From Candidatus Altimarinota bacterium (GTDB lineage Bacteria > Patescibacteriota > Gracilibacteria > UBA4473), in contig OZ246423.1 of the NCBI GenBank assembly GCA_965231215.1, positions 576,001 to 640,000 of the forward strand: a DNA stretch of 64,000 nucleotides, in the 5' to 3' direction. The notes below the pieces were generated by a model, which did not search any database, was not told the origin of the DNA, and saw only the letters and a list, made by a program, of their open reading frames with translations. The position numbers and the translations under genes were made by a program. Of the stretch, positions 1 to 64,000 are shown one piece after another. Within the stretch, counting starts at the first letter, position 1; each line of letters starts with the position of its first letter.

Positions 1-1491
1 CAAACCCTCGCTAATGTTTTCCTCGCCATGGAACACGGTTTAGAAGTAATTCCCGTGTTAAACAAAATTGATCTCCCTGCCGCAGAGCCAGAACGCCGAG
101 CCCAAGAAATTGAAAATGTTTTGGGATTCAAAGCCGAAGAAATTTTATCAGTTTCGGCTAAAGATGGAACTAATGTAGATACCCTTTTAGACACTATTGT
201 AGAAAAAATTCCAGCACCAGACAATAACCAAGTATTCCAGCATAAGGATGTATTTGCCGATAGCAGTGAAACTAAGGCCCTTATTTTTGATTCTACCTTT
301 GATACCTACCGAGGGGTCGTCTGTTCAGTACGGGTTTTCGGAGGCGCCATTAAAAAGGGAGAAAAACTTAAACTCCTGCGAACTAATCGTGAAATTGAGG
401 CTCTAGAAGTGGGATACCTAAACCCTAAATACAATGCTACCCCAAGCCTTAAACGAGGGGAAGTGGGATATATCGTTACCGGGCTTAAAAATGTAGTAGA
501 TGCCCGAGTTGGCGAAACTATTTATCACGGGAAAAACCAAGAAAAAACACTCCCCTTGCCAGGATACAGTGAAGTAACGCCTTTTGTATATGCTGGAATT
601 TTCCCCACATCGGGCGATGATTTTTCACTCCTGCGGAAGGCTCTAGAAAAACTTTCACTTAACGACGCCTCACTCAAATACGACCCAGAAAATTCATCCG
701 CTCTAGGACATGGATTTCGGGTTGGATTTCTAGGATTGCTGCATCTAGACATTGTGCAAGAACGCTTAGAGCGCGAATTTGATCTGGATATTTTAGTAAC
801 CGCCCCTTCAGTTTTTTATGAAATTGAACTCACAGATAACACCAAAACCATAATCTCCAACCCTGGAGAACTCCCAGAAAAAACACTCTATAACACCATT
901 GCCGAACCCTGGATGAAGATCAATATTTTATGTCCTTCAGACCAAATTGGAGGGATTATGAAGCTCTGTACAGACCGGCGAGGCCTTTCTACTAACATTC
1001 AATACACGACAGAAAACCGGGTAGAAATGCATTTTGAAATTCCGCTCGCCTCAATCGTTACAGATTTCTACGACGACTTAAAATCCATCTCTTCTGGCTA
1101 CGCCTCTATGAGCTACGAACCCATAGGCCTACGTGAAGGGGCTCTCGTACGCTTAGACATTTTAGTTGCCGGTGATCGAGTCGATGCCCTCAGTCAAATT
1201 GTACACAAAGATGACGCCTACAATATTGGAATAAAATGGTGTGAAAAACTCAAAGAAATCATTCCAAAAGCGCAATTCGCCATCGCTATCCAAGCCGCTG
1301 TTGGAGCCAAAATCATCGCCCGTGAAACCATTCCTGCCCTACGCAAAGATGTAACCGCCAAGCTCTACGGAGGAGACGTCAGCCGAAAGAAAAAACTGCT
1401 CAAAAAACAAAAAGAAGGGAAAAAACGACTCAAGCAATTTGGATCAGTAACTATTCCACAAGCAGCTTTCTTCGCCATGATGAAGAAATAA
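1..1491 (+). CDS. lepA: Elongation factor 4 (LepA), 5' end outside window
   Basis: NKID GTPase motif, GFRVGFLGLLH, C-terminal RKDVTAKLYGGDVSRKKKLL; frame open to position 1. Confidence 0.97.
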   Translation, partial: QTLANVFLAMEHGLEVIPVLNKIDLPAAEPERRAQEIENVLGFKAEEILSVSAKDGTNVDTLLDTIVEKIPAPDNNQVFQHKDVFADSSETKALIFDSTFDTYRGVVCSVRVFGGAIKKGEKLKLLRTNREIEALEVGYLNPKYNATPSLKRGEVGYIVTGLKNVVDARVGETIYHGKNQEKTLPLPGYSEVTPFVYAGIFPTSGDDFSLLRKALEKLSLNDASLKYDPENSSALGHGFRVGFLGLLHLDIVQERLEREFDLDILVTAPSVFYEIELTDNTKTIISNPGELPEKTLYNTIAEPWMKINILCPSDQIGGIMKLCTDRRGLSTNIQYTTENRVEMHFEIPLASIVTDFYDDLKSISSGYASMSYEPIGLREGALVRLDILVAGDRVDALSQIVHKDDAYNIGIKWCEKLKEIIPKAQFAIAIQAAVGAKIIARETIPALRKDVTAKLYGGDVSRKKKLLKKQKEGKKRLKQFGSVTIPQAAFFAMMKK

Positions 1492-1563
1492 CAAAAACTT
1501 TAAAAAGTGTTATATTTGCATAAATTATAGATTTATCAATTTTTTTGAGGTATAATAGTAGTA

Positions 1564-1815
1564 ATGGAAAAAGTAGCAGAGCAAATAGAAATGAATTTTG
1601 AGCCAGTTCAGCCAGGCGAAACTAGTCCGCCTGATAAAGAGGAGTTGGAACAGGCTTTGGCCAACTATGACAGACTAGACGACCAATGGGACAAATTAAA
1701 CCCAGGAAGAGATCAAAGAGAAATGGCGGAACTAAGAGCACAAATGGAATCTATATTAAAGGAAATTGGGATCACTACTAGGATAGAATTAGGAAAAAGG
1801 GCAAAAGAGTTTTAA
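1564..1815 (+). CDS. Hypothetical 83-aa acidic/helical protein
   Basis: ORF fills the gap, TATAAT just upstream; no recognisable family. Confidence 0.6.
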   Translation: MEKVAEQIEMNFEPVQPGETSPPDKEELEQALANYDRLDDQWDKLNPGRDQREMAELRAQMESILKEIGITTRIELGKRAKEF

Positions 1816-1875
1816 CAAAAATTTTAAAACCTAGCATATTTAATTTAGTATTTGTTTGATATTAAATTTTTCAAT

Positions 1876-2631
1876 ATGGAATTGTTCTTTTTATTACCGG
1901 TAATCGTTATTTTAATGGTAGTTTTCCTTCGCCAGGTAAACCAATATGAGCGAGGCGTTCTTTTTACGCTAGGACGTTTTAGCGGTATAAAAGATCCAGG
2001 ATGGAGAATTGTTATTCCTGTTTTTCAATCAATGACAAAGGTCGACATCAGAACCAAAGCCGTAGATGTACCAGACCAAGAAGCCATTACCAAGGATAAT
2101 ATTCCTGTACGAATAAACGCAGTAGTCTACTACAAAATCCAAGACGCTGCTAAATCTATTTTAGAAGTAGAAAACTTCTTTTGGGCTACCTCACAAGTAG
2201 CACAAACCACGATGCGAAACGCCGTAGGAGAAGTAACGCTTGATGAGCTACTTCAAAAAAGAGCTTCCATTGCCGAAAAAATAAAAGTCACTGTGGACAA
2301 GATCACCGACCCTTGGGGCATCGATGTGGAATCAGTGGAACTGAAAGACGTCATTATCCCAGAAGGCCTTAAACGAACTATTTCTAAAGAAGCTGAAGCC
2401 GAACGTGAAAAAAGATCCGTTATTATCAAAGCGGAAGGAGAAAAAATCGCCGCCGAAAACCTTACCGCCGCCGCTAAAATGCTGGGGGAAGCGAATGGAG
2501 CCCTACACCTAAGAACACTACAATCAATTAACGATCTGAGCTCTGACCAATCCAATACCACTATCTGGATGGTACCAGTAGAAGGGTTCGCCGCGCTCAA
2601 AGGGTTAGCAGAAAAACTCGGGAAAAATTAA
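1876..2631 (+). CDS. SPFH/band 7 (slipin/stomatin-like) membrane protein
   Basis: N-terminal TM, QYERGVLFTLG, AITKDNIPVRINAVVYY, QTTMRNAVG, EAEAEREKR; ATG at 1876 preferred. Confidence 0.92.
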   Translation: MELFFLLPVIVILMVVFLRQVNQYERGVLFTLGRFSGIKDPGWRIVIPVFQSMTKVDIRTKAVDVPDQEAITKDNIPVRINAVVYYKIQDAAKSILEVENFFWATSQVAQTTMRNAVGEVTLDELLQKRASIAEKIKVTVDKITDPWGIDVESVELKDVIIPEGLKRTISKEAEAEREKRSVIIKAEGEKIAAENLTAAAKMLGEANGALHLRTLQSINDLSSDQSNTTIWMVPVEGFAALKGLAEKLGKN

Positions 2632-2796
2632 TTTTCCTTTTTAAACTCTCCCCTCATCAGGGGGGGGAGAAGGGAAAGGCAAATAATATTTCTAATATGA
2701 AATGAACTTAGAAGGTTTAGAAACTCTTTATTAGGCTGGCCTTTTTTTGCCTTCTTTTTGGCCACACAAAAAATGAACAGGTATAATCAAACTGTT

Positions 2797-4089
2797 ATGA
2801 ACGAACTTTTCCAAATACTTTCCCCTGATAATCACATCTATCAGTTTTTACTGGCAGTATTGTTAGGCGCCTTTGTTGGTCTGCGACGGGAACTAGAAGC
2901 TCAGAATAAAAAAAAGGAAAGCTTCATGGGCTTCAGAACCATGTCGCTTATGTCTTCCCTCGGAGTCGTTTCTACCTTTTTCCCAGAAATGCCCTACCTC
3001 CCAGCAGTCTGTTTTGTGGGGCTCCTAATGTTTTTAGGAATTGCCTATGCCAATGGAACCTTTCGTTTGAAATTAATAGGAATGACCTCAGAAATTTCGG
3101 CTCTTTTTATGTTTTGGGTTGGAGTTTTAATAGGCTATGAACAACAAGTTTTGGCAGTTATATTAACAGTTTTTATCGGGAGTCTAAATGCGTTCAAAGA
3201 AGAACTTCACCACTTTGCCGGAACCATTAGCCCCAAGGAATGGTCCGGGGCGTTACAACTTTTAATACTCTCTGGAGCTGTCTTGCCCTTCCTCCCACAA
3301 CAGCCAGTAGATCCTTGGGGGGTGTTAGTCCCTTTCAATATATGGTTTCTGGTAATACTGATTTCGGCGATTGGGTTCTTGGGGTACTTCTCTACCAAAT
3401 ATATGGGCGTCAAAGGCGGTATTCCTTTGGTCGCTTTTTTAGGGTCTATTGTGTCCAGTACAGCCGTAACCACCTCACTGGCCGACCAGTCTAAACGATC
3501 AAAATTAACCGGCATTTTTACTGTGGGAATTTTGTTAGCCGTGGCCACTATGAATATTCGAGTAGCAGCAGAAATTATTTTTTGGGGAACTCCCGCAATG
3601 ATTCAGAGCTTGGTTTTTATCCCTTTGTTTATGTTTTTTGCGGGACTAGTTGCGGCCAGTTATTTTTTTCACGAAACCAATAAAAAACATCAATTTAGTA
3701 CCAAAACTAAAGGCATGACCTCTGAACTTCACCTCCAAAGCCCTTTTGAAATTGTGCCAGCCCTTAAATTTGGAGGGATTTTCGTTGTGGTGCTTATAGC
3801 CCTAGCCTTAGGGCAAAAATACTTGGGAGACTCTGGCGTTTATGCCGCCGCATTCTTTTCCGGATTTGTAGATGTAGATGCGATTGTGCTTTCGACTCTG
3901 GAATCCGTAAAGTTAGGAGAAATGCCACAGCCTCTAGCTGAGCGAGCCATAATTTTAGCCGTGATGGTAAATAATGCCGTAAAAATTCTGTATGTAGCTA
4001 TTTTAGGAGGACGAAAACTGGTGGCCAAAGTATCAATGGGAATTGGTTTCACTATTGCCGCTGGATTTGTAGCGGTGTTTTTGTTTTAA
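2797..4089 (+). CDS. MgtC/SapB + DUF4010 multi-pass membrane protein
   Basis: LLGAFVGLRRE...GFRT MgtC motif; GSIVSSTAVT and GFVDVDAI DUF4010-type motifs. Confidence 0.85.
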   Translation: MNELFQILSPDNHIYQFLLAVLLGAFVGLRRELEAQNKKKESFMGFRTMSLMSSLGVVSTFFPEMPYLPAVCFVGLLMFLGIAYANGTFRLKLIGMTSEISALFMFWVGVLIGYEQQVLAVILTVFIGSLNAFKEELHHFAGTISPKEWSGALQLLILSGAVLPFLPQQPVDPWGVLVPFNIWFLVILISAIGFLGYFSTKYMGVKGGIPLVAFLGSIVSSTAVTTSLADQSKRSKLTGIFTVGILLAVATMNIRVAAEIIFWGTPAMIQSLVFIPLFMFFAGLVAASYFFHETNKKHQFSTKTKGMTSELHLQSPFEIVPALKFGGIFVVVLIALALGQKYLGDSGVYAAAFFSGFVDVDAIVLSTLESVKLGEMPQPLAERAIILAVMVNNAVKILYVAILGGRKLVAKVSMGIGFTIAAGFVAVFLF

Positions 4090-4109
4090 ACATTTTCTGT
4101 AAAAACTTA

Positions 4110-4138
4110 TTTACAAAGTTTGGCTTCAGGCTTATATT
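4110..4138 (+). promoter_or_regulatory. Sigma70-type promoter of the T-box/ileS leader
   Basis: TTTACA (4110-4115), 17-nt spacer, TATATT (4133-4138). Confidence 0.55.
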
Positions 4139-4164
4139 CGCCATAAGTTCTTTTTTAAAATAAA

Positions 4165-4354
4165 TTCTGTTGAGCGGTTATCACCCGCAATCTTGCCAGG
4201 CAAGACAGAAGCTGGAAGAAATTAACCTTAGTTAAAACTAGAACCAGCCGGATTTTTGGAAACTTTTCCCGTCAGAAAAAAAATAAAGCAAAACGCAGAG
4301 TTGGTACCGTCCAAATTTTGGACACTCGCACGAATATTTTTATTCGTCCTTTTT
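4165..4354 (+). promoter_or_regulatory. Ile T-box riboswitch (short Stem I type) with terminator
   Basis: Antiterminator GAGT-TGGTACC-GTCC-aaatttt-GGAC-ACTC (4298-4328); Stem II GCTGG-AAGAA...CTAGAA-CCAGC; CCCGTCA stem IIA/B motif; ATC specifier at 4180-4182 in a GCGG/CCGC hairpin loop; directly upstream of ileS. Confidence 0.88.
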
Positions 4355-7300
4355 ATGAACCAAAAATTCTTCTCGACTCCAGATCCAAAAACTTCAGTAG
4401 ATGAAGTAGAACAAAATATTCTTGAATTTTGGAACAAAAAAAACATCTTCCAGCAATCTATAGATAGCCGCGATCCAAATAAAGAATTTGTGTTTTTTGA
4501 TGGGCCTCCGTTCGCTACTGGAACGCCTCATTACGGGCACATCTTGGCTGGAACTATCAAAGACGCCATCCCCAGGTACTGGACCATGAAAGGCTACCGC
4601 GTCCCCCGAAAGTGGGGATGGGACTGTCACGGAGTACCCGTTGAATACGGAGTAGAAAAGGAACACGGCATCAAAGGAAAACCTGAAATTGAAGAAATGG
4701 GAGTCGCTAAGTTTAATGAAATGTGTCGCGACGTGGTCCTTAGATACGCCAATGAATGGGAAGCTACCGTCGACCGAATGGGACGATTCGTAGACTTCAA
4801 AGACGATTACAAAACGATGGATCCAGAATTTATGGAATCCGTCTGGTGGGTCTTTAAATCTTTGTGGGACAAAGGGCTTATTTATGAAGGACACAAAGTT
4901 GTGGCTTACAGCCCAAAGCTTGGAAGTCCTCTTTCTAACTTTGAAGCCAATCTCAATTACCAAGACATTGATGACCCGGCTGTAACCGTAAAATTTGAAC
5001 TCATAGACGAAGTAGAGGTAAAACCAGTTCATGACAAAAAAACCTACATCCTTGCGTGGACTACAACCCCCTGGACACTGCCTAGCAACTGTGGCCTCGG
5101 GATGGGAAGAGATCATGAATATATTTTGATTGAACATGAAGGAGAATACTTTTGGATTGCTGAAGGAGCGGCCACGAGATACTTCCCAGAAGATTTTGAA
5201 GTCCTCGCACGACGCAAAGGATCAGAATTTAAAGGGCTCAGATACAGACCCCTCTTTGATTTTTTTGATGATGGCAGCGACCCCAATCGGTTTCAAGTTA
5301 TCCACGATGACGGAGATTATGTATCGCTTCAAGAAGGGACTGGGATAGTGCACTTTGCTCCATTTTTTGGAGCCGAAGACGCTGAGCTCTGTGCTAAATA
5401 CGACATTCATGGAGTAAACCCCATCAACGATGATGGATACTTTACCGAGGCCGCTCCACCGCTAGAAGGAAAATATTTCCGTGAAGATTCCGAAGTTGAA
5501 GGATCAAAAGAAAATAATGCTAATATGTGGGTGATCAACGCCCTTAAAGAATCTGGCCTTCTTTTTCGAAGAGACCAGGTGCGGCACTCTTATCCTCACT
5601 GTTGGCGAACCGATTGTGCACTGATGTATCGTGGGGTAACCACTTGGTTTGTAAAGGTAACCGACTTCAAAGATGACATGATGACCCAAAATCAAAACAT
5701 TAACTGGACTCCAGAACACATCAAAAACGGTCGTTTTGGGAAAATCCTTGAAGGAGCACCAGACTGGGCCATTTCCAGAAACCGATACTGGGGATGTCCA
5801 CTCCCTATCTGGCGATGTGACAAAACTGGAGTTATTGAAGTTATGGGATCTAAAGAAGATTTAGAAAAAAAAGCCGGAGTTTCGGTTTCAGACCTGCACC
5901 GACATTTTATTGATGACCTCACCTGGGAAAATCCCAAAACCGGGGGTACGATGAGACGAATTGAAGAGGTCTTAGATTGTTGGTTTGAGTCTGGTTCTAT
6001 GCCCTACGCCTCAATCCATTACCCATTTTGTGAAAGTGGGAAATATGAATTACAAAGTGCGAAATCCAAAGAAGAAAAAGAAAAGTGTTGGGAGTTTTTT
6101 GTGAAGATGTGGAAAGGTGAATTTGGTTTTGAAATCGATACACCAGAAAGGAAAGAAAACTTCATGGAGGTTTCTAAAACGTGGTACGTAGAAGAAGATA
6201 AAAAACTGTTGGGATCGCTTGAACTCTACTGGGAAAAAACCAATAAATGTTGGAATATTGGTCGTATTGGAGTCATTAAAGACGAACGCAGAACAGGCAT
6301 TGGAACAGCTCTCATGGAAGCAGCTGAAACGTTTTTACAACAAGAAAACCAAACAGAAACAAGCCTTAATGGAGAACAAAAAAGTGCTGGATTTTATGAA
6401 AAATTAGGGTTTGAAAAGATTTCTGAATTTGAACCAGCCGACAAAAACCCTGAAGTCTTAGCTGCCAAATTTACAAAAAAACTATCAACTATCAACCATC
6501 AACCAACCACCTTCCGAACTGCCAATTTCATTTCTGAAGGCATGGATCAGACTCGTGGATGGTTTTACACCCTTCACGTACTCGGGACGGCACTCTTTGG
6601 AAAAAATATTTTTGATAACGTTATCTGTAGTGGAATCGTTCTGGCCGAAGACGGACAAAAAATGTCTAAGTCAAAGAAAAACTACCCAGATCCAAGCCTT
6701 ATTTTTGAAAAATACGGTGCCGATTCAATGCGATTTTATCTCCTACAGTCCCCGGTAGCGACTAAAGGAGAAAGCCTTAAATTTATTGAACGTGAAGTTG
6801 AAGAAGTCCTCAAAAATACCGTACTCCCACTTAAAAATGCCTACCAATTTCTTTCTATGTACGCTGAAATTGACCGATGGTCTCCCACTAAATTTACCTG
6901 GATGAGACATGGAGAAGCCATGCACAATGTAAACCAAACCTACGCGGGAAAAGAAGAAAACTGCAAAGGACTCACAGACACCGGGAAGGCGCAAGCCGAA
7001 AGTCTAAAAGAAATAGTGACTGATTTTGATCACTTAGTAGCTTCGCCCCTTCCAAGAGCTCAAGAAACAGCCACTATTGTAGGGGAGAAATTTGAAACCG
7101 ACGACCGACTCAGAGAAATCAATTTTGGAAATCTTGAAGGTACCCCGTGGAAACCTATTCCAGAAAGACTAGCCAACGACACTACCGAAAACCTAGACGA
7201 GACTCAAACCCGAGCCGAATCTATCATGCACGATTTGAATAAAAGCCATTATGGACAACACATTGGTTTAGTCACTCATGCAGCCCTGATTAGATGTGCC

Positions 7301-8452
7301 CAAACAGGACACCTTTTTGGACACAAAACCAAAGAAGAGCACCTTCCATTTCCACAAATCAGAACCGGAATGTCTCAAATTGTTTTCCCCTTACCACAAA
7401 CCGAAAACGAGCTCGATAAGTGGATTCTTTCTGAAACCCAAACTCTCATCAAAGCCTATACCAAGGCCTTTGATGCCTACGACACAGAAAAAACCTGTCA
7501 CCTACTGCCCCCATTTATTGATAAACTCAATAACTGGTACCTCCGTCAGTCACGAGAACGGTTCTGGGGTGAGGGCCTGAGTGAAGACAAGCGTGGTGCG
7601 TATGAAACCCTCCATTACGTACTTTTAAATGTAAGTAAATTGATGGCCCCAATTATGCCATTCTTTGCCGATCACCTGTACCGAAACCTCACAAACGAAC
7701 CAAACAGATCTGTACACTTAGAATTCCTACCGCTGGCCAATGATCAATTGGTAGACAAAGATTTAGAAAAAAGAATCGATACTGCCAGGGAAATCGTAAA
7801 GTTATCTGCCGCTATCAGAGCCCGAAGCAAAATCAAACTTAGACAACCGCTAGGAAAACTACAATTTGCACTGAGCGAAGAGATCCAAGTAGACCCCTCT
7901 ATCATAGCTCGGGAAGCGAATGTAAAAGAAGTAGAAGTCCTCAAATCCACTGAAGGTGTCGCCGAAAAAATCATTAAAGTAGACGCCCGAAAAGTAGGCC
8001 CAAAGTTTGGTAAAAAAGTGCAAGAACTCATCCAAGCGGGTAAATCTGGAGACTTTGAAATACTCGAAAACGGAAAAGTTCAAGTCGCCGGAGAGATACT
8101 AGAAGCCGACGAATACGAAACCGCATTCATGTGTGAAGAAGGCTTAGAGGCCGATAGCACCCCCCAAGTAGTCGTCCTCCTCAATACTGAAATTACGCCT
8201 GAACTTGAACTCGAAGGACTAAGCCGGGAGTTTATCCGCGCTATCCAAGAACTTCGAAAATCCTCTGGATTTGAAGTCTCTGACCGAATTGAAATCACCT
8301 ATCAAACCTCCTCTGAAAAGCTACAAAAAATGATCAATAAATTCGCTGATCACATCGCTGGCGAAGTTCTCGCCAACAGTATTTCTGAAGGCCGTGGTGA
8401 TCAAGAGTATAACTTTGATGGAGCCCTTATTTCTATCTCTATTTTTAGATAA
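4355..8452 (+). CDS. ileS: Isoleucine--tRNA ligase (type 2) with inserted GNAT and histidine-phosphatase domains
   Basis: DGPPFATGTPHYGH, GWDCHG, AWTTTPWTLPSN, DWAISRNRYWG, DQTRGWFY, KMSKS; start moved to ATG 4355 because the upstream extension is the T-box. Confidence 0.96.
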   Translation: MNQKFFSTPDPKTSVDEVEQNILEFWNKKNIFQQSIDSRDPNKEFVFFDGPPFATGTPHYGHILAGTIKDAIPRYWTMKGYRVPRKWGWDCHGVPVEYGVEKEHGIKGKPEIEEMGVAKFNEMCRDVVLRYANEWEATVDRMGRFVDFKDDYKTMDPEFMESVWWVFKSLWDKGLIYEGHKVVAYSPKLGSPLSNFEANLNYQDIDDPAVTVKFELIDEVEVKPVHDKKTYILAWTTTPWTLPSNCGLGMGRDHEYILIEHEGEYFWIAEGAATRYFPEDFEVLARRKGSEFKGLRYRPLFDFFDDGSDPNRFQVIHDDGDYVSLQEGTGIVHFAPFFGAEDAELCAKYDIHGVNPINDDGYFTEAAPPLEGKYFREDSEVEGSKENNANMWVINALKESGLLFRRDQVRHSYPHCWRTDCALMYRGVTTWFVKVTDFKDDMMTQNQNINWTPEHIKNGRFGKILEGAPDWAISRNRYWGCPLPIWRCDKTGVIEVMGSKEDLEKKAGVSVSDLHRHFIDDLTWENPKTGGTMRRIEEVLDCWFESGSMPYASIHYPFCESGKYELQSAKSKEEKEKCWEFFVKMWKGEFGFEIDTPERKENFMEVSKTWYVEEDKKLLGSLELYWEKTNKCWNIGRIGVIKDERRTGIGTALMEAAETFLQQENQTETSLNGEQKSAGFYEKLGFEKISEFEPADKNPEVLAAKFTKKLSTINHQPTTFRTANFISEGMDQTRGWFYTLHVLGTALFGKNIFDNVICSGIVLAEDGQKMSKSKKNYPDPSLIFEKYGADSMRFYLLQSPVATKGESLKFIEREVEEVLKNTVLPLKNAYQFLSMYAEIDRWSPTKFTWMRHGEAMHNVNQTYAGKEENCKGLTDTGKAQAESLKEIVTDFDHLVASPLPRAQETATIVGEKFETDDRLREINFGNLEGTPWKPIPERLANDTTENLDETQTRAESIMHDLNKSHYGQHIGLVTHAALIRCAQTGHLFGHKTKEEHLPFPQIRTGMSQIVFPLPQTENELDKWILSETQTLIKAYTKAFDAYDTEKTCHLLPPFIDKLNNWYLRQSRERFWGEGLSEDKRGAYETLHYVLLNVSKLMAPIMPFFADHLYRNLTNEPNRSVHLEFLPLANDQLVDKDLEKRIDTAREIVKLSAAIRARSKIKLRQPLGKLQFALSEEIQVDPSIIAREANVKEVEVLKSTEGVAEKIIKVDARKVGPKFGKKVQELIQAGKSGDFEILENGKVQVAGEILEADEYETAFMCEEGLEADSTPQVVVLLNTEITPELELEGLSREFIRAIQELRKSSGFEVSDRIEITYQTSSEKLQKMINKFADHIAGEVLANSISEGRGDQEYNFDGALISISIFR

Positions 8453-8453
8453 C

Positions 8454-8861
8454 ATGAAGCCTAAAATTTCTGTTATCAGTCTCGGAGTAACCGATCTCCC
8501 AACCAGTATTAAATTCTACCAAAATTTAGGATTTGAACTGGCTCTAGAGGAAAATTTAGACAGTATCGCCTTCTTTAAATTATCAAATCAAGCCATGCTA
8601 CTAGGGCTTTATCCACGTGAAAAACTAGCGGAAGATGCCATGATTCCAAATGATGGAAATGGATTTCCTGGTTTTACTATCGCTCATAATGTGAAAGATG
8701 AAGCCACCGTTGATGCGGTGCTAAAAGAAGCCGAATCCTGTGGAGCTACCATCATTAAACCAGGGCAAAAAGTTTTTTGGGGGGGCTATTCTGGATACTT
8801 TAAAGACCTTGATGGCTTCCTCTGGGAAGTCGCTTTTAATCCTTATATGGATCTAACTTAA
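8454..8861 (+). CDS. VOC/glyoxalase family protein
   Basis: ISVISLGVTDL...FY, FWGGYSGYFKDLDGFLWEVAFNP. Confidence 0.9.
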   Translation: MKPKISVISLGVTDLPTSIKFYQNLGFELALEENLDSIAFFKLSNQAMLLGLYPREKLAEDAMIPNDGNGFPGFTIAHNVKDEATVDAVLKEAESCGATIIKPGQKVFWGGYSGYFKDLDGFLWEVAFNPYMDLT

Positions 8862-8865
8862 AAAT

Positions 8866-9309
8866 ATGTTTGAATCAGTTTTATGGGGCGTCAAAACTAT
8901 TGCTTGGTTCGACTTTTGGTCCATCGAGCATGTGCTCAGTGGAATATCGGCTGGAGACTCTGTAAAAAAACACCATGAACACAAGATCAAAAAACACAAA
9001 ACCGCCCTCCATCCCAAAATTCATTTTCACTTAGACGTTGTAGCCGTGCTTTTTTTAGCCTATCTCTGGGAAGCTATAGAACATTACTTAGAAGTAGGCG
9101 TAGCAGGAAAAGCGGTAGAACAGTGGTTTTACGGCGTAGAATTTTGGGGGAATAGACTTATTACTGACCCGCTACTAGTTGTAGGAGGCTATTTAATTGC
9201 CAAGCACTTTCCGGTCTGTGTCTGGCCTGCCAGAATTCTTTCTGTAACCTGGCTGTTTATACATATTTTCGTCTTCCCCCACTCAATGTACCTTCACGAA
9301 ATTTTCTAA
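8866..9309 (+). CDS. Conserved-looking membrane protein, possibly metal-binding
   Basis: DFWSIEH, LWEAIEH and NRLITD motifs within TM helices; operonic spacing. Confidence 0.7.
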   Translation: MFESVLWGVKTIAWFDFWSIEHVLSGISAGDSVKKHHEHKIKKHKTALHPKIHFHLDVVAVLFLAYLWEAIEHYLEVGVAGKAVEQWFYGVEFWGNRLITDPLLVVGGYLIAKHFPVCVWPARILSVTWLFIHIFVFPHSMYLHEIF

Positions 9310-9311
9310 CA

Positions 9312-9815
9312 ATGAGCGTCTATCAAGCACTACAACAATTTTTTAAAACTCATAAATTAGAATATGAGGAACTAAACCATGATCCATTTTTTTCCGCCAC
9401 TCAAGGAGAACAGTATTGTGAAAGTCACGGATTCCCCATCCCAAAAAATTTGGTTATGACCAATAAAACCCAAGACCAGTTTTGGATGATTACCGTCTGT
9501 GGAAATAAACGAACCGACCTTAATAAAATCAAAAAGAGGCTAGAAATATCTGGATCAAAATTTGTTTTTGCACCACCAGAATTTTTAGCAAAATTTTTGC
9601 GAGTTACCCCTGGATCTGCCTCTCCTTTTGGACTTCTTTTTGATACGGAAAAAAAGGTTCAACACTTTTTGGATCAAGATTTTAAAAAAGCTCAATATTA
9701 TGGATTTCACCCAAACCAAAATACGAAAACCTGGAAAATTTCACCAGATACATTTACACATTTTTTCGATTCAATTGATCGAAAAGTTCAATACTTAGAA
9801 ATTCCTGAAAAATAA
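9312..9815 (+). CDS. YbaK/ProX aminoacyl-tRNA editing domain protein
   Basis: PKNL lysine motif, VTPGSASPFG (GxxxP), FHPNQNTKT. Confidence 0.85.
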   Translation: MSVYQALQQFFKTHKLEYEELNHDPFFSATQGEQYCESHGFPIPKNLVMTNKTQDQFWMITVCGNKRTDLNKIKKRLEISGSKFVFAPPEFLAKFLRVTPGSASPFGLLFDTEKKVQHFLDQDFKKAQYYGFHPNQNTKTWKISPDTFTHFFDSIDRKVQYLEIPEK

Positions 9816-9817
9816 AC

Positions 9818-11068
9818 ATGTCTAAATTTCATCAAAACGTTCAAGCCGTCCGTCAAAATCTGAGAAATCTTTTCCCAGAAACTCCGCTGCAGTACAACCA
9901 CTTTTTATCCAAACGTTATAAGGCCAAAATTTATCTCAAACGTGAAGACCTGAGCCCTGTACGAAGTTACAAAATTAGGGGGGCTTTCAACCTGATCTCT
10001 TCAAGGCTGGAAAAAGGGACAAAAGACCAAAAATTTGTGTGTGCTTCAGCCGGAAATCACGCCCAAGGATTTGCCTTTGTCTGTCATCATTTTAAAGTGC
10101 CAGGAACGGTCTTTATGCCTATTACTACACCAGAACAAAAGATTAAAAAAACCAAAGTTTTTGGAGGGAAATACATAAGCATTGAACTCATTGGAGACAC
10201 TTTTGATGAAGCCTACAGTGCCGCACAAAAATTTTGTAACGCGCACAAAGCTTCAATGATTCCGCCCTTTGATCATCCTAAAATTATAGAAGGACAAGCC
10301 ACCGTTGCGGCCGAAATCATAGACCAAATACCAGAAAAACAGATAGATATACTCATCATGCCTGTTGGCGGTGGAGGGCTTTCGGCTGGATGTACTAAAT
10401 TTTTTAAAACTGAAAGTCCAAAAACCAAGCTTTTTTGCTGTGAACCACTCGAAGCCCCAAGTCTGTTTGAAAGCCTCAAGGCAAAAAAGAGAATAACACT
10501 AAAATCTATGAGTACTTTTGTGGATGGAGCCGCCGTAGCACTCGTTGGGGAACACAATTTCAAAATCCTGAAAGAACATATTAAAAACACAGTATTGCTC
10601 ATACCTGAAAACAGGCTTTGTGCGACACTCTTAGAATGCTTAAACCACGAAGGATTTGTACTAGAACCAGCTGGCGCTCTAGCCATAGACGCCCTAAAAA
10701 ACTTTAAACCAGCACAGCTCAAAGACAAAACTATCGTCTGTGTAGCCTCTGGTGGGAACTTTGATTTTGAGAGACTCCCAGAAGTAAAAGAAAGGGCTAT
10801 GCGATACACAGGAGTAAAAAAATACTTTATCCTACGCCTCCCCCAAAGACCTGGCGCTTTAAGAGAGTTTTTAAATATTCTCGGTCCAGATGACGATATT
10901 GCGCGGTTTGAATATCTCAAAAAATCAACCAACTTTGGCTCCGTTCTTTTAGGTATTGAGACCAGTAAACCAGAGAACTTTCAACAACTCTTAAAAAAAA
11001 TGGAACAGAAGGGATTTACCTTTCAAGATGTAACCGACGACGAACTTTTGGCAGGGTTTTTAATATAA
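9818..11068 (+). CDS. ilvA: Threonine ammonia-lyase (short form)
   Basis: KREDLSPVRSYKIRGA, CASAGNHAQG, VGGGGL, single C-terminal ACT domain PQRPGALREF. Confidence 0.95.
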   Translation: MSKFHQNVQAVRQNLRNLFPETPLQYNHFLSKRYKAKIYLKREDLSPVRSYKIRGAFNLISSRLEKGTKDQKFVCASAGNHAQGFAFVCHHFKVPGTVFMPITTPEQKIKKTKVFGGKYISIELIGDTFDEAYSAAQKFCNAHKASMIPPFDHPKIIEGQATVAAEIIDQIPEKQIDILIMPVGGGGLSAGCTKFFKTESPKTKLFCCEPLEAPSLFESLKAKKRITLKSMSTFVDGAAVALVGEHNFKILKEHIKNTVLLIPENRLCATLLECLNHEGFVLEPAGALAIDALKNFKPAQLKDKTIVCVASGGNFDFERLPEVKERAMRYTGVKKYFILRLPQRPGALREFLNILGPDDDIARFEYLKKSTNFGSVLLGIETSKPENFQQLLKKMEQKGFTFQDVTDDELLAGFLI

Positions 11069-11209
11069 ATGTGTCACAAAAATGAACTTTCTGAGTTCCT
11101 TCTTAAAAGAGAAAAGTTTAAAAATCCCTATTTTATGGGACAAAAGTTTGACAAGAGGCCTTAATTTTTACAAAATTTTCTCGAACAATTCTTAACCCAC
11201 AAAGGAATC

Positions 11210-11638
11210 ATGAAAAAAACTGTTCTAATGGCGGCTTTGCTTGCAGCCCCAACTATTACTTTTGCAGGCGGTGGAGGTCACATGGGATACCAAGATATGA
11301 TGGACCGAGCCATGAATCATTCTAACGTAGCTCCAGCTGCAGCTAATGAATTTGGAAGCTCTGAAGATCCAGCTAGTATCGTTGAATCTCGACAAATAAG
11401 CGGATCTGAAAACGAAAACTACGTTCGATACAGCTTCTCTTTCATCCCCCAAAGTTACTGGGAAGAAGTTTCAGGATATGATCTTAGCGACGTAAACGGT
11501 CTAATTGAACTCGAAGAATATCTAGGAGAAACTCGACGTGAAGTATTCACTCCAGGAGAAGACCTCAACCGTGAAGATGATCGTCAAGAACGAGCTAAAA
11601 ACAAAGCTCTCAGACTGAGATCTATTACTGGAAACTAA
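11210..11638 (+). CDS. Secreted hypothetical protein
   Basis: Signal peptide MKKTVLMAALLAAPTITFA; TTGACA upstream and terminator downstream. Confidence 0.75.
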   Translation: MKKTVLMAALLAAPTITFAGGGGHMGYQDMMDRAMNHSNVAPAAANEFGSSEDPASIVESRQISGSENENYVRYSFSFIPQSYWEEVSGYDLSDVNGLIELEEYLGETRREVFTPGEDLNREDDRQERAKNKALRLRSITGN

Positions 11639-11660
11639 TTTTAGAATTTTTATTCCACGC

Positions 11661-11690
11661 AAAAAAGTCCGGCTCTGTGCCGGCTTTTTT
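11661..11690. terminator. Intrinsic terminator (bidirectional)
   Basis: AAAAAAGTCCGGC-tctgt-GCCGGCTTTTTT between convergent genes. Confidence 0.75.
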
Positions 11691-11877
11691 GTATTTAGAG
11701 ATCTAAACAAAGTTTATTGGTTCTCCGGCTAAGCTGCTCCCGCTCTTCAATGCTCCAAAATTCATACGATTTCAAATTGCCCCTTAACAAAGGGTTCTGG
11801 TCTGGCTGCTCAATGCCCATCTAATTTTAAAACAGGCCCATTAGACGAGGTTGCTAAGGCACATTTGAAGCTCTATA

Positions 11878-13149
11878 TTAACTTTCTTTACGTCGTACCT
11901 GAGGACGATCTAATTGCCAATTTACGAGCTTTTGCTGTCCAATACCAAACACCGTAGAAGTTAGCCAGTAAATCCCTACAGCGGCCGGGAAAGTAGCTGT
12001 AAACACGGCAATCATAACCGGCAATACCCACAGCATCATCTTTTGCATCTGTTCCATTTGCTCCATCATGCTTGGAGCTTTATCTTTTTTGTCTTTCTTT
12101 TTCTTTGGTACGTCTGATTTTTTAGCCGCCATCATAGAAAGCTTTATCGCTGCAAATTGAGCCACCCCCACCAACACCGGAAGCACATAAAGATTTGGAA
12201 CTTCTAGATTTAATCCAAAAAACTCCGTATCCACCGTAGAAAGATCAAAACCTTGTTGAAAAGAGTACAGCAAGAAATTTAGATGCGGAGACATCCCATC
12301 CTTCACCACTAAGTAAAGGCCAATCAAAAATGGCATTTGAGCCAACATAGGAAGACAAGAGCTCATAGGACTTACTTTTTGAGCTTTATAGAACTCCATA
12401 GTCTTGAGCGCCAACATTTGCTGATTTTTTTCATATTTCTTACGCAAGGCTTCTACCTGAGGTTGCAACTTTTGTAATTTCCTTTGAGATCCCATAGCTT
12501 TTTGATTTGGGAAAAACAAAATAACTCGAACGATAAGCGTTAAAAGCACCACCGCCCACCCAAGAGGATGCCCAGGCAAGACGTTGATTAAAGCTACAAG
12601 TGAATTAAACAAAGGTTCGGTCACTAAAAACCTAAAAAGCTTTCTAAAAAAGCCCGGCCCTGAAAGTTCAAAGTTATCTGTTTCTACCAGCAAAGTTTCA
12701 TCGGTTCCCGACGCTTTTAGCTTTAACCCTATTTTGTAGCTTCCTGGTTCACCAAATACCGAATAATTAAAAGAAGGAAAGTTTAAATAGTGTTTGGTCT
12801 GAGGCGGTAGTTCAAAACTTTTAAGCACGGCTCTATCTTTCCCTGTACATCCAGGAATATCCATGGGCAGACTTTGCCCTCCTAAAACGCCCGAAACCTT
12901 AAAAGAATCAGGATTATCACAGACCGATTCCCACGTGAAAGTTTTATTCGTGAAGTTAGCTAACTCTAGCTGCATTAAGCGTCCTACCACTGGAGTATCA
13001 TCCAACAATTTAAGCTGAACTTCATTTATTTCGGTCTGCGCTTTTTCTTTCTCCCCTGTAAAGTAAGAGTATCCCCAGAAAGCAAGATAGAAAACCGCAA
13101 ACCAGACAAGAAAACTTTTTAAAAATTCGAGTGTTTTTTTACTATCCAT
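11878..13149 (-). CDS. yidC: Membrane protein insertase YidC
   Basis: GWAVVLLTLIVR, KLQPQVEALRKKY, SCLPMLAQMP, GIYWLTSTVFGIGQQ; next to rnpA. Confidence 0.93.
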   Translation of the reverse strand: MDSKKTLEFLKSFLVWFAVFYLAFWGYSYFTGEKEKAQTEINEVQLKLLDDTPVVGRLMQLELANFTNKTFTWESVCDNPDSFKVSGVLGGQSLPMDIPGCTGKDRAVLKSFELPPQTKHYLNFPSFNYSVFGEPGSYKIGLKLKASGTDETLLVETDNFELSGPGFFRKLFRFLVTEPLFNSLVALINVLPGHPLGWAVVLLTLIVRVILFFPNQKAMGSQRKLQKLQPQVEALRKKYEKNQQMLALKTMEFYKAQKVSPMSSCLPMLAQMPFLIGLYLVVKDGMSPHLNFLLYSFQQGFDLSTVDTEFFGLNLEVPNLYVLPVLVGVAQFAAIKLSMMAAKKSDVPKKKKDKKDKAPSMMEQMEQMQKMMLWVLPVMIAVFTATFPAAVGIYWLTSTVFGIGQQKLVNWQLDRPQVRRKES

Positions 13150-13153
13150 AAGC

Positions 13154-13495
13154 TTAAGCTTTAGTTTTTTGAGCTATAAATTGAAGAAATTTAGCAGAAG
13201 CCACTTCAATACCTGTGATATTTTTAGGAATTGCTTGTCCCTTGTAAAGACAAATACAAAAAATAGGATCAGCCAGCCCAATAATTTGTGATCCAAGTCT
13301 ATCATAGACCTCTCTACGAAAACCATTACGCTTTACCGCACTTTTCTCTACTTTTTTACTAATTACTACCGCTAACTTAGAATTGACTTTCCCAGGCGCA
13401 TATAAAAAGATAAAGTCTCCAGCCTTAAATTTTTTCATTTTTTTCCGGATTGAATCAAATTCTCTACGAGTAAATCGGTATTTTTTAGCAATCAT
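13154..13495 (-). CDS. rnpA: Ribonuclease P protein component
   Basis: VVISKKVEKSAVKRNGFRR (RNR-type motif); synteny with rpmH and yidC. Confidence 0.9.
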   Translation of the reverse strand: MIAKKYRFTRREFDSIRKKMKKFKAGDFIFLYAPGKVNSKLAVVISKKVEKSAVKRNGFRREVYDRLGSQIIGLADPIFCICLYKGQAIPKNITGIEVASAKFLQFIAQKTKA

Positions 13496-13572
13496 TTGGT
13501 GAAAGTATACCTAAAAAAACAAAAAGCCGCCCCTTCGGGGACAGCTCTTCTATAAAAAATAGTTGGAACAAA

Positions 13573-13725
13573 CTATTTCCAAGAATTTTCTTTAGATTCA
13601 ACACTAAGCTGAGCTCTTCCCTTGGCTCTGCGTCGAGCAATAACAGCTCTTCCGCTTTTAGTAGCCATTCGAGCTCTAAACCCGTGAGTTCTTAATCGTT
13701 TCCGCCATCTTCTTTTTGCAAGCAT
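13573..13725 (-). CDS. rpmH: 50S ribosomal protein L34 (50 aa; absent from the ORF track)
   Basis: Translates to [50 protein letters not shown]; HGFRARM...RRRAKGR is the L34 signature. Confidence 0.95.
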
Positions 13726-13875
13726 GATTTAGTCGAAAAAATGCCGCGCGAATGTATTTAAATTTCAAAGCCTTGTCAACAAAATAAATCGTAGAGGACT
13801 CTTTGCTCTGAAAAGTATTTCAAAAAAAATTTACAGCTGACAAAGAAATTTAAAGTTTTTGGAGCTTTTTACTTT

Positions 13876-14520
13876 TTAATCAAAAGAACGCTCTAGCACA
13901 TCAAACGCCAATTGAATATCAACCTTATCGATATAAATGGTAAACTCCGAATAGGTCGAAGCTGCCTCAATAACATTAATATTCTGCAAGGCCAAAGCGC
14001 GCAATACGGAGTACAAAAACCCGGCCTGGGTCGCATAGCTCTTTGGATACTTAATAACCAGCGCTGCAATAGTGTCATTCTCATATTTAGGAAGTTCTTT
14101 TATATATTTCCCAAGCAGCTCTCTCCCTAACCGTTGCTCAAACACAATCGTGTATTCATTCATGCCTTCCATAAACCCAAAGTAACCATTCCGCTCTCTG
14201 ATAGCCTGATGAAAGGCATCTATTTCTTTCTCTGTGTTATCGTTTTTATAAAACGTCATCGTCACCAAATTCGACTGTATAGTGATATTTTCGATCACCA
14301 TTTCTTGAAATTTTTTCCTTTTAAACTGTCTTTGCCGCTGTAATCGAGACAGATTCATTAAAATAGCCGATGATTTGACCGGTTTTTGCAACCTGACTTC
14401 TACCATAGGCTGTAAAAACTTGGCTAACTGACTCAAATTAAAAAGCCCATTCCCAAGCCCAAAGCTTAAATGAGTATTTTCAGAAACAATCTCCTTAACA
14501 ACTTCTGATATTTTAATCAT
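13876..14520 (-). CDS. ACT-domain protein with helical N-terminus (putative amino-acid-responsive regulator)
   Basis: GLFNLSQLAKFL N-terminus; C-terminal ACT GFLYSVLRALALQNINVIEAASTYSEFTI. Confidence 0.75.
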   Translation of the reverse strand: MIKISEVVKEIVSENTHLSFGLGNGLFNLSQLAKFLQPMVEVRLQKPVKSSAILMNLSRLQRQRQFKRKKFQEMVIENITIQSNLVTMTFYKNDNTEKEIDAFHQAIRERNGYFGFMEGMNEYTIVFEQRLGRELLGKYIKELPKYENDTIAALVIKYPKSYATQAGFLYSVLRALALQNINVIEAASTYSEFTIYIDKVDIQLAFDVLERSFD

Positions 14521-14744
14521 GGTTCAACGCATAAAAACATGCAAAAAGTATATTAAAAACAAAAAATTAACAAAAAAGTTTAAATAATTAATAAAATTAA
14601 GATTTTAATTATAAATATAACGAAACAAGGCCAAAGGCCTCAAAAACATAAATTAACGCACTTTTTCATACTTTTTTCTATCCAAATTTCAAAACCTTAA
14701 AAAAGGGGATATAAAGGTAAACAGTACTCATTAATTTCCTAAAA

Positions 14745-14930
14745 ATGGCTCAAACCACAAAAGCTCCACCAAATGCCACGGAAACCAGTCGAGAAATTCT
14801 AAGATACTATGAATTACTCGAAGTAGAGTTAGAAAAAAAAGGGTTGGAAGTTCCAAGCATTCCGCTGTGCCCCCCTGGTCAGCTCCTTTTAAAGCTTCAG
14901 GGAATGCTCCACGAACTCAAAAGCGTTTAA
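14745..14930 (+). CDS. Hypothetical 61-aa protein
   Basis: ATG ORF upstream of holB-like gene; no family recognised. Confidence 0.5.
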   Translation: MAQTTKAPPNATETSREILRYYELLEVELEKKGLEVPSIPLCPPGQLLLKLQGMLHELKSV

Positions 14931-14961
14931 CGGCTTCACAAAAACAAAAATCAACGCTAAG

Positions 14962-15705
14962 ATGCGGCCACTTATGTGGCCACACAAAATCGAACATTGG
15001 CTCAAAAATCAAAGTCTTCCACAAAGACTCATACTCTCTGGCGGAAGGGGAGTTTTTGATATGGCTATCAATATGGCTGCGGAGTTAAATCAAACCCAAA
15101 AAGAAAAGATTGAAGCCGGCATAGAAGCCGACATTTTATGCTTAAAAGATAACGGTGAGAGTTTTCGCATAGGCCAAGAACAAAACCCAGAACCAAACAG
15201 TGCCAGAGGATTAATAGAATGGGCCAATAAAACCCCGGTAGCCGCCTACCGAATTGTTATTTTAGAAAACTTTGAAAGGGCTTCCCGGGAAGCTCCTCAA
15301 ACCCTCCTTAAAACCCTCGAAGAGCCACCGCCAAAAGCTGTTTTTGTTTTTACTACCCACAACCATCATCAAATCCTGCCCACGATTCTTTCACGAATGA
15401 CAACCGTAGTAATTCCCACCAATTTTGATGAATTTAGTCTTATCCCAGAGGTAAAAATATTTTTAGAAAGTCATGATTTAATGAAAAAATTTCATATTAT
15501 TGAGGCCCTCGACAAAGCCGTTAAAAAAAACAAGAACAAGAAAGAGCTTCTTGATTTTTTAGAAAATTTGATCCTCCATGCTCGCTATTTTCCTCAATAC
15601 CAAGGGGCACTAGAAGCCATATTCCAAGCCCAAAAGGATGTACTCAACAACCTAAACCCACGCCTTACACTAGAACACCTTGCTTTAAACCTAAACCAGA
15701 GGTAG
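14962..15705 (+). CDS. holB: DNA polymerase III delta' (HolB)-like, shortened
   Basis: IVILENFERASREAPQTLLKTLEEPP...ILPTILSR; adjacent to ricT as in Bacillota. Confidence 0.8.
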   Translation: MRPLMWPHKIEHWLKNQSLPQRLILSGGRGVFDMAINMAAELNQTQKEKIEAGIEADILCLKDNGESFRIGQEQNPEPNSARGLIEWANKTPVAAYRIVILENFERASREAPQTLLKTLEEPPPKAVFVFTTHNHHQILPTILSRMTTVVIPTNFDEFSLIPEVKIFLESHDLMKKFHIIEALDKAVKKNKNKKELLDFLENLILHARYFPQYQGALEAIFQAQKDVLNNLNPRLTLEHLALNLNQR

Positions 15706-15720
15706 AGTGAAAACTGAAAA

Positions 15721-16590
15721 ATGGAAATTATTCAAGTAAGAGACCTTTTACGATATAAAGTTCTAACAGTTCCAGCCCCAGAGGCAACAGAGCTTGGCTT
15801 TAAGCAATCTATACTTTTAAAAGGCAAAAGAGAATCTGTTGTAGCCGAAGTTGTAGGCCTGGCCAGGAAACTACCGGGAGCCAAGGTTGATGAAGAATTT
15901 AAATTTGAAAAAGTACTCACTTTGAAAGACATTGAAAGCTATAAAAAATCTCAAACAGGGGAAGAAAAACGTCTCCAAGGAGCCCAAAAAGAAGCCGATA
16001 AATTAGGTTTAAATATGTACTTTTTTGCTTCTCAAATTGGGTGGCAGGGGAAGGTAGTTTCTTTTCTTTTTACGTCAGAAAATCCGGTAGATTTTAGAGA
16101 TCTACTCAAAGAATTAACCAAAATAACTACCGGCAGGATACACCTTCAAAGAGTAGATCCTCGTGATCGAGCCGACATTATTGGTGGGCCACGATGCTGT
16201 GGCCGCCCAGAGTGCTGTGATATTCACATATCGCATAAAAAGATTTCACTAGACGCCGTACGAGACCAGGGAATTATGATTAAAAATAATTCCAAAATTT
16301 ATGATGTAAGTGGCAAACTAAAACGCTGCCTGCTCCATGAAGTAGATCTCTATAAAAAGTACCGAAAATTCCTTCCACATCTTAAACAAGAAGTAACGAT
16401 TGAAGGCAAAAAGGCTCGAGTGACAGGTTTAGATATTCTTAACGGAAACGTAAAAGTAGTTTTTGCTGATACTGATGTTGTAGAAAATGTTCCCGTGGAG
16501 TTAGTTGAATATCCAAACAAGCAAGCCTTCCCTCGTGAACCATTAAAAATTGAAATGCCTGAAATAGATATTGAAGGGGTAGGAATATAA
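15721..16590 (+). CDS. ricT: PSP1/RicT (YaaT) family protein
   Basis: FLFTSENPVDFRDLLKEL, GGPRCCGRPECC, SGKLKRCLLHE. Confidence 0.85.
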   Translation: MEIIQVRDLLRYKVLTVPAPEATELGFKQSILLKGKRESVVAEVVGLARKLPGAKVDEEFKFEKVLTLKDIESYKKSQTGEEKRLQGAQKEADKLGLNMYFFASQIGWQGKVVSFLFTSENPVDFRDLLKELTKITTGRIHLQRVDPRDRADIIGGPRCCGRPECCDIHISHKKISLDAVRDQGIMIKNNSKIYDVSGKLKRCLLHEVDLYKKYRKFLPHLKQEVTIEGKKARVTGLDILNGNVKVVFADTDVVENVPVELVEYPNKQAFPREPLKIEMPEIDIEGVGI

Positions 16591-16591
16591 T

Positions 16592-17197
16592 TTAAAGAGC
16601 CGAACGCGACACAAACAAAACCAGCATCCCCATACCACACAATACCCAAAAGGCCGTCATTTTAGGTTTGTGGATCCAATCTCTTTCAAGTTTTTTTTGC
16701 AAAAGTTTTTCTACCTCTCCAACTTTAATCTGAGGATTCTGTTTAAAAGCTAAGGCAATTTCAGAAAAATTAATCCGGCTCAACATCATCCGTGCCACCA
16801 ATGGCAGTTCTTTAAACAGGTGATTACTTTTGACCTTTTTATGCGCTAAAACCACTTCACGATGATCACACAATTTTTGCGCACAAAAATGAGTTATAGG
16901 CTCTTTGTAGTGATCATAAATACTATAAAAAGCCCGTGAAAACGCATAATCTTTCCCAAACCAAAAAAATAAAAACGGCAATATAACCAAGAAAAACAAA
17001 ACCAATCCCAAAACAATAACGCATTTAAGAGCCGCTTCACTCTCCAGCCCACACAACCCAAATTTGGGTAGTAAAAAGAGCACAATCCCCCAAGAAAAAA
17101 ATATACCTCCCACAACAAATATAAGCGTTCTGGTAATTACCCCTGTCACTACTTGAGAGGTGATTTCAAAAAAATTTAGAGATTCTTTTTTTTTCAT
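16592..17197 (-). CDS. Hypothetical membrane protein
   Basis: Three hydrophobic segments; ATGA overlap with the upstream ORF. Confidence 0.7.
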   Translation of the reverse strand: MKKKESLNFFEITSQVVTGVITRTLIFVVGGIFFSWGIVLFLLPKFGLCGLESEAALKCVIVLGLVLFFLVILPFLFFWFGKDYAFSRAFYSIYDHYKEPITHFCAQKLCDHREVVLAHKKVKSNHLFKELPLVARMMLSRINFSEIALAFKQNPQIKVGEVEKLLQKKLERDWIHKPKMTAFWVLCGMGMLVLFVSRSAL

Positions 17198-17406
17198 GAT
17201 TTAAGATCATATTTTAAATCTTTTGGATCATCAACCTCTATAACTCGCCAAATACCATCTGCACAAAGCTTGGCTTCGAGCAAAAGCCCTTTGTCTATTG
17301 CCGGAATATTAGATTTTGTTTGACGAGGTTCGTCTGGAGCCTCTCCAGAAATATGATCTGGAGGGAACCTATCAAAAAAAACAAAACGAGCAGATTCAAA
17401 GTTCAT
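17194..17406 (-). CDS. Hypothetical 70-aa protein
   Basis: Operonic position, TGA/ATG overlap. Confidence 0.55.
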   Translation of the reverse strand: MNFESARFVFFDRFPPDHISGEAPDEPRQTKSNIPAIDKGLLLEAKLCADGIWRVIEVDDPKDLKYDLKS

Positions 17407-17424
17407 TACATAAATTCTAAATGA

Positions 17425-18174
17425 TTATTCAACCATTTCCCACATAAGTTCAAACATTTCTTTGTACATCGCAATAACAGCTGGATTTTCTATCACAAAA
17501 ACTACCTCAGGTGTGCCTGTCTGGTGAATAAACATAAAACGAGTAGAGATAAGTTTAATCGCTTTAAAGGTTCTTTTGGTAGGTAGTATTTTGACAGACG
17601 TTTTATAACTTTCTTGGTTCTTTTGGTATTCCCGAGCCATCGGACAATCAAAAAAAATCGACCGCCCCTCACGCATTACCTCTCTCCGGCGAATTGGCCA
17701 TTTTGCAAAAAAATCAGGATCTGTGTTATACCAATCCTCTAAGTTACCAAAAACTAAATAATCATCAGAAGGTTTAAGCTGATCCAACATCCACTCGTAT
17801 GCGCTGTACATAGCTTCTTTTCCACGATATACACGAATCAAACTCTGCGTAGCATGACTTCCATGGAGCGCTTCCAATTCTGGCAAACAGACCTCCAATT
17901 CCTGTCTTTGCCGAGCCAAATGCTGTTCTAGATTTTTGGGAGGCAGGGCTTCATACAGTTTTTTAAATCCATGAATCTGGATATTCATGAGTCCCTTTTG
18001 CTCTAGATGTTCGATCACCGTATAAATCGTAGAGCGTTTTATTTCCGAAACTCGAGACAACTGCAAAACCGTACAAGGTCCCAACTCCAAAGCGGTTAAA
18101 TAAATGTCTGACTCTTTATCAGATAGACCTATTATTTTGAGCTTATTTTTGAGGTCTTTTTTGATATATTTCAT
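17425..18174 (-). CDS. TrmB-family (wHTH) transcriptional regulator
   Basis: GLSDKESDIYLTALELG...IKRSTIYTVIEHLEQKGL; C-terminal effector domain. Confidence 0.9.
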   Translation of the reverse strand: MKYIKKDLKNKLKIIGLSDKESDIYLTALELGPCTVLQLSRVSEIKRSTIYTVIEHLEQKGLMNIQIHGFKKLYEALPPKNLEQHLARQRQELEVCLPELEALHGSHATQSLIRVYRGKEAMYSAYEWMLDQLKPSDDYLVFGNLEDWYNTDPDFFAKWPIRRREVMREGRSIFFDCPMAREYQKNQESYKTSVKILPTKRTFKAIKLISTRFMFIHQTGTPEVVFVIENPAVIAMYKEMFELMWEMVE

Positions 18175-18295
18175 TTTTTGTCGAAATTCTTGACAACAAA
18201 ATTATATCAAAAACAAAAGCAAAAAGCGATTATTTAAAGTTTTTAAAAACTTTTTTCATAAATTTTGACAAAAATATTTAAATATGGTTATCAAG

Positions 18296-18394
18296 CGGAA
18301 GGTTTTTAGAGTCCGGACTTCTAGAAATCAATGCGCTAAACAAAATTTCATCCTCCTCGTAAAAACCTGAGAAGTCCGGACTCTTAAACCTCCG
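18296..18394. repeat. Inverted-repeat element (REPIN-like) built from two AGTCCGGACT palindromes
   Basis: CGGAAGGTTTTTAGAGTCCGGACTTCT (18296-18322) ... AGAAGTCCGGACTCTTAAACCTCCG (18370-18394). Confidence 0.8.
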
Positions 18395-18398
18395 ACAA

Positions 18399-19439
18399 AT
18401 GGAAAAATCAAATTTCGAATTACTACTCACTCAAGACGTACTCAAGATTGCTGAAAATATTACTCCAGTGCTAGAACATTTTTCAAAACATCTACCAAGT
18501 TACAAATCAATTGTAGACCACGTTCAAGCACACGGCACCTTCCCTCCATCACAAAAGATAAAGGACCTCACATTAGCCCAAAACATACTCGAACATTTTA
18601 GCCAAATCGTCGGCAACACCCGGCAAGATGTCCAAGAAATTGAAGGTGTTCAGGTCATCTATAAGTACGAATCAGAGAACCCTTCTGGAAGTCACTATGA
18701 CCGAGCCTACCCAGCCATTCTTGCACCGCTACTAGAAAGAATCGTTAAGTCTGACAAAACTCTGCTTGAGCTTTCATCGGGATCAGCAGGGATTTCTATT
18801 GCCCTTATTTCATGGCTCTTAGGAATCAATCTAGAGCTCTATATGCCAGATTCACCGTTCAAACTTCGACCAGCTATTCCTAGGGCCTTAGGTGCCAAAG
18901 TATACTTAACTCCAATTGAAGAAGGTGTAGAGGGGGCAAGTAAAGCTATAAATAGAATCATAACTAACCGATCAAAATATCGAGGAAAGCTATTTTTAAA
19001 TCACTCCCAAAAAGAAACCTCCCTTAGCCCCGTAGGAAAACTTGTAGATGAGATACAAGAAAGAATAGATCATGCCATTCTAGTTCACGGTAACGGCACC
19101 TTCATGAGAGCCGTTGGGGAAGCGCTGCCTATAAAAACAAAAGTTTGGGGCACTCGATATAAAGACAACCCAAGCAAAGCATTGCAAATGCCTGGAAACG
19201 ACGAAGTAAATATTGATTTCCTCCACCACGATGCCTACCAACCAAATGAAAAAATCACCATTTCAATGAAAGCAGTAGAAGACTGGCAGCAAGACCCAAA
19301 AAGAAAAAGAGACTACGGCCTTACTAGTAGTTTGGTACGAGTAGTAGGCGAAAAACTTATCAAAGAGGGTAAAATCAAGCCTGGTGAAACCGTACTCATT
19401 CCAGATTACGAACCAGGTCACAGGTGTGAAACTTTCTAA
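18399..19439 (+). CDS. Cysteine-synthase-like fold-type II PLP protein, divergent active site
   Basis: KYESENPSGSHYDR, LLELSSGSAGISIA, RALGAKVYLTP, HGNGT loop. Confidence 0.75.
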   Translation: MEKSNFELLLTQDVLKIAENITPVLEHFSKHLPSYKSIVDHVQAHGTFPPSQKIKDLTLAQNILEHFSQIVGNTRQDVQEIEGVQVIYKYESENPSGSHYDRAYPAILAPLLERIVKSDKTLLELSSGSAGISIALISWLLGINLELYMPDSPFKLRPAIPRALGAKVYLTPIEEGVEGASKAINRIITNRSKYRGKLFLNHSQKETSLSPVGKLVDEIQERIDHAILVHGNGTFMRAVGEALPIKTKVWGTRYKDNPSKALQMPGNDEVNIDFLHHDAYQPNEKITISMKAVEDWQQDPKRKRDYGLTSSLVRVVGEKLIKEGKIKPGETVLIPDYEPGHRCETF

Positions 19440-20956
19440 TGTAAAAAGCTTCGCATACCCGTCAGCACCGTCGCAATCCCGAGTTCATCACATTTAGCGA
19501 AAACATCCGCATCTCCTTTGGCTCCGCCTGGTTGAATCACCGCCGCAATACCCCCTGCTCCAGCCGCTTCCACACTGTCTGGGAAGGGGAAGAAGGCATC
19601 ACTGGCAATAACCGCTCCTTTAGCATTTTCACCAGCATGGTTAAGCGCAATCTCCATCGCTTCTACGCGGGAAGTTTGTCCTCCGCCTTTTCCAATCATG
19701 ACGCCGTCTTTAACCACCACAATGGCGTTTGATTTTACAATTTTGACCATTTTCCACGCAGCTATTAAGTCCTGCATTTGGGATTTCGTTGGTTTTTGGA
19801 TCGTTGGTATTTCTAGACTACTAAAATCTGGAAGCTGAATATCGGCTTCTTGAGCCAGAGTTCCTCCTCGAACCCGCTTCAATACTAGATCTCGAGTTTG
19901 CCCCTCACTAAAGGCTGGAATTTCAAGTACTCGCAGATTTTGTTTTGTTTTTAATACTTCCAACGCCTCATCATCATAACCCGGCGCCATCACAATCTCG
20001 TTAAAGAAACTCACAATTTGCTGGGCCGTAGCTTTATCACACGTTCTATTGAGCGCTATAACTCCACCAAAAGCAGAGAGCCTATCGGCTTCATACGCTT
20101 TGCGAAACGCTTCAGCAATAGATTCCCCAATAGCCGCTCCACAAGGAGTCGCATGCTTGATGATAGTGGCGAAAGCTGGATCATCTTTTCCAGCAAAACT
20201 AAGGGCCAACTCTAAAGCCCCGGCGCTATCTCCAAAATTATTATAAGAAAGCGGTTTTCCATTTAGCTGTTTCGCCCCAACTAAAAGCGGACCACTCGCA
20301 AATGGATCTACCAAGGTAACGGCCGTCTGATGTGGATTTTCTCCATACCGAAGTTGTCCTTTTTTTTCTGCATCTTTGGTTTCTTCTGCCCAGAATTTGG
20401 CAATAAGCAGATCATAGTGAGCTGTCATTTCAAAAACTTTTGTGGCTAAATCTTTTCGAGTGGCTAAAGAAATAGCGCCTGACTCAAGCTCAGAAATAAT
20501 CCGGCCGTAATCGAATGGATCCACTATCGGAGCACAAAATTCATAATTTTTCGCTGCGGCTCGAATCATAGAAGGCCCACCAATATCAATATTCTCTACT
20601 TTATCTTTGAAAGATTTTTGAACGTCTTCATATGTCGCTTTAAATGGATAGAGATTCACACACACAATATCTATATCCTCAATATTATTGGCCTTACAAA
20701 ACTGCTGATGTTCAGCGTTGTCTCGCAGATTTAATACGCCACCAAAAATTTGTGGCGTTAAGGTTTTGATTCGGCCCTCTAGCCCTTCTGGAAAACCCGT
20801 AAAATCAGCTACTTCCATAAGGTTTTGAACTCCAGCCTCACTTAGAGCTCGGTAGGTTCCTCCAGTCGAAAGTATTCTAAATCCAAGTCGTTCTAAATCC
20901 TTACCAAATTCAACGATACCAGTTTTGTCCGAAACCGAAATGAGGGCTGTTTTCAT
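19436..20956 (-). CDS. purH: Bifunctional AICAR transformylase/IMP cyclohydrolase
   Basis: ALISVSDKTG, STGGT, ENIDIGGPSMIRAAAKN, LRYGENPHQ, ASDAFFPF. Confidence 0.97.
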   Translation of the reverse strand: MKTALISVSDKTGIVEFGKDLERLGFRILSTGGTYRALSEAGVQNLMEVADFTGFPEGLEGRIKTLTPQIFGGVLNLRDNAEHQQFCKANNIEDIDIVCVNLYPFKATYEDVQKSFKDKVENIDIGGPSMIRAAAKNYEFCAPIVDPFDYGRIISELESGAISLATRKDLATKVFEMTAHYDLLIAKFWAEETKDAEKKGQLRYGENPHQTAVTLVDPFASGPLLVGAKQLNGKPLSYNNFGDSAGALELALSFAGKDDPAFATIIKHATPCGAAIGESIAEAFRKAYEADRLSAFGGVIALNRTCDKATAQQIVSFFNEIVMAPGYDDEALEVLKTKQNLRVLEIPAFSEGQTRDLVLKRVRGGTLAQEADIQLPDFSSLEIPTIQKPTKSQMQDLIAAWKMVKIVKSNAIVVVKDGVMIGKGGGQTSRVEAMEIALNHAGENAKGAVIASDAFFPFPDSVEAAGAGGIAAVIQPGGAKGDADVFAKCDELGIATVLTGMRSFLH

Positions 20957-21081
20957 AAAAGTATAACAAATGTTTAAGTCGCGCTTCTCATATGTGGTTT
21001 ATTTTTTTGAAGCGCCAAAATAATAACGATAAAATAAAAAAGAAATATATTGACATATTTTGTAAAATATTTATTTAAATA

Positions 21082-21741
21082 TTGATGAGAAAAAGATTTG
21101 TATACCCCCTTCTAGCAATGTTGGCTCCGGGGTCTGCCACAGCATCACTCCCCCCAGAAACGAATTTTCTAACTCCGGCAAATCCCAGAGCAAAAGCAAA
21201 GGCTCCCCTTATTAAACCGGAACATATAGGGCCCCCTGAATCCTTTCATGAAATGTTTGAAGATCTAGCTTCTAGTGTAGTAGGAGAATGTTTGCAGGGG
21301 AGAGGCTCTTCCGAAATTCTTGGTGAAGAAATTTTAAATTTAATTAATAAAGCAGTATCATTAAGAATCAATGAAATTTTGCTTACAACAGACAGTTCTA
21401 AGAATCAAGATCAGCTAGAAAGACTGGAGACTCAAATTAATGCTATTAATAGCCGCTTATTTGGAACCACCTGGAGCCAAAAAATACCAACTACTCTGAC
21501 CACATCAGACGGCACACAATCGAGCCAGGATATTCTAGTAGAAGTTACCTTTAGTGGTTTATGTGCCAGCCCTATGGCCGTTGAGGTTAAAGCGCTCTCA
21601 CTACAACAAGGCCCTAAACGAATACCCATTCAACTTAGTCCTGATTTTGAAAGACAGATATTTAAAGATCTTTATGCCCAGTTCCCGTGGTTGAAAGGTC
21701 TCTTTTTTAAAGATAAAGAAAAGACTCCTCCAAAAAATTAG
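21082..21741 (+). CDS. Secreted hypothetical protein
   Basis: Signal-peptide-like N-terminus; no family recognised. Confidence 0.6.
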   Translation: MMRKRFVYPLLAMLAPGSATASLPPETNFLTPANPRAKAKAPLIKPEHIGPPESFHEMFEDLASSVVGECLQGRGSSEILGEEILNLINKAVSLRINEILLTTDSSKNQDQLERLETQINAINSRLFGTTWSQKIPTTLTTSDGTQSSQDILVEVTFSGLCASPMAVEVKALSLQQGPKRIPIQLSPDFERQIFKDLYAQFPWLKGLFFKDKEKTPPKN

Positions 21742-22805
21742 CGATCCCACTTCCCCTTGTCCATATTTTCAAGCGCCAGTTTGAGCAAGTCCATAGTGGC
21801 AATAATGTCAGTCTCGTGACACATTTCTACTTCCTGATGCATGTTTCGCAGAGGAACAGAAAGACCGCCAGTAATACAGCCTTGTTCGGTCATCATCTGC
21901 ATTGCCCAAGCGTCAGTTCCTCCAGCATCAAGAACTTCAATCTGGTATGGAATTTTTTTCTTATCGGCGAGTTTTTTTAGATAATCTACTAGCCGAGGAT
22001 CAGCAATAACCACACGGTTCATAACATCAATTGAAGTTCCCCCACCAAGTTTATTAATTTGCTCATGAGCCGTGACTCCAGGAATATCATTAGCAAGTGT
22101 TACATCTAAACAAATCCCAATATCTGGCTGAATTCGATGTACCGCTACCTTGGCTCCACGAATACCCACTTCTTCCTGGGTTGTAAAAACAGCATAAAAA
22201 TCATATGGGATTTTTTTAAGTTTTTTCACTACCTCAATCAGCACAAAAACCAGCATTCTATTATCTAAAGATTTTCCATTCACACATTTTCCCATTTGAA
22301 TGAAATCTCGTTTCCGAGTGATAGGGTTTCCAACTGAAATAAATTTTTCTACTTCTTTTTTGGAGAGACCCGTATCAATAAAAAAATCTTTTAATTCTGG
22401 GTTTTTCTTTCGTTCTTCTTGCCCCATAAGATGAATGGCTTTCCCTCCCATAACCCCCACGATGTCTTCTTTGTCTCCATGAATAGTGACTCTTTGGGAA
22501 GAGAGTGTCTTAGGATCAAATCCTCCAAGGGGGCTAAATCGGATATACCCTTGTTCATCAATGTGGTTGACCATAAACCCAATCTCATCCATATGGGCGG
22601 CGCACATAATTTTTTTGCTTTTTTTGGCCGTTCCCTTTTTTAGAGCTACTAGATTCCCCATATTGTCCACTTCAATGCTATCAACATGAGGCGCTATTTC
22701 TCGCCTGACGATTTCGCGCACATTATCTTCAAACCCAGGCGCTCCAGCCACTTCCGAAAGTTCTTTTAAAAGAGGAATATTGATTTTGCTTTTAGCCATA
22801 AACAT
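21738..22805 (-). CDS. M42 family metallo-aminopeptidase
   Basis: AAHMDEIG, KSLDNR, QEEVGIRGA, GGTDA, RNMH. Confidence 0.93.
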   Translation of the reverse strand: MFMAKSKINIPLLKELSEVAGAPGFEDNVREIVRREIAPHVDSIEVDNMGNLVALKKGTAKKSKKIMCAAHMDEIGFMVNHIDEQGYIRFSPLGGFDPKTLSSQRVTIHGDKEDIVGVMGGKAIHLMGQEERKKNPELKDFFIDTGLSKKEVEKFISVGNPITRKRDFIQMGKCVNGKSLDNRMLVFVLIEVVKKLKKIPYDFYAVFTTQEEVGIRGAKVAVHRIQPDIGICLDVTLANDIPGVTAHEQINKLGGGTSIDVMNRVVIADPRLVDYLKKLADKKKIPYQIEVLDAGGTDAWAMQMMTEQGCITGGLSVPLRNMHQEVEMCHETDIIATMDLLKLALENMDKGKWDR

Positions 22806-22885
22806 ACAAAAAATTAAAAAATATCAGGGGTATAATATTCAATTTTTACAAATACTGAACTATAATTTTAAAAACAAAAGATTCT

Positions 22886-23644
22886 ATGTTTGATAACATC
22901 AAAAATTTTCGCCCCCATCTTTCAAACAAAACCCCCGAAGTCCGGTGGTGGCATCACCTAAACTTTAAAAGAGACAGCAAAGCTCGGGAAGCGGTGGATC
23001 AACTCATGGATAACTCTCGATTAGAAGAAGGATTTTTTGTAATGTGTATGCTTTCTGGAACACTGGCTACACTCGGGATATTGCTCAATGATGTAGCCAT
23101 TTTAATTGCGGCCATGGTGCTGGCTCCTATTTTGAATCCTGTTTTGGCTTTAGCTGCAGGTATTTCCGTGATGAACAAAACGCTTATTTGGTACGCTACT
23201 AAAAGCTTTGTAGGCAGCGTAGTCTTTGTAATCATTGTGTCAGCTTTTCTGGTTAAAATATTAGCTATGCAGGGGTATAATTTTGATATTGATCCATTTT
23301 TAAGAAAGTTTTCTAGTCTGAATCACTTGCTCTTTTTAGCCGCCTTCATTTCCGGATTTTCTGGAGTTTATGCCTGGCTTAAAGCTACCAATATGGGCAA
23401 TATGATTGGGGTGGCTATTGCGGTCTCATTAATTCCATTTATTAGCTTTTTTGGAGTTTTAGTCGGGCTTGAACAATTTGAAGAACTCCATTGGTATGCC
23501 TTTACTTTTACCATAAATCTATTGGCCATAATTCTAGGGGCGACAACCGCGTTCTTGATGCTGGGATTTTCACGAGCCAAAAAAGCCATTGCTACAGAAG
23601 TCGTGATAAATGCAGCTGAAAAACCAAAAAAAGTAGAGGAATAA
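22886..23644 (+). CDS. DUF389-family membrane protein
   Basis: LATLGILLNDVAILIAAMVLAP, GVAIAVSLIP. Confidence 0.8.
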   Translation: MFDNIKNFRPHLSNKTPEVRWWHHLNFKRDSKAREAVDQLMDNSRLEEGFFVMCMLSGTLATLGILLNDVAILIAAMVLAPILNPVLALAAGISVMNKTLIWYATKSFVGSVVFVIIVSAFLVKILAMQGYNFDIDPFLRKFSSLNHLLFLAAFISGFSGVYAWLKATNMGNMIGVAIAVSLIPFISFFGVLVGLEQFEELHWYAFTFTINLLAIILGATTAFLMLGFSRAKKAIATEVVINAAEKPKKVEE

Positions 23645-24517
23645 CTACGGCCCTTTAGGCTTCCAAAAAACCTGATTGGGGATACGCAGATCCACGTGTT
23701 CTATATTCCCTGTATAAAGATTAATTTCATCAGCCACTAGTTCTAATTTTCTCATTTGAGGTTCTAGATCAAGCCGTAGATCAAACCAAAAAACGGTATC
23801 CTGAATAGACACCAAATGCAGCTCATGAGCTATCAAAAAAAGCCGGACTTCCTCAATTACAATCTTAAAATCATTATCAAATACGCCTCGTAAATATTCA
23901 ATCTGGTCCAAATACTCTTTTGAAGTAAGTTTGCTCCCTCCTGTTAGGGATTTTCCCCAGTTCATAAGTTTGATAACGGGGAGCTTTTGATTAGCCGACT
24001 CTCCTAAAATAACACCGTCTTCCGAGATTACAGAAAACCCAGCATCAAAATCATTAAGCACGGTAAATCTAGGGGGGGAAAGCGTTAGTTTCACCTCTAA
24101 GCTAGAGGGCCATTTTTCCGTTATATGAACCGCTCTAAACTCTGGGAAAGTGTTCACCAAAGTCTGGGTGAAAGCCGCTTTGTCCAAAAATATAAGGTTA
24201 GTTCCATAAAAATCTTCTAAAGCCTTTTCTACTGCTTCAGCATTGATATGCGGATTGTCTCGGACTACGACAATTTGTTTTAGATCAAAAAAGGGAGAAA
24301 CCGTCGCAAAAACGACAAACCCCGCCATAAAAATACAAAACAAAAAAAACAACGTAGAACCACGTAAAACCTTCATAATCTGCCTGATAATGACGGTTTT
24401 CGCAATCAAATTTAAAATACGGTTTCGGGCCGTCTTAGGCTTTTGTCGGATAGTTTGGTTTGAATCCAACAAAAAGTATTTTCGTCTTTGGCGAGAGTTT
24501 CGAGACACGAAATACAA
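23645..24517 (-). CDS. Cell division protein FtsQ/DivIB-like (POTRA); start uncertain
   Basis: Basic N-terminus, single TM, G.NL.FL POTRA segment, C-terminal HVDLRIPNQVF. Confidence 0.75.
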   Translation of the reverse strand: MYFVSRNSRQRRKYFLLDSNQTIRQKPKTARNRILNLIAKTVIIRQIMKVLRGSTLFFLFCIFMAGFVVFATVSPFFDLKQIVVVRDNPHINAEAVEKALEDFYGTNLIFLDKAAFTQTLVNTFPEFRAVHITEKWPSSLEVKLTLSPPRFTVLNDFDAGFSVISEDGVILGESANQKLPVIKLMNWGKSLTGGSKLTSKEYLDQIEYLRGVFDNDFKIVIEEVRLFLIAHELHLVSIQDTVFWFDLRLDLEPQMRKLELVADEINLYTGNIEHVDLRIPNQVFWKPKGP

Positions 24518-24533
24518 ACTTAAAAAATAAAAC

Positions 24534-25076
24534 CTAGATACTCATAATATCTTGCTCTTTGTTTTTGGCGATTTCTTCTATGCGCTTGTTGGCTTTATCT
24601 GTGGCTTCTTGGGTCTGCGTTTCCATATCTTTTTGTGCATCTTCTGAAATTTCTCCAGCCTCTTTAAGCTCTTTAATATCATGCATTTCATCGTGACGAG
24701 CATTCCGAACCGAAATTTTGGCTTTTTCTCCAAACTCATGAACCAGTTTAACCAGGTCTCTACGACGCTCCTCGGTCATCGGCGGAACCGGTAAAAACAA
24801 ATGATCTCCCATATTTTGGGGATTGATGCCAATATTCGCCTCTTGAACGGCTTTTTCAATCGGACCAATTATCGTTTTATCCCAGGGTTCAATTTTAATA
24901 GTTTTCGGATCTGGACAACTAATATTGGCTACGGTTTTCAGAGGAACCATAGCCCCATAACTTTCGACCTCTATGTCCTCAACCAGAGCTGTATTAGCTC
25001 TTCCCGTCTGAAGAGAAGCAAACTCTTTTTGTAGATGTTCTATTGCTTTATCAATCTGTGTCTGAAATGTCGCCAT
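24534..25076 (-). CDS. frr: Ribosome recycling factor
   Basis: LQTGRAN, PPMTEERRRDLVK, ISVRNAR. Confidence 0.97.
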   Translation of the reverse strand: MATFQTQIDKAIEHLQKEFASLQTGRANTALVEDIEVESYGAMVPLKTVANISCPDPKTIKIEPWDKTIIGPIEKAVQEANIGINPQNMGDHLFLPVPPMTEERRRDLVKLVHEFGEKAKISVRNARHDEMHDIKELKEAGEISEDAQKDMETQTQEATDKANKRIEEIAKNKEQDIMSI

Positions 25077-25136
25077 AAAAATAAGATTTAGAGTGCCCCC
25101 ATCCTACGAAATTTTTGGCCTGGATCAAGAACTGTC

Positions 25137-26465
25137 TCAGTTCGGACTTTCCAGCAGGTCATGACTCTTAGCAAATTGCAGTATTTCACGAGCTACAACT
25201 CGATCATCAAAAGGAATTTTGTTATTTCCTATAGTCTGAACTTGTTCATGCCCACGCCCCGCAATAATGACACAATCCTCAGGCTCAGCCACAAAAATAC
25301 CATACCGAATAGCCTCATATCGATCCTCAATTTCAAAAAAATTATGCCCTTCTTCCCGATTCATGTGGCTTCTAATAATTTTAGCAATATCTTTGGGGTT
25401 ATCATCCAGGGGGTCATCGGTGGTCAGCACAAACTCGTCCGCGTGAGCTTCAATAATTTTCACCGATTCTTGGTAGTACTCACTTTCTAAATTTCGCCCT
25501 CCAAGCCCCCCCCAAACACAAATTACTCGGCCTTTCACAATCCGTTGAAGTGTTTCTAGCACTGCCTTGAGACCACTTGGTTTATATGAAAAATCTACAA
25601 TTACAGAAAAGTCTTGCCCCTCATTTACTGGTTCTAATCTTCCAGCAATTCCAGGGAAGTGCGCCAGTAACTCTTCTAATTTTTCAACCGTGACTCCATT
25701 AGCCGAAACTGCCGCAATAGCCGCTAACATATTTTCTACATTATGCCTCCCAACGATAGGGGTTTTTAAATGCAGATGATGGTTCGGCAGTTTCACCTCC
25801 ATCTGACTCCATCGGGCTTCAAGTAAAACGTTGTTGGCTTTTACTTCTGCGGGCTTTTTGATGCCATAACTCCATTTTCTATCCGCTGGGTAGTCAGCAA
25901 ACAGGTCATAGTGTTCATCATCTCGATTTAGAATCGTGATTTTAGGGACATTAGGCTTTCTATAGCTAGTGTTGAGTGACTTAAAAAGCTTGCCTTTAAC
26001 CCGAACATATTCCGCAAAGTTTTTGTGATAGTCTAAATGTTCATTATCTGAGATATTGGTGAGAATAGCCGTATCAACAGAAACCCCCCAAAGTCGGTTT
26101 TGGTCCAAAGCATGAGAAGACACCTCAATCACGGCAAACTCACAACCTTGTTGCACCATCTTTCGCAAGAGTCTTTGTGTGGTCCAAGGACGAAGGGTCG
26201 TCCGTAGAGTTGGATTATGCACTTTTTGATTTCCAATACTAAAGTGAATCCCAGAGAGAGCGCCTGTTTTTACTCCTGAATTTTGAAGTAAATAATGAAC
26301 CAGCTCAACCGTGGTCGATTTCCCTGAAGTCCCAGTCACGGCAATGACTTTAAGGCGATTTCCTGGAAATCCGTATAACACCGCAGCTAAAATCGCTGAA
26401 TAGCGATGATAGAGCCTTCCAGCCGTTGAATTGGTTGGGAAAATTTTACGGAGCACTTTGAGCAT
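25137..26465 (-). CDS. murE: MurE-like Mur ligase
   Basis: VTGTSGKSTT, EVSSHAL, EHLDYH, AGRGHE, PFDDR; substrate motif reads TDDP rather than DNPR. Confidence 0.8.
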   Translation of the reverse strand: MLKVLRKIFPTNSTAGRLYHRYSAILAAVLYGFPGNRLKVIAVTGTSGKSTTVELVHYLLQNSGVKTGALSGIHFSIGNQKVHNPTLRTTLRPWTTQRLLRKMVQQGCEFAVIEVSSHALDQNRLWGVSVDTAILTNISDNEHLDYHKNFAEYVRVKGKLFKSLNTSYRKPNVPKITILNRDDEHYDLFADYPADRKWSYGIKKPAEVKANNVLLEARWSQMEVKLPNHHLHLKTPIVGRHNVENMLAAIAAVSANGVTVEKLEELLAHFPGIAGRLEPVNEGQDFSVIVDFSYKPSGLKAVLETLQRIVKGRVICVWGGLGGRNLESEYYQESVKIIEAHADEFVLTTDDPLDDNPKDIAKIIRSHMNREEGHNFFEIEDRYEAIRYGIFVAEPEDCVIIAGRGHEQVQTIGNNKIPFDDRVVAREILQFAKSHDLLESPN

Positions 26466-26547
26466 CACGTCTAATTCTAACAAAGAGAAAGACCTAAACC
26501 CAACTTTTTATTGCTCATTTAGCAAATTTCCCTACATTCGAGTCCTG

Positions 26548-27990
26548 ATGTCAGATGTACTTCCAGTTGTGGCTATTATTGGGCGCCCAAATGTGGGAAA
26601 ATCAACCCTCTTTAACGCCTTTGTTGGAACCCGAAAATCTATTGTGTCAGACATCGCTGGGACCACCCGTGACAGTTTAACAGAAAAGATAGAAGACCTC
26701 GGGGATATTAATTATATGCTTGTAGATACAGCCGGGCTTTCTGACTTTGGCAACCATACCCTAGAAAAAGAAATCCAAACCCAAGCAGAAATAGCCCTCC
26801 AAAACGCTGATTGTATTATTTGGCTCTTAGACGGAAAAGCCGATATCACTCAAGATGATCTTAATATTGCTCAACGCCTACGATCAAAAAGCGAAAAAGT
26901 AATTATTGTCGCTAATAAAATTGACGATGGGAATGACCAAAAAGCCTACAACTTTGCCGAACTCGGGTTTGATATTCCAGAAGTCATATCGGCTAAAAAT
27001 AACTTTGGGTTTTGGGAATTTACAGAAACCGTACAAAACAAATTAAAAGCCCTTGGATTCAACCCTCAAGAAAAATCCGAAACCCCAGACGAAGACGAGC
27101 CACTCAAAATAGCCTTAGTGGGACGTCCAAATGTAGGAAAATCTACATTATTCAATCAATTACTCGGCCAAGAACGAAGCGTCGTCTCCGACATCGCTGG
27201 AACTACTCGAGATTCAATTGATACCGATATTACCTTGAAAAACGGAAAAACTTACCGCCTTATCGACACCGCCGGAGTCCGGAAAAAAGGGAAACTAGGT
27301 AAATCTATGGAGTTTTGGATGTCGGTGAGAAGCCAACAATCCATTGAACGCGCCGACGTGTGCATCCTGCTGATTGATTCTTTAGACGGAGTCACACATC
27401 AAGATTTAGTATTGGCGGGTCGAATTTTAGAAGCCGGAAAAGGCGTCATTATTGGCGTAAATAAATTTGATCTGGCACGAGCCAAATCCAAAGGGGAAGA
27501 AACCCTAGAAACAGAAAAAGATCTAGAAGCCGTGCCCATGTGGGACAAAGACGTAGACGATATCCGTAACCGGTATTTAGCCTACCTACACAAAAAAATA
27601 GCCTTCCTTCCCTGGGCCCCCGTCCTGTTTTTCTCTGGAAAAACGGGGAAAGGGGTCCTCCCTCTCTGGGACTCAATTGAGGGGATTGCCATGCAGCGAT
27701 CCAAACGCATTCCCACCCACGAATTGAATCTTTTTGCCAGAGATATTTACTTTGGACATGTAGCCCCAAGCGTAGGCACCAAACAGGGCAAAATTAAATA
27801 CGTGACTCAAGCAGATATACAGCCGCCTAAATTTTTGTTTTTTGTAAATAATAAACAAGCCTTTCATTTTTCTTATAAACGGTACATAGAAAACCGCCTC
27901 AGAGAAAAATACGAATTCACCGGAACGCCCATCCAAATAGAACTTAAAGATGCCATGAATGAATTCCGAGGGAACAAGAAAGATAAATAA
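26548..27990 (+). CDS. der: Ribosome biogenesis GTPase Der
   Basis: Two GRPNVGKSTLFN / GTTRD / DTAG domains and KH-like C-terminus. Confidence 0.97.
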   Translation: MSDVLPVVAIIGRPNVGKSTLFNAFVGTRKSIVSDIAGTTRDSLTEKIEDLGDINYMLVDTAGLSDFGNHTLEKEIQTQAEIALQNADCIIWLLDGKADITQDDLNIAQRLRSKSEKVIIVANKIDDGNDQKAYNFAELGFDIPEVISAKNNFGFWEFTETVQNKLKALGFNPQEKSETPDEDEPLKIALVGRPNVGKSTLFNQLLGQERSVVSDIAGTTRDSIDTDITLKNGKTYRLIDTAGVRKKGKLGKSMEFWMSVRSQQSIERADVCILLIDSLDGVTHQDLVLAGRILEAGKGVIIGVNKFDLARAKSKGEETLETEKDLEAVPMWDKDVDDIRNRYLAYLHKKIAFLPWAPVLFFSGKTGKGVLPLWDSIEGIAMQRSKRIPTHELNLFARDIYFGHVAPSVGTKQGKIKYVTQADIQPPKFLFFVNNKQAFHFSYKRYIENRLREKYEFTGTPIQIELKDAMNEFRGNKKDK

Positions 27991-28005
27991 TTATGCCTAT
28001 TTTCT

Positions 28006-28143
28006 GTTGCCTTGGGGAAATTTTGTCTATCTTCTAAGCGCAGCGAACGTGCAATTCTCATCTGTGTGAACAACCAACGGGAAGTGAGTTTTGAGAATTC
28101 AGTGAGCGAGTTTGTAGAAGATAAGAAATTTTAACACAGCAAC
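28006..28143. repeat. ~140-nt imperfect palindromic element (MITE/ERIC-like)
   Basis: Nested pairs GTTGC/GCAAC, TATCTTCTA/TAGAAGATA, AATTCTCA/TGAGAATT. Confidence 0.55.
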
Positions 28144-28234
28144 TCATCTTTTTTAGTTCGTTTCAAGAAAAAAGGACAGGCCTAGTTCGTTTGTGGTCTA
28201 AACAAAAAATGAACAGAAATTTTTTCAGTGCTTT

Positions 28235-29281
28235 TTAAAGCTCAAAGACTTGAACATCAGACTTAAACCCATCAAAATGAGCTTTATGCGTGGTTGTAAA
28301 AAACACCTGAGCCCCCTCACACAACTGTTCTAGGTGTGTTTGCCGATAATCATCTAACTCCGAAAACACATCATCCAAAAGCAAAATAGGCACCCTCTTT
28401 AAATGCTCTTGGAAAATATATTTTTGAGCAGACAGCATCGCCAACAGAACCGAGCGAGTCTCCCCACGTGAAGCATTTGAAACCACCGGCATATCCCGTA
28501 GATAAAAGACAAAGTCATCTCGGGTTGGCGCTATAAAATTTTTACGAGCAGCAAGCTCTCTTTCCTGATGCTTCATAAAAAAGTCTTCAATAGACGCAGA
28601 AGAAGCCTCAACCGGCTCTGCCAAATCCATCCCAATATGAAGGGATTCAGATCTACCCGTAATTTTTTGTAATTCTTTGGGAAGTTCTTGATTGAGCAGA
28701 TCCAAAAACTCTTGGCGTATCTGCATAATCACAGGCATAGTCTCCACCAAAATAGCATTCCAAGGGGCTAGGTGACTGGCAGAAGGTGATTCTTCTGTAC
28801 GCAGCAGACGGGTTTTTTGTTTATGGGCTTTAGTAGCTCGAGAAAGCTTTTCTCTGTACTGAGGATATATCTGCACCAAAATACGATCAAAAAACTGCAC
28901 ACGGGCTAATTTGGTACCAGAAAACAGGTGTAAATACTCCGGGCAAAATAGAAGGGTCGGAATCTGCCCTATAAGTCGAGTTCGAGGAAGCGCTTTTTTA
29001 TTTTTAGTAAAGGTACGAGAACGTGATCCAATATTGACCCTAAAAGTATCTAGCTCTGTTTGAAGCGTTACCAAAGCTGAATCTTGAGTGAAATCAGCGA
29101 TAAGATCTTTACTAGAGGTTTCCCGCCAGCTCTTGCCGACACTCAAGACAGAAATAGCCTCCAGCACATTCGTTTTCCCCAAACCATTAGGCCCACAAAA
29201 TACCACTCGCTCAGACTCAAACCGAAACGTCTGATCCGCATAGTTTCTAAAGTCCTGAAGACGAAGCACCTCTAACTTCAT
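28235..29281 (-). CDS. recF: DNA replication/repair protein RecF
   Basis: LQDFRNY, GPNGLGKTNVLEAI, ASRGETR, ILLLDDVFSELD. Confidence 0.95.
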   Translation of the reverse strand: MKLEVLRLQDFRNYADQTFRFESERVVFCGPNGLGKTNVLEAISVLSVGKSWRETSSKDLIADFTQDSALVTLQTELDTFRVNIGSRSRTFTKNKKALPRTRLIGQIPTLLFCPEYLHLFSGTKLARVQFFDRILVQIYPQYREKLSRATKAHKQKTRLLRTEESPSASHLAPWNAILVETMPVIMQIRQEFLDLLNQELPKELQKITGRSESLHIGMDLAEPVEASSASIEDFFMKHQERELAARKNFIAPTRDDFVFYLRDMPVVSNASRGETRSVLLAMLSAQKYIFQEHLKRVPILLLDDVFSELDDYRQTHLEQLCEGAQVFFTTTHKAHFDGFKSDVQVFEL

Positions 29282-29889
29282 TATTCAAAAATAGGATCAA
29301 AATCCTCTCCCCCAAGTCCGGACTTAGGCAAGTTCGGGGAATCGATACTAAAACTAGAATAAGGCCAGTCTTTTGGATCTTCTACTAGTCCATGTTTTAC
29401 AGCATTACCCTCAATATAATCACCGAGTTGCTCTAAATAAGCTTGATCCAGAACCTCTCGCGCCTGGAAACGCCCTTCAAACATAGGCATTTTAAGGCCC
29501 TTCTTCACCGTTTTTTTGTAGCGTTCATTAAAATACATCGCATAGGATTGTTGAATTTTTCTCATAAAGTGTGAAATTTCTTTAGAAAGCTTTGACTGAG
29601 CCTGGACTTCTAGGTTTTCATCTATCAAATCAGAAGTAATCTGGTTATGAAAACCTTCCGAAAAATCCTGACTCTCAGAAGTCTCCCAAAGCAAAAAATG
29701 AAAATGATTTGGCAAGAAACAAAAATGAGTGATTCTCACAGAAGGGTAATCAATCAAATATCGCTGAATGGTTTTATAAAAACGAACATAATCATCCTTA
29801 TCTAAGAACAATTTTTGTTTATTAAATCCACGGTTATAGACGTGATAATAACTATTTTGGAAAAGATCATCTATACGAGAAGGCATCAC
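29281..29889 (-). mobile_element. REP-associated tyrosine transposase (RAYT, IS200/Y1 HUH family)
   Basis: YYHVYNRG, FLPNHFHFL (HUH), YAMYFNERY, FEGRF, YIEGNAVKHGLV..P.DWPYSS. Confidence 0.9.
29314..29325. repeat. REP-like palindrome AAGTCCGGACTT inside the transposase 3' end
   Basis: Perfect 12-bp palindrome, identical to the copy at 29920-29931. Confidence 0.75.
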
Positions 29890-29918
29890 TTACATCATAC
29901 AAAATTCCCAAACTCATG

Positions 29919-29932
29919 CAAGTCCGGACTTG
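29919..29932. repeat. REP-like palindrome CAAGTCCGGACTTG upstream of the transposase
   Basis: Perfect 14-bp palindrome. Confidence 0.75.
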
Positions 29933-29946
29933 GTGGGGTTTTTACA

Positions 29947-29979
29947 AAAAGCCCCTAGAGGCGAACCTCTAGGGGTTTT
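29947..29979 (-). terminator. Intrinsic terminator of the S-layer gene
   Basis: CCCCTAGAGG-cgaa-CCTCTAGGGG flanked by A/T tracts. Confidence 0.85.
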
Positions 29980-30025
29980 AAGTTTAAGGTTTAAAAATTA
30001 AACCTGTATTTCAACAGAAAGTTGA

Positions 30026-33000
30026 TTAGGCATCACTGTTAACATGAGCAGTGGTATCCATATCAAGTAGGTATCCATTGAAGAAGTCTGAAGAACCAGA
30101 AACATCAGATTCATCAGACCAAACGATGTTAGCACCGCTACCTACTACATTGGCAGAAGTGTTTGGACCAAATGCAGCGTTATCAGTTGGTATAGTTATA
30201 GAAACTGCATCATCATCAGCTTCTCCTGTACCATCGTTTCGAGTTCCATTAAATAGTAATGCGTAAGTTCGAGAAGAACCAGCATCGATAATTTGGTTCG
30301 TAAAGGTAACTGTAACTGAATCTGTAGTATCAGTTATAACTTTTACACCTGTACCAGCAGCAGCAGCTACAGTAGATGTAGTATCTAGAGTACCATCATC
30401 TTTCACTTGTAGAACTCGGTAAGTTGGGGTACCAGCTTCATAAGTCATCCCTTGAAGTGCAACATTTAGCACAACTTGAGCAAGAGTTACTTCATCAGCA
30501 CTATCTGCAGAAGCAGTAAATCGGTAGAACTCTTGTTCAGCAGAAGATGGATCAGCAAATGTAGGCTGAGTCGTAGCGTGTCGTAATTCCATTTGAGTGT
30601 TAAGAATCAAGAAATCTTGAGAGTTAACAGTAGAAACAGATACGTCAGCAGTTGCTAGGTCAGAACCAGTAGCAGCTGTAACCGCTTCTAAACCGTTTTG
30701 TTGTTGAGTAGTGTCAAGATCAAGATCAAGCACTTGTCCAGTCTGAGACTGATCAGTGATGTCTCGAACATCCACTTTAATAGTTACTGTTGTTGAACCA
30801 TCTTTAGGTACTCGGATTCGGTTAGCGTTTCCAAGTTCGAATTGAAGGTTTCCAGAAATCATAGTTTCAGTTTGAAGCAATTGACCAGATTCACTGTAGA
30901 GTTTGAAGTCCACACGGTCTCCAGCACTAGCGTTAGTAGCTTTGAAGTAGAGGTCAGAAACTTGTACTTCATCATCAGCAGCCGTTAGACGAACTTTAAG
31001 CACGTCCACTTCTGTTTGATTAGCCACTAAAATGTCAGAGAACACCGTAGAACCAAGTTCTACAGTAAGTGTACCAGTTTGAAGGATATCAAACGTAGAT
31101 CCACATAAGTAGTTGTTAGCTGTACCTCCATCACAGTCTCCGTCGCCAGTAGCATCAGCGTTTCCAACACCAAGAGTGATGCTTTCTTCTTGAACTGTAA
31201 CTTCTTGTCCGTTTTCAACATTGTCAGCGTTAACAGCCACAACGTGAACTTGGAAAGTAGAGTTAGAGCTAGACTCAACTACAGGGTCTCCCACAGCGTG
31301 AGTGTTAGCTAGAGCACCAGTACAAGTAACCGTTGTTCCAGAAACAGAAGCAACAGTACAAGTTTCAGTGTTACCAGTAGCACCTACAGTAAGAGTGTCT
31401 CCAGCAGAAATGTTAGCAGCGTTAGCTACGTCAAATGAAGTTGGAGTCACGTATTGAGTGATAAATTTACCAACAATTTCAGCAGCAGCGTGGTTGTTAG
31501 TAAAGGCTGAACTAACAGTAATAACGTTTGTAGTAGTGTTAATAGCAGAAATTGTAGCAATCTCAGCATTTGTACCAGTGTTAGTACCATCAGAAGAAAC
31601 CGAAATTTGGTCTCCTACAGCAAGAGTACCACCAAGACATGGAGCCCCAGCAGTGAATACTCCGTCAGCGTCACCTACAGTAAGGTTGGTAGTACCAGCC
31701 CCTGTAGCACCAGCAAGAGTAAGGTCAGCAGCTGTAGCCGCTTGACAAGCCGCTGTTGTAGTACCAGATCCAGCAGCAAGCGTAGTTGAAGCAGGATTAG
31801 CATCAGCCGCAGAAGTATTAGTATCAAATACTACTTCAAATTCTTTTTGACCAGCTGAAGGAATCAGCACAGTAAGGTCGTTGAATGTAGCAGCACCTGC
31901 ACTAGAAAGGTTTCGTGAAGAACCTTGTTGAGTTCCGTCTACGAAAATCGCAGCCGTAAAGTCTTGGATGTTTGTAAGAGCCGCACCAGTAGCGTCAGTT
32001 TCAACAGAAACAGAAGTTACCGTAACGTCTCCAGAATCATTGTTATCCAAAACAAACTTCATCATGGTTACATCATCTACCCCTGCTACGATTTCTTCAG
32101 AAGTGGCAGCAAAACCGTCAGTTCGAGAAATAGTAAGGATAGATTCAAGTACTTCTACGAAAGAAGCTTCAGCTGAACCAAGAATTGATTCTAGTTGGTC
32201 CCCTGTAGAGATGTACTCTGGAGAATCAAACGCTGTATTTTGAAGTTCCATTTTTACAGAAGATCCACTAACAGCATTGTCTTCAACGTTCCCTACAAGT
32301 TTAAGGATTGAAGTACCAGCGATTTCAAACGTAGTGTTGAAATCAAGTACAGCATCAGAAATAGCAGTTCCAGTGAAGTCATTTTCAGTGTCGATAAGTT
32401 TATCGTTTAGGTAGAGTCGGAAGTTATCGAAGTAGCTGTTCAAAGTAGTAAGATCAGCAATATTTTGAACTTCAGCAACATTCAAAGCAATACCATCAAC
32501 AATAACTGGTTGATCAACAACAAGTCGAGCTGTAAGGAATACTACGTCGTTTGAACCAGGAGCGTACTCTTGGTTATTTAGAGATGAAGGATCTCGAGAG
32601 ATAGTAAGGTCACCAGCTTCGATTTCGTAAGCTTTAAGACGCGCACAGTCGTCTTCAGCGTCTTCACCAGCACAAGAAGTAGTAGTAGCTGTAGTAGTCG
32701 TTCCGCTTAGAGAAAGACCGTTTCCTGTATCACCTACAGCTTTTACACCGAAGGCTGTACCGATTTCTACTCCTACAATGTCTTCAAAGTTGTCCACTTT
32801 TAGGTTCACTACGTCTCCTTTTTCAGCTGAAACAATATCAGACCGAACAGAGAAGATTCGACTGTCACCGTCTTCAATGATGTAACCACCAGTTACACCG
32901 TTATCAAGACGGAAAGTCATGTAATCACCATCAATGATAGTTTCAGCCGAAACTTGTTCACCAGAAACGTAAAGACCTACGTTTTCAAGGTTGTCTTCAA

Positions 33001-34264
33001 GTTCAGCCGTACCATCATTTTTGAAGGTAACAGCTCGAAGCTCTACATCTTTATTAGAGTTAGAAGCATTGAGAAGTCGGAATTTACCGATTTCAACAAA
33101 ACTGTCTCCAACATCGATAGTTGTATCAGCTCCTAGAGTAGAGAAATTAAGTTGAGTAACTTCGTATGAAGCCACTTCCATTTCTTCTCCTTCTACTGGG
33201 AAGTCTCCAGCAATGTTAGCCGCAGAGCTTACAATGTCGTCAGCAGAAACCAATACGAATCGGTTGTGATGACCTACATTTTTGTCAGTATCAGAGAATT
33301 TAAGAGAAGACACTACGTCAGCAACGATAGTTTGACCAGCTGGAACAACAATTGGAGGGTTGAATCGAAGTTCAACAACATCATCGTTGTTTACTGATTT
33401 ATCGTTCCCAACTTTGAACCCGTCGATTTCAAGCCAAACGTTGTCGAAATCGTCGTTGTCCCCAAGACCAAGACGTGTGAAAGTCATAGAAGAAATTTCA
33501 ACATCAGAGTCATCAGAGGCGGTTAGTTCAACCGTAGTAAACGGAACAGAAGTAGCGTTGAATGGGATATTAGTTCCTCGTGGAGTATCGTTAGAAAGAA
33601 CAACTTCAAGTGTTCCTTCAGCGATTCCAGAGAATCCACCAAGCGCTACTAGTTGACAATCGTAAACAATTTTAACCGTTTCTGCACGAGTTACAGCGTT
33701 TCCAGGACCGAAAGTCCCGTCTCCGTAACCACGCATACAACCGTTGTTGTAGATAGTTTCTACGTAACCGTAGAACCAATCACCAGCGTTTACATCGTCA
33801 AAGTGAGGCGCACCAGAAAGGTCTTGATCTAGCAAGAACCCGTTAACCACCATTTTGGCGATTTCGGCGCGGTTAATACCAACTCCAGGTCGGAACATCC
33901 CATCAGGGTATCCGTTAATCCAACCTTGGTTGTACATAGTTTCAATAAAATCGTAGTACCAAGCATCTTCCGCTACATCAGGGAAGTGAGGTCCACCAGT
34001 GGTGTCCATGTCAACACCAGTCGCAAGTACAATAACTTTAGATACTTCAGCTCGGTTCAGTTGTCTGTTTGGAGCGAAAGATCCATCGTCATTACCACCT
34101 ACTACACCTTGGTCCATAAGTTCTTCAATAGCTTCTTCAGCCCAAGAAGGGATTTCAGCATCATCTGTAAACCCAAGGTTAGCTGCGTGAGCTACACCAA
34201 AGAGGGCCACAGAAGAAAGAACTACGGTAGCAAGGCTTTGTCGCAAAGAAGCAAACAATTCCAT
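30026..34264 (-). CDS. S-layer homology (SLH) domain surface protein, probable major S-layer protein
   Basis: Signal peptide, three SLH repeats (FAPNRQLNRAE, FRPGVGINRAE, FGPGNAVTRAE), long acidic Thr/Asp-rich beta region, strongly biased codon usage. Confidence 0.9.
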   Translation of the reverse strand: MELFASLRQSLATVVLSSVALFGVAHAANLGFTDDAEIPSWAEEAIEELMDQGVVGGNDDGSFAPNRQLNRAEVSKVIVLATGVDMDTTGGPHFPDVAEDAWYYDFIETMYNQGWINGYPDGMFRPGVGINRAEIAKMVVNGFLLDQDLSGAPHFDDVNAGDWFYGYVETIYNNGCMRGYGDGTFGPGNAVTRAETVKIVYDCQLVALGGFSGIAEGTLEVVLSNDTPRGTNIPFNATSVPFTTVELTASDDSDVEISSMTFTRLGLGDNDDFDNVWLEIDGFKVGNDKSVNNDDVVELRFNPPIVVPAGQTIVADVVSSLKFSDTDKNVGHHNRFVLVSADDIVSSAANIAGDFPVEGEEMEVASYEVTQLNFSTLGADTTIDVGDSFVEIGKFRLLNASNSNKDVELRAVTFKNDGTAELEDNLENVGLYVSGEQVSAETIIDGDYMTFRLDNGVTGGYIIEDGDSRIFSVRSDIVSAEKGDVVNLKVDNFEDIVGVEIGTAFGVKAVGDTGNGLSLSGTTTTATTTSCAGEDAEDDCARLKAYEIEAGDLTISRDPSSLNNQEYAPGSNDVVFLTARLVVDQPVIVDGIALNVAEVQNIADLTTLNSYFDNFRLYLNDKLIDTENDFTGTAISDAVLDFNTTFEIAGTSILKLVGNVEDNAVSGSSVKMELQNTAFDSPEYISTGDQLESILGSAEASFVEVLESILTISRTDGFAATSEEIVAGVDDVTMMKFVLDNNDSGDVTVTSVSVETDATGAALTNIQDFTAAIFVDGTQQGSSRNLSSAGAATFNDLTVLIPSAGQKEFEVVFDTNTSAADANPASTTLAAGSGTTTAACQAATAADLTLAGATGAGTTNLTVGDADGVFTAGAPCLGGTLAVGDQISVSSDGTNTGTNAEIATISAINTTTNVITVSSAFTNNHAAAEIVGKFITQYVTPTSFDVANAANISAGDTLTVGATGNTETCTVASVSGTTVTCTGALANTHAVGDPVVESSSNSTFQVHVVAVNADNVENGQEVTVQEESITLGVGNADATGDGDCDGGTANNYLCGSTFDILQTGTLTVELGSTVFSDILVANQTEVDVLKVRLTAADDEVQVSDLYFKATNASAGDRVDFKLYSESGQLLQTETMISGNLQFELGNANRIRVPKDGSTTVTIKVDVRDITDQSQTGQVLDLDLDTTQQQNGLEAVTAATGSDLATADVSVSTVNSQDFLILNTQMELRHATTQPTFADPSSAEQEFYRFTASADSADEVTLAQVVLNVALQGMTYEAGTPTYRVLQVKDDGTLDTTSTVAAAAGTGVKVITDTTDSVTVTFTNQIIDAGSSRTYALLFNGTRNDGTGEADDDAVSITIPTDNAAFGPNTSANVVGSGANIVWSDESDVSGSSDFFNGYLLDMDTTAHVNSDA

Positions 34265-34629
34265 GGTATATAGTCTTTAAAAAATAAAAGGAATAACAGA
34301 GGCGCAAGTCCTCTGGTTTATAATAAATTGATAATCTCGTCATTATCAGCAACGCCGCTAAACCATTTTTGTACACAAAAATTTGTTTTGCTTCGTTACC
34401 GCTTCCTCTCCTCACAAAAGCGCCAGAGAGCTTTATTGGAAAATTTCAATGCACTCCGCTTTTGTTCGGCGGTAAGATTATTTTCTAGAAAGGTTATAAA
34501 AAGGTCCAAACCTCCCCGGCCACGGTGTAAAAGAACGCTTCATTTTTTCGCTGTACCGGCGACCTAACACCAGAAACGAATATGGGAATCTGAAATTTTC
34601 CAGAAAAGTCCATATCGTGAAGTGGGGCG

Positions 34630-34657
34630 ATCCTAGGCAAAAGCGGGACAGAGTCAA
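34630..34657 (-). promoter_or_regulatory. Candidate promoter of the S-layer gene, implying a ~360-nt 5' UTR
   Basis: TTGACT-16 nt-TAGGAT on the minus strand. Confidence 0.45.
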
Positions 34658-34805
34658 GCTTTCACGCGGGAATTTAACCACCGTAAATTATAACGCCTCA
34701 CCCCTACAAGCGTTACCAAAATAAACCCCAAAAAGACGCTTTCACCTTGAAAAAAGGCAAAAACATTTTTTATTAAACAAAAAACAGCCTAAAAGTTTCT
34801 AAAAA

Positions 34806-35282
34806 CTATTGCTCTGCCCCCTCTGTAGAAGCCGATTCAGGCGATTCTCCAGAAATTTGGAATGAATCTTTGAGATTTTGCCCAGCACTGTTTAGTTTTT
34901 GCAGCGCTTCCTGGGTTTCAGTAAGGGCTTTTTGAGTTTCGAGGAGTCTTTTTTGAATTGCTACCAATTTCTCTTTTCCTTCCCCGGCCTTGGCTATGAG
35001 TGTTTCTTCTAGCTCCTGCGCTTTTTTATCTAGTTCAAACAGGCGTTTTTTAAGATCATTAGCCTCCATATTTTTAAATTCCTGCAGGTTCACCTCCCTG
35101 CCCAGAACTTCTTTTACCACCTCTGGAACTGGCACTGTATCCTCATTTTTATTAAGCCAGTCTAGAAGAGGGTCTTTATACAAAAAGGCCGCCACAAGCA
35201 ACAGTCCAAAAATTAAAAATTTAGAGCCTTTCCCTGAGGGCCTTTTGTATCGATCATAGTATTTGTAATAACGCTTCATCAC
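34806..35282 (-). CDS. Membrane-anchored coiled-coil hypothetical protein
   Basis: One TM followed by a heptad-rich helix. Confidence 0.7.
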   Translation of the reverse strand: MMKRYYKYYDRYKRPSGKGSKFLIFGLLLVAAFLYKDPLLDWLNKNEDTVPVPEVVKEVLGREVNLQEFKNMEANDLKKRLFELDKKAQELEETLIAKAGEGKEKLVAIQKRLLETQKALTETQEALQKLNSAGQNLKDSFQISGESPESASTEGAEQ

Positions 35283-35617
35283 TAAAACTTAAAGAGGTTT
35301 TTAATGTCTTTCCCTTTAAAGGTTTTGAGATCCTCTTTGAGGCCCTTGAGGGATTCCTGGTTAATTTTGCCTTTTGGGATATGCACAAATCCGTTTGGGG
35401 CAACTGGCCGAATTTTTTCTGGTTTCTGGTTAAGTCCAATCTCAGCTGAGATATGTGACTTGGCTTCACAGCAATCACAGAGAGCCGAAAATTCAACCTG
35501 ATTTCCATTTACCGCAATAATGTCAATGTTTTCAGCCGCAAACTTAGCCTTACATTTAGGACAGCAAATTTGACTTTGAATTCGAGTAATAATTTTTTGT
35601 AGATATTCAATTTTCAT
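35282..35617 (-). CDS. Zinc-ribbon-like protein
   Basis: CPKC...CDCC motifs. Confidence 0.7.
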   Translation of the reverse strand: MKIEYLQKIITRIQSQICCPKCKAKFAAENIDIIAVNGNQVEFSALCDCCEAKSHISAEIGLNQKPEKIRPVAPNGFVHIPKGKINQESLKGLKEDLKTFKGKDIKNLFKF

Positions 35618-35856
35618 CGTTCTTATTTTATATCAGATTGCCTGATGAATTACGAAGTAATTTTGAAGAAAAATAAACTTCTAAGGTCGAAATTAGTATA
35701 TACAAATAAATATAAAAAAACACAAATTTTTGGAAGAGAAAATTTTAAGAACACAGAAATTCGAGGTATTAAAAAAGTATCGCAGATAAGCGTATTTCGA
35801 TGTACACGTTCGAGAAATTTTTTTAATAACAATGCCTTTCAAAGCTATTAATATTT

Positions 35857-37320
35857 TTAACCTCTGTAGTTTGGCGCTTCTTTCAGAATCGAAACATCAT
35901 GTGGGTGAGACTCTTTGAGACCACTGCCGGTAATCTGCACAAATTTAGTTTTGGACCAAAAGTCGTTTAGGTCTTTAGCCCCACAGTATCCCATAGAACT
36001 TCGGATCCCTCCTTGTAGCTGAAAGATTTCTCCATCAACTTTTCCTTTGAGCAGGATTTTTCCTTCAATCCCTTCTGGGACGAGTTTCTCATCTGCTACG
36101 TTGCTTTGGGCATAGCGTTCTTTTCCTCCTTTTTTCATGGCCGCAAGAGAGCCCATACCTCGGTAATATTTGTAGGTTTTCCCTTCAGCGTAAATAATTT
36201 CCCCCGGAGATTCTTCAGTTCCAGCCAGCATTGATCCAACCATGACGGTGCTCGCTCCAGCCGCAAGAGCTTTAGCGGCATCTCCTGAATATTTAATTCC
36301 TCCGTCAGCAATAAGTGGAATCCCTTTTTTCTGAGCCATTTTAGCTGACTCCATTACCGCAAATAACTGGGGCACTCCTACTCCGGCAATCACGCGCGTA
36401 GTACAGATAGAGCCTGGCCCAATACCAACTTTCACTCCATCAGCTCCTACCTTGGCCAAAGCCTCAACGGCTTCTTGAGTCGCAACATTGCCCCCTACTA
36501 CGTCTTTTTTCGGGTAGTTCTTTTTAATATACGCTACGGTATCAAGCACCCCTTTTGAGTGTCCATGTGCCGTATCTACTAGGAGGACATCTACACCGGC
36601 GTCTACCAGTGCTTGCACTCGCTCTTCCATATTAGCTGCTGGCCCTACAGCCGCCGCCACTAGCAGTCTTTTGTGTGCGTCCTTCGCCGCATTTGGATAG
36701 TCTTCATTTTTCTCAATATCTTTTCGAGTCATAAGGGCATAGAGCGTTCCATCAGGGTTTAAAATCAATAACTTAGAGTGTTTTGATTCTTCTAACACAT
36801 CGTTGGCATCCGTAAGCTCTAGTGGCGCCTGAGCGGTAAGCAGTTTGTTTACGCCCCGCATACGATCTTTAATCAGAAGGGTCGCATGCTTGTATTTTAG
36901 ATAGTCATTTCGGGTAATAAGCCCTACTACTTTTGAGTCTAAAGTCCCGTCTTCTGTAATAGGAACTGCCTTAAATCCATGTCGCTCTCGGATTTCAATT
37001 ACGTCTGTGATTTTATGATTTGGCGAAAGGACTAATGGATCACGAATAAATCCGTTTTCAAACCTTTTCACCCTTTGCACCATCTCGGCCTGATCTGCCG
37101 GTTCACAATTTTTATGAATGACCCCAATCCCTCCATGAAGCGCCATAGCAATAGCCATTCGGTCTTCAGTCACCGTATCCATGGCCGCTGAAATAATCGG
37201 CATGTTGAGGCTTATGTTGCGAGTTAACTGGGTTTTTAAACTCACCTCTTTCGGCAAAATTTCAGAATACTGAGGTACCAAAAGTACATCATCAAACGTA
37301 AGCGCTAAAGGAATGTCCAT
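35857..37320 (-). CDS. guaB: IMP dehydrogenase
   Basis: [21 protein letters not shown] pair, [18 protein letters not shown]. Confidence 0.97.
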
Positions 37321-37405
37321 AGGGTATAAAAATTTGACCAAAACTAGAAAAAACTGACACCAAAGTCAAGAAAATAAGGGACTAAGAGATTAAACTCCAA
37401 CGAGA

Positions 37406-38749
37406 CTAAAAAATATAATCCACTTTTTCTTGCAGAATCTGTGCCAAATCTGGAGCTAAACTCTCGGATAATTTTTCTAAAAATTCTCGAGCCTGGGTGT
37501 TGGCTGGCAGCTGATCTACCGCCTCGTTGAGAGTAGCGATCTGATCAATTTTAACCGGTTGGTTTTGTACTTTTTGAAGCACTGAAATCACATAAGTATC
37601 AGCCAGATCCAAAATGACTTCTGATTGACTTTCATCCCCGAGCGAAGCTAAGTACCCAAGCAGAACATATCTATCATAAGCCTTGACCCCAGTATCCACC
37701 GGAGCAAAAGCAATGTTATTCTTATTGTACGCTAACACATCAAAGATAGTTTTAACCGCCAGCGCTTCTGTGAGAATATCGGCTCTCTGCGTTTTGAGGG
37801 CTAATTCTGTGAAGACTTCATCCAGCGTGTAGTTTTCGGTATTTACTCTTTTGGTAATTTCTAAATCCCGCGTGGTCTCAAATACTTGGAGAATAGATCG
37901 AAAGGTTTTTTCAGCTGAAACAATATCTCTGTGGGCGGCATTTCTTTCTCCGTCCAACATTTTTTTTACTCCAGTAAGTATTTTTGAACGGGCAATAGCC
38001 AGCTTCCCAAGAGCCGCTGCAATTTGATCATTGGAAAGACTCAAATCTTGTGGAATATGAGCTGACTGTAAAAAAGTATCACTTCGTAACAATACCTCTT
38101 CTCCACGAGCGGCCATAAGCTGCCCGCTGTGAAGATCAAAAATCTGAACGGTTTTAGCCGTTGGCAAAACTCGAGTTTCTCCCGTTGGGTTTACCTCAAT
38201 AGCTACGCCACTCCCGCTTTGTCCTTGCACCAACCCTTTTTTAGTTCGCACTTTAAAGTCTTGCAGGCTCGTTCCCTGTAGTGACCCTTCGGCCAAAAAG
38301 ATTTCATCTGATTCTAGCACCCGCAGTTTGGTGCCTGGTTTAATACGAGAAGCAAAATTATCACTGATAAACTGAGCCTTTCCTCTATTACCTACCTTAA
38401 TCCAATCTCCTACGTAAAGATCCGCTTCGTCGTTAATTAGATAACTCTCATTGCCTCGAATAACTTCCACCACCCCGTCTTCTGTTTTTACTTTTCCAGC
38501 AATGGTTTGGTTGTTCGTAAAGGGCGTATTAAACGTCCCCACCAGTCCCAAAACAAAAACACTCAAAACCCCATATTTTAGGGACGGAGAAAAAAACCAA
38601 CTCCATCGGTTTCTAAAGGTATTCACCGGAGAGACTTCAAAGGCTCTAAGCGCGCGATTTTTTACCCTAAAACGAGCACTCCCAGAGGCGTGACTTTGCC
38701 CTTTTTGTAAAATTTCTTTTATACGAAGTTCTATCCCTTCAAATCTCAT
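37406..38749 (-). CDS. FecR-domain (anti-sigma-like) membrane protein
   Basis: N-terminal cytoplasmic part, one TM, G.VEV.RG...LYVGDWIKVG FecR-type beta domain. Confidence 0.6.
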   Translation of the reverse strand: MRFEGIELRIKEILQKGQSHASGSARFRVKNRALRAFEVSPVNTFRNRWSWFFSPSLKYGVLSVFVLGLVGTFNTPFTNNQTIAGKVKTEDGVVEVIRGNESYLINDEADLYVGDWIKVGNRGKAQFISDNFASRIKPGTKLRVLESDEIFLAEGSLQGTSLQDFKVRTKKGLVQGQSGSGVAIEVNPTGETRVLPTAKTVQIFDLHSGQLMAARGEEVLLRSDTFLQSAHIPQDLSLSNDQIAAALGKLAIARSKILTGVKKMLDGERNAAHRDIVSAEKTFRSILQVFETTRDLEITKRVNTENYTLDEVFTELALKTQRADILTEALAVKTIFDVLAYNKNNIAFAPVDTGVKAYDRYVLLGYLASLGDESQSEVILDLADTYVISVLQKVQNQPVKIDQIATLNEAVDQLPANTQAREFLEKLSESLAPDLAQILQEKVDYIF

Positions 38750-38869
38750 GCCTTAGTTCTAACGTGTTAGTTCTAGATTTGTTACGAAAATTTATGAAAA
38801 AGAAAGGAATCAAACCCCGCTTCAAGACTCTTTTTGGTTGATGAATACATCCGACGTTTGAAAATATTT

Positions 38870-39328
38870 TTACAATTCTTTTACTAGATCTTTCCCCTCG
38901 CCCCCAAATCGGGTACATATCCAGTCAATAAAAGCCCCCCAAATAAGACCTTCCAGAGCCACTTGAACCACGGGATACGTATAAGAAATGACAAAATTTG
39001 GGTAATCTACAAACGCTGCCACAATCTCATCATGAATCAGTAAGCCAAGAATTAAATTCAGAAAAAATCCAATCATTGCTCCTCGGAAAAGTGGCGCCAA
39101 ACGGAATTTTAGCCAAGGGTACTCCACAAAGATCCCACATAAAGCAATCACCGACCCAAGCAATACATACCATCCCCAAACCCCAAACCGAAGTATCAAA
39201 TCAGATTCTGGAGCAAGCGCCGGTATGGCCATAAAGATAACCGCCCCGATGATAAGCCCTAGCAGCTTTCCAGCCAAGAGTCGTTTCATTATTGAGGCTT
39301 TCTGTTTCTTTTTCTTGAAGGACCACAT
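38870..39328 (-). CDS. Four-TM hypothetical membrane protein
   Basis: Hydrophobic helices, C-terminal TRFGGEGK. Confidence 0.7.
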   Translation of the reverse strand: MWSFKKKKQKASIMKRLLAGKLLGLIIGAVIFMAIPALAPESDLILRFGVWGWYVLLGSVIALCGIFVEYPWLKFRLAPLFRGAMIGFFLNLILGLLIHDEIVAAFVDYPNFVISYTYPVVQVALEGLIWGAFIDWICTRFGGEGKDLVKEL

Positions 39329-39334
39329 GTTAGG

Positions 39335-39922
39335 TTATTTTAGTTGTAATGAAATGTCTTCGATAACCACGTCTTCAAAGGGTTTATCTAGACTGTCTGT
39401 AGGTAGTTTAGCAATTTTATCCACAATATCCATCCCTTTTGTAACATGACCAAAAATAGTATGCCTTCCATCTAAGTATTTCGTGTCTGGAGCCTGCACA
39501 ATAAAAAACTGGGACCCATTCGTTCCAGGGCCTCTATTAGCCATAGAAACCGCCCCTCGAACATGAGAGAGCGTTTTATCAATTTCATCTTCAAATTCAT
39601 CCCCCCAAGCACTTTTCCCTCCAGTTCCATCAAAGTTCTCATAGTCTCCCCCCTGAATCATAAACCCATCAATAACTCGGTGAAAAAGAGTCTCGTCATA
39701 CTTGCCCCCGCGAGCCAAGAGCCAGAAATTTTCAGCTGTTTTAGGGGTCTGCGCGTGATACAGTTGAATCTGAATATCGCCCTGGTTGGTATGCAGCGTT
39801 ACATAATCAGCTTTGATAGGGAGCAGAGAGGAAAGCACACTTTTGCCATACATTTCATTCAGCCCCAATCCTACCAAAAACGCCACAGCCAAAAAGAAAA
39901 GGATATTTCGCATTAGGCCCAT
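39335..39922 (-). CDS. Cyclophilin-type peptidyl-prolyl isomerase with N-terminal anchor
   Basis: FHRVIDGFMIQGGD, SMANRGPGTNGSQFFI, LDGRHTIFG. Confidence 0.95.
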   Translation of the reverse strand: MGLMRNILFFLAVAFLVGLGLNEMYGKSVLSSLLPIKADYVTLHTNQGDIQIQLYHAQTPKTAENFWLLARGGKYDETLFHRVIDGFMIQGGDYENFDGTGGKSAWGDEFEDEIDKTLSHVRGAVSMANRGPGTNGSQFFIVQAPDTKYLDGRHTIFGHVTKGMDIVDKIAKLPTDSLDKPFEDVVIEDISLQLK

Positions 39923-39952
39923 TCTTTACGCTTTTAGAAAAAGATGCAAATT

Positions 39953-40405
39953 TTATTTCACCAACTTTGAAGCTATAAATCCAGCCTCAAGCGCCGCCTG
40001 CTTAGTCTGAAAAAACCGTCGGTGTTTTACCGCTGTGCCTCTAGCTGGATAGGTATGACTAGGATAGAATTTCTTCGTTTTGGCATTGCCTGTATAAGCA
40101 AAGTTTTTAAACGCCAGATCATTTTCATCTGGAATTTGCCCCAGTGGTATTTGGTGCCATCCGTCTCCCTCTATGAAGTTTGTACTGCCCCAAACTACCC
40201 GGCCTGGCCCTGAAACCTCCAAGTGCAGCTGATCCCCTTCAACTCGTTCCAACACAATGACCGAAATTTCTGGCTTTGGTTCTTGGTGCTCAACTTCCAG
40301 CGTTGAGGCTTTTAGATTTTTTTCGGTTATCAAATGCCCCAACCCAAAACTAAGAAAAGCAAAAATCACAAGGGGAATCACCGTAGAGAATGGCACAAGC
40401 TTCAT
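39953..40405 (-). CDS. Membrane-anchored protein with C-terminal Ada metal-binding-like domain
   Basis: GNAKTKKFY...RRFFQTKQAALEAGF pattern. Confidence 0.6.
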   Translation of the reverse strand: MKLVPFSTVIPLVIFAFLSFGLGHLITEKNLKASTLEVEHQEPKPEISVIVLERVEGDQLHLEVSGPGRVVWGSTNFIEGDGWHQIPLGQIPDENDLAFKNFAYTGNAKTKKFYPSHTYPARGTAVKHRRFFQTKQAALEAGFIASKLVK

Positions 40406-40527
40406 GGCTCTAACCTCTAAAAATTAGGGCGTCACTTCAAGACCGCTTCTTAAATGTATCTTCATGCAAGAACCGTTGACTTTTACCCCAAAAAACACAC
40501 AATCTTTTGGCTTTTATTTTAAAATTC

Positions 40528-42291
40528 ATGCTCCGTACACACACTTGTAACCAACTAAGAACTCAAGATATTGACCAAGAAATCACCCTTTCTGGGTGGG
40601 TAAATAACCGACGTGATCACGGAGGCATTATTTTTATAGACCTGCGAGATGCGCAGGGAATCACCCAGGTCGTGTTTGACCCTACGGCTAATCCAGAGGC
40701 TCATAAAGAAGCTGAACACGTACGCTCTGAGTGGGTATTGCAAGTCACCGGAAAGGTGCGCGCTCGAGGAGAAGGATTAGAAAATCCAAAACTTGATACG
40801 GGGGAAATTGAGGTTATCACTCAGGAACTCAAAGTTCTAAATTCAGCCAAAACCCCTCCTTTTGAGCTCAATCATGAAGAATCAATTCGAGAAGATCTCC
40901 GCCTTGAACACCGCTACCTAGATCTGCGAAATCCTCGGATGCAGCGCAATCTAAAATTACGCCACGATATGACCAAAGTCATTCGAGACTATTTTGATAG
41001 AAACCAATTTTTAGAGATTGAAACCCCCATCATGGTAAAAGGAACTCCGGAAGGTTCACGGGAATACCTCGTTCCAAGCCGGCTTCATCGAGGCGAATTT
41101 TATGTGCTCCCTCAGTCTCCACAACAACTCAAACAACTTCTTATGTGTGGAGGAATCGATAAATATTTCCAGATTGCTAGATGTTTCCGAGACGAAGATC
41201 TTCGAGGAGACCGACAACCAGAATTCACCCAATTTGAGATCGAAATGGCCTTCTGCACACAAGAAGATGTCATCAATGTGATTGAAAATTGTTTTCATGA
41301 CCTCACTGAAAAATGTGCCCCAAACAAGGAATGGAAAAAATTTCTCGTAGATGGCAAATTTCTTCGACTCACCTGGCAAGAAGCCATGGAAAAATATGGT
41401 TCAGACAAACCAGACCTTCGGTTTGGTCTAGAATTTACAGAGATGACCGAAGAAAAAGAAGGCTGTGGTTTTGGGGTCTTTGAAGGCGCCGAAAGACTCT
41501 TTGCTATGCGCATACCAGACGGAACCAAACTTTCACGAAAAGATATCGATGATCTCACTAAACTAGCTCAACAAAATGGAGCCGGCGGCCTGGCCTGGGT
41601 ACGAGTAGGCGAAGACAGCGGCCCGGTTATGAAAAATTCAAACCCCCAATTTATAGAATCTTTAGTCAAAAAAACGGAAGCCCAAGACGGCGATCTTATT
41701 TTCTTTGGCGCTGGACCATTCCTGCAAGCTGTTGAACCTTTAGGGGCGGTTAGACTCGCCGTAGGCGATTTATTTAAACTCAGAGATAAAGATATGTTTG
41801 CCTACCTGTGGGTCATAGATTTCCCGATGTTTGAAGCCAAAGAAGACGGTTCTATCCAAGCCGCTCATCATCCATTTACTCGACCTAATAAAGAAGATAT
41901 TGACCGCCTTGAATCTGACCCAATGTCCGTTCGATCTTACGCGTATGATGTAGTCCTCAATGGAGTAGAACTAGGAGGCGGCTCTATTCGGATTCATGAA
42001 CAAGAACTGCAGCATAGAATGTTTAAAGCCCTTGGAATGGAAGAAGCCGAACTTCAAGCCAAATTCGGACACATCCTTAAAGCCTTCCAATTCGGAACCC
42101 CTCCACACGGAGGCTGTGCCATGGGACTTGATAGAGTAGTAATGCTGTTTGCTGATGAACCAAATATTCGTGAAGTGATCGCCTTCCCCAAAAACCAATC
42201 GGCCCAAGACCTTATGCTTGGAGCACCATCGGTTATGCCAGACAAAGAAGTAGAAGAACAAAACATTCAAGTCCTTCCAGCAGAAGACTAG
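40528..42291 (+). CDS. aspS: Aspartate--tRNA ligase (probably non-discriminating)
   Basis: MLRTH, RRDHGG, ARCFRDEDLRGDRQPEFTQ, PPHGG...GLDR; His in RRDHGG typifies ND-AspRS. Confidence 0.97.
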   Translation: MLRTHTCNQLRTQDIDQEITLSGWVNNRRDHGGIIFIDLRDAQGITQVVFDPTANPEAHKEAEHVRSEWVLQVTGKVRARGEGLENPKLDTGEIEVITQELKVLNSAKTPPFELNHEESIREDLRLEHRYLDLRNPRMQRNLKLRHDMTKVIRDYFDRNQFLEIETPIMVKGTPEGSREYLVPSRLHRGEFYVLPQSPQQLKQLLMCGGIDKYFQIARCFRDEDLRGDRQPEFTQFEIEMAFCTQEDVINVIENCFHDLTEKCAPNKEWKKFLVDGKFLRLTWQEAMEKYGSDKPDLRFGLEFTEMTEEKEGCGFGVFEGAERLFAMRIPDGTKLSRKDIDDLTKLAQQNGAGGLAWVRVGEDSGPVMKNSNPQFIESLVKKTEAQDGDLIFFGAGPFLQAVEPLGAVRLAVGDLFKLRDKDMFAYLWVIDFPMFEAKEDGSIQAAHHPFTRPNKEDIDRLESDPMSVRSYAYDVVLNGVELGGGSIRIHEQELQHRMFKALGMEEAELQAKFGHILKAFQFGTPPHGGCAMGLDRVVMLFADEPNIREVIAFPKNQSAQDLMLGAPSVMPDKEVEEQNIQVLPAED

Positions 42292-42347
42292 TGCAGCACA
42301 AAAAGGGATTTTAATTTACTACAATTTTAGGTAAGATTGGTCAAGAA

Positions 42348-42815
42348 ATGTTCCTCAATCTCCAAAAATACATCACCCCAAATGAAACTATCGTGTTTCG
42401 ATTTGGAATTGGGCTGCAGTATGTGATTGTTTCTATAAGCCTATGGACCATTTTTTTGGGAGGGCTTTCTTATTATTTCAGGTATGTTGGAGGGGGCGAT
42501 TTTTTGGTGAAAATTTTACTAACATTGCTCATCCTTATTAGTTTTTATTACCTCCTCAAATACCTTACCACAGCCTACTTTGTAACCGATATAAAAATTT
42601 ATAAACGTGTAGGCGTAGGATTTGTAAAAGTTACCAGCGCCAAACACAAAGAAGTAGATGACATGATTGTAGTTCAGGGATTTGCAGAGTGGCTCCTTTT
42701 CCGTACTGGAACCTTAAAGTTCAACACTCCAGGATCGGCCGGGTTTGAAATCGTTATGCCTCGAGTCGAGTCCCCAAACACCATAAAAAAACAGATTTAC
42801 GAAGCCTGGAAATAA
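42348..42815 (+). CDS. Bacterial PH-domain membrane protein
   Basis: Two TMs followed by YFVTD.KIY..VG...V.QG..E.LL..GT. Confidence 0.75.
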   Translation: MFLNLQKYITPNETIVFRFGIGLQYVIVSISLWTIFLGGLSYYFRYVGGGDFLVKILLTLLILISFYYLLKYLTTAYFVTDIKIYKRVGVGFVKVTSAKHKEVDDMIVVQGFAEWLLFRTGTLKFNTPGSAGFEIVMPRVESPNTIKKQIYEAWK

Positions 42816-42845
42816 ACTCAAAATTTCGATTACTGTTGCCTCCCA

Positions 42846-43541
42846 ATGACAATTCTTGTAGAACAAGGAAAAATGAAAGTAATTGTCCCCCTACATCCTA
42901 AAAATTTTGTAGAGTTAATTGATCTAGTTTCACGCATTAATCACAAGGTAGATATTGTAGAAATCTGGCTCGATCAGATTTTTAGTGAATTTGTCGAAAA
43001 CCCAAACCTCATTTTTGAGGCCAAAACATTATTAAAAAAAGTAAAACAAACCTTTGGCGTAGAAGTGCTCGCCACCTGCAAATCCCCAACAGAAAAAGGG
43101 GCTTTTGTTGGCAGTTCCGAAGAGCGGCTAATGGTGCTTCAGAACTTTCTGCGGCTTGGAGGTGACTTTGTAGATCTAGATATCTTAAAAAACACTGGCG
43201 ATGTGGTAGCCCAAATTCCGTCCGAAAACCTCTGGCTCAGTTTCCACCACTTTGAAGAAAATCCTGATCCTCTCCCAGATTTAGAAGGCCTTTTCCACCA
43301 CATGCAAACCTTTAACCCCTTCCTCTATAAATTTGCTATTGCCCCTAAAGACCAAGCCGAATTAGAAGCCTTTATTCTCTTTGCAAAAACCTTTCCAGAA
43401 CGGGGAGTATTTACCACTATGGGTCTTCTTGGGTCACAGGGAAGAGAAAAACTCGTTCCTATCTCTTGGGGCGGTTTTTACGCTCTAGATGAAAACCACT
43501 TAACCGCAACCGGTCAGAGTCTACTTTCTGACATTTCCTAA
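42846..43541 (+). CDS. aroD: Type I 3-dehydroquinate dehydratase
   Basis: DIVEIWLD, ATCKSPTEKGAF, LSFHHF, YKFA, TMG..G..GR, TATGQ. Confidence 0.8.
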   Translation: MTILVEQGKMKVIVPLHPKNFVELIDLVSRINHKVDIVEIWLDQIFSEFVENPNLIFEAKTLLKKVKQTFGVEVLATCKSPTEKGAFVGSSEERLMVLQNFLRLGGDFVDLDILKNTGDVVAQIPSENLWLSFHHFEENPDPLPDLEGLFHHMQTFNPFLYKFAIAPKDQAELEAFILFAKTFPERGVFTTMGLLGSQGREKLVPISWGGFYALDENHLTATGQSLLSDIS

Positions 43542-43544
43542 AAC

Positions 43545-43622
43545 AGAATCTGGGCTTTTCCATAAAAAATCAGAGTGGAAAAAATTTTCATTCTCTGATA
43601 AAAATAGAAAGTCTGGACTCTA
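43545..43622. repeat. Degenerate REPIN-like inverted repeat
   Basis: AGAATCTGGGCTTTTC ... GAAAGTCTGGACTCT arms enclosing an ATCAGAG...CTCTGAT hairpin. Confidence 0.5.
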
Positions 43623-43637
43623 AAACACACCAATCCA

Positions 43638-44597
43638 ATGAAAAAAATCAAAAAAGCCTTCACCTCAACCAACAAATTCATCAAAGAAAATTTCTTTGTA
43701 TTATGCCTAGCCCTTATGGGTCTCTGGTACCTCTGGCCCGAAAACAACTATAGCCCCTACGAATTAGGCACTCAAAGCTATCGCGATGAAGCGGTTGCAA
43801 TGTCAACTGATACAGCGGAAGAAGGGATGGTCTCCTATGCTCCGCGTATGGCCAAAATGGCACGCGGCGCCATTCAGCCCCCGATCGTGGAAGCTGATGG
43901 ATTTGAACCTGAAGCGACCGAACGGAAGGTTATTAAAAATGGTTCGCTTCAGCTTGAAGTGGAAAATACCGAAGAAGGAAAAACCCTCGCTCAGACAGAA
44001 GCCGAAAAATTAGACGCTCTCATCACTCACCAAAACTCATGGGAAGTTCGCCGAGGGGTTTTGGCCTATAATATGACTATCCGAGTCCCCGCTGAAAACT
44101 TAGAAAAGTTGATTGAAAACCTTGCACAACTAGGTAACAAAAAATCAGAAAATTACTCAACCTCAGATATTACAGCCGCTTACAACGATACGGCCAATCA
44201 GATTAAAAATTTAGAATCCCGAAGAGACCGCCTTCGAGAACTTATGGAATTTAATACCGATAGCTTAAGTGATGTCCTTCAAGTAGATCGCGAACTTTCT
44301 CAGGTTCAAAACCAAATTGAAAATCTTGAGCGAACCCAAAAACGAAGAGACACCGATGTAAGTTTTTCTACGCTGAATTTAACCATTAACCCAGAACCAG
44401 AAATTGGGGATTTTAGCAATCCTGATTGGAATCTAAAACGTTCTTGGAAGCAAGCGGTAAATGACTTCATCCACGATGCCCGAGACCTGGTAGACAAACT
44501 CATACGAGCGCTTGTTTATACACCAATTTGGCTACCAATTCTTCTGATTCTTTGGGGCATCAAACGCTTTCTCTTTGGCAAAAAGAAAAAGAAATAA
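43638..44597 (+). CDS. DUF4349 family protein
   Basis: RKVIKNGSLQLEV, MTIRVPA, DITAAY.D coiled coil, C-terminal TM. Confidence 0.85.
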   Translation: MKKIKKAFTSTNKFIKENFFVLCLALMGLWYLWPENNYSPYELGTQSYRDEAVAMSTDTAEEGMVSYAPRMAKMARGAIQPPIVEADGFEPEATERKVIKNGSLQLEVENTEEGKTLAQTEAEKLDALITHQNSWEVRRGVLAYNMTIRVPAENLEKLIENLAQLGNKKSENYSTSDITAAYNDTANQIKNLESRRDRLRELMEFNTDSLSDVLQVDRELSQVQNQIENLERTQKRRDTDVSFSTLNLTINPEPEIGDFSNPDWNLKRSWKQAVNDFIHDARDLVDKLIRALVYTPIWLPILLILWGIKRFLFGKKKKK

Positions 44598-44711
44598 GGA
44601 AGACTCATAGCTCCGTTAGCAGCACTATAAAAACTTATCCCTGCAAAGGCGGGGATTTAAGTCTTTTCTCTTGGATTGATCATCGAACTAATTTAGTCAA
44701 TAATTGATTCG

Positions 44712-45488
44712 ATGTCTGTACTTGAAAAAATCATTAGCCAGAAAGAAAGAGAAATTGCGGGCCTCCCAAAAACCCTCAAAAATGCCAAACCCACTAAATC
44801 TAAAAGAAATTTTTTAGAAGCTCTTCAAAAACCCAAAAGCCAAGCCCCCCCACAAATCATTGCCGAGATAAAAAAAGCCTCCCCCTCAAAAGGGCCTATT
44901 TTCCCCGAGGCTGATGTGGTAGAAATTGCAGAAATCTACCAACAGTCTGGAGCTTCAGCAATTTCTGTTTTAACTGACTTTCCCTTTTTTGGAGGGTCTC
45001 TCTCAGACCTCAATAACGTCAGTCGCGCCGTCCACGTTCCCGTGTTACGAAAAGATTTTATTATTGATCAAAACCAAATTTTAGAAGCCCGGCTCAGTGA
45101 AGCCGATGCCGTATTACTAATGACTTCAGTGCTGAAAGATCCCTCAAAACTAAAAGACTTTAGAACCTATGCAGAAAGCTTAGGAATGGACGCGCTAGTA
45201 GAAACTCAAGACGAAGCTGAAATTGAAATGGCTCTCAAAAGCGGCGCCAAAATCATCGGTATAAACGCCCGTCATTTTTCAGATATTTCGGTCGATATTA
45301 ACCGAGTACCACCGTTGCTAAAACAACTTCCTGCAAACATTATCAAAGTCGCCGAATCTGGTATAGAGACCTCCCAAGACGTCAAAAAAGTAGCGCCTTT
45401 TTGTGACGCCATTTTGGTAGGAAGTGCTATCATGGGTAGCGGCATGGAAAATATGGCAAAGACAATAACCTCACTCAAATGCAGTTAA
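44712..45488 (+). CDS. trpC: Indole-3-glycerol phosphate synthase
   Basis: IAEIKKASPSKG, ISVLTD..FFGGS, PVLRKDFI, VAESGI. Confidence 0.96.
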   Translation: MSVLEKIISQKEREIAGLPKTLKNAKPTKSKRNFLEALQKPKSQAPPQIIAEIKKASPSKGPIFPEADVVEIAEIYQQSGASAISVLTDFPFFGGSLSDLNNVSRAVHVPVLRKDFIIDQNQILEARLSEADAVLLMTSVLKDPSKLKDFRTYAESLGMDALVETQDEAEIEMALKSGAKIIGINARHFSDISVDINRVPPLLKQLPANIIKVAESGIETSQDVKKVAPFCDAILVGSAIMGSGMENMAKTITSLKCS

Positions 45489-46111
45489 AAGTCTGTGGTG
45501 TTCGGTCTCTAGATATGTATCAAATCTGCAAAGAGTTGGGCGTCGATTTCGTGGGCATAAATTTTGTCCCCACATCTCACAGAAAGGTTTCTTTAGATTT
45601 TTGCAAGGCTATAGCACAAACTTCAGAAATCCCAAAAGTGGGAATTTTTCAAAACCAAACGGAAGCGGAAATTATGGAAGCCGTAAACCTGGCTCAACTC
45701 AATATAGTGCAGCTTCACGGAACAGAAACCCCTGAATTTATAGACAACCTAAAGGCCAAACTTCCTGAAATTCAATTCTGGAAAGCCTTTTCCATAGATG
45801 AAACCTTCCAAATAGACCTATTGCAAAGGTATGGCAAAAACTGTGATTTATTCCTCTTTGATGGGAAATTTCCAGGAAGCGGCACCCTTATTTTAGACAA
45901 TAAAATTCTAGACGAGGCCTGTAAAAAATCCAAAAAACTAAAAATCCCTTACGGAATTGCTGGAGGAGTTGCGGCTCAAAATATACCAAAATTTAAAAGT
46001 CGGTTCCCCAAGGCGGCCCTTTTGGATACCGCTTCTGGAGTAGAAATTGATGGAATTTTTGATCCCGCTAGGTGTAGAGCCCTTATTAACAATTTCCACA
46101 ACTATGCCTAA
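45479..46111 (+). CDS. trpF: Phosphoribosylanthranilate isomerase
   Basis: KVCG, VQLHGTE, IAGG, DTASGVE. Confidence 0.93.
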   Translation: MQLKVCGVRSLDMYQICKELGVDFVGINFVPTSHRKVSLDFCKAIAQTSEIPKVGIFQNQTEAEIMEAVNLAQLNIVQLHGTETPEFIDNLKAKLPEIQFWKAFSIDETFQIDLLQRYGKNCDLFLFDGKFPGSGTLILDNKILDEACKKSKKLKIPYGIAGGVAAQNIPKFKSRFPKAALLDTASGVEIDGIFDPARCRALINNFHNYA

Positions 46112-46730
46112 AAATATTTTTTGGGATTTTGACGGTGTGATGGCCAATTCCACGCCCTTTGTTTTTGAATTTTGGCGTAAAAAACTAGCTCAACAGGGGC
46201 ATGTATTTGAAATTTCAGACTATCAAGCGACCTTTGAAGCTAAATTTCCTTTTGATTACTTAAAAGACCGATACGGAATTTTAGGGGAAGCCATTAAAAC
46301 CGAATATACGGCCTTTGAAGCCAATCACTATGCCCAAGAAGTTCCATTCTTTGAAGGCATGGTTGACCTCCTAAGAAATTTTAGTCAAACCCGATCCTAC
46401 TTTGTGGTTTCTTCAAACCTCGCTCAAGTGATTCAAGAAAGCCTCACCCTACATGATGTAGCTCCTTATTTTTCAGAAATTATAGGACGAGAAAAGCCAG
46501 GCTACAAAGATGAAAAAATAGAACAGATAATTGATCGGCATAACTTACAAAAAAGTGAGTGTATCTTCATAGGCGACACCATGAGCGACATGGAGCACGC
46601 ACAATCTGCTGGCATAAAATGTATTGGCGTGACCTGGGGCGTTCACCCTCGAGCAAAACTAGAACGTACAAATCCCACCTTTCTTTGTGATAGTGTAGAA
46701 GATTTGCATACAATACTGGCAGATCAATAA
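46104..46730 (+). CDS. HAD-family hydrolase
   Basis: WDFDG, VSSN, IGDTMSD, GVTWG. Confidence 0.9.
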   Translation: MPKNIFWDFDGVMANSTPFVFEFWRKKLAQQGHVFEISDYQATFEAKFPFDYLKDRYGILGEAIKTEYTAFEANHYAQEVPFFEGMVDLLRNFSQTRSYFVVSSNLAQVIQESLTLHDVAPYFSEIIGREKPGYKDEKIEQIIDRHNLQKSECIFIGDTMSDMEHAQSAGIKCIGVTWGVHPRAKLERTNPTFLCDSVEDLHTILADQ

Positions 46731-46825
46731 TATCTACTTCTATTTGAAAACGCCTACACAGATTTTTAATTTGTGATTCATAAAGTGCCTGAACCGCCAG
46801 CCTAGCACCTGTATAAGAGCTTCTT

Positions 46826-46906
46826 TCAAGACAAAACCCAAAAGGCCAAGGCTGTCGTTGTCTTACCAGCAATAGAAGGGCCTGAAAGCAACAAAGCTTT
46901 TTTCAT
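46826..46906 (-). pseudogene. Fragment of a P-loop kinase/ATPase gene
   Basis: MKKALLLSGPSIAGKTTTALAFWVLS-stop; Walker A at the N-terminus; TAATG overlap with the VanW stop. Confidence 0.55.
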
Positions 46907-47853
46907 TAATAAACTCCATTATACCGGGAGGCAATTAGCTCTTCTTTTACTTCTGTCCCTTTTTTTACTACCCGCTTCCACTCAGTGTAAAGCCCTCCTC
47001 CACGCTGACGGTTATTGGTAACCCGAGTGAGTTCAATCTCTCTTCCGTCCCGAGTTCCAAAAAGAGCCACCACCAAAGTGTTCCCTTTAAGCTGGGTTTT
47101 GATCAAAATATCATGCCCAGTATCATTGGTAAATTTAAGATCTTGAGAGCCCAAATAAATAGTCGCATCTAGTCCATGTGGATAATATTTTTGAAGCGCA
47201 TCTGAATGGTTTCGACGTTCCTCAATAGGGAGACCGGCATTAAGAGCCGCTCTGTAAAGCACTGTAGAAAGTTGGCACACGCCCCCTCCCAACGCCCACC
47301 CATCTCGGCCTCCTGCAATAATCGCTTCCACCACAAACCCTTCCTCAGGTTCTACTGATTTCAGCGTATCGTTGAAAGAAAAAATGGCTCCCGCAGGAAT
47401 AATTACTCCGTCAAATTTATCAATCCCCGCCTGCATATTTTTACGCTGTCCCCACCGCGCCGCTGAAGTATCAGAGACCGCCACTCCAACCAGTTCTTTA
47501 ATGCCATAAAAGTTTAAAAGAGGATCTACAATTTTTTGGTTCAATTGGTGCTGAGCACTGAGGGGAAAGTAGCCTCCCCAAACCCAATTTTTTCTATTGG
47601 CTAAAATTTTTTCAATTTCTGCCTCTAATCGAACCGACCTATTGGTGCTTAACGCTGGCCTAAATCCTGATAAAGCTTGCCGAGGCATGGGTTCAAATTT
47701 TTTAGCGGCTTCCATTTTGAAAGTAAGATTTTGTGGTTCAACCACAATATCTTCAGCCAAAACCATTGCGTTTGAAGCAAATAAACTCCCTAGTGAAAGC
47801 CAAATTGAATACAACATACTTATACTTAATAACATTTTTAAAATAAAAATCAA
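46906..47853 (-). CDS. VanW-family secreted protein
   Basis: FSFN, GGGVCQLSTVLYRAALNAGL, ERRNHS, GLDATIY. Confidence 0.9.
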   Translation of the reverse strand: MIFILKMLLSISMLYSIWLSLGSLFASNAMVLAEDIVVEPQNLTFKMEAAKKFEPMPRQALSGFRPALSTNRSVRLEAEIEKILANRKNWVWGGYFPLSAQHQLNQKIVDPLLNFYGIKELVGVAVSDTSAARWGQRKNMQAGIDKFDGVIIPAGAIFSFNDTLKSVEPEEGFVVEAIIAGGRDGWALGGGVCQLSTVLYRAALNAGLPIEERRNHSDALQKYYPHGLDATIYLGSQDLKFTNDTGHDILIKTQLKGNTLVVALFGTRDGREIELTRVTNNRQRGGGLYTEWKRVVKKGTEVKEELIASRYNGVY

Positions 47854-47907
47854 GTTTATAGATTAGGTTTGACAGAGGGTGTTTTTTTTGTACCTTTGCA
47901 CCGGTAC

Positions 47908-49086
47908 ATGAAGACAAATTTTATTGAAAATTCCGGCGGAAATTTTGGGCGTTTTGGTGGCTGTTTTGCTCCGGAGCTCTTGCAACCTGTCCTCAAGCGC
48001 GTAGAAAGTGTTTTTGAAGAATTTAAATCTTCGTCTGAGCTTCAGGCAGAATTTAACAGTCTGCTCAAAACCTTTGCTGGAAGGCCTACGCCTCTTTATC
48101 ACGCCAAAAATTTTTCGCCTCAAAACGGAGCTCAAATCTGGATAAAGCGTGAAGACTTACTTCATGGTGGAGCTCATAAAACCAACAATGTAATTGGGCA
48201 GGCTTTGCTGGCTCGCCAGATGGGCGCCAAAAACTTAATTGCCGAAACTGGCGCCGGACAACACGGTATTGCAACCGCTATGGCTGGGAGCCATTTCGGT
48301 TTGCCCGTAAAAGTATTTATGGGACAAAAAGATGTAGAGCGTCAGAAAGTAAATGTAGAGAGAATGAAACTTTTAGGGGCAGAAGTAATTCCGGTCACTA
48401 CCGGTTCAGCCTCCCTTAAAGATGCCATCAATGAAACCATGAGATATTGGATTTCTAACGCCGAAAATACCTATTACCTATTTGGGACAGCCGCTGGACC
48501 ACACCCCTTCCCAGAACTTGTAGCCCGCTTCCAAAGAGTCATCGGCGATGAAGCCCGAGCCCAAATGTTAGAAACTTTAGGCCGACTCCCAGATGAAGTT
48601 TTGGCCTGCGTAGGGGGCGGCTCTAATGCTATTGGAATTTTTCAAGCTTTCTTAGAAGATGAGGTCAAACTGGTAGGGGTCGAACCAGGAGGTAATGGCG
48701 ACAGGCATGGGCTCACTATTGGGAAAGGAAAATACGGATGCCTGCACGGAAGTTTATCCAAAGTAAACTGCGACCCAAATGGACAGATAGAAGAAAGTCA
48801 TTCAGTTTCGGCTGGGCTCGATTACCCTGGAGTTTCTCCCATTCATGCCTATTTGGATGAAGCTCAAAAAGCCGAGTATATGGGCATTGAGGATGGGTTA
48901 GCCGTAGAAACTTTGGTGCGTTTTGCGAAAGCCGAAGGAATCATTCCTGCCCTAGAGTCATCACATGCCTTAGCTGAAGCCCGAAAACGAGCTCAAAAAA
49001 TGTCTCCAGATCAAATATTGCTCGTCAATTTGTCCGGCAGAGGGGACAAAGATCTGCATACTGTTTTTGATTATTTAGAAAAATGA
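47908..49086 (+). CDS. trpB: Tryptophan synthase beta chain
   Basis: KREDLLHGGAHKTNN, AETGAGQHG, GGGSNAIG, SAGLDYPGV, NLSGRGDKD. Confidence 0.98.
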   Translation: MKTNFIENSGGNFGRFGGCFAPELLQPVLKRVESVFEEFKSSSELQAEFNSLLKTFAGRPTPLYHAKNFSPQNGAQIWIKREDLLHGGAHKTNNVIGQALLARQMGAKNLIAETGAGQHGIATAMAGSHFGLPVKVFMGQKDVERQKVNVERMKLLGAEVIPVTTGSASLKDAINETMRYWISNAENTYYLFGTAAGPHPFPELVARFQRVIGDEARAQMLETLGRLPDEVLACVGGGSNAIGIFQAFLEDEVKLVGVEPGGNGDRHGLTIGKGKYGCLHGSLSKVNCDPNGQIEESHSVSAGLDYPGVSPIHAYLDEAQKAEYMGIEDGLAVETLVRFAKAEGIIPALESSHALAEARKRAQKMSPDQILLVNLSGRGDKDLHTVFDYLEK

Positions 49087-49862
49087 ATAGATATCACAAA
49101 GCCTTTGCTCAATTAAAATCGGAAAATCGTATTGCCTTTATTCCCTTCTGGATGATTGGCGATCCTACACCTGAAGATTCTTTGAAGGTTATTGAATCAC
49201 TGGCTGAGAACGCCGATATTTTAGAGCTAGGAATGCCCTTTTCTGACCCCTTAGCCGACGGACCAACTATCCAGGCAGCGGTAAACCGAAGTTTAGAATC
49301 TGGAACTACTACTCAAAAATGTTTCGATATTATTGGAAAAGTTCGCACAAAATTTCCTCAAAAACCAATCGGTTTACTCGTGTACCTCAACCTCATTATG
49401 CAGTATGGAATCAAAGAATTTTTTACAGCATGTAAAAGTGTGGGCGTTGACTCTGTCCTTATCCCAGAACTGCCTGTAGAAGAAGTTCAACTCGTTAAAT
49501 CTGTGGCCGAAAAAAATCAAATTGATTTAGTTTTTCTGCTTTCGACCAACACCCCAAAAGACCGGAGACAGAAAATTTACTCTCACTCTGGAGGTTTTAT
49601 CTATACCGTTTCTACCCCCTCTATTACTGGCGCCAAAAATGACTTGAACCCTGACACGCTCCACCTTGTTTCAGCTCTAAAAAAGGCCACCAAACTGCCC
49701 ATTTGTGTGGGATTTGGAGTATCGGAACCCGAGCATATTTCAGCCTTGAAAGAAGCCGGAGCCGATGGAGCCATTATCGGTTCTAAACTCATAAACGTTT
49801 ATCAAAAGGAAGGCCTTGAAGAACTTAAAAACTTTTCTCAGGCATGTCAGAAACGGACTTAA
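49083..49862 (+). CDS. trpA: Tryptophan synthase alpha chain
   Basis: LELGMPFSDPLADGPTIQ, VGFGVS, ADGAIIGS. Confidence 0.97.
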   Translation: MNRYHKAFAQLKSENRIAFIPFWMIGDPTPEDSLKVIESLAENADILELGMPFSDPLADGPTIQAAVNRSLESGTTTQKCFDIIGKVRTKFPQKPIGLLVYLNLIMQYGIKEFFTACKSVGVDSVLIPELPVEEVQLVKSVAEKNQIDLVFLLSTNTPKDRRQKIYSHSGGFIYTVSTPSITGAKNDLNPDTLHLVSALKKATKLPICVGFGVSEPEHISALKEAGADGAIIGSKLINVYQKEGLEELKNFSQACQKRT

Positions 49863-49863
49863 A

Positions 49864-50826
49864 TTATTGCGTAGCTATTGCTTCAGCCTCTCTATTTGGA
49901 TCGGCTCGATAGTGAGAAATGATAGTATTTTCAATAAAATCTTCCCCTTTTTGAACGGTCTGTACCCAGTGCGTGCTTAGTCTTCCGTCTGGAGCTTCCC
50001 AGTATTTAGTCCTTCGAATCCCCACCTGTCTTTCGTCTCGTGTTCCGTAAAAAACCGTAACTAATTTGTTCCCTTTGATGACAAACTTCATCAAAATATC
50101 TCCAGGAGTATCGTTCACGAATTTAAAATCCTGAGCGCCTAAATAAATAGTCGCATCCAAGCCCTGAGGCATATATTTAGAAACTGGGTAAGAATGATTT
50201 CTTCGTTCACTAACCAAAACTCCAGCATTGAGAGCCGCTCTATAAATCGTACTAGAAACCTGACACACCCCACCGCCAATTTCCCATTTATCTGAGCCAT
50301 CCTTAATAACTCGCTCCCACGTAAACCCAGATGCCTCAGAAACTTCTTCTAAAATTTTGTTAAAAGAAAACGCTTCTCCTTGAGCCACAATCTGTCCATC
50401 AAATTTTTCAAGCGTCGCTTCAATGTTCTGAATTCTTCTAGGAGTAGAACCACTAAAATCACTAACCCCTACTGCGATAATTTCTTTGATCCCTCTGTTA
50501 ATGAGAAAGGGTTCTGTTATTTTTTGATCCAAAAGATACTGTCTTTGAGGATCAAAATGCCCCCTCAAAATGTAGTTTTCTGGGTTTACTGCTTTATTGA
50601 TAACTGACGCCCAGATGGCTAAATCTTGGTAACGAGAAAAAAGTTTATCTTCAACAATTGGAGAATCCGCTTGGGTTCGGTTTTCTGCTCGATAACGTTC
50701 TTGAAGCTCCATCCTAAGCCTTTGGCTCGTGGTAACTTTTTCAAAACCAGCCGCTTCTGCGATACTCACATGCATTCCCATTCCCAAAAGCGAAGCCAGA
50801 AGTAGAGTATTCATAAATCTGATCAT
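49864..50826 (-). CDS. VanW-family secreted protein (paralog)
   Basis: GGGVCQVSSTIYRAALNAG, ERRNHS, GLDATIY; signal peptide. Confidence 0.9.
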   Translation of the reverse strand: MIRFMNTLLLASLLGMGMHVSIAEAAGFEKVTTSQRLRMELQERYRAENRTQADSPIVEDKLFSRYQDLAIWASVINKAVNPENYILRGHFDPQRQYLLDQKITEPFLINRGIKEIIAVGVSDFSGSTPRRIQNIEATLEKFDGQIVAQGEAFSFNKILEEVSEASGFTWERVIKDGSDKWEIGGGVCQVSSTIYRAALNAGVLVSERRNHSYPVSKYMPQGLDATIYLGAQDFKFVNDTPGDILMKFVIKGNKLVTVFYGTRDERQVGIRRTKYWEAPDGRLSTHWVQTVQKGEDFIENTIISHYRADPNREAEAIATQ

Positions 50827-50881
50827 TGTACCAAAAAAAAGCGCTTTAGTAAAGACTCAAAACCTATTAAACTACCGTTTG

Positions 50882-51562
50882 ATGGCTCATCTGTTTTTTG
50901 ATTTTGATTCAACTGTCTGCACCAAAGAATCTTTGGACGAGGTTATTGCATTAGCGCTCAAAAATCATCCCCAAAAAGACACTTTAGTAGCGGAAATTGA
51001 ACACATTACGACCCTCGGGATGGAAGGCGTTATAGACTTCAAAGCCTCACTGATACAAAGATTAAGTGTTACCACTATTGATAAAACCTTATTTGATCAA
51101 GTTGGAGACATGCTCACCCAACACATTACTCCTGGAATACCAGAAATTTTTGAATGGCTCCAAAGTCACTCCCACCAAACTTATATCGTCAGCGGCGGAT
51201 TTATCCCTTGTATTTTACCTACCGCTAAAATTTTGAAGGTTCCTTCTAGGAATTGTTTTGCTAATGAATGTGAATTAAACGACAAAGGGGAAGTTATCGG
51301 CGCCAACCAAAAAAATCTGCTCTGGACCGACCAGGGTAAAGTTCCCGTTATCAAATTCCTCAAAAAAGATCGAAACATTTCTGAGACAACCGTTATGGTA
51401 GGAGACGGGAGTAATGATCTACGGGCTTACGAAGAGGATTGTGTAGATATTTTTTGTGGCTTTGGGGTAAATGTGGTTCGAAAAAAGGTACAAAAAAAAG
51501 CGCCAAATTTTTTCACAAAATCCGAAGAATTACTTCATTTTTTAAAAACAACTCTCCAATGA
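50882..51562 (+). CDS. serB: Phosphoserine phosphatase (HAD-IB)
   Basis: FDFDST (DxDST), IVSGGF, MVGDGSND; adjacent to serA and serC. Confidence 0.88.
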   Translation: MAHLFFDFDSTVCTKESLDEVIALALKNHPQKDTLVAEIEHITTLGMEGVIDFKASLIQRLSVTTIDKTLFDQVGDMLTQHITPGIPEIFEWLQSHSHQTYIVSGGFIPCILPTAKILKVPSRNCFANECELNDKGEVIGANQKNLLWTDQGKVPVIKFLKKDRNISETTVMVGDGSNDLRAYEEDCVDIFCGFGVNVVRKKVQKKAPNFFTKSEELLHFLKTTLQ

Positions 51563-52056
51563 ATCACCAACGAGCTAAGAAGGTGTTTACTGAAATTCAA
51601 GCCCTTCCATACGGACTGTCTTTGGCTCCTGATGAAGAATCTAATAATTGTTTCTTCAAAGGCACAAAGCTCATAAAAGAGTTGGCAATACTCGGGTATG
51701 CCGTTCGTGGGCGGGTCGGGGAAACCTATTGGGATTCAAATATTATAGATGAGGAAATTATCTCACTGCTCCCTGAAGATATTTTAGTCACACACTTTTT
51801 CCCAGAAGTAATGGTTGATGGAGTGTGGCGAATTGTTGATCCAACATTCCAACCCTCACTTGAAAAGTATGGGTTTCAAATTGGTTCGTGGGAAGGAACA
51901 AAAAATACCTGCTTCCCCATTACAAAACTCTATAGCCAAGAGGCCTCTATCACGTACCAAGAACGGTGGTTTAATCCAGCATATCAGCAAGATTTTTTTG
52001 AAAGAGGAAAGCCCTGTTGGAGGGCCTTAAACAAATGGTTTTCAGAAAGAGCATAG
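51559..52056 (+). CDS. Transglutaminase-like hypothetical protein
   Basis: LPY...NNC..K, THFFPEV...WRIVDPT (Cys-His-Asp order). Confidence 0.6.
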   Translation: MNHQRAKKVFTEIQALPYGLSLAPDEESNNCFFKGTKLIKELAILGYAVRGRVGETYWDSNIIDEEIISLLPEDILVTHFFPEVMVDGVWRIVDPTFQPSLEKYGFQIGSWEGTKNTCFPITKLYSQEASITYQERWFNPAYQQDFFERGKPCWRALNKWFSERA

Positions 52057-52061
52057 AAAAT

Positions 52062-52089
52062 TTGAACCAAAAATTTTTTGAGTTAGTAT
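52062..52089 (+). promoter_or_regulatory. Promoter of the serA leader
   Basis: TTGAAC-16 nt-TAGTAT, 10 nt before the leader ATG at 52100. Confidence 0.6.
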
Positions 52090-52099
52090 TAAAATGCAA

Positions 52100-52138
52100 A
52101 TGAGTCGCCCAAGCGGAAAAGGTCGAAAAGAAATCTAA
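52100..52138 (+). CDS. Putative leader peptide MSRPSGKGRKEI upstream of serA
   Basis: ATG AGT CGC CCA AGC GGA AAA GGT CGA AAA GAA ATC TAA; same C-terminus as the glyA leader; in-frame upstream ATG at 52094. Confidence 0.75.
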   Translation: MSRPSGKGRKEI

Positions 52139-52163
52139 ACGAAGCTTCGTTCCATCCCTTTGC

Positions 52164-52205
52164 GTGTCCCCCAAAAAACTTTGCGGGATATTTTTATTTC
52201 TTTTT
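52164..52205 (+). terminator. Leader terminator (attenuator) upstream of serA
   Basis: TGTCCC-C-CAAA aaac TTTG-C-GGGATA followed by TTTTTATTTCTTTTT. Confidence 0.6.
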
Positions 52206-52219
52206 AACTTTTTTAAATA

Positions 52220-53449
52220 ATGAAACCATCACTCCCAAAACCTGATATTCGTATTTTGCTTCTTGAAGGGGTTCATCCTAAGGCTTTGGAATATTTTAAA
52301 AATGCTGGATATGAGAATATTGAATATTTAAAAACCGCCCTTGCTGAAGACGAGCTCATAGAGCAAATTAAAGACGTACACTTTTTAGGGATTAGATCTC
52401 GAACCCAGCTCACTAAAAACGTATTTGAGGCAGCAAATAAACTAGTCGCTGTGGGCTGTTTTTGCATCGGAACTAATCAAGTAGACCTGAAAGCCGCAAA
52501 AATGAAAGGCATCCCTGTTTTTAACGCGCCTTTTGCCAATACTCGAAGTGTCGCCGAACTAACTATCAGTTCCGCTATTCAGCTTATGCGAGGGCTCCCA
52601 GCCAAAAATGCCGCAGCTCACCGAGGAGAATGGCTCAAATCAGCTGATAATTCGTATGAAGTTAGAGGAAAAAAACTCGGCATCATTGGCTACGGAAACA
52701 TTGGATCGCAACTCAGTGTACTGGCCTCAGGTATGGGAATGCACGTCCACTACTACGATACAGAAAGCAAGCTTTCGCACGGAAATGCCAAATGCGTAGA
52801 AAGCCTAGAAGCGCTTTTAGCTCTGTCAGATGTGGTCACTCTGCATGTGCCAGAAACCCCTGAAACCAAAAATATGATGAACGCCAAAACCCTGGGCCAA
52901 ATGAAACCTGGAAGTCATTTGATTAACTATGCCCGAGGCTCTGTTATAGACATTGAAGCGTTAAAAGACGCGCTTGAATCTGGGCACCTCCACGGAGCCG
53001 CCCTAGATGTGTTCCCCAAAGAACCAAAATCTAAAGCTGAAGAATTTCAGTCTCCACTGCGAGGTATCGACAATGTGCTCATTTCTCCACACGTAGGAGG
53101 AAGCACCCAAGAGGCCCAAGAAAACATTGGAGTCGAAGTCGTTGAAAAGCTGGTAAAATACTCAGATAATGGGTCTACTGCATGGTCGGTAAACTTCCCA
53201 GAAGCCGTGCTCCCCAAACACACCGACAGCCACAGAATTCTAAATATTCACCAAAACATTCCGGGAATTCTGAGTCAGATAAATCAAATTTTTGCAGATA
53301 ACCAGGCCAATATTGTGGGGCAATTTTTACAAACCGATCCAGATATTGGATATGTAGTGATTGATATAGATACCAAAAACAATCCACAGATCTTTAAAGA
53401 AAAACTCAAATCCATTCAGGGCTCTCTTCGTACCCGTGTCCTTCACTAA
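52220..53449 (+). CDS. serA: D-3-phosphoglycerate dehydrogenase
   Basis: GIRSRT, GCFCIGTNQVD, GIIGYGNIG, PHVGGSTQEAQ, C-terminal ACT. Confidence 0.97.
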   Translation: MKPSLPKPDIRILLLEGVHPKALEYFKNAGYENIEYLKTALAEDELIEQIKDVHFLGIRSRTQLTKNVFEAANKLVAVGCFCIGTNQVDLKAAKMKGIPVFNAPFANTRSVAELTISSAIQLMRGLPAKNAAAHRGEWLKSADNSYEVRGKKLGIIGYGNIGSQLSVLASGMGMHVHYYDTESKLSHGNAKCVESLEALLALSDVVTLHVPETPETKNMMNAKTLGQMKPGSHLINYARGSVIDIEALKDALESGHLHGAALDVFPKEPKSKAEEFQSPLRGIDNVLISPHVGGSTQEAQENIGVEVVEKLVKYSDNGSTAWSVNFPEAVLPKHTDSHRILNIHQNIPGILSQINQIFADNQANIVGQFLQTDPDIGYVVIDIDTKNNPQIFKEKLKSIQGSLRTRVLH

Positions 53450-53450
53450 A

Positions 53451-54530
53451 ATGTTTAATATTACTTTCAATCCCGGACCATCACAGATCTCCCCTGAAAC
53501 TAAAGATGATATGCGTCGAGCCATGGATGAGCGAATACTAGAAATCTCGCACCGAAGTGCTCAATTTTCTGACATTTCCAGAAATACCATTTCCCAATTA
53601 AGGAAATATCTGGGGATCCCTAAAGACTATAAAGTGTTTTATATGAGCTCGGCTACTGCCTGCTGGCATTCTATTTTGGCCAACGGTGTAGCACAAAAAT
53701 CCTTCCATTTTATAAACGGATCCTTTTCTGAAAAATTCGCCAAAGCGTCTCAAGCTTTGGGCAAAAAATTTGATGAAAATCGGGTTGAACTCGGTCAGCA
53801 AAATTCTGTTAAAAGTGTAGCAATAGAGGGGGACTGTGAATTGATTTCTCTCTGCTACAACGAAACCAGCACCGGCGTAATGATAGAAAACCAAGACCTA
53901 AAATATCTACGTGAAACCTATCGAAAAAAGTTACTCGCAGTAGATATTACCAGTTGTGCTGGCGCCATAAACGCTCCAATCGAAAAAGCCGATGTGTGGT
54001 ATTTTTCAGTCCAAAAGTGTTTTGGCCTCCCTCCAGGGCTTGGGATTTTGATCATCAGCCCTGAAGCCTTTGAGCGTTCAAAAGTATTGGCTAATGAAGG
54101 CAAAAATATGGCAGGAATTTGGCAGTGGAGCTTCCTTGAAAAAACCATGATAAGCAAAGACCACCAAACCCCGCAAACTCCGAATATACTAAATATTTTC
54201 CTCCTGGGAGAACAGTGTAAAAGATGGAATGCAGAAGGCGGCTTGAAGGCAAAAGAGAAGCTCACTCAAGACAAAGCTCAAATGATTAAACAGTGGGTAC
54301 AAAGCCATCCTCAACTTGAATTTTTTGTGTCGAATGAACGCTACAGATCTACCACCGCTTTAACGATTAAATCCACTCCAGAATTTATAGAAAAGATTCA
54401 TAAAACCTGCAGCGAAAATAAGATTGTGATGGGCAAAGGTTACGGGGATACTAAATCTTACGTGTTTCGGATTGCTAACTTTCCAAGTGTGACTAAAGCC
54501 AATTTAGAAACTTTATTTGATCTTATTTAG
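53451..54530 (+). CDS. serC: Phosphoserine aminotransferase (class V PLP)
   Basis: FNPGPSQ, ISHRS, NETSTGV, YFSVQKCFGLPPGLG; follows serA. Confidence 0.85.
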   Translation: MFNITFNPGPSQISPETKDDMRRAMDERILEISHRSAQFSDISRNTISQLRKYLGIPKDYKVFYMSSATACWHSILANGVAQKSFHFINGSFSEKFAKASQALGKKFDENRVELGQQNSVKSVAIEGDCELISLCYNETSTGVMIENQDLKYLRETYRKKLLAVDITSCAGAINAPIEKADVWYFSVQKCFGLPPGLGILIISPEAFERSKVLANEGKNMAGIWQWSFLEKTMISKDHQTPQTPNILNIFLLGEQCKRWNAEGGLKAKEKLTQDKAQMIKQWVQSHPQLEFFVSNERYRSTTALTIKSTPEFIEKIHKTCSENKIVMGKGYGDTKSYVFRIANFPSVTKANLETLFDLI

Positions 54531-55083
54531 CCCGTTCAACGTATTCACCACTCAAGGTATTCACCACGATTTTGTCTCCTTTTTCAATAAAGGGCGGCAC
54601 TCTAAGGGTGTAGCCTGTATCAATCGTAGCGTCTTTGGTCACGTTTCCAGCCGTATTCCCCTTTACGCCAGGTTCAGTTTCAATAATTTCAAAGGTCATT
54701 TTTGGCTGAACGCTTACATTGATAGGTTTTCCATCAAAGTACTGAATATCAGCGTCCATACCGTCAGATAAAAAGTTAGCGGTATCTCCTAATTGATCTT
54801 TGGTAAAGGTCATTTGCTCATAACTTTCTTGATCCATAAATTCATACGCCTCTCCATTGGCATACAAATATTGAGCTCTTTTATAGTTGATTTCAGCGGC
54901 TTCTACTTTTTCTGAACCAGAAAAAGTTCGCTCCATCGTAGAACCGGTCAAAAGGTTTTTCAGTTTAGTTTTCATGTTTCCTCCCTGACGAGCGGTTTTA
55001 CTAAACTGGTTCCAGGTAACCACGTACGGTTCCCCGTTCAATTGAATATATTGTCCGACTTTTAGATCTGTAATTCCAAGCAT
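54523..55083 (-). CDS. efp: Elongation factor P (Arg32 loop)
   Basis: KLKNLLTG, QYLY, FMDQESYEQ, TEPGVKGNTA, VPPFI, GEYVER. Confidence 0.95.
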   Translation of the reverse strand: MLGITDLKVGQYIQLNGEPYVVTWNQFSKTARQGGNMKTKLKNLLTGSTMERTFSGSEKVEAAEINYKRAQYLYANGEAYEFMDQESYEQMTFTKDQLGDTANFLSDGMDADIQYFDGKPINVSVQPKMTFEIIETEPGVKGNTAGNVTKDATIDTGYTLRVPPFIEKGDKIVVNTLSGEYVERAK

Positions 55084-55316
55084 GTAAAAAAATTAAAAAT
55101 AAAGGCAACACTCATAAGAAACTAAACCGCTGCAAATTTACATAATTTTAGAACAAAATCAAAATTCTCTAAAACAAGTTTGACCGATTCTTAAAGCCCT
55201 TTTATAAATTTTATATTTTGATTAAAGCTTAACGAGTTTTGAGTTTTAATCTTTTGTAAGAAATTCCGGCCAATTTGACTGGAAACACAAACAAAACTTT
55301 TTATTCTATACGCTGC

Positions 55317-55796
55317 ATGAACCCCCCTAAAAAAAATTCTACTCCTTCACCTCTTGAAATTCGAATCAAAACACTGGAATCAGAAATAGAGGCACTTCAA
55401 ACCTCTCTTGATCAGGCCAAAGAGGCTCAAGTGAGAGCCCTAGCAGATCTAGAAAATGTTCGTAGACGAGAAACCGCCGCCAAGGCTAATTGGACAAAAG
55501 AAGCCGTGAAACATTTTTTACAAAAAGTGATCCCCAGCTTCTTAGAACTTTCACTTGGAGCCGAACACTCTGAGGACGAAGCCATGAAAAAAGTAGTTGA
55601 AAAGTTCTTTACCGAACTACAATCTCAGGGGGTTGAATCCATTGCTCCAAACCCAGGAGACCCAATTGACCCAGAGCTTCATGAGGTGCTCATGATGGCC
55701 GAAGGCAAAAGTGGATGCGTGGTACAATGCTTAGAAGTGGGATGGCAATACCAAAGCCAAACGATTATCCCGGCCAAAGTTTCGGGCGCTCAGTAG
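55317..55796 (+). CDS. grpE: Nucleotide exchange factor GrpE
   Basis: RALADLENVRRR, DPELHEVL, GW.....I.PAKV. Confidence 0.9.
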   Translation: MNPPKKNSTPSPLEIRIKTLESEIEALQTSLDQAKEAQVRALADLENVRRRETAAKANWTKEAVKHFLQKVIPSFLELSLGAEHSEDEAMKKVVEKFFTELQSQGVESIAPNPGDPIDPELHEVLMMAEGKSGCVVQCLEVGWQYQSQTIIPAKVSGAQ

Positions 55797-55883
55797 TGAG
55801 GCCCTCTCGATAAACATTCCCAATCACAAGTGGAATGCCTCCTGGCCATAGGCCAGGAACCCAATCCTTAATAACCTATTACT

Positions 55884-55976
55884 ATGAAAATCAAAAAAGA
55901 AACCTGGTTCAAAATATTAGCCAGTGTAATACTATGTATCTTTATTGCTGGAACGGCCTTGATGTTTATGGTCTAG
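55884..55976 (+). CDS. 30-aa single-TM small protein
   Basis: MKIKKETWFKILASVILCIFIAGTALMFMV: basic N-terminus followed by a hydrophobic helix. Confidence 0.55.
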   Translation: MKIKKETWFKILASVILCIFIAGTALMFMV

Positions 55977-56012
55977 GCTTGTAATAACCCAAATTTTTAC
56001 TATACAAAGACC

Positions 56013-57092
56013 ATGTCTAAAGAACGCGTGGTCATTGGTTTGTCTGGCGGAGTTGATTCTTCAGTTTCGGCCAAACTTTTGGTAGATCAAGGCTATGAGG
56101 TCATTGGTGTTTTTATGAAAAACTGGGATGACAAAGATGAAGCCCACTGCCCAGCGGCCATAGACGCTGTTGATGCCCGACAGGTAGCCGAAAGTTTGGG
56201 GATTCGGTTTTATAGTTTTAACTTTGCTAAAGAATACTGGCGAGACGTATTTGATTATTTTTTGGAACAACACAAAAAATTTAGAACCCCTAATCCCGAT
56301 ATTCTGTGTAATAAGTATATTAAATTTAAAGTGTTTCTAGACGCGGCACAGAGTCTTGGCGCAGACAAAATAGCTACCGGGCACTATGCTAAAAATGTTT
56401 ATAACCAATCAACCAAACAATACGAACTCCAAGTCCCAAAAGACGGAAACAAAGATCAAACCTACTTCCTCTACACCCTCCAACAAGACTCGTTAGCCAA
56501 AACCCTTTTCCCACTGCAAGATTTAGACAAATCTGAAGTTCGGGCTCTCGCCAAAAAGTTTGGGTTTCACAACGCTGAAAAAAAGGATTCAACTGGGATT
56601 TGTTTTGTCGGGGAGCGAGACTACATGGAATTTCTCAAAAAATATCTTCACCAAAAACCGGGTAACATTGTGACCGAAAGCGGCCAAGTCTTGGGGCAGC
56701 ATATTGGACTGAGTTTCTATACCATAGGACAAAGAAAAAACCTCAATATTGGAGGCGTAAAAGGCGCTAAAGAAGCCCCTTGGTTTGTGCTATCGAAAGA
56801 CCTTAAAAAAAATGAAATTGTCGTGTGCCAAGATGACGATAACCCAAAACTTTTTGCATCAGAATTGATAGCTGAAAAACTCGACTGGGTTACCGGCACA
56901 CCACCTACAGAAAAAAAACTAACCGCCAAAATCCGATACCGACAAGACTTCCAAGACTGTAAAATGGAAGTAAAAAACGGCAAGGCCAAAGTGGCCTTTG
57001 ATAAACCACAAAGAGCCATTACTCCAGGACAGTCCATTGTATTCTATGACAAGGATAAGAAAGTTTGTTTAGGGGGAGGGGAAATTTGTTAA
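56013..57092 (+). CDS. mnmA: tRNA 2-thiouridine(34) synthase
   Basis: SGGVDSS, TPNPDILCN, ATGHY, KDQTYFL, KKDSTGICF. Confidence 0.98.
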   Translation: MSKERVVIGLSGGVDSSVSAKLLVDQGYEVIGVFMKNWDDKDEAHCPAAIDAVDARQVAESLGIRFYSFNFAKEYWRDVFDYFLEQHKKFRTPNPDILCNKYIKFKVFLDAAQSLGADKIATGHYAKNVYNQSTKQYELQVPKDGNKDQTYFLYTLQQDSLAKTLFPLQDLDKSEVRALAKKFGFHNAEKKDSTGICFVGERDYMEFLKKYLHQKPGNIVTESGQVLGQHIGLSFYTIGQRKNLNIGGVKGAKEAPWFVLSKDLKKNEIVVCQDDDNPKLFASELIAEKLDWVTGTPPTEKKLTAKIRYRQDFQDCKMEVKNGKAKVAFDKPQRAITPGQSIVFYDKDKKVCLGGGEIC

Positions 57093-57155
57093 CCAGGCTG
57101 AAGCTCTTCTGATTTCAAGTAAGGAAAAGCCATTTTCACTTATAATGATTATACA

Positions 57156-57180
57156 AAAAAGCCCTACTTCCGTAGGGCTC
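57156..57180 (-). terminator. Intrinsic terminator after glyA
   Basis: AGCCCTAC-ttcc-GTAGGGCT with an A tract on the + strand. Confidence 0.75.
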
Positions 57181-57200
57181 TAGTTGAATTTAAATTTTTC

Positions 57201-58478
57201 CTAAACAAAACTATCTGGAATTGGGAAGTCATGAGCTATTTGCCGAACTTCTTCCCGTATTTTTTCTTTTACGCCTGAATCATCTTTATTCCGCATAGCT
57301 TCAATCATAAGCTCAGCCACTCGTGCAGATTCTGCCTCTTTCAACCCACGAGTGGTAATAGCCGGCGTTCCAAATCGGATACCTGATGGATCAAACATAC
57401 TCCGCGGTTCATCAGCAATAGCGTTTTTATTCAGCGTAATGCCTACCTCGTCCAGTACGTCTTCCGCTTCTTGACCACTCACTCCAAGTGAACCAAAGAC
57501 ATCAGCCAAAAGTAAGTGGTTATCCGTTCCGCCTCCCATAAGCCTTACGCCTGCGTCTAGGAAAACCTTTTCCATAGCTTTGGCGTTTTTGAGGATCTGT
57601 TGACAGTGCTCTTTGAATTCTGGTTTGAGGGCTTCTCCAAAGGCAATCGCTCTTCCGGCAATAATATGCATATGTGGCCCTCCTTGCATTCCTGGGAAAA
57701 CCGATTTATCAATTTTTTTCGCAATTTCTGGATCTTCACGAGTCAGGATCATTCCTCCTCTCGGCCCTCGAAGCGTTTTGTGTGTCGTAGTCAGAATTAC
57801 ATCAAACCCATCATCAAATGGATTTCGCACGGCTCCTCCTGCAATAAGACCGGCAATATGTGCCATATCGGCTACAGCCAAAGCGCCAACTTCTCGAGCA
57901 ATCTCGACAAATTTAGCATAATCAAGTTCCCGAGAGTAGGCAGAAAATCCGGCCAAAATCATTTTGGGTTTTTCTTTCAATGCGACTTCTCGCATTGCTT
58001 CATAATCAATTTCTCCCGTGTCTGGATCTTTCATTTTGTACCGCACAAAGTTAAAAACTTTGGTAATATGTGTCACTGGGTGACCGTGCGTTAGGTGTCC
58101 TCCATGAGAAAGATCCATCCCCAGAATCGTATCCCCAGGTTCAAGTAGGGCAAAATAAGTAGCCAGGTTGGCCGGCGCTCCGGAATGAGGCTGCACGTTG
58201 GCAAACTTACAGTTAAAAAGTTTGCACGCTCGCTCAATACAGAGTTCTTCAAGTGGATCTGTAAAGTGTTGGCCTCCGTAGTAACGTTTACGAGGATAGC
58301 CTTCTGAATATTTATTGGTAAAGCAGCTTCCCATGGCCTCATGACAGGCTTTAGAAACATAATTTTCTGAGGGGATGAGCTCTAGACCGTTGGCTTCTCG
58401 ATCTTCTTCTCCACGAATAAGTTTGGCGATTGCTGCGTCTTGAGCTTCAATGTGTGGAATCGGTTGTGCAGTAGACAT
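57201..58478 (-). CDS. glyA: Serine hydroxymethyltransferase
   Basis: LELIPSENY, NKYSEGYP, HGGHLTHG, TTTHKTLRGPRGG, GTPAITTRG. Confidence 0.98.
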   Translation of the reverse strand: MSTAQPIPHIEAQDAAIAKLIRGEEDREANGLELIPSENYVSKACHEAMGSCFTNKYSEGYPRKRYYGGQHFTDPLEELCIERACKLFNCKFANVQPHSGAPANLATYFALLEPGDTILGMDLSHGGHLTHGHPVTHITKVFNFVRYKMKDPDTGEIDYEAMREVALKEKPKMILAGFSAYSRELDYAKFVEIAREVGALAVADMAHIAGLIAGGAVRNPFDDGFDVILTTTHKTLRGPRGGMILTREDPEIAKKIDKSVFPGMQGGPHMHIIAGRAIAFGEALKPEFKEHCQQILKNAKAMEKVFLDAGVRLMGGGTDNHLLLADVFGSLGVSGQEAEDVLDEVGITLNKNAIADEPRSMFDPSGIRFGTPAITTRGLKEAESARVAELMIEAMRNKDDSGVKEKIREEVRQIAHDFPIPDSFV

Positions 58479-58493
58479 AAGTTTTTGAAGTTT

Positions 58494-58527
58494 AAAAAAA
58501 TAAAAAATCGTCAGAACCTCCGACGAT
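58494..58527 (-). terminator. Leader terminator (attenuator) upstream of glyA
   Basis: ATCGTCGGA-ggt-TCTGACGAT followed by a long T tract. Confidence 0.75.
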
Positions 58528-58551
58528 AAAATTAAAGAGCAACTCCAAAAA

Positions 58552-58620
58552 CTAAACCTCTTTTCGACCTTTTCCAGAAGGTCTATTCGAGGTTAGATTT
58601 TTGGATGTTTTGTGGGTCAT
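58552..58620 (-). CDS. Putative leader peptide MTHKTSKNLTSNRPSGKGRKEV upstream of glyA
   Basis: 22-codon ORF ending AGA CCT TCT GGA AAA GGT CGA AAA GAG GTT TAG. Confidence 0.75.
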   Translation of the reverse strand: MTHKTSKNLTSNRPSGKGRKEV

Positions 58621-58630
58621 TTGTAGTCCG

Positions 58631-58659
58631 ATACTAAGCAAAACCCACATTCGATTCAA
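58631..58659 (-). promoter_or_regulatory. Promoter of the glyA leader
   Basis: TTGAAT-17 nt-TAGTAT, 10 nt before the leader ATG. Confidence 0.65.
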
Positions 58660-58675
58660 GATTTTTTTATGCTTT

Positions 58676-59362
58676 TTACAGAGACAAAAATAGAGCTTTG
58701 TTTTTCCCTAAGTCATAAGCGACTTTAGCAATTTCACATAATTTTTGATTGGTAAAAAAATGAGGCTGAAAAGCTTCAGCATCGATAATCCCGATAACCT
58801 TCCCCTCTTCATCAAAAATGGGGAGACAAAACTCGCTTTGAACCTGCACATCACAGGTGTAGTAAGGCCCTTCATATTGTTCGACACTTTGCACCACGAC
58901 CGCCTTACCAGAAAGCCCTACGGTAGAATTATTTGATCCCTTGGCAAACTCTGCATTTAGAGGAAACTCTCCTCGACTGAATCGACCATAATAAGCTTCT
59001 TTCAGCAAAATTGTCTCCCCTTCTAAATTCGTTGTCTTACGGTAAATACCAAGCCAATCAACGCCTGTAAGTTCTTGTAGGTGGGTTACAATTCGATTAA
59101 GCCTATAAAGCCTTAGCGTATTATCGTGTTTGGACAGATCAGCCTCTTCTAAACCAAGTGTTTTCTCCAAGCAATAAGGCTCTTGTGCCTTCAAACCGCA
59201 TCCTGCACCAGGAACAATCTCTGGGACAGAATAATGATAAAGTTGATTAATTTCTTCTTCAGAAAAATGCTCTACAGACTCCTGCAATGAGGTAGCAACA
59301 AACTTATTAAGGCTTTTTTTCACTGACAACTCTAAACCGATAGCCGATAGATAATGATCCAT
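58676..59362 (-). CDS. GAF-domain protein, free methionine-(R)-sulfoxide reductase (fRMsr/MsrC)-like
   Basis: VDWLGIY, YYTCD..VQSEFCLP, IGIIDAE. Confidence 0.7.
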   Translation of the reverse strand: MDHYLSAIGLELSVKKSLNKFVATSLQESVEHFSEEEINQLYHYSVPEIVPGAGCGLKAQEPYCLEKTLGLEEADLSKHDNTLRLYRLNRIVTHLQELTGVDWLGIYRKTTNLEGETILLKEAYYGRFSRGEFPLNAEFAKGSNNSTVGLSGKAVVVQSVEQYEGPYYTCDVQVQSEFCLPIFDEEGKVIGIIDAEAFQPHFFTNQKLCEIAKVAYDLGKNKALFLSL

Positions 59363-59368
59363 AATTTA

Positions 59369-60508
59369 TTAAGTTATTTGAGATAATATTTTTTGAGAAA
59401 ACTCTCCCTGGAATAAATTCACCCCATCCCTTGGAGTAATCGCTATCCCATTGTAAAAAATTCTTCCATTCCCAATTAATAAGGGAGAAAAGCTTTCATT
59501 AGTATTCACTGGATCTTGGGGAACCCGGCCTCCATTAACATTAAAAATAGGAATGGTCTTTGGTTTATAGCCGGTCGCCTGAATAATTACATCCGCCGCA
59601 TCTAGAACTTCTGAAATTTCTTCAACCTCACCGCCATAACCCAAGAATCTACTGTCTTCATCTTCTCCCGATTCTATTTTCTCATATCGGTCTTTTGCGT
59701 CCCCCCTTACTCCCTCAAACCTATGCACTTTTCCAGCATCAACATCTTCTTGTTTGTAGGCATAACTTGCATTTTCTGCTGCCGCTTCACTTGAATAATA
59801 CAATTTAAAGCCATTTCGATGACAAAGCGTAATAGGATCCAAAACTCCCGCAGCTCGGATATTATCAATACAAGAGAAGGCACTATGAGCCCCTCCAATG
59901 ACCACAATATTTTTGCCTTCAGCTCTCTCTCGAATTTCTTCATCGGAAAGACGTAAAAAATCATCAGAAAATACACGTTTATGGTCATTTTCTCCCAAGT
60001 TTAAAGGTTCTTGCTCGGCGCCAATCGAAAGAATCACATTTTTAGACACTACTATAGGCTCTCCGTCTGAGTCATAGGATACAACCTCTCCATCTTTATT
60101 AATTCGAAGGGAGCTAGCCTGAGCATCAATGATTGGGCTATTAGAATTCTGTGAAGACTTAAGAATCCCGGACAAAGCCCTCCCCACCTCAGCCTCAAAC
60201 CGTGCTATCGTTTTCAAGCAAATGATATCACCCCCTGTTTTACGAATTTCAGTGAGAAGATTACTTTTCCCCTCTAACTGATCTAAAACTGCTGCAGGAA
60301 CGGTTTCCAAAAAATCTGAAGCTGCAGAATTAGACCGAATTGAGTAACTTAATTTTCCCGATCCAAGATTTCTTTCAGGGCCAATCAATGCCAATCCTTT
60401 CTCCAATAGGGCCTCATACGAGAATCCGCCTTGCGATAAAGCTTTTAAAGGAATTCCTATGCCCGATGGACCGTTGCCGATTATCTGTGTTTCAAGTCTA
60501 TCTACCAT
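59369..60508 (-). CDS. FAD/NAD(P)-dependent oxidoreductase
   Basis: IIGNGPSG FAD motif, VVIGGAHSA second Rossmann motif, IQATGY. Confidence 0.75.
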   Translation of the reverse strand: MVDRLETQIIGNGPSGIGIPLKALSQGGFSYEALLEKGLALIGPERNLGSGKLSYSIRSNSAASDFLETVPAAVLDQLEGKSNLLTEIRKTGGDIICLKTIARFEAEVGRALSGILKSSQNSNSPIIDAQASSLRINKDGEVVSYDSDGEPIVVSKNVILSIGAEQEPLNLGENDHKRVFSDDFLRLSDEEIRERAEGKNIVVIGGAHSAFSCIDNIRAAGVLDPITLCHRNGFKLYYSSEAAAENASYAYKQEDVDAGKVHRFEGVRGDAKDRYEKIESGEDEDSRFLGYGGEVEEISEVLDAADVIIQATGYKPKTIPIFNVNGGRVPQDPVNTNESFSPLLIGNGRIFYNGIAITPRDGVNLFQGEFSQKILSQIT

Positions 60509-60579
60509 TTTAAAAAAAATTAAATAAAGAAATACCGCCCGAGTAGCCGGGGAAAACCTAGATCGTATTGATTAATTCC

Positions 60580-60660
60580 TTAACAACGTAGGTTCACCGC
60601 GACCACCGAAACGCTCATTTCGGTCATCATGTACATCATCAATTCTCGTAAGCTAAACAT
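60580..60660 (-). CDS. Met-rich leader peptide MFSLRELMMYMMTEMSVSVVAVNLRC
   Basis: ORF starts immediately after the methyltransferase stop (TAG-ATG); five internal Met codons; overlapping alternative hairpins. Confidence 0.7.
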   Translation of the reverse strand: MFSLRELMMYMMTEMSVSVVAVNLRC

Positions 60661-61281
60661 CTAAACTTTTGGGGTTAAACGAAAATATTGAGCTTCAGCT
60701 ATATCTGTTCCTGACACATTAACCGGCTTACGAACATAAGCTCGACCAATTCGTTCTACTCTATAACGATCGGTCACATAAGGCCGTGTCACCGTGCTGG
60801 CTGCATAAGAAATATCTTTCACATACAACGCCACCAATTCTTGCGCCGTCAGCGCCTCAATAACCCGACGTTGAATCGCACTGCCATCAACCCCACAGGC
60901 TGCAATATTTGGATTCTGTGGGAGGTTGGCCACAACCGTCCGCCCCTCTGCTCCCCACACATTATCGAGACTAAATTGACATTTCCCCCCTAAATTATTT
61001 GCAGTGGCATTATCTCGAGCAACACTCAATGAGGTTTTACACTTATCGGTGAGCAACACATTCTGCACTTGATCCTTAGTTGCCAACAGCAACCCTATGC
61101 ACCCCTTTCCACAACCAATATCTGCCATGTATGTAGACGGCCGAATCAATCCGTTTTGAATCAAATGCAATGCAGCCCTTCCAACATTTGAACGCTCGTG
61201 CACTCCAGGCAAGCTATGAAGTTCAAGCCCTAAATTTGGATCTGGTATATCTGGATAAATAGTAAGTGTGTCTAAAGGCAT
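60661..61281 (-). CDS. Class I SAM-dependent methyltransferase
   Basis: ADIGCGKGCIG, LLTD, ARDNA, VVANLPQ (NPP-like); start at ATG 61281 because the longer ORF runs through the terminator. Confidence 0.85.
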   Translation of the reverse strand: MPLDTLTIYPDIPDPNLGLELHSLPGVHERSNVGRAALHLIQNGLIRPSTYMADIGCGKGCIGLLLATKDQVQNVLLTDKCKTSLSVARDNATANNLGGKCQFSLDNVWGAEGRTVVANLPQNPNIAACGVDGSAIQRRVIEALTAQELVALYVKDISYAASTVTRPYVTDRYRVERIGRAYVRKPVNVSGTDIAEAQYFRLTPKV

Positions 61282-61298
61282 AAGGTAAAAATTTACAT

Positions 61299-61325
61299 AA
61301 AAAAACCCGCCGAAGTAGGCGGGTT
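61299..61325 (-). terminator. Attenuator terminator upstream of the methyltransferase
   Basis: AACCCGCC-tacttc-GGCGGGTT-TTTTT. Confidence 0.85.
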
Positions 61326-61351
61326 GGTACTTAGTTTCTTTTAATTTCTCA

Positions 61352-61408
61352 CTATGCACTAATCCGACCACTTCTCTTCAGAGAAGTCATCATCATAGTC
61401 ATAGCCAT
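61352..61408 (-). CDS. Met-rich leader peptide MAMTMMMTSLKRSGRISA
   Basis: ATG GCT ATG ACT ATG ATG ATG ACT...GCA TAG between a promoter and a terminator. Confidence 0.8.
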   Translation of the reverse strand: MAMTMMMTSLKRSGRISA

Positions 61409-61429
61409 GCTTAAATTTTGCACGGATTC

Positions 61430-61458
61430 AAAGTAATCTGAGTTTCCTTTTATGTCAA
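61430..61458 (-). promoter_or_regulatory. Promoter of the Met leader
   Basis: TTGACA-17 nt-TACTTT. Confidence 0.65.
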
Positions 61459-61477
61459 ATTTATTAAAATAAAAACA

Positions 61478-62080
61478 ATGTCAAAGCGCGTTAGAACCCA
61501 CACCAACCCACTCTCAATTCTGAAAGAAATCCATTTTGAGGGATTTGGTAATGACAAACCTCTATTTGTAGATGTAGGCGCTTTCAAGGGAGAATTTATG
61601 GATGAACTATCTACAAAATTTCCAGATCACAATTATATCTGTTTTGAACTCCGAACCCCTATAGCCAATGCCCTAAAAGAAAAATTCAAAGACCGAGATA
61701 ACTTTGTAGTCTTCGATGGGGATGCGGGAAGAAACTTTCGAAATATCGTAGAACCCTGTATCGCACAAGGCGCTAAAATCCAAAACATTTTTGTAAACTT
61801 TCCAGACCCTTGGTTCAAAGATAAACACAAAAAGCGGAGATTCATCACCGTTAAGTTTTTGAACGAAGTCGCCAAATGGCTCCCCAAAGAAACAGCCTTT
61901 ATTTTTCAAACAGATCAAAAATTTGTTTTTGATGAAACCCTCGAATATCTAGAAGAAACGCCCTATACCAATATTGAGTATTTTGAAGATTCCGCCTACG
62001 AAATCCCAACCGATTGGGAAAAAGTAAAATTAGCTCAAGGGGATCAAATTTGGAGAATGAAATTTTCTCAAAAAGCCTAA
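61478..62080 (+). CDS. trmB: tRNA (guanine-N7)-methyltransferase
   Basis: RVRTHTNP, VDVGAFKG, VNFPDPWFKDKHKKRR, QTD, PTDWE. Confidence 0.9.
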   Translation: MSKRVRTHTNPLSILKEIHFEGFGNDKPLFVDVGAFKGEFMDELSTKFPDHNYICFELRTPIANALKEKFKDRDNFVVFDGDAGRNFRNIVEPCIAQGAKIQNIFVNFPDPWFKDKHKKRRFITVKFLNEVAKWLPKETAFIFQTDQKFVFDETLEYLEETPYTNIEYFEDSAYEIPTDWEKVKLAQGDQIWRMKFSQKA

Positions 62081-62475
62081 CGCAACATCGGCAAACTTCC
62101 TACTAGTGAATTAACCGTCTTGGTTTCTCCCATGACTCCAACCCCAAGAACCGTAAGGTCTTTAAGTTTTTTACCTTTCACAGATTCAGCGTATTCTTCA
62201 TAGCTGGTAGTACATTGAGCTTCTTTGGTAAAAGGAATAAGTTTTAGTCCTAGTTCCTGAGCCTTGTAGCACAAAGATTCTAAAGAGACCTCTTTGGGTT
62301 TAAGAATAAGGATAGGAATCTTGGTGATAGGCAAAAACTCAACATCAGCTCCCTCAATTTTAGGTCCCACTAGTTCAGACTCTCCTGAAAAAATTCCAGA
62401 GCTAATACAGGCCACAGCATTGGCCAAAAACCCAGTTGGCAAAGAGGTATCGAGAACGATGGCAGATTTTTTCAT
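62077..62475 (-). CDS. DUF2000-family protein (PTH2-like fold)
   Basis: AIVLD..LP.G..ANA, PILIL, AQ.T.SYEEY, G....VN.L.GSLP.LR. Confidence 0.75.
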   Translation of the reverse strand: MKKSAIVLDTSLPTGFLANAVACISSGIFSGESELVGPKIEGADVEFLPITKIPILILKPKEVSLESLCYKAQELGLKLIPFTKEAQCTTSYEEYAESVKGKKLKDLTVLGVGVMGETKTVNSLVGSLPMLR

Positions 62476-62543
62476 TTTAATTTGTTAAAAAATTAACAGA
62501 CATGTTATAATTAGTACAAATGTTATAACCCGTCATAAATCTG

Positions 62544-63161
62544 ATGTCAAAAAATATTTCAACACTACTCCAAAAATACCCACTCATTACAACCTATGCC
62601 AACGCTGGGTTAGTGAACCTCAATGCCTTGGCCAGACTAATTCAACCAAATACTAAAAGCGTTTCCATTGAAGCCCTGGGGATGGAGCTCAGACGATATC
62701 TAGCAAAACAGGAAAAAACTAATATCCCAAAAGCTGACTTTTCGTCCTACGATTTAGAGGTGGTAAGTCGTAGCAACATAAAAGAACTTATCTTTGATAA
62801 AACTATTACAAACCGAAAATACTGCTTGAAACTAGCCACTGAGCTCCTAGAAAGTAAACACTTTTTTTCTCTGGTAGAGGGAGAAAAAGAAATAACCATT
62901 ATCACTGATGCTGATGGTAAAATTGTGGAGAGGTCAAAACCAGCCAATTTGCACCAAACTGAAAAGTTAGGTTTTATTTCTATAAACTTTCCTTTTGAAC
63001 TTAGGGCCAAACCTGGAATATACAGTGTACTGACATCTGCCTTAGCCGAGGAACACATTTCTATCCAGTCTTTCCATACTATAGGGGGAGAAATTATCAT
63101 CCTCGTTCACGAACAAGACCTCATCAAAACCCAAGAAATCTTTCAGTCTTTTTTCAATTAA
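62544..63161 (+). CDS. ACT-domain protein, paralog of 13876-14520
   Basis: GLVNLNALARLI, ALGMELRR, PGIYSVLTSALAEEHISI. Confidence 0.75.
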   Translation: MSKNISTLLQKYPLITTYANAGLVNLNALARLIQPNTKSVSIEALGMELRRYLAKQEKTNIPKADFSSYDLEVVSRSNIKELIFDKTITNRKYCLKLATELLESKHFFSLVEGEKEITIITDADGKIVERSKPANLHQTEKLGFISINFPFELRAKPGIYSVLTSALAEEHISIQSFHTIGGEIIILVHEQDLIKTQEIFQSFFN

Positions 63162-63192
63162 CAAAAAAGGGCGAAGAAAATTCACCCTTTTC
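63162..63192. terminator. Bidirectional terminator
   Basis: AAAAGGGCGAA-gaaaa-TTCACCCTTTT between convergent genes. Confidence 0.65.
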
Positions 63193-63211
63193 CCTAACAT
63201 TTACTTTTAAG

Positions 63212-64000
63212 CTATCGAGCTACTCCTTCAAAACGAGAATCCCTGATTACCACTACTTTCACCTGTCCAGGATACTGACAGTTTTGTTCTACCTTCGTGG
63301 CGATATCAATAGCGAGTTTTTCAGAGTCTAGATCGTTTACTTCTGCCGCATCTACAAAGACTCGAACTTCTCTCCCAGCTTGGATGGCAAATACTTTTTC
63401 AACGCCTTCAAAAGAACCAGCAATAGCTTCAAGTTCTTTAAGTCGCTTAATGTATTTATCCAGTGTCTCACGTCTCGCTCCAGGCCGAGAAGCTGAAATG
63501 GCATCAGCCGCTTGCAACACACGGGCTTCTAAAGATTCATACGGGAAGTCTTCATGATGTGATTTCATCGCTACAATTACAGGTTCTTCAATCCCAAATT
63601 TCTGCAAAATTTCCATCCCAATGACAGCATGTCCTCCTTCTACTTCATGCGAAACGGCTTTCCCGATATCGTGAAGGAGTCCGGCTTTTTTGAGCATTTC
63701 ACTATCGGCTCCAGGAAGGTAGTTGGCAATCCCTTCGGCAAGATAGGCTACTTCAATAGAGTGCTGTAATACATTCTGTCCGTAAGAAGACCGAAATCTA
63801 AGCTTACCAGTAAGTTTCAAAATTGGATCTGGAAGCCCCGTAACTCCAAGGTCATATGCTGCTTTCTGGCCCAGCTCAATAAGTAGCTTGTCTGCTTTTT
63901 GTTCTGCTTTTTCTACGGCTTCTTCAATTTTAGAAGGGTGAATCCGTCCATCCTTAATCAGGTTTTCTAAAGCAATTTTAGCAATAAATCTTCGGAAAGT
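63212..64000 (-). CDS. rny: Ribonuclease Y (5' end outside window)
   Basis: DGRIHP, RSSYGQNVLQHS, LLHDIGK, AADAISASRPGAR, AIQAGREVRV. Confidence 0.96.
   Translation of the reverse strand, partial: TFRRFIAKIALENLIKDGRIHPSKIEEAVEKAEQKADKLLIELGQKAAYDLGVTGLPDPILKLTGKLRFRSSYGQNVLQHSIEVAYLAEGIANYLPGADSEMLKKAGLLHDIGKAVSHEVEGGHAVIGMEILQKFGIEEPVIVAMKSHHEDFPYESLEARVLQAADAISASRPGARRETLDKYIKRLKELEAIAGSFEGVEKVFAIQAGREVRVFVDAAEVNDLDSEKLAIDIATKVEQNCQYPGQVKVVVIRDSRFEGVAR

What the first reader, a model, noticed from the sequence alone, without database searches (positions are those of the whole stretch)
52062..58659. Shared leader peptide RPSGKGRKE[IV]-stop upstream of serA-serC and glyA: candidate new nascent-peptide attenuation system for serine/glycine/one-carbon metabolism
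Seen in sequence: two separate leaders on opposite strands (52100-52138 +, MSRPSGKGRKEI; 58552-58620 -, MTHKTSKNLTSNRPSGKGRKEV) end in nine identical residues, then Ile/Val, then stop. The R, P, S and E codons differ synonymously (CGC CCA AGC..GAA vs AGA CCT TCT..GAG), including the AGC/TCT serine switch, which points to selection on the peptide. Both share the layout TTGAAY-N16/17-TAGTAT-N10-ATG (near-leaderless), then the uORF, a hairpin with T tract, and the gene. Established knowledge: SerA/SerC make serine and GlyA interconverts Ser and Gly. Classical attenuators use runs of control codons, whereas TnaC and SpeFL are sequence-specific metabolite-sensing arrest peptides. Inference: with no Ser or Gly codon run, this looks like a sequence-specific arrest peptide sensing Ser, Gly or C1 status. 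I do not recognise it as a described leader family.
Basis: partly seen in the sequence, partly recalled or inferred. Interest (0 to 1): 0.93.

Follow-up and report, generated by a model that had tools for sequence, protein, structure and literature searches.

The report
Conserved leader peptide for serine-glycine genes
A tiny upstream gene that always ends in the same ten amino acids sits in front of serine, glycine and folate-cycle genes in one family of ultra-small uncultivated bacteria, and it most likely lets the ribosome itself regulate those genes, which would be a control system not described before.

Summary
Two short ORFs, 52100-52138(+) before serA-serC and 58620-58552(-) before glyA, both end RPSGKGRKE[I/V]-stop.

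Comparative data show a translated leader peptide rather than an RNA motif.
- I collected 42 distinct leaders from one Peribacteria-like (Patescibacteria/CPR) family.
- All read R-[P/R/N]-x-G-K-G-R-[K/M]-E-[I/V]-stop, with all three stop codons used.
- At the seven invariant codons, differences are 3121 synonymous against 41 non-synonymous.
- In the first scan the pattern required neither the last residue nor the stop, yet 16 of 16 hits had both.
- The motif occurs in 27 of 43 family genomes.
- It occurs in 0 of 397 other genomes of the phylum sample.
- Across 185,579 species there is one chance-like hit outside the lineage.

Targets are glyA (28 of 42), serA, SerB-like, DHFR-dCTP deaminase and a Vut_1 transporter. 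The layout is a promoter, a leaderless uORF, an intrinsic terminator 19-28 nt after the stop, then the gene.

Rfam, Pfam, NCBIfam and the literature give no match.

Ribosome arrest and the ligand remain inference. RNA folding shows no antiterminator, and no RNA data exist.

Verdict: a real, new leader-peptide regulon whose mechanism is unproven.

The parts
52062..52089 (+). Promoter of the serA leader: -35 TTGAAC (52062-52067), 16-nt spacer, -10 TAGTAT (52084-52089). It ends 10 nt before the uORF ATG, so the transcript is predicted to be leaderless or nearly so.
   Evidence: Read directly. The same geometry, TAnnnT starting 11-19 nt before a uORF ATG, is seen in 27 of 36 leaders, 21 of them with a TTGnnn -35 at 16-18 nt.
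52100..52138 (+). serA leader ORF, 12 codons plus TAA: MSRPSGKGRKEI-stop.
   Evidence: It is one of 42 leaders sharing R-[PRN]-x-GKGR-[KM]-E-[IV]-stop.
52164..52205 (+). Terminator-like hairpin (52164-52191, one C-C mismatch, about -10.6 kcal/mol) followed by a T-rich tract (52192-52205). The stem starts 25 nt after the uORF stop.
   Evidence: Not listed by the simple terminator scan.
52201..52208 (+). TTTTTAAC box 17 nt before the serA ATG. It is a general initiation-region signal of this genome and is complementary to the purine-rich end of the uORF.
   Evidence: TT[TA]AAC at -19..-14 in 24 of 759 long ORFs of the genome, and starting at -20..-13 in 18 of 35 regulated genes. Leader-to-box pairing for this leader has z = -5.5.
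52220..54530 (+). serA (52220-53449, phosphoglycerate dehydrogenase with ACT domain) and the overlapping serC-like aminotransferase (53436-54530).
58631..58659 (-). Promoter of the glyA leader: -35 TTGAAT (58659-58654), 17-nt spacer, -10 TAGTAT (58636-58631), 10 nt before the ATG.
58552..58620 (-). glyA leader ORF, 22 codons plus TAG: MTHKTSKNLTSNRPSGKGRKEV-stop.
58493..58527 (-). Intrinsic-terminator-like hairpin ATCGTCGGAGGTTCTGACGAT (58527-58507, 9 pairs) plus T tract. The stem starts 24 nt after the uORF stop.
58481..58552 (-). Possible helix masking the glyA initiation region: 58552-58541 (last base of the uORF stop plus 11 nt of spacer) pairs over 12 bp, one of them G-U, with 58492-58481 just before the glyA ATG, enclosing the terminator. 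It is specific to this leader and not shown to be general.
   Evidence: -14.5 kcal/mol. The family-wide tests are not significant.
57201..58478 (-). glyA, serine hydroxymethyltransferase.

Best explanation
SHOWN
- This is a lineage-specific family of short, translated, cis-acting leader ORFs (12 to about 33 codons).
- Selection acts on the C-terminal peptide R-[P/R/N]-x-G-K-G-R-[K/M]-E-[I/V], which is always followed directly by a stop codon.
- One to three copies per genome precede glyA, serA-serC, a SerB-like phosphatase, DHFR-dCTP deaminase and a few other operons. Together they form a ribosome-read regulon for serine, glycine and the folate/thymidylate cycle.
- The only recognisable promoter lies 10 nt or so before the uORF ATG, which predicts a leaderless mRNA.
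- An intrinsic terminator sits 19-28 nt after the uORF stop, so the gene can be transcribed only by read-through.

INFERRED
- The decapeptide acts inside the exit tunnel. The shortest peptides (12-13 residues) never leave the tunnel.
- It slows or arrests the ribosome at or just before the stop codon, probably in response to a small molecule: glycine, serine, or a folate or thymidylate-cycle compound.
- How long the ribosome sits at the uORF end sets terminator read-through and perhaps access to the U-rich initiation region of the gene.
- The ligand, the polarity (stall = on or off) and the physical link to the terminator are not established.
For: Peptide, not RNA:
- A degenerate pattern for RP[S-like]GKGRKE that demanded neither the next residue nor a stop hit 16 sites in 10 of 61 related genomes. 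The reversed-pattern control gave 0.
- All 16 of 16 sites continue with I or V and then a stop, and have an in-frame ATG upstream.
- Among 42 distinct leaders, the seven invariant codons differ pairwise 3121 times synonymously and 41 times non-synonymously. Nucleotide differences by codon position are 337/41/3069.
- Gly uses all four codons, Arg six, and the stop all three.
- Synonymous choices for Lys, Glu and Gly track genome codon usage.
- Purine-to-purine missense changes, which would keep a purine-rich RNA intact, are never seen.
- The RP/GR codon hairpin shows no covariation at its free third position: 19 of 42 paired against 16.2 expected, p = 0.18.

Specificity:
- Found in 27 of 43 genomes of the family.
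- Found in 0 of 397 other genomes of the phylum sample.
- Of 28 hits among 185,579 species, 22 are in records titled Peribacteria, Gracilibacteria or Altimarinota, 5 are in records titled only 'bacterium', and 1 is a chance-like Rhodospirillales hit that lacks an ATG and differs in residues.

Regulatory layout:
- A -10/-35 pair sits before the uORF ATG in 27 of 36 leaders, 21 of them with TTGnnn.
- The regulated genes have a -35 partner in only 3 of 34 cases.
- A hairpin plus U tract is present in 24 of 36 leaders by a strict rule, and 21 of those 24 start 19-28 nt after the stop.
- The targets are functionally coherent: glyA in 28 of 42, serA in 3, plus SerB-like, DHFR, dcd and Vut_1.

For action in the tunnel:
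- N-terminal parts vary in length and sequence.
- The shortest uORFs are MSRPSGKGRKEI, MIHRPRGKGRKEI and MQGRPIGKGRKEI.
- The distance of the motif to the stop is invariant in 42 of 42. The later patterns required the stop, but one search did not.

No known family matches.
Against: - There is no direct evidence of translation, stalling or regulation. No RNA run is listed for this organism.
- Predicted folding gives no switch. Terminator probability is 0.78 with free RNA, 0.85-0.86 with a ribosome at either Gly codon and 0.92 with a ribosome at the stop (24 leaders).
- Before its 3' arm is made, the 5' arm of the terminator is only modestly pre-paired: 0.49, 0.42 and 0.31 in the same three states.
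- The terminator stem begins some 9-18 nt beyond the edge of a ribosome sitting on the stop (footprint size recalled), so direct steric melting is not expected.
- Pairing between the uORF end and the gene's initiation region is no better than composition allows. Cognate against non-cognate gives p = 0.127. Mean z is -0.26, p = 0.23.
- The two Gly codons are invariant, so sensing of Gly-tRNA supply is not excluded.
- Amino-acid invariance at G, K, G, R, E, [IV] and the stop is partly built into the later search patterns. The unbiased support comes and from the glyA-anchored survey.
- In the family, 16 of 43 genomes lack the motif, so it is dispensable.
Confidence: 0.55

Rival explanations
1. 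Classical ribosome-mediated attenuation on the two Gly codons. When Gly-tRNA is scarce, the ribosome pauses at G(-7) or G(-5) and this increases expression of glyA and of the serine and folate-cycle genes that feed glycine synthesis. The rest of the peptide would be incidental.
For: Both Gly positions are invariant in 42 of 42 leaders with all four codons used. A glycine-starvation regulon made of glyA, serA/C/B, folA and dcd is metabolically coherent (inference). The layout of leader ORF plus intrinsic terminator matches.
Against: There are only two Gly codons and they are separated by Lys. R, K, R, K, E and [IV] are equally invariant, and the distance to the stop is fixed, which codon-sensing does not require. 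No antiterminator is predicted when a ribosome is placed at either Gly codon (terminator probability 0.85-0.86 against 0.78 free). Ser occupies position x in only 21 of 42 leaders.
Confidence: 0.15
2. The uORF is a constitutive expression device without a sensor. Translating a leaderless mini-ORF with this particular C-terminus would tune termination or recycling, or ribosome-RNA polymerase coupling, so that a fixed fraction of polymerases passes the terminator in an organism without Shine-Dalgarno sites.
For: The organism lacks a canonical anti-SD and uses leaderless starts widely. No RNA switch is predicted. No Rho RNA-binding domain was found.
Against: The device is restricted to one metabolic theme and is absent from the other genes of the genome: exactly two copies in G000. 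Strict conservation of a ten-residue peptide is hard to explain without a specific interaction.
Confidence: 0.15
3. The released basic peptide acts in trans, for example by binding RNA or an enzyme, and is simply co-transcribed with its targets.
For: The conserved part is strongly basic (R, K, R, K). The peptide sequence is under selection.
Against: It is encoded separately in front of each regulated operon, 2-3 times per genome. A cis-acting element predicts that arrangement and a diffusible factor does not need it. The motif is always exactly C-terminal and is followed by a terminator. Peptide length varies from 12 to more than 30 residues.
Confidence: 0.08
4. The conserved element is an RNA or protein-binding DNA/RNA motif, and the ORF is incidental.
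For: The two window copies share 17 identical nucleotides. Arg codons show a bias to CGN: AGR is 12% and 10% at the two positions against 39% in the genome. The RP/GR codons can form a 5-bp hairpin.
Against: Variation is concentrated at third codon positions (337/41/3069), and frame, ATG and stop are kept. There is no covariation in the hairpin and no Rfam match even at E <= 10.
Confidence: 0.02

Closest known systems
TnaC (tna operon leader, E. coli) and SpeFL (speF leader): metabolite-sensing arrest peptides that block release at the stop codon
   Same: Both are short leader ORFs upstream of a metabolic operon. Selection is on the peptide, with invariant residues at a fixed distance from the stop. 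Ribosome occupancy at the stop controls a downstream transcription terminator. I saw the SpeFL abstract and the search listings of the TnaC papers PMC8429421 and PMC8450073.
   Different: There is no sequence similarity. The TnaC W12/D16/P24 and SpeFL HIRRxxH features are recalled, not tested, and the leader here contains no Trp. Here the terminator is intrinsic and no Rho RNA-binding domain was found in the genome, whereas tna and speF use Rho (recalled). All three stop codons are used. The peptide can be as short as 12 residues. The targets are biosynthetic rather than catabolic, and the mRNA is predicted to be leaderless. Arrest and ligand are untested.
Polycysteine leaderless short ORFs of mycobacteria (the 'Cys ribulon', Canestrari et al., bioRxiv 10.1101/834739; abstract read)
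   Same: Leaderless short ORFs are the first cistron at several loci of one pathway, giving regulon-level control by ribosomes. [quoted passage not shown]
   Different: That system depends on a tract of Cys codons, that is, on codon supply. Here there is no codon run but a non-repetitive invariant decapeptide at the C-terminus. A terminator hairpin is present, and masking of the initiation region is not statistically supported across the family.
Classical amino-acid attenuators (trpL, hisL, pheL, thrL; Rfam leader families)
   Same: Promoter, short leader ORF, intrinsic terminator and biosynthetic operon, in that order.
   Different: There is no run of regulatory codons, no predicted antiterminator alternative, and the peptide sequence is conserved. 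No Rfam leader family matches: the only hit is Phe_leader at 21 bits against a 55-bit threshold, and it lies at the glyA 3' terminator, not at a leader.
PepNL of E. coli (Nat Commun 2025, PMC11890864; abstract read)
   Same: A very short nascent peptide (14 residues, length recalled) that arrests the ribosome at its stop codon from within the upper tunnel. It shows that peptides of this size can block release.
   Different: PepNL needs no inducer and is relieved by Trp-tRNA read-through of UGA. Here TAA, TAG and TGA are all used, and the frame after the stop is not kept open.
Riboswitches that control the same genes elsewhere (glycine, ZTP/pfl, THF; the Rfam 'serC leader')
   Same: Cis-regulation of glyA, ser or folate genes through a 5' leader with a terminator.
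   Different: No covariance-model match in the window or at 20 glyA loci of relatives. The conserved element here is read as protein.

Membership tests
Metabolite-sensing arrest peptides of the TnaC/SpeFL type | Short leader ORF in cis, upstream of the regulated operon | tested here: met
   42 leaders, each directly upstream and on the same strand as the gene.
Metabolite-sensing arrest peptides of the TnaC/SpeFL type | Conservation at the peptide level, with invariant residues at a fixed distance from the stall or stop codon | tested here: met
   3121 synonymous against 41 non-synonymous codon differences at the invariant positions. 16 of 16 unbiased hits end [IV]-stop.
Metabolite-sensing arrest peptides of the TnaC/SpeFL type | Sequence homology to TnaC or SpeFL | tested here: not met
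   No Pfam or NCBIfam family for the 22-residue leader. The peptide contains no Trp. The defining TnaC and SpeFL residues are recalled, not aligned.
Metabolite-sensing arrest peptides of the TnaC/SpeFL type | Ligand-dependent ribosome stalling at the stop (toeprint, peptidyl-tRNA accumulation) | not testable with these tools
   This needs in vitro translation or ribosome profiling. No RNA run is listed.
Metabolite-sensing arrest peptides of the TnaC/SpeFL type | Rho-dependent terminator masked by the stalled ribosome | tested here: not met
   Rho_RNA_bind (PF07497) was not found in the 99.3%-complete single-contig genome, while the control genomes ring. The leaders carry intrinsic terminators instead.
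Classical codon-sensing transcription attenuators | Leader ORF followed by an intrinsic terminator before the operon | tested here: met
   Hairpin plus U tract in 24 of 36 leaders by a strict rule, 21 of those 24 starting 19-28 nt after the stop.
Classical codon-sensing transcription attenuators | Run or enrichment of codons for the regulating amino acid | tested here: inconclusive
   Two invariant Gly codons are separated by Lys. Ser is present at one position in 21 of 42 leaders. There is no tandem run.
Classical codon-sensing transcription attenuators | Mutually exclusive antiterminator and terminator structures selected by ribosome position | tested here: not met
   Terminator probability is 0.78 free, 0.85-0.86 with a ribosome at a Gly codon and 0.92 at the stop. 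Pre-pairing of the 5' arm is 0.49, 0.42 and 0.31. These are thermodynamic predictions only.
Leaderless sensory sORF 'ribulon' (mycobacterial polycysteine type) | Leaderless sORF as first cistron at several loci of one pathway | tested here: met
   A -10 box lies 11-19 nt before the uORF ATG in 27 of 36 leaders. There are 1-3 loci per genome. Leaderless status is inferred from promoter geometry, not from mapped 5' ends.
Leaderless sensory sORF 'ribulon' (mycobacterial polycysteine type) | RNA duplex that sequesters the downstream initiation site and is opened by the stalled ribosome | tested here: inconclusive
   The duplex is strong in single leaders: G000 serA has z = -5.5 and G000 glyA has a 12-bp helix. 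Across 35 leaders it is not significant. One compensatory change was seen in an 8-sequence consensus.
Rfam cis-regulatory RNAs for Ser/Gly/one-carbon genes | Match to a covariance model | tested here: not met
   There are 0 matches at gathering score in the 64-kb window. Nothing relevant appears at E <= 10 in 51500-59200.

The most novel reading that the evidence does not exclude
The decapeptide R-P-x-G-K-G-R-K-E-[I/V] would be a new small-molecule-sensing ribosome arrest peptide. With the tunnel of the ribosome it would detect glycine, serine or a folate or thymidylate-cycle metabolite and hold the ribosome on the stop codon of a leaderless mRNA. That would co-ordinate glyA, serA/C/B and folA-dcd in bacteria that have no Shine-Dalgarno pairing, no detected Rho RNA-binding domain and no riboswitch for these genes. 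It would be the first ribosome-based sensor for one-carbon or serine-glycine metabolism, and the first arrest peptide described in the Candidate Phyla Radiation.
Probability: 0.35. Interest if true: 0.9.

Novelty: new variant of a known kind. Interest (0 to 1): 0.82.

Why it matters
Only a few metabolite-sensing nascent peptides are known in bacteria: Trp for TnaC and ornithine for SpeFL. None covers serine, glycine or folate metabolism, which elsewhere is controlled by riboswitches or protein regulators.

This leader gives a compact ten-residue motif that evolution has already mutationally mapped, with 42 natural variants. It can be put directly into toeprinting, reporter and cryo-EM experiments.

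It also shows how ultra-small uncultivated bacteria that lack Shine-Dalgarno pairing, and in which no Rho RNA-binding domain was found, organise a regulon through the ribosome. It further links serine synthesis, SHMT, DHFR and dCTP deaminase into one control unit.

If it proves to be a plain codon-sensing or constitutive device, it remains a new, well-defined leader family for genome annotation.

Tried and rejected
1. RNA motif: no Rfam match. The RP/GR codon hairpin shows no covariation. Rejected.

2. Antiterminator selected by ribosome position: constrained partition-function folding of 24 leaders shows the terminator favoured in every state. The truncated-transcript test gives only weak pre-pairing of the 5' arm. 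No switch was found.

3. Masking of the initiation region by the uORF end or spacer: cognate against non-cognate duplex energies are -8.53 and -8.10 kcal/mol, permutation p = 0.127. The dinucleotide-shuffle mean z is -0.26, p = 0.23 by t-test and 0.48 by Wilcoxon. This is inconclusive. It looks real for single leaders, and one compensatory pair appears.

4. Regulated stop-codon read-through into the terminator: the frame after the stop stays open past the terminator in 13 of 24 leaders, against 12 and 16 of 24 in the other two frames, and six leaders have a second stop directly after the first. Rejected.

5. Own promoter for the regulated genes: a -35 partner is present in only 3 of 34. Rejected.

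6. Rho-dependent, tna-like control: no Rho RNA-binding domain was found.

7. Wider distribution:
- 0 of 397 non-family genomes of the phylum sample carry the motif.
- No such uORF lies upstream of glyA at 25 loci (L150 of the own family plus 24 loci of other families of the class).
- Of 18 glyA upstream regions from family genomes without a strict hit, 4 carry variants and 14 carry nothing. Before that count I dropped the 4 places that lack the glyA N-terminus (L111, L112, L115, L116).

8. Riboswitch in relatives: Rfam at gathering score on 20 glyA loci gave only rRNA and tRNA.

9. A leader before thyA-folA of this genome: none.

10. Accessory regulon proteins:
- The 91-94-aa and 152-aa ORFs have no Pfam or NCBIfam family.
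- They have no copy in G000.
- The protein atlas gave no usable hit for the 94-aa ORF.

11. Expression data: no RNA holder is listed for this stretch, and read laying was not used.

12. Literature:
- Full-text searches for the peptide strings found 0 papers.
- 'arrest peptide' with 'candidate phyla radiation' found 1 unrelated paper.
- 'Peregrinibacteria' with 'leader peptide' found 3 unrelated papers.
- Leader-peptide terms with glyA/serA, and nascent-peptide terms with SHMT, turned up nothing relevant in the listings.
- Supplements were closed and not seen. Subscription-only papers are not covered.

14. GlyA tree, 41 rows: 23 with the leader, 15 without, 3 from outside the family. G015 was dropped because only 51 residues were held. 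The leader state needs 7 changes on the tree, of which at least 5 are forced by well-supported branches. Leader-bearing rows fall mostly into two clusters with leader-less rows nested inside, which suggests one or few gains followed by several losses. This is a single-gene tree rooted at the midpoint, so no order of events is claimed.

Full report
OBSERVATION

- On the + strand: TTGAAC (52062-52067), 16 nt, TAGTAT (52084-52089), 10 nt, then ATG at 52100. The ORF 52100-52138 encodes MSRPSGKGRKEI-stop.
- After that ORF come a hairpin with a T tract (52164-52205) and serA (52220-53449), which overlaps a serC-like aminotransferase (53436-54530).
- On the - strand: TTGAAT (58659-58654), 17 nt, TAGTAT (58636-58631), 10 nt, then ATG at 58620. 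The ORF 58620-58552 encodes MTHKTSKNLTSNRPSGKGRKEV-stop.
- After that ORF come a clean terminator-like hairpin (58527-58507) with a T tract, and glyA (58478-57201).
- The shared 17-mer occurs exactly twice in the 1.33-Mb single-contig genome (39.9% G+C). The nine-residue peptide occurs exactly twice in six frames.

PEPTIDE OR RNA

This was the decisive question, and relatives answer it.

First scan. A degenerate pattern encoding only R-P-[S-like]-G-K-G-R-K-E was scanned over 61 related genomes.
- It hit 16 sites in 10 genomes, and the reversed pattern hit none.
- The pattern required neither the next codon nor a stop. Even so, all 16 sites continue with Ile or Val and then a stop codon, and all lie at the end of a short open frame with an in-frame ATG.

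Wider scans.
- 23 of 43 genomes of the same family match a pattern that includes the stop (29 sites, none ending in TGG).
- 27 of 43 match a relaxed pattern. That gave 36 sites, of which one (G-K-G-S-H-E-I-W) is a chance match.
- 4 of 401 genomes of a phylum-wide sample match, all four in this family.
- 28 stretches match among 185,579 species genomes.
- 22 stretches match in the metagenome collection.
- Of the 28 species-genome hits, 10 are in records titled Peribacteria, 8 Gracilibacteria, 4 Altimarinota and 5 plain 'bacterium'.
- The last one is in a Rhodospirillales MAG. It reads DRPNGKGSKEI, has no ATG and precedes a citrate-synthase-like gene (named from the start of its translation, not searched), so I count it as chance.

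The collected leaders.
- After removing duplicates there are 36 strict leaders.
- Six variants come from a glyA-anchored survey and the relaxed pattern: RRVGKGRKEV, RRIGKGRKEV (two), RRSGKGRKEV, RNSGKGRKEV and RPSGKGRMEI.
- Across the 42, the consensus is R(42) - P37/R4/N1 - x(S21, V10, I6, R3, T2) - G(42) - K(42) - G(42) - R(42) - K41/M1 - E(42) - V29/I13 - stop (TAG 22, TAA 13, TGA 7).
- At the seven invariant residues, pairwise codon differences are 3121 synonymous and 41 non-synonymous. Nucleotide differences fall 337/41/3069 on codon positions 1/2/3.
- Lys, Glu and Gly codon choices follow the genome's usage.
- Purine-to-purine missense changes, which would preserve a purine-rich RNA, are never seen.
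- A 5-bp hairpin can form between the Arg-Pro and Gly-Arg codons. It pairs at its only free position in 19 of 42 leaders against 16.2 expected (p = 0.18), so it looks like a by-product of the codons.
- A bias towards CGN for both Arg codons is the only hint of an extra nucleotide constraint: AGR is 12% and 10% at the two positions against 39% in the genome.

Caveat. The later patterns demanded G-K-G-R-x-E-[IV]-stop, so invariance at those positions is partly by construction. The unbiased evidence is, the always-present Arg at -10 and the Lys at -3 (left free), and the glyA-anchored survey.

The opposite is seen.

WHO HAS IT AND WHAT IT PRECEDES

The organism and its relatives.
- The phylum sample consists of hundreds of families with genomes of 0.5-2 Mb. 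Some sister lineages in the class read glyA with many in-frame TGA.
- With the record titles, this places the organism in a standard-code, Peribacteria-like family of the Gracilibacteria class of Patescibacteria (CPR).
- Within the family the leader is present in 14 of 25 genera.
- All 20 family genomes without a strict hit still have glyA.
- 14 of the 18 glyA upstream regions examined have no such uORF.
- No Rfam element is present at 20 glyA loci without the motif upstream, 15 of this family and 5 of sister families of the class.
- None of the 25 further glyA loci inspected, 24 of them from other families of the class, has a comparable uORF.
- On a GlyA tree the leader-bearing rows form two main clusters with leader-less rows nested inside. 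At least five state changes are forced by well-supported branches. This suggests few gains and several losses, but it is a single-gene tree rooted at the midpoint.

Downstream genes of the 42 leaders.
- glyA: 28, one of them after an inserted 118-aa ORF.
- serA: 3.
- A 91-94-aa ORF of no known family followed by a SerB-like HAD-IB phosphatase, or by DHFR and dCTP deaminase: 4.
- The SerB-like phosphatase directly: 1.
- A 152-aa unknown ORF plus DHFR: 1.
- A Vut_1 (YhhQ-type) transporter: 1.
- ORFs of unknown function: 4.

Genomes hold one to three copies. The theme is serine supply, SHMT and the thymidylate/folate cycle.

In this genome thyA-folA (C1:665716-666881) and the SerB-like gene (window 50882-51562) carry no leader.

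ANATOMY OF THE LEADER

Promoter and start.
- A TAnnnT hexamer starts 11-19 nt (mostly 15-17) before a uORF ATG in 27 of 36 leaders.
- In 21 of them a TTGnnn hexamer lies 16-18 nt further upstream, most often as TTGACG-N17-TACGAT-N9-ATG.
- Genome-wide, TAnnnT peaks 14 nt before start codons: 75 of 759 long ORFs against a background of about 22.
- Only 29 of 623 genes have an SD-like tetramer. The 16S 3' end reads CCGCC where the canonical anti-SD (recalled) reads CCUCC.
- This lineage therefore initiates without Shine-Dalgarno pairing and often on leaderless mRNAs, and the uORFs are predicted to be leaderless.
- The regulated genes have a -35 partner in only 3 of 34 cases, so they depend on read-through from the uORF promoter.

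Terminator.
- Between uORF and gene, a hairpin of -5 kcal/mol or better followed by a U-rich tail is found in 24 of 36 leaders by a strict rule.
- In 21 of those 24 the stem starts 19-28 nt after the stop.
- Several of the other 12 leaders have a hairpin and U tract by eye that the rule missed.
- The terminator sequences differ completely between genera, and compensatory pairs are seen within the genus.

Initiation-region box.
- A TT[TA]AAC box starts 13-20 nt before the gene ATG in 18 of 35 regulated genes.
- The same box is found at 24 of 759 genes genome-wide. It is thus a general initiation-region signal that is enriched in this regulon.

HOW IT MIGHT WORK

What can be said with confidence is that this is a cis-acting, translated leader whose C-terminal decapeptide and its position against the stop are what selection sees.

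The N-terminal part varies freely, and the shortest peptides are 12-13 residues. The conserved residues therefore lie between the peptidyl-transferase centre and the tunnel constriction when the stop codon is in the A site (tunnel geometry recalled). That is the signature of nascent peptides which act on their own ribosome, and it is why I rank sequence-specific pausing or arrest at the uORF end first.

I could not find how ribosome occupancy is transmitted.
- The terminator hairpin is predicted to form whether the RNA is free (mean probability 0.78), a ribosome sits at either Gly codon (0.85 and 0.86), or a ribosome sits on the stop (0.92).
- Before the 3' arm is transcribed, the 5' arm is only weakly engaged elsewhere (0.49, 0.42, 0.31).
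- The stem begins beyond the ribosome's footprint.
- Pairing of the uORF end or spacer with the gene's initiation region is striking in single cases. The G000 serA leader has z = -5.5. The G000 glyA leader has a 12-bp helix, 58552-58541 with 58492-58481. One compensatory change appears in an eight-leader consensus.
- Over 35 leaders that pairing is no better than base composition allows (p = 0.127; p = 0.23).
- Read-through of the stop is not supported.
- Rho-dependent control is unlikely, since no Rho RNA-binding domain is found in the 99.3%-complete genome.

The polarity therefore stays open. The weak folding trend favours 'ribosome held at the stop, terminator favoured', which would suit end-product repression. 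An erm- or Cys-ribulon-like unmasking of the initiation region would give 'stall = on'.

The ligand is also open. Glycine, serine, a folate species or a thymidylate-cycle nucleotide would each make sense of the regulon.

RIVALS

- Classical sensing of Gly-tRNA at the two invariant Gly codons remains possible (0.15). It does not explain the invariant R, K, R, K, E, [IV] and stop position, and no antiterminator is predicted.
- A constitutive coupling device (0.15) would not explain restriction to one metabolic theme.
- A trans-acting peptide (0.08) does not fit one copy per operon.
- An RNA motif (0.02) is contradicted by the codon-position pattern.

COMPARISON WITH WHAT IS KNOWN

The system works most like TnaC and SpeFL, which are stop-codon arrest peptides that control transcription termination. 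In architecture it is most like the mycobacterial polycysteine leaderless sORFs, for which the term 'ribulon' was proposed (abstracts read; TnaC from search listings only). PepNL shows that a similarly short peptide (14 residues, length recalled) can block release (abstract).

It is not a member of any of these families.
- No homology.
- No Rho.
- No codon tract.
- No Rfam model.

The full-text searches found no paper with the peptide strings and none describing a leader peptide for glyA, serA or folA in these bacteria. Supplements and subscription journals were not covered.

VERDICT

The finding is real and robust at the level of comparative genomics. It is a new, lineage-specific leader-peptide regulon for serine, glycine and one-carbon genes.

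I file it as a new variant of a known kind (regulatory leader or arrest peptides). The arrest-sensor reading is likely but unproven.

Noticed in passing
Whole genome G000. The 16S 3' end is found at 0-based offset 472632 of the reverse-complemented contig C1 (outside the window). Gene starts were analysed genome-wide.: The organism appears to initiate without Shine-Dalgarno pairing. The 16S 3' end reads ...GGAATACCGCCTTA, that is CCGCC where the canonical anti-SD (recalled) is CCTCC. Only 29 of 623 long ORFs have an SD-like tetramer upstream. A TAnnnT peak 14 nt before ATGs (75 of 759) indicates many leaderless mRNAs.
   Followed up: partly
Window 52201-52208 (+) and 58495-58490 (-), plus 22 other genes of G000: A TTTTTAAC / TTAAAC box lies at a fixed 14-19 nt before start codons of 24 of 759 genes, in some cases downstream of a clear -10 box and so within a short 5' UTR. 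It is enriched in the leader-controlled genes of the family (18 of 35). It may be an initiation signal that stands in for the missing SD site. No partner for it was found in the 16S tail.
   Followed up: partly
L025:1135-1419(-), L045:1608-1883(+) and L030:1614-2072(+), plus the unknown first cistrons in L017, L018 and L019: A conserved 91-94-aa protein is the first gene after the leader in operons that continue with a SerB-like phosphatase or with DHFR and dCTP deaminase. The two copies compared are 60% identical. It has no Pfam or NCBIfam family, no atlas hit and no copy in G000. A 152-aa unknown protein precedes DHFR in another genus. These are candidate new players in serine or folate metabolism.
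   Followed up: partly
L034/L048 (G064) and L091: In two cases the leader is in frame with, and not separated by a stop from, the end of a long upstream ORF (...FDGQRPSGKGRKEV-stop and ...NVGNMVSRPSGKGRKEV-stop). Either the leader starts at an internal ATG or the upstream protein carries the decapeptide as its C-terminus.
   Followed up: no
L032 (G023) and L099 (G030): An extra ORF lies directly upstream of glyA. In L032 it is a 118-aa ORF between the leader and glyA. In L099, whose genome has no leader, a similarly placed ORF reads up to the glyA start and its length was not determined. Their identity was not tested.
   Followed up: no
Window about 35243 (- strand; genome C1:611243): A near-match, RPSGKGSKF, lies close to the N-terminus of a longer ORF that continues with a hydrophobic stretch (...RYKRPSGKGSKFLIFGLLLVAAF). 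It is probably a chance resemblance inside a membrane protein.
   Followed up: no
Class-level glyA loci: Several sister families of the class show 5-31 in-frame TGA codons inside glyA, consistent with TGA recoding there. The family of the window shows none, and it uses TGA as a stop of the leader in 7 of 42 cases.
   Followed up: no
Window 50882-52056 (+): A SerB-like HAD-IB phosphatase (50882-51562) and a 205-aa open frame with no family lie just upstream of the serA leader, so the serine pathway genes are clustered. In this genome the phosphatase has no leader of its own, unlike in three other species of the genus.
   Followed up: partly

What the first reader, a model, noticed from the sequence alone, without database searches (positions are those of the whole stretch)
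60520..60660. Second, internal Met attenuator with covarying structure upstream of the oxidoreductase and fRMsr-like genes
Seen in sequence: the uORF MFSLRELMMYMMTEMSVSVVAVNLRC starts directly after the methyltransferase stop. It has the same core as the first leader, ATGATGAC-[hairpin]-GTGGTCG, but a completely different inner stem (CGAAA/TTTCG vs TTCTC/GAGAA), i.e. compensatory change. The antiterminator GGTGGTCGCGGTGAACCTA : TAGGTTTTCCCCGGCTACT pairs at 17 of 19 positions. The terminator (CCGGCT-actc-GGGCGG + TATTTCTTT) is weak. Inference: tandem Met attenuators give a two-step response along one operon.
Basis: partly seen in the sequence, partly recalled or inferred. Interest (0 to 1): 0.8.

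Follow-up and report, generated by a model that had tools for sequence, protein, structure and literature searches.

The report
Second methionine attenuator with eroded terminator
A second methionine-sensing "leader peptide" switch really does sit inside this operon and has true relatives in sister genomes, but its stop signal has decayed here, so it probably adds little control of its own.

Summary
On the minus strand a 26-codon uORF (60660..60580, five internal Met codons) starts directly after the methyltransferase stop. It is followed by a P1 hairpin, a 17-of-19 antiterminator and a weak terminator.

It is not chance. It belongs to a leader-peptide attenuator scaffold found in 14 genomes of this small-genome (CPR-like) family and in 0 of 135 genomes of other families. 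The antiterminator covaries: 88% of cells paired, 20 of 28 pairs changed on both sides.

Within the genus every genome has an L1-type leader in the same slot, between a trmB-like gene and SHMT. Three of five also have an L2-type leader downstream: adjacent to L1 in one, and after one gene in two. The tandem design is therefore conserved.

In this genome the L2 terminator keeps only 3 of 8 homologous pairs. Its hairpin folds no better than shuffles, and its longest T run is 3. A sister species carries the same oxidoreductase and fRMsr-like genes (97% identical) directly behind L1, without the methyltransferase or L2.

Verdict: L2 is a genuine attenuator copy, probably leaky or vestigial here. 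A two-step response is unproven. This scan has noted Met-codon leaders and tandem or internal leaders on other CPR DNA before. I found none in print.

The parts
61352..61408 (-). Leader 1 uORF (MAMTMMMTSLKRSGRISA, four internal Met codons)
   Evidence: The L1-type core GTCGGATTAGTG is present exactly once in each of the 5 genus genomes.
61304..61325 (-). Leader 1 intrinsic terminator (8 bp, 6 GC, then a T run)
   Evidence: Hairpin -14.3 kcal/mol. Leader fold z -5.84.
60661..61281 (-). Methyltransferase gene (206 aa, MTS small-domain class), lying between the two leaders
   Evidence: Pfam PF05175 at 1.7e-10. Start inferred. Only distant relatives in the family; the best is 35% identical, in G003, also directly behind an L1 leader.
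60580..60660 (-). Leader 2 uORF, 26 codons plus TAA. Met codons at positions 8, 9, 11, 12 and 15. The ATG abuts the methyltransferase stop.
   Evidence: Homologous 26- and 27-codon uORFs occur in G002 and G001.
60600..60629 (-). P1 (1:2) hairpin. Its 5' arm is the Met-Met-Thr codons, and it has a conserved G-G mismatch.
   Evidence: -14.2 kcal/mol, z -3.05. 11 of 11 pairs intact. Relatives show different inner stems.
60536..60613 (-). Antiterminator (2:3) long hairpin. It overlaps the 3' arm of P1 and both arms of the terminator.
   Evidence: -31.8 kcal/mol, z -3.45. Covariation across 14 members. 93.8% of cells paired on an unfitted 3-sequence alignment.
60522..60551 (-). Eroded terminator (3:4): hairpin 60550..60535 plus an interrupted T-rich tail
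   Evidence: -4.8 kcal/mol, tail TATTTCTTTA. z -0.19. 3 of 8 pairs in the homologous register. Listed as terminator-like by the loose scan.
59369..60508 (-). FAD/NAD(P)-type oxidoreductase gene (379 aa), the first gene behind leader 2
   Evidence: PF07992. A Met leader precedes oxidoreductase-like plus GAF gene pairs in G002 and G009 as well.
58676..59362 (-). GAF-domain protein, fRMsr-like (228 aa)
   Evidence: PF01590. The best solved relatives are 1f5m (YKL069W GAF protein, E 6.5e-6), 3ksg and 3ksf. That these are free Met-R-sulfoxide reductases is recalled, not shown by a call.
60509..61299 (.). 791-nt segment (methyltransferase plus leader 2) that is present or absent between co-occurring relatives
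   Evidence: Absent in G004. DNA contigs of runs X1 and X2 hold both forms; the short form has 13 other letters in its place.

Best explanation
Leader 2 is a genuine copy of a family-specific, ribosome-mediated (trp/his-type) transcription attenuator that senses charged Met-tRNA. It is the second unit of an L1-L2 series that is ancestral in this genus, and it is the unit that sits before the oxidoreductase and fRMsr-like gene pair. Intended mechanism (inferred): ribosomes finishing the methyltransferase gene restart at the abutting ATG. If they stall at the Met codons that form the 5' arm of P1, the 3' arm of P1 (GTGGTCG...) pairs with the 5' arm and loop of the terminator, and transcription continues. 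If they run on to the TAA, they cover that arm and the terminator should form. In this genome the sensor uORF, P1 and the antiterminator are intact, but the terminator stem and T tract have eroded. Leader 2 is therefore probably leaky or vestigial, and leader 1 provides the effective control of the whole operon.
For: Homology: BLAST of L2 against the 43 family genomes gives one significant hit besides itself, G002 at E 3.5e-10. That hit lies between an HTS-like gene and an oxidoreductase-like gene. Model R1 finds sense-strand members in 13 of 43 family genomes at E <= 0.0044, plus G009 in a smaller search. It finds 0 of 135 genomes of other families in the class. Eleven of the 14 members have Met runs. 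Their downstream genes are HTS (3), oxidoreductase-like (3), metG (1), SAM_HAT-like (1) and unknown (3). Structure: the antiterminator has 88.2% of cells paired and 20 of 28 pairs changed on both sides. 0 of 500 shuffles reach this, and slid controls give 40-53%. P1 has at least nine different inner stems. Switch logic: of 17 leaders folded with a masked ribosome footprint, 2 were dropped because I set their ends wrongly. In all 15 others, at least one stall position gives the antiterminator and the stop-codon state gives the terminator. Series design: the L1 core occurs once in each of the 5 genus genomes, and an L2-type leader is present in 3 of the 5. The two are 16 nt apart in G001. Erosion: terminator pairs 3 of 8, against 8 of 8 and 7 of 8. 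Hairpin -4.8 kcal/mol, with only G027 weaker among the 16 leaders scored properly, and the longest T run is 3, against at least 5 in the others. z -0.19. G004 has the same downstream genes at 97% identity behind L1 alone.
Against: There is no expression data at all. Weak hairpins occur in other members that look functional (G027 -3.2, G032 -5.9 kcal/mol), so hairpin energy alone does not show loss of function. The loose terminator scan still lists the site. L2 here has the best P1 (11 of 11 pairs) and the most Met codons of the three genus copies, which is not what long neutral decay predicts. The antiterminator also wins in free RNA in four other members (G026, G009, G024, G027), so that feature is not peculiar to L2. 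The covariation alignment was fitted to the model's structure, the sequences are related, and the model was built from only three sequences.
Confidence: 0.6

Rival explanations
1. Leader 2 is a fully working second Met attenuator. The methyltransferase answers to leader 1 alone, while the oxidoreductase and fRMsr-like genes need read-through of both leaders. That gives a graded, two-threshold response.
For: The sensor, P1 and antiterminator are all intact. The same gene-between-leaders layout, with a sound second terminator, exists in G002. Other members have hairpins as weak as -3.2 kcal/mol. The site passes the loose terminator scan.
Against: Only 3 of 8 homologous terminator pairs remain, the stem is no better than shuffles, and the T tract is broken into runs of 3. 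The antiterminator (-31.8 kcal/mol) dwarfs the terminator (about -5 to -6). G004 does without this leader.
Confidence: 0.28
2. Leader 2 now serves another purpose. The very stable long hairpin between the two genes may act as an RNA stability or processing element, or the abutting uORF may only pass ribosomes on. Either would set the ratio of methyltransferase to oxidoreductase without sensing Met.
For: The hairpin is strong (-31.8 kcal/mol) and dominates every folding state except a ribosome at the stop codon. The uORF start abuts the upstream stop.
Against: Nothing points to this specifically. The oxidoreductase start lies in an open A/T-rich stretch about 27 nt beyond the hairpin, in either fold. 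Every conserved feature is explained by the attenuator ancestry.
Confidence: 0.08
3. The uORF and hairpins are a chance look-alike with no shared origin and no function.
For: The whole 166-nt region folds no better than shuffles (z -0.88).
Against: Homologues carry the same conserved blocks and covarying helices in 13 other genomes. The motif occurs only at the two leaders in the genome.
Confidence: 0.02

Closest known systems
Classical leader-peptide transcription attenuators of amino-acid operons (trpL, hisL, thrL, leuL, pheL; Rfam Trp_leader RF00513 and similar)
   Same: A short uORF has a cluster of codons for the sensed amino acid inside a 1:2 hairpin. A 2:3 antiterminator excludes a 3:4 terminator, and the downstream genes serve that amino acid.
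   Different: The sensing codons are Met, for which I found no description in four literature searches. There is no Rfam match at L2 at E <= 1; only leader 1 touches Trp_leader, at 27.8 bits, below the gathering score of 41. The unit lies inside an operon with its uORF abutting the previous gene's stop. The terminator is eroded here.
Tandem attenuators of the Salmonella mgtCBR leader (mgtM and mgtP; PMC3641672, abstract read)
   Same: Two uORF-based attenuators act in series on one transcript.
   Different: Per its abstract, that pair answers two different signals (ATP and proline) and sits in one leader. Here both units carry Met codons, and in two of three genomes a gene lies between them.
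Known methionine-sensing RNA controls: SAM riboswitches (S box) and the Met T-box (e.g. the S. aureus met leader, PMC3771891 and PMC7913692; search listing only)
   Same: They give premature-termination control of Met-related genes.
   Different: Those sense SAM or uncharged tRNA directly through RNA. This one would sense charged Met-tRNA through ribosome speed.
Earlier notes of this scan on other DNA: Met-codon leaders in CPR genomes (e1-794035, e1-3317008, e1-1055459) and tandem or internal leader attenuators (e1-2065939, e1-3089233)
   Same: The same kind of element in the same broad group of bacteria. Their target genes (SAM-cleaving enzyme, metG) also appear among the members found here (G026, G020).
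   Different: I did not check whether their loci belong to this scaffold. A look-up by sequence found no look-alike window.

Membership tests
Ribosome-mediated leader-peptide transcription attenuator (trp/his type) | Short uORF with clustered codons of the sensed amino acid | tested here: met
   26 codons, with Met at positions 8, 9, 11, 12 and 15. Homologues also have Met clusters. Translation itself is not shown.
Ribosome-mediated leader-peptide transcription attenuator (trp/his type) | 1:2 hairpin that includes the sensing codons | tested here: met
   P1 at 60629..60600, -14.2 kcal/mol, z -3.05. 14 of 17 leaders have a hairpin closing at the same anchor, with differing inner stems.
Ribosome-mediated leader-peptide transcription attenuator (trp/his type) | 2:3 antiterminator that excludes both 1:2 and 3:4 | tested here: met
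   Helix 60613..60536 overlaps both. 88.2% of cells paired, 20 of 28 pairs changed on both sides, 0 of 500 shuffles as high. 93.8% paired on the unfitted alignment.
Ribosome-mediated leader-peptide transcription attenuator (trp/his type) | 3:4 intrinsic terminator (GC-rich stem followed by a U run) | tested here: inconclusive
   It passes the loose scan. However, the hairpin is -4.8 kcal/mol, z is -0.19, 3 of 8 homologous pairs remain and the longest T run is 3. The homologues in G002 and G001 meet the criterion.
Ribosome-mediated leader-peptide transcription attenuator (trp/his type) | Controlled genes serve the sensed amino acid | tested here: met
   An fRMsr-like GAF protein lies downstream. 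Members elsewhere precede HTS, metG and SAM_HAT-like genes. The oxidoreductase and methyltransferase have no assigned role.
Ribosome-mediated leader-peptide transcription attenuator (trp/his type) | Read-through rises when the amino acid is scarce and depends on the sensing codons | not testable with these tools
   No RNA holder is listed, and the organism is uncultured.
Rfam leader families (Trp_leader and others) | Covariance-model match at or above the gathering score | tested here: not met
   There is no match at L2 at E <= 1 in 54000..64000. Leader 1 scores 27.8 bits against a gathering score of 41 for Trp_leader.
Attenuator scaffold of this bacterial family (model R1, L2 type) | Conserved blocks after P1 and before the terminator, shared with independent genomes | tested here: met
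   BLAST hit to G002 at E 3.5e-10. Invariant blocks appear in alignments A2 and A5. R1 was built partly from L2 itself, so its own score is circular.
Tandem attenuators in series | Two uORF attenuators on one transcript, both upstream of the regulated genes | tested here: met
   The order is L1, then the methyltransferase, then L2, with no promoter-like site between them on this strand. The same series occurs in G001 and G002. That they form one transcript is inferred.

The most novel reading that the evidence does not exclude
This bacterial family owns one modular attenuator scaffold that it retargets by swapping the sensing codons (Met in 11 members, Cys in 1, Trp in 2). In this genus it deploys the scaffold as a same-signal L1-L2 series. 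The short spacer between the units serves as a slot into which different Met-stress genes have been recruited: a methyltransferase here and an HTS-like gene in G002. Those genes then answer to one gate, and the oxidoreductase/fRMsr pair answers to two. On this reading, leader 2 here still works as a deliberately leaky second gate.
Probability: 0.3. Interest if true: 0.72.

Novelty: new variant of a known kind. Interest (0 to 1): 0.6.

Why it matters
Textbook leader-peptide attenuators cover Trp, His, Thr, Leu, Ile/Val and Phe. Methionine is thought to be sensed through SAM riboswitches, T-boxes or MetJ.

A conserved Met-codon attenuator family would add a new specificity. It would also show that tiny-genome, uncultured bacteria, which have few regulators, rely on ribosome-coupled RNA switches.

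The genus comparison shows how such switches evolve:
- by duplication into a series;
- by genes inserted between the units;
- by erosion of one unit;
- by recent exchange of the whole locus between co-occurring species.

The leaders also label unannotated genes as methionine-stress genes: the methyltransferase, the oxidoreductase, the HTS-like genes and three unknown proteins. That gives a starting point for working out their function.

Tried and rejected
- **RNA evidence.** No RNA holder was listed for 59300..61500. Only DNA contigs could be laid.
- **More L2 homologues.** A degenerate 33-letter pattern scanned over metagenome contigs gave one contig, with the same sequence and gene order as the G002 locus, so nothing new.
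- **BLAST of L2 in the family.** Only G002 was significant. The G036 hit (E 0.02) lies in coding-looking sequence without a leader. The G010 hit (E 0.058) proved to be a real leader.
- **Spurious model hits set aside.** These were G028 (E 0.98, coding-like), the window hit at 24002..24071 (E 0.51) and the antisense hit on the G002 leader.
- **Masked folding.** The leader ends of G032 and G013 were set too early by my script, so those 2 of 17 leaders are uninformative. The terminator picked for G061 was not the right hairpin; one search gives -8.8 kcal/mol for it.
- **Protein function.** The word-based search with the oxidoreductase found 2 proteins, one of them its own. It has no solved relative. 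The Atlas gave only generic FAD/NAD(P) and MTS names.
- **Alternative genetic code (TGA as Gly).** Rejected. Table 11 gives 795 frames of at least 200 aa, covering about 82% of the genome, and 92 of them end in TGA.
- **Hybrid terminator idea.** I considered that the L2 terminator is a hybrid with an L1-like loop and 3' arm, made by recombination. The similarity is suggestive, but it is also explained by shared pairing with GTGGTCG. This is left open.
- **Gain or loss of the 791-nt segment.** Whether it was gained here or lost in G004 could not be decided.
- **Formal covariation counts for P1 and the terminator.** Not made across the family, because stem lengths differ. Only per-sequence folds and the 3-sequence count (no double changes) exist.
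- **Supplementary files of papers.** None were consulted.

Full report
**Where and what.** The window is G000:C1:576001-640000, from a single-contig genome of 1.33 Mb with 41% G+C. Earlier notes of this scan call the organism CPR/Patescibacteria-like; I did not test that label. The standard genetic code fits.

Everything relevant lies on the minus strand. In order:
- leader 1: uORF 61408..61352 and terminator 61325..61304;
- a 206-aa MTS-type methyltransferase, 61281..60661;
- leader 2: uORF 60660..60580;
- a 379-aa FAD/NAD(P) oxidoreductase, 60508..59369;
- a 228-aa GAF protein, 59362..58676;
- a further leader with a terminator at 58527..58507;
- SHMT, 58478..57201.

The best solved relatives of the GAF protein are 1f5m, 3ksg and 3ksf. 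I recall these as free methionine-R-sulfoxide reductases, so "fRMsr-like" is reasonable.

**Observation.**
- The uORF starts at the base after the methyltransferase TAG.
- The shared core with different inner stems is real. The motif occurs only at these two places in the genome.
- The 19-nt antiterminator arms pair at 17 positions (helix).
- The terminator is weak.
- Single-sequence folding is only moderately informative. P1 and the antiterminator have z about -3. The terminator has z -0.19. The whole region has z -0.88.

**Relatives.**
- BLAST of L2 against all 43 genomes of the family gave one clear hit, in G002 of the same genus.
- A covariance model built from L2, the G002 copy and a G010 leader found sense-strand matches in 13 of 43 family genomes at E <= 0.0044. 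A smaller search added G009.
- A class-wide sample of 151 genomes gave matches only in this family, and in 0 of 135 genomes elsewhere.
- All 14 members share one plan: a uORF with clustered sensing codons, a P1 hairpin closed by GAT/GTC around a G-G mismatch, a conserved block, a long hairpin, and a terminator.
- Eleven carry Met runs. Their downstream genes are HTS/metA-like (G001, G032, G033), oxidoreductase-like (G000, G002, G009), metG (G020), a SAM_HAT-like gene (G026) and unknown proteins (G010, G013, G027).
- One member has three Cys codons (G024) and two have Trp-Trp (G061, G035).

**Structure and logic.**
- On the model-fitted alignment of 14 members, the long hairpin has 88.2% of cells paired and 20 of 28 pairs changed on both sides. 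No shuffle of 500 reaches this, and slid controls give 40-53%.
- On a plain MAFFT alignment of the three genus copies it is 93.8% paired, against 35-55% when slid. With three sequences the shuffle control is uninformative.
- I folded 17 leaders with a ribosome footprint masked and dropped 2 for wrongly set ends. In all 15 others, at least one stall position at a sensing codon gives the antiterminator, and a ribosome at the stop codon gives the terminator.
- In free RNA the terminator forms in 10 of the 15. The antiterminator or another fold wins in 5: this L2, G026, G009, G024 and G027.

This is the classical 1:2 / 2:3 / 3:4 logic. All of it is inferred from sequence.

**The genus slot.** The L1-type core occurs exactly once in each of the five genus genomes, always beside a divergent trmB-like gene and upstream of SHMT. 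Ls denotes the separate leader before SHMT.

| Genome | Layout |
|---|---|
| G000 | L1, methyltransferase, L2, oxidoreductase, GAF, Ls, SHMT |
| G002 | L1, HTS-like, L2, oxidoreductase-like, GAF, Ls, SHMT |
| G001 | L1 and L2 16 nt apart, HTS, Ls, SHMT |
| G003 | L1, methyltransferase-like (35% identical), Ls, SHMT |
| G004 | L1, oxidoreductase, GAF, HTS-like, SHMT |

Two Met leaders in series are therefore a conserved design in 3 of 5 genomes. L2 precedes the oxidoreductase-GAF pair in two of them.

**Why I think L2 is weakened here.**
- In the homologous register the L2 terminator keeps 3 of 8 pairs, against 8 of 8 in G002 and 7 of 8 in G001.
- Its best hairpin next to a T-rich tail is -4.8 kcal/mol. 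Of the 16 leaders scored properly, only G027 is weaker.
- It is the only leader whose T tract is broken into runs of 3.
- P1 (11 of 11 pairs) and the antiterminator are fully intact.
- G004 carries the oxidoreductase and GAF genes at 97% nucleotide identity directly behind L1. The 791-nt segment 60509..61299 is replaced there by 13 letters.
- Both forms occur in the same metagenome runs: depth about 299 against 284 in X1, and 4.6 against 47 in X2. These are contigs, so the depths are rough.

**Points against erosion.**
- Other members have weak hairpins.
- The site passes the loose terminator scan.
- The Met codons and P1 show no decay.

I therefore put 0.6 on "genuine but leaky or vestigial" and 0.28 on "fully working second gate".

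**What is known.** Four full-text searches found no Met-codon leader-peptide attenuator and none in CPR/Patescibacteria. In Naville and Gautheret 2010 (PMC2965389; passages read), methionine appears only in connection with SAM riboswitches and a T-box. The nearest published tandem case is the Salmonella mgtCBR leader, whose two units answer different signals (PMC3641672, abstract). Rfam has no match at L2. This scan has noted Met-codon leaders and tandem or internal leaders on other CPR DNA, so the kind is not new to the scan. A look-up by sequence found no look-alike of this one.

**Verdict.** This is a new variant of a known kind. Its interest is moderate to high because of the family and genus picture, not because of this particular, probably weakened, copy.

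Noticed in passing
window 58552..58620 (-), terminator 58507..58527 (-); also L039, L062, L073, L046: A separate uORF before SHMT (MTHKTSKNLTSNRPSGKGRKEV) ends in RP[S/V]GKGRKEV-stop in G000, G001, G002, G003 and G061 (another genus). There are many synonymous codon differences, so the peptide itself looks conserved. It is a candidate regulatory, possibly arrest-type, leader peptide for glyA.
   Followed up: partly
window 58751..about 63100: G000 and G004 share 63-76% nucleotide identity along the syntenic backbone. This roughly 4.4-kb stretch (most of the GAF gene, the oxidoreductase, leader 1, the trmB-like gene, DUF2000 and an ACT-domain gene) is 93-100% identical in 200-nt windows. That points to recent exchange of the Met locus between two species that co-occur in the same samples.
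   Followed up: partly
L045 (G024), L046 (G061), L047 (G035): The same attenuator scaffold carries Cys-Cys-Cys or Trp-Trp in place of Met runs. It sits before a 316-aa protein without a Pfam hit (G024) and before small ORFs of roughly 70-80 aa (G061, G035). This suggests retargeting of one scaffold by codon swaps.
   Followed up: partly
window 61297..61398 (-): Leader 1 gives a sub-threshold match to Rfam Trp_leader (27.8 bits, gathering score 41, E 0.027). The match is driven mainly by the terminator; the uORF has Met codons and no Trp codons.
   Followed up: yes
window 58676..58750 (-) and L005 1816..2886: The last 75 nt of the GAF gene differ between G000 and G004. G004 has an extra 356-aa HTS-like gene between the GAF gene and SHMT that G000 lacks at this site. 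Loose contig ends at 58751 in runs X1-X3 fit the same breakpoint.
   Followed up: partly
P1 hairpins of the family (for example window 60600..60629): A G-G mismatch flanked by GAT/GTC pairs is kept in P1 of most members, although the inner stems differ. The reason is unknown.
   Followed up: no
window 61430..61458 (-); L004, L039, L062 upstream of their L1 leaders: By eye, a TTGAC(A/T/G) hexamer followed 17 nt later by a TA..TT hexamer precedes leader 1 in four genus genomes. The consensus scan did not list it.
   Followed up: no

Follow-up and report, generated by a model that had tools for sequence, protein, structure and literature searches.

Leader-peptide attenuation is the textbook case of coupling between translation and transcription, and its classical examples are trp, his, leu, thr, pheA and ilv of enterobacteria. 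To our knowledge, methionine specificity does not occur among the textbook attenuators, and we know of no place for methionine in the list of amino acids sensed in this way. A plausible explanation is the double role of AUG, which serves as the start codon as well, so that a shortage of methionine also affects initiation. The locus described here raises the question of whether methionine is sensed by such a leader. It lies in a window of 64,000 nucleotides, the whole stretch of DNA that was analysed. On the minus strand, from 61458 to 61299, a promoter, a Met-rich short ORF, a 1:2 hairpin, an antiterminator and an intrinsic terminator are followed by the gene of an MTS-type methyltransferase (Table 1). 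This leader is very probably a ribosome-mediated transcription attenuator that senses methionine via the supply of charged elongator tRNA-Met; neither RNA nor experimental data are available for it, and a look-up of sequencing runs gave three, all of a single study and none recorded as RNA.

Table 1. Features of the leader and its operon (positions in the window)
Feature	Position	Strand	Basis and remarks
-35 hexamer TTGACA	61453..61458	minus	read in the sequence; TTGAC(A/G/T) at the matching position of relatives' leaders
-10 hexamer TACTTT, weak	61430..61435	minus	read in the sequence; TAAAGT, TACATT or TAAGAT at the same place in relatives
Leader ORF	61352..61423	minus	GTG 61423 likely start (23 codons); ATG 61408 alternative (18 codons); stop TAG 61354-61352
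1:2 hairpin	61366..61391	minus	MFE, which extends the helix outwards; loop 61380-61377; overlaps the last control codons
2:3 antiterminator	61314..61372	minus	fold energy against shuffles, and covariation; occupies 6 of 8 bases of the terminator 5' arm
3:4 intrinsic terminator	61299..61325	minus	8-pair stem with 6 G-C, 6-nt loop, then T run
Class I SAM-dependent methyltransferase, MTS type, 206 aa; first structural gene	60661..61281	minus	Pfam PF05175, E 1.2e-10
Second Met leader	60513..60660	minus	ORF 60660-60580, 26 codons, 6 Met; model R2, 38.9 bits, E 4.8e-6
FAD/NAD(P)-binding flavoprotein, Pyr_redox_2-like, 379 aa	59369..60508	minus	function without assignment; always paired with the GAF gene in relatives
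GAF protein, 228 aa, divergent relative of free methionine-(R)-sulfoxide reductase (fRMsr)	58676..59362	minus	Pfam GAF
Terminator after the operon, or of a separate short ORF ahead of glyA	58507..58527	minus	terminator prediction

A sequence-only reading of this DNA had proposed a TTGACA/TACTTT promoter, a protector hairpin over the Met codons, an antiterminator with 14 of 17 positions paired (G-U included), and a terminator with a T tract. Both hexamers are present with a spacer of 17 nt; however, the -10 hexamer agrees with the consensus at only three of six positions, and a promoter at 61458-61430 was not listed in the scan of the region. The three RNA elements were found as proposed. The 1:2 helix pairs 61391-61381 with 61376-61366 (10 of 11 pairs, one G.G mismatch), a recount of the 2:3 helix (61372-61356 with 61330-61314) agreed with the proposed number, and the terminator stem occupies 61325-61304, with its T run reaching 61299. 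The last position of region 2, 61356, is 2 nt ahead of the leader stop codon. The neighbouring trmB gene is divergent, and therefore this terminator ends no upstream gene.

The same reading had described a leader with 5 Met in its first 7 codons. The AUG cluster is indeed present, but translation probably starts 15 nt further upstream. When the ORF is read from ATG 61408, Met occupies codons 1, 3, 5, 6 and 7 of 18; the control AUG codons are located at 61408-06, 61402-00 and 61396-88. An in-frame GTG at 61423-61421, 6 nt past the -10 hexamer, is aligned with the ATG start of most relatives, so that the leader is probably a predicted peptide of 23 codons, MQNLSMAMTMMMTSLKRSGRISA, with all five control AUGs internal. 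No Shine-Dalgarno sequence was found ahead of the ORF. From the 6-nt distance to the -10 hexamer, the transcription start is inferred to leave the leader mRNA leaderless or nearly so. A GTG start on a near-leaderless mRNA is inefficient in many bacteria. By its start and stop the ORF appears translatable; its translation is inferred.

Leader-peptide attenuators are expected to have a short ORF, a cluster of control codons, a terminator, an antiterminator exclusive of it, and a suitable geometry of region 1 and the stop codon. All of these are observed here. A further criterion, that the genes downstream belong to the pathway of the sensed amino acid, is met only in part by the window's operon, through the fRMsr-like GAF protein: the methyltransferase and the flavoprotein are unassigned.

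The fold of the 141-nt leader has an energy of -45.6 kcal/mol (z = -5.49), and none of 200 shuffles was as stable. For the antiterminator fold, only 1 of 300 shuffles was equal or lower in energy. The switch was examined by folding 13 Met leaders that were truncated ahead of region 4, with the bases under the ribosome masked. Under these conditions, 5-12 bases of the terminator 5' arm were sequestered in 12 of the 13 leaders, and for nine of the 13 at least 297 of 300 shuffles folded less stably. The count of sequestered bases was dropped as a statistic because it did not separate real leaders from shuffles (the window's value was also reached by 66 of 300), and the energy statistic was kept. 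When the full-length RNA was folded with region 1 masked, the terminator stayed in the MFE for the window's leader and seven others; only 5 of the 13 switched to the antiterminator at equilibrium. The switch must therefore rely on the order of folding during transcription. The geometry of the G091 leader did not fit in the folding tests, and a hairpin directly after the AUG run is seen in the unconstrained MFE of most relatives.

The following sequence of events can be proposed. Transcription would begin a few bases before the leader ORF, giving an mRNA with little or no untranslated leader. When Met-tRNA is plentiful, the ribosome would pass the five AUGs, reach the UAG at 61354-61352 and cover region 2; regions 3 and 4 would then pair, and the terminator (61325-61304 with the U run) would halt the polymerase before the methyltransferase gene. 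If no ribosome is loaded, the 1:2 and 3:4 helices might both form, which would also lead to termination. When Met-tRNA is scarce, the ribosome would stall on the AUG run (61402-61388), masking region 1 and leaving region 2 free for the emerging region 3. Formation of 2:3 would preclude the terminator, and the polymerase would enter the genes of the methyltransferase, the flavoprotein and the fRMsr-like GAF protein; the second, weaker Met leader may re-check the signal ahead of the flavoprotein-GAF pair. Stalling, the response to methionine, and induction by readthrough at low Met-tRNA are all inferred. Two further points count against the attenuator reading. A methionine shortage should also lower the charging of initiator tRNA and the translation of the leader, favouring termination, and a SAM-using methyltransferase as the first gene has no evident role in such a shortage.

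The sequence-only reading would have been refuted had the Met run not been conserved in homologous leaders. Conservation is observed: in-frame runs of 2-7 AUGs occur in about 40 genomes, belonging to 12 families of the same class and three families of other classes, and the attenuator interpretation thus passes this test. A covariance-model search for Met-run ORFs with terminators upstream of met genes, which had been suggested as a check, was run and found Met leaders ahead of methionine genes. Model R1, built from only two sequences, was searched in 150 relatives; the 25 matches inspected comprised 14 Met-run leaders (12 genomes), one Trp-run leader and 10 false matches. Model R2 gave 23 new matches in 151 genomes of the class, 18 of them Met-run leaders and five false or doubtful. 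In 151 genomes of the phylum it gave 13 matches outside the window's genome (G000), 12 of them from other classes. Met-run leaders account for four of the 13 and come from three genomes of other classes. Since both models contain the AUG run, the AUG runs among their matches are partly circular.

Homologous leaders are present in all four other genomes of the genus; their AUG runs are in frame, and they have terminators and an antiterminator that co-varies. In each accepted leader, the AUGs lie in one frame with a start further upstream and a stop close to region 2, and in the closest pair of leaders the sole gap in the coding part is of 3 nt. Residues around the Met run vary (MAMTMMM, MAMPMMM, MAMAMMM, MMMLMMM), and the codons between and after the AUGs differ among homologous leaders. 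The terminator carries a compensatory change of C-G to A-T in G003, and RNAalifold recovered it with both-side changes in five of six pairs. On a plain MAFFT alignment only the terminator was recovered; the 1:2 helix was therefore not counted across genomes. Pair counts for the antiterminator rest on model-fitted alignments, in which 87.1% (12 rows) and 86.4% (39 rows) of the cells are paired, compared with 56% and 50%, respectively, in shuffles and 38-50% for slid partners. Its covariation score was reached by none of 500 shuffles. In the 39-row alignment, 15 pairs show changes on both sides, a number also reached by 78 of 500 shuffles.

Where they are recognisable, the genes after Met leaders are observed to be methionine-related. 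They encode homoserine O-acyltransferase (HTS; G001, G002, G033, G140, G168 and G095, among others), Cys/Met PLP enzymes (Cys_Met_Meta_PP; G072 and G140), homocysteine S-methyltransferase (S-methyl_trans; G170, G089, G098 and G118), MetRS (G091) and the fRMsr-type GAF protein (G000, G002, G004, G009 and G140). Several others are without a known family. One recurrent family of 325-367 aa under Met leaders has no Pfam match, and the protein atlas gave no usable lead for the unknown 342-aa protein of G099. A relationship of the unknown family (A8) to a weak SAM_HAT-like group (A9) was rejected (profile comparison probability 0.6, E 0.091). The association was also examined starting from the gene. 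HTS is carried by 15 of 151 genomes of the class, and a strict scan for a Met-run ORF with a terminator upstream of it was positive for 7 of 15 in the sense direction and 0 of 15 in the antisense direction. Six more HTS genes with shorter MM or MMM leaders were recognised by eye, and one HTS is the third gene of a leader operon, so that 14 of the 15 have a Met leader in total. Rfam at the gathering threshold, applied to 9 of the 15 HTS loci, gave no riboswitch.

Leaders of the same build are seen with other codons. The entire G000 genome (1.33 Mb) was scanned, irrespective of the codon, for short ORFs with at least four identical residues in seven codons plus a terminator. This gave 105 matches, most of them spurious; only two were for Met, the window's leader and a false one. 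The latter, 'MEMM', was rejected as the wrong frame of a gene's 3' end, and a His-like match at 664467 was dropped with no gene close downstream. In the same genome, leuA is preceded by a leader with a Leu run and thrS by one with a Thr run, and in G036 three TGG codons are aligned exactly at the position of the ATG run.

The sequence-only reading placed the attenuator ahead of a SAM methyltransferase. The gene is there, starting at ATG 61281 and not at the GTG of the automatic ORF list, but no link of its product to methionine has been shown. Only four homologues were found among 5.8 billion proteins by the word-index search; a syntenic copy in G003 is 35% identical, and the best PDB match is MJ0882 (E 4.4e-5). 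A search for related loci with the methyltransferase alignment gave one unrelated, 27%-identical match in genome contigs and none in metagenome contigs. For the flavoprotein, the word-index search found one relative, the protein atlas only generic FAD/NAD(P)-binding clusters, and the PDB sequence search no match; its AlphaFold2 model, from a 5-row alignment, was too poor for fold comparison (mean pLDDT 49, pTM 0.40). The pair of flavoprotein and GAF genes recurs in G002, G004, G009 and G140. The GAF protein has yeast YKL069W (1f5m) as its best PDB match (E 6.5e-6), with an alignment that spans the Cys-Asp active-site stretch, and its counterpart in G002 matches fRMsr structures at E 1e-29 to 1e-35. 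The operon is a neighbour of glyA in this genus.

Inside the operon lies a second Met leader, which the sequence-only reading had missed; its ATG abuts the stop codon of the methyltransferase gene. Its ORF is followed by a strong antiterminator-type helix and then by a weak terminator (60551-60538) with an interrupted T run. This region alone is not significantly structured compared with shuffles (z -0.36). Homologous internal Met leaders are present in G001 and G002, and an analogous one in G140.

Terminators and antiterminators are common to many riboswitches, SAM riboswitches usually control methionine genes, and a short GGTCG-type motif recurs in region 2. These features would suit an RNA switch that binds a protein or a metabolite (SAM, methionine or a related compound), with AUGs that are structural and not read. 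However, no Rfam family matches the leader, and none covers a Met-codon attenuator leader. The best match, Trp_leader (RF00513; 27.8 bits, E 0.022, 61297-61398), is below the gathering threshold of 41 bits: the leader resembles this family in shape and is not a member. Covariance models of SAM riboswitches and T-boxes gave no match in 56000-64000 at E values up to 10; a search of the G000 genome did not find a T-box either, and its one SAM-I match (RF00162) sits ahead of metK. In the alignment of 14 leaders, only 4 columns are invariant and another 12 nearly so; most of these fall in the AUG codons and the T run, and no conserved pocket is left. In every accepted leader the AUG run is enclosed by a start and a stop while the number of AUGs varies, the GGTCG-type motif is itself one strand of the co-varying antiterminator, and the Leu, Thr and Trp leaders share the build. 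We consider an RNA switch of this kind highly improbable.

Little credence can likewise be given to an arrest or sensor peptide. In TnaC and plant CGS1, stalling is brought about by the nascent chain and a small molecule, and a Met-rich chain might act in the same way without involvement of uncharged tRNA, or the peptide might itself be the functional product. The Met run is the sole conserved feature of the peptide, and the C-terminal KGSRIS is kept within the genus. This conservation coincides with an RNA pairing strand, however, and the C-terminal parts are wholly different between lineages. Stalling triggered by methionine or SAM would have the wrong sign, with biosynthesis and salvage genes induced while their product is plentiful, and genes of the kind that usually modify or export peptide products were not seen.

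It is also very unlikely that the AUG run works through initiation, as a set of alternative starts that tune ribosome loading and sense initiator tRNA or its formylation, that is, one-carbon status. This possibility draws on the nature of AUG as a start codon, the seemingly near-leaderless mRNA, the proximity of glyA and the fact that all AUGs of the run open one frame. Against it, in most relatives a conserved start distinct from the AUG run is found about 15 nt before that run, and leaders of the same build with Leu, Thr or Trp codons cannot work so. Furthermore, the genes that follow the leaders in other lineages are metA, metY-like, homocysteine methyltransferase and metG genes, and the stretches read there contain no neighbouring glyA. 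A chance combination of an ordinary terminator or structured intergenic region with an accidental short ORF, for which the abundance of short ORFs in AT-rich intergenic DNA and the mostly spurious matches of the crude G000 scan might speak, deserves almost no credence and is already contradicted by the comparative data, namely the conservation in about 40 genomes with covariation and the sense bias of the HTS scan, as well as by the divergent trmB.

Ribosome-mediated attenuation remains the preferred reading, and the genome context is in keeping with a methionine sensor. HTS, Cys_Met_Meta_PP, S-methyl_trans and Meth_synt_2 were not found in G000 by family searches, so a salvage operon under methionine control makes sense there. 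Three tRNA genes with the anticodon CAU are present. Beyond this locus, it seems likely that AUG runs in near-leaderless ORFs constitute a so far undescribed class of attenuators that reads Met-tRNA charging and, throughout a class of small-genome bacteria, acts as the chief control of methionine supply. It would act on metA, metY/metB-type, homocysteine methyltransferase, metG and fRMsr genes, often in tandem or intra-operon and beside the SAM riboswitch on metK, and would mark the MTS-type methyltransferase, the flavoprotein and the 325-367-aa family as new functions in methionine salvage. If this is true, the gap in the list of sensed amino acids would be closed by a family of Met-codon attenuators that is conserved, co-varies and precedes methionine genes. 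It would also show how the initiation problem is tolerated, possibly by a separate upstream start on a leaderless mRNA. One genome could then divide control between a SAM riboswitch on metK and a sensor of tRNA charging on salvage genes, and the regulon would provide a handle on methionine metabolism, including unknown genes, in poorly known and largely uncultivated small-genome bacteria.

Among the known systems, the SAM-I riboswitch and Met T-boxes also control methionine genes by termination and antitermination in the 5' leader; in those, the RNA senses SAM or uncharged tRNA directly, without translation. In mycobacteria, leaderless short ORFs with polycysteine are described as cysteine-responsive attenuators in the part of the preprint available to us (bioRxiv 10.1101/834739). 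As far as that part goes, they are like the window's leader in that they are leaderless, stand first among the cistrons, repeat the codon of a sulfur amino acid and control downstream genes of the operon, and differ in having Cys instead of Met codons and in belonging to another phylum. The sequence-only reading had called a Met-codon attenuator rare or undescribed, and literature searches bore this out, with a single precedent found, which is weak and unvalidated. This is 'metL' of Streptomyces lividans TK24, a proposed leader peptide upstream of metNIQ whose action would depend on methionine and whose transcript is leaderless (PMC8079986). The likeness to the window's leader, judged from the passages at hand, lies in the methionine-dependent leader peptide, the leaderless transcript and the methionine gene cluster. 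According to its authors, a typical Rho-independent terminator is missing, and among the 29 residues of the peptide there are just two internal Met, interspersed with three Cys. The Met-leader family has 2-7 AUGs, clear terminators and antiterminators, and wide conservation, whereas 'metL' is unvalidated and those passages of the paper give no conservation or covariation.

The closest likeness in design is to the classical attenuators. In these, too, a short ORF carries repeated codons for the amino acid that regulates the operon, the RNA can form alternative 1:2, 2:3 and 3:4 hairpins, the first structural gene is preceded by an intrinsic terminator, and a ribosome at the stop codon covers region 2. 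The window's leader differs from them in that its control codon, AUG, is also the start codon, and that its mRNA is seemingly leaderless or nearly so, without a Shine-Dalgarno sequence. In addition, its operon contains a second attenuator, and its lineage consists of small-genome bacteria; uL30 (PF00327) was not found in the complete G000 genome, an absence typical of the candidate phyla radiation. The leader is most likely a variation on classical attenuation, with methionine as the sensed amino acid, for which such control is not established.

The first Met leader, a short ORF with an AUG run followed by a terminator, occupies the divergent intergenic region between trmB and the 206-aa methyltransferase gene on the minus strand. 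A methionine-codon attenuator had been claimed here (61299-61458, minus) in the sequence-only reading, and its elements were confirmed: the promoter, the AUG-rich ORF, the hairpin, the alternative pairing and the terminator can all be read on this strand. A promoter scan did not call the promoter, because the -10 element matches just three of six consensus positions. The folding energy of the leader was -45.6 kcal/mol (z = -5.49). Its search against Rfam gave neither a riboswitch nor a T-box, and only Trp_leader at 27.8 bits, below the gathering score of 41.

Features in the window and, where a genome (G; G000, that of the window) or examined stretch (L) is named, elsewhere
Feature	Position	Strand	Remark
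trmB	61478-62080	plus	Pfam Methyltransf_4, TIGR00091
-35 TTGACA	61458-61453	minus	sequence reading
-10 TACTTT	61435-61430	minus	sequence reading; spacer 17 nt
First leader ORF, AUG codons	61408, 61402, 61396-61388	minus	stop TAG 61354-61352
Hairpin	61391-61381 with 61376-61366	minus	
Alternative pairing	61372-61356 with 61330-61314	minus	14/17 pairs (recount)
Terminator stem	61325-61304	minus	8 pairs (6 G-C), then T run
MTS-type SAM-dependent methyltransferase, 206 aa	61281-60661	minus	PF05175
Second Met-rich short ORF	60660-60580	minus	
Pyr_redox_2-like flavoprotein	60508-59369	minus	
GAF protein	59362-58676	minus	best solved relative yeast fRMsr (1f5m, E 6.5e-6)
Flavoprotein-GAF pair	58676-60508	minus	
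Short ORF 5' of glyA	58550-58618	minus	also L002 2083-2151; L051 (G036)
Terminator past operon	58527-58507	minus	then glyA
Leu-run leader	G000:C1:1119218-1119271	minus	5' of leuA; outside window
Thr-run leader	G000:C1:655326-655367	plus	5' of thrS; outside window
SAM-I riboswitch	G000:C1:541930-542020	minus	56.9 bits; 5' of metK; outside window
Trp leader	G036:C6:246625-246743		L024 1501-1619 (minus)
Ile short ORF	G270:C26:24462-24555		L102
325-367-aa family	L049 7104-8081; L063 453-1478; L075 1635-2735; L059 494-1480; L067 940-1434		

In G003, a genome of the same genus, a leader and a methyltransferase of 35% identity likewise run divergently from trmB, with glyA next. The leader peptide is MKNLLMAMPMMMLLQKGSRISV; the terminator carries a compensatory C-G to A-T change, and the antiterminator is better than that of the window. 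A covariance model, R1, was built on the G000 and G003 leaders and searched in 150 related genomes. Fourteen of the 25 inspected matches were Met-run leaders, spread over 12 genomes that include all four others of the genus, and one, in G036, has three Trp codons. The other 10 were false, most of them coding DNA with GAT repeats. Twelve R1-found leaders then went into a second model, R2, which was run against 151 class genomes and 151 phylum genomes. Among its new matches in the class, 18 of 23 were Met-run leaders; the phylum gave 13 matches beyond G000 (12 in other classes), four of which were Met-run leaders, in three genomes of other classes. Together with leaders found from the side of homoserine O-acyltransferase (HTS), the total is about 40 genomes, from 12 families of the class and three families of other classes, and the G+C content across the matched stretches ranged from 0.30 to 0.58. 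Since the genomes are samples and mutually related, these counts are not independent events. Judged by such comparison, putative Met-codon attenuators are widespread in one bacterial class.

In every accepted leader, a start before the AUG run and a stop close to the antiterminator's 5' strand are in frame with the run. Most relatives have an ATG about 15 nt 5' of the AUG run; GTG 61423 of the window aligns with it and lies 6 nt past the -10. Judging from this alignment and distance, the mRNA is probably almost leaderless and the window leader is probably MQNLSMAMTMMMTSLKRSGRISA, with all five control AUGs internal. Leaders differ in the number of AUGs (2 to 7), and freely so in the residues that separate and follow these codons; only four columns are invariant in a 14-leader alignment, in which the three TGG codons of G036 sit exactly at the position of the ATG run. 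The G036 leader shares the scaffold and has its three Trp codons in a row; behind it come an 80-aa ORF without known function, a terminator and the glyA short ORF, in that order.

It should be mentioned that a gene-first test starting from HTS was chosen against circularity. HTS is present in 15 of the 151 class genomes. A strict scan of the upstream 1.5 kb, requiring at least four Met in nine codons and a terminator, was positive at 7/15 loci in sense and 0/15 in antisense. By eye, the five family f16 genomes showed short MM or MMM leaders with terminators ahead of HTS, G095 an M.M.M leader and G004 a leader at the operon start. By scan and eye together, the copy in G009 was the sole one of the 15 without a Met leader. 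No riboswitch was found at the nine HTS loci searched.

The genes 3' of the leaders were identified by Pfam and PDB searches. HTS follows the leader in G001, G002, G033, G140, G168 and G095 and is a later operon gene in G004; Cys_Met_Meta_PP follows it in G072 and G140, homocysteine S-methyltransferase in G170, G089, G098 and G118, and a methyltransferase in G000 and G003. Methionyl-tRNA synthetase is the third gene in G091. SAM_HAT matches in G026, G050 and G243 were weak and sub-threshold. The remaining leaders precede families without a Pfam match. One of these, of 325-367 aa, supplies the first downstream gene of Met leaders in five families of the class; its members match one another (BLASTP E 1e-8 to 4e-60), and it is a candidate for an unknown methionine-related function. 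A second such pair was seen in G013/G155.

The second leader of the window begins with an ATG directly adjoining the methyltransferase stop codon. Its peptide is MFSLRELMMYMMTEMSVSVVAVNLRC, and it scores 38.9 bits with R2 (E 4.8e-6). Homologues lie in G002, with HTS on one side and the flavoprotein gene on the other, and in G001, behind the first leader, and an analogous leader lies 5' of the flavoprotein gene in G140. The G004 leader, nearly identical to the first leader of the window (132.7 vs 135.7 bits with R1), is directly 5' of the flavoprotein gene, and the methyltransferase is absent there. This means that the flavoprotein-GAF module always has its own Met leader. The flavoprotein gene and that of the GAF protein, resembling free methionine-(R)-sulfoxide reductase (fRMsr), are adjacent in G000, G002, G004, G009 and G140, with a Met leader 5' of the pair in every case. 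This constant arrangement points to a functional pair, in which the flavoprotein is possibly a reductase serving the sulfoxide reductase, an activity that is inferred. Structures of fRMsr are matched at E 1e-29 to 1e-35 by the G002 GAF protein. The operon layout of the window looks like one of several module shufflings within the genus, again an inference.

Behind this operon, the short ORF directly 5' of glyA is shared by G000, G003 and G036, three members of the family, with a conserved end, RP.GKGRKE(V/I)-stop, conserved nucleotides and a terminator behind. It has no Rfam match and may serve glyA as a separate leader, an arrest peptide or an RNA element.

Thirteen Met leaders were each folded in three states. 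Without constraint, most contain the terminator and a hairpin that covers or closely follows the AUG run; with a ribosome at the stop, the terminator alone is left. In the stalled state, with the AUG run masked by the ribosome footprint and the RNA ending short of region 4 (the last strand of the 3:4 terminator), the fold occupies 5-12 bases of the terminator 5' arm in 12 of 13, G091 excepted. Its energy was below at least 297 of 300 shuffles in 9/13; one shuffle in 300 beats the first leader of the window and two its second. The count of sequestered terminator-arm bases was no better than in shuffles. When the full-length RNA is folded under that mask, just five of 13 have the antiterminator as MFE structure, and the first leader of the window is not among them; therefore the switch must depend on folding order.

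Over the 15 antiterminator pairs, 87.1% (12 rows) and 86.4% (39 rows, one probably a false reverse-strand match) of cells in alignments fitted to the model are paired, against 56% and 50% in shuffles and 38-50% with slid partners; model fitting biases these counts upward. Changes on both sides were observed in 200 cells vs 70 expected. The covariation score was reached by none of 500 shuffles; both-side change at 15 pairs was also reached by 78 of 500.

As for methionine metabolism, family searches of G000 found no HTS, Cys_Met_Meta_PP, S-methyl_trans or Meth_synt_2, and a T-box search found none. The genome has three tRNA genes with anticodon CAU. Its sole SAM-I riboswitch match is at metK; therefore, SAM and, by inference, Met-tRNA are sensed by different devices in one genome. 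From the missing synthesis families and the metK riboswitch, G000 is probably a methionine auxotroph in which salvage genes are under the attenuator and SAM synthesis is under the riboswitch. In its complete genome, a single contig of 1.33 Mb, no ribosomal protein uL30 (PF00327) was found; the protein is present in 13 of 14 control genomes.

A literature search excluding subscription journals found one Met-codon attenuator case only, S. lividans 'metL'. In the accessible part of that source, this leader 5' of metNIQ is called methionine-dependent and is reported to lack a typical terminator (PMC8079986). The available portion of another reports that RNA regulatory structure was not seen at methionine operons of Actinobacteria (PMC1262725), and polycysteine short ORFs appear in the part available of a study on mycobacteria (10.1101/834739). 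The attenuator interpretation of the sequence-only reading is supported by comparative genomics. Without experimental or transcript evidence, this supports regarding the Met leaders as a known attenuation mechanism with a new methionine specificity. A codon-agnostic scan of G000 for leader ORFs gave a Leu-run leader, MKNFSLLLLLTLEIRAV, and a Thr-run leader, MQNTTNTTTAKAG, the latter ahead of the threonyl-tRNA synthetase gene (stretches L093 and L094). G270 also has a short ORF with a run of three Ile codons and a terminator, about 230 nt 5' of a gene whose product resembles, by eye, a class II aminoacyl-tRNA synthetase at its N-terminus; it may be a further attenuator of the same design, in another class. 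Each of the Leu- and Thr-run leaders has an intrinsic terminator, and a promoter lying about 10 nt 5' of the start codon. Both are classical attenuators, built like the Met leader, and dependence on folding order, as required of the Met leaders, is also part of the classical attenuation model.
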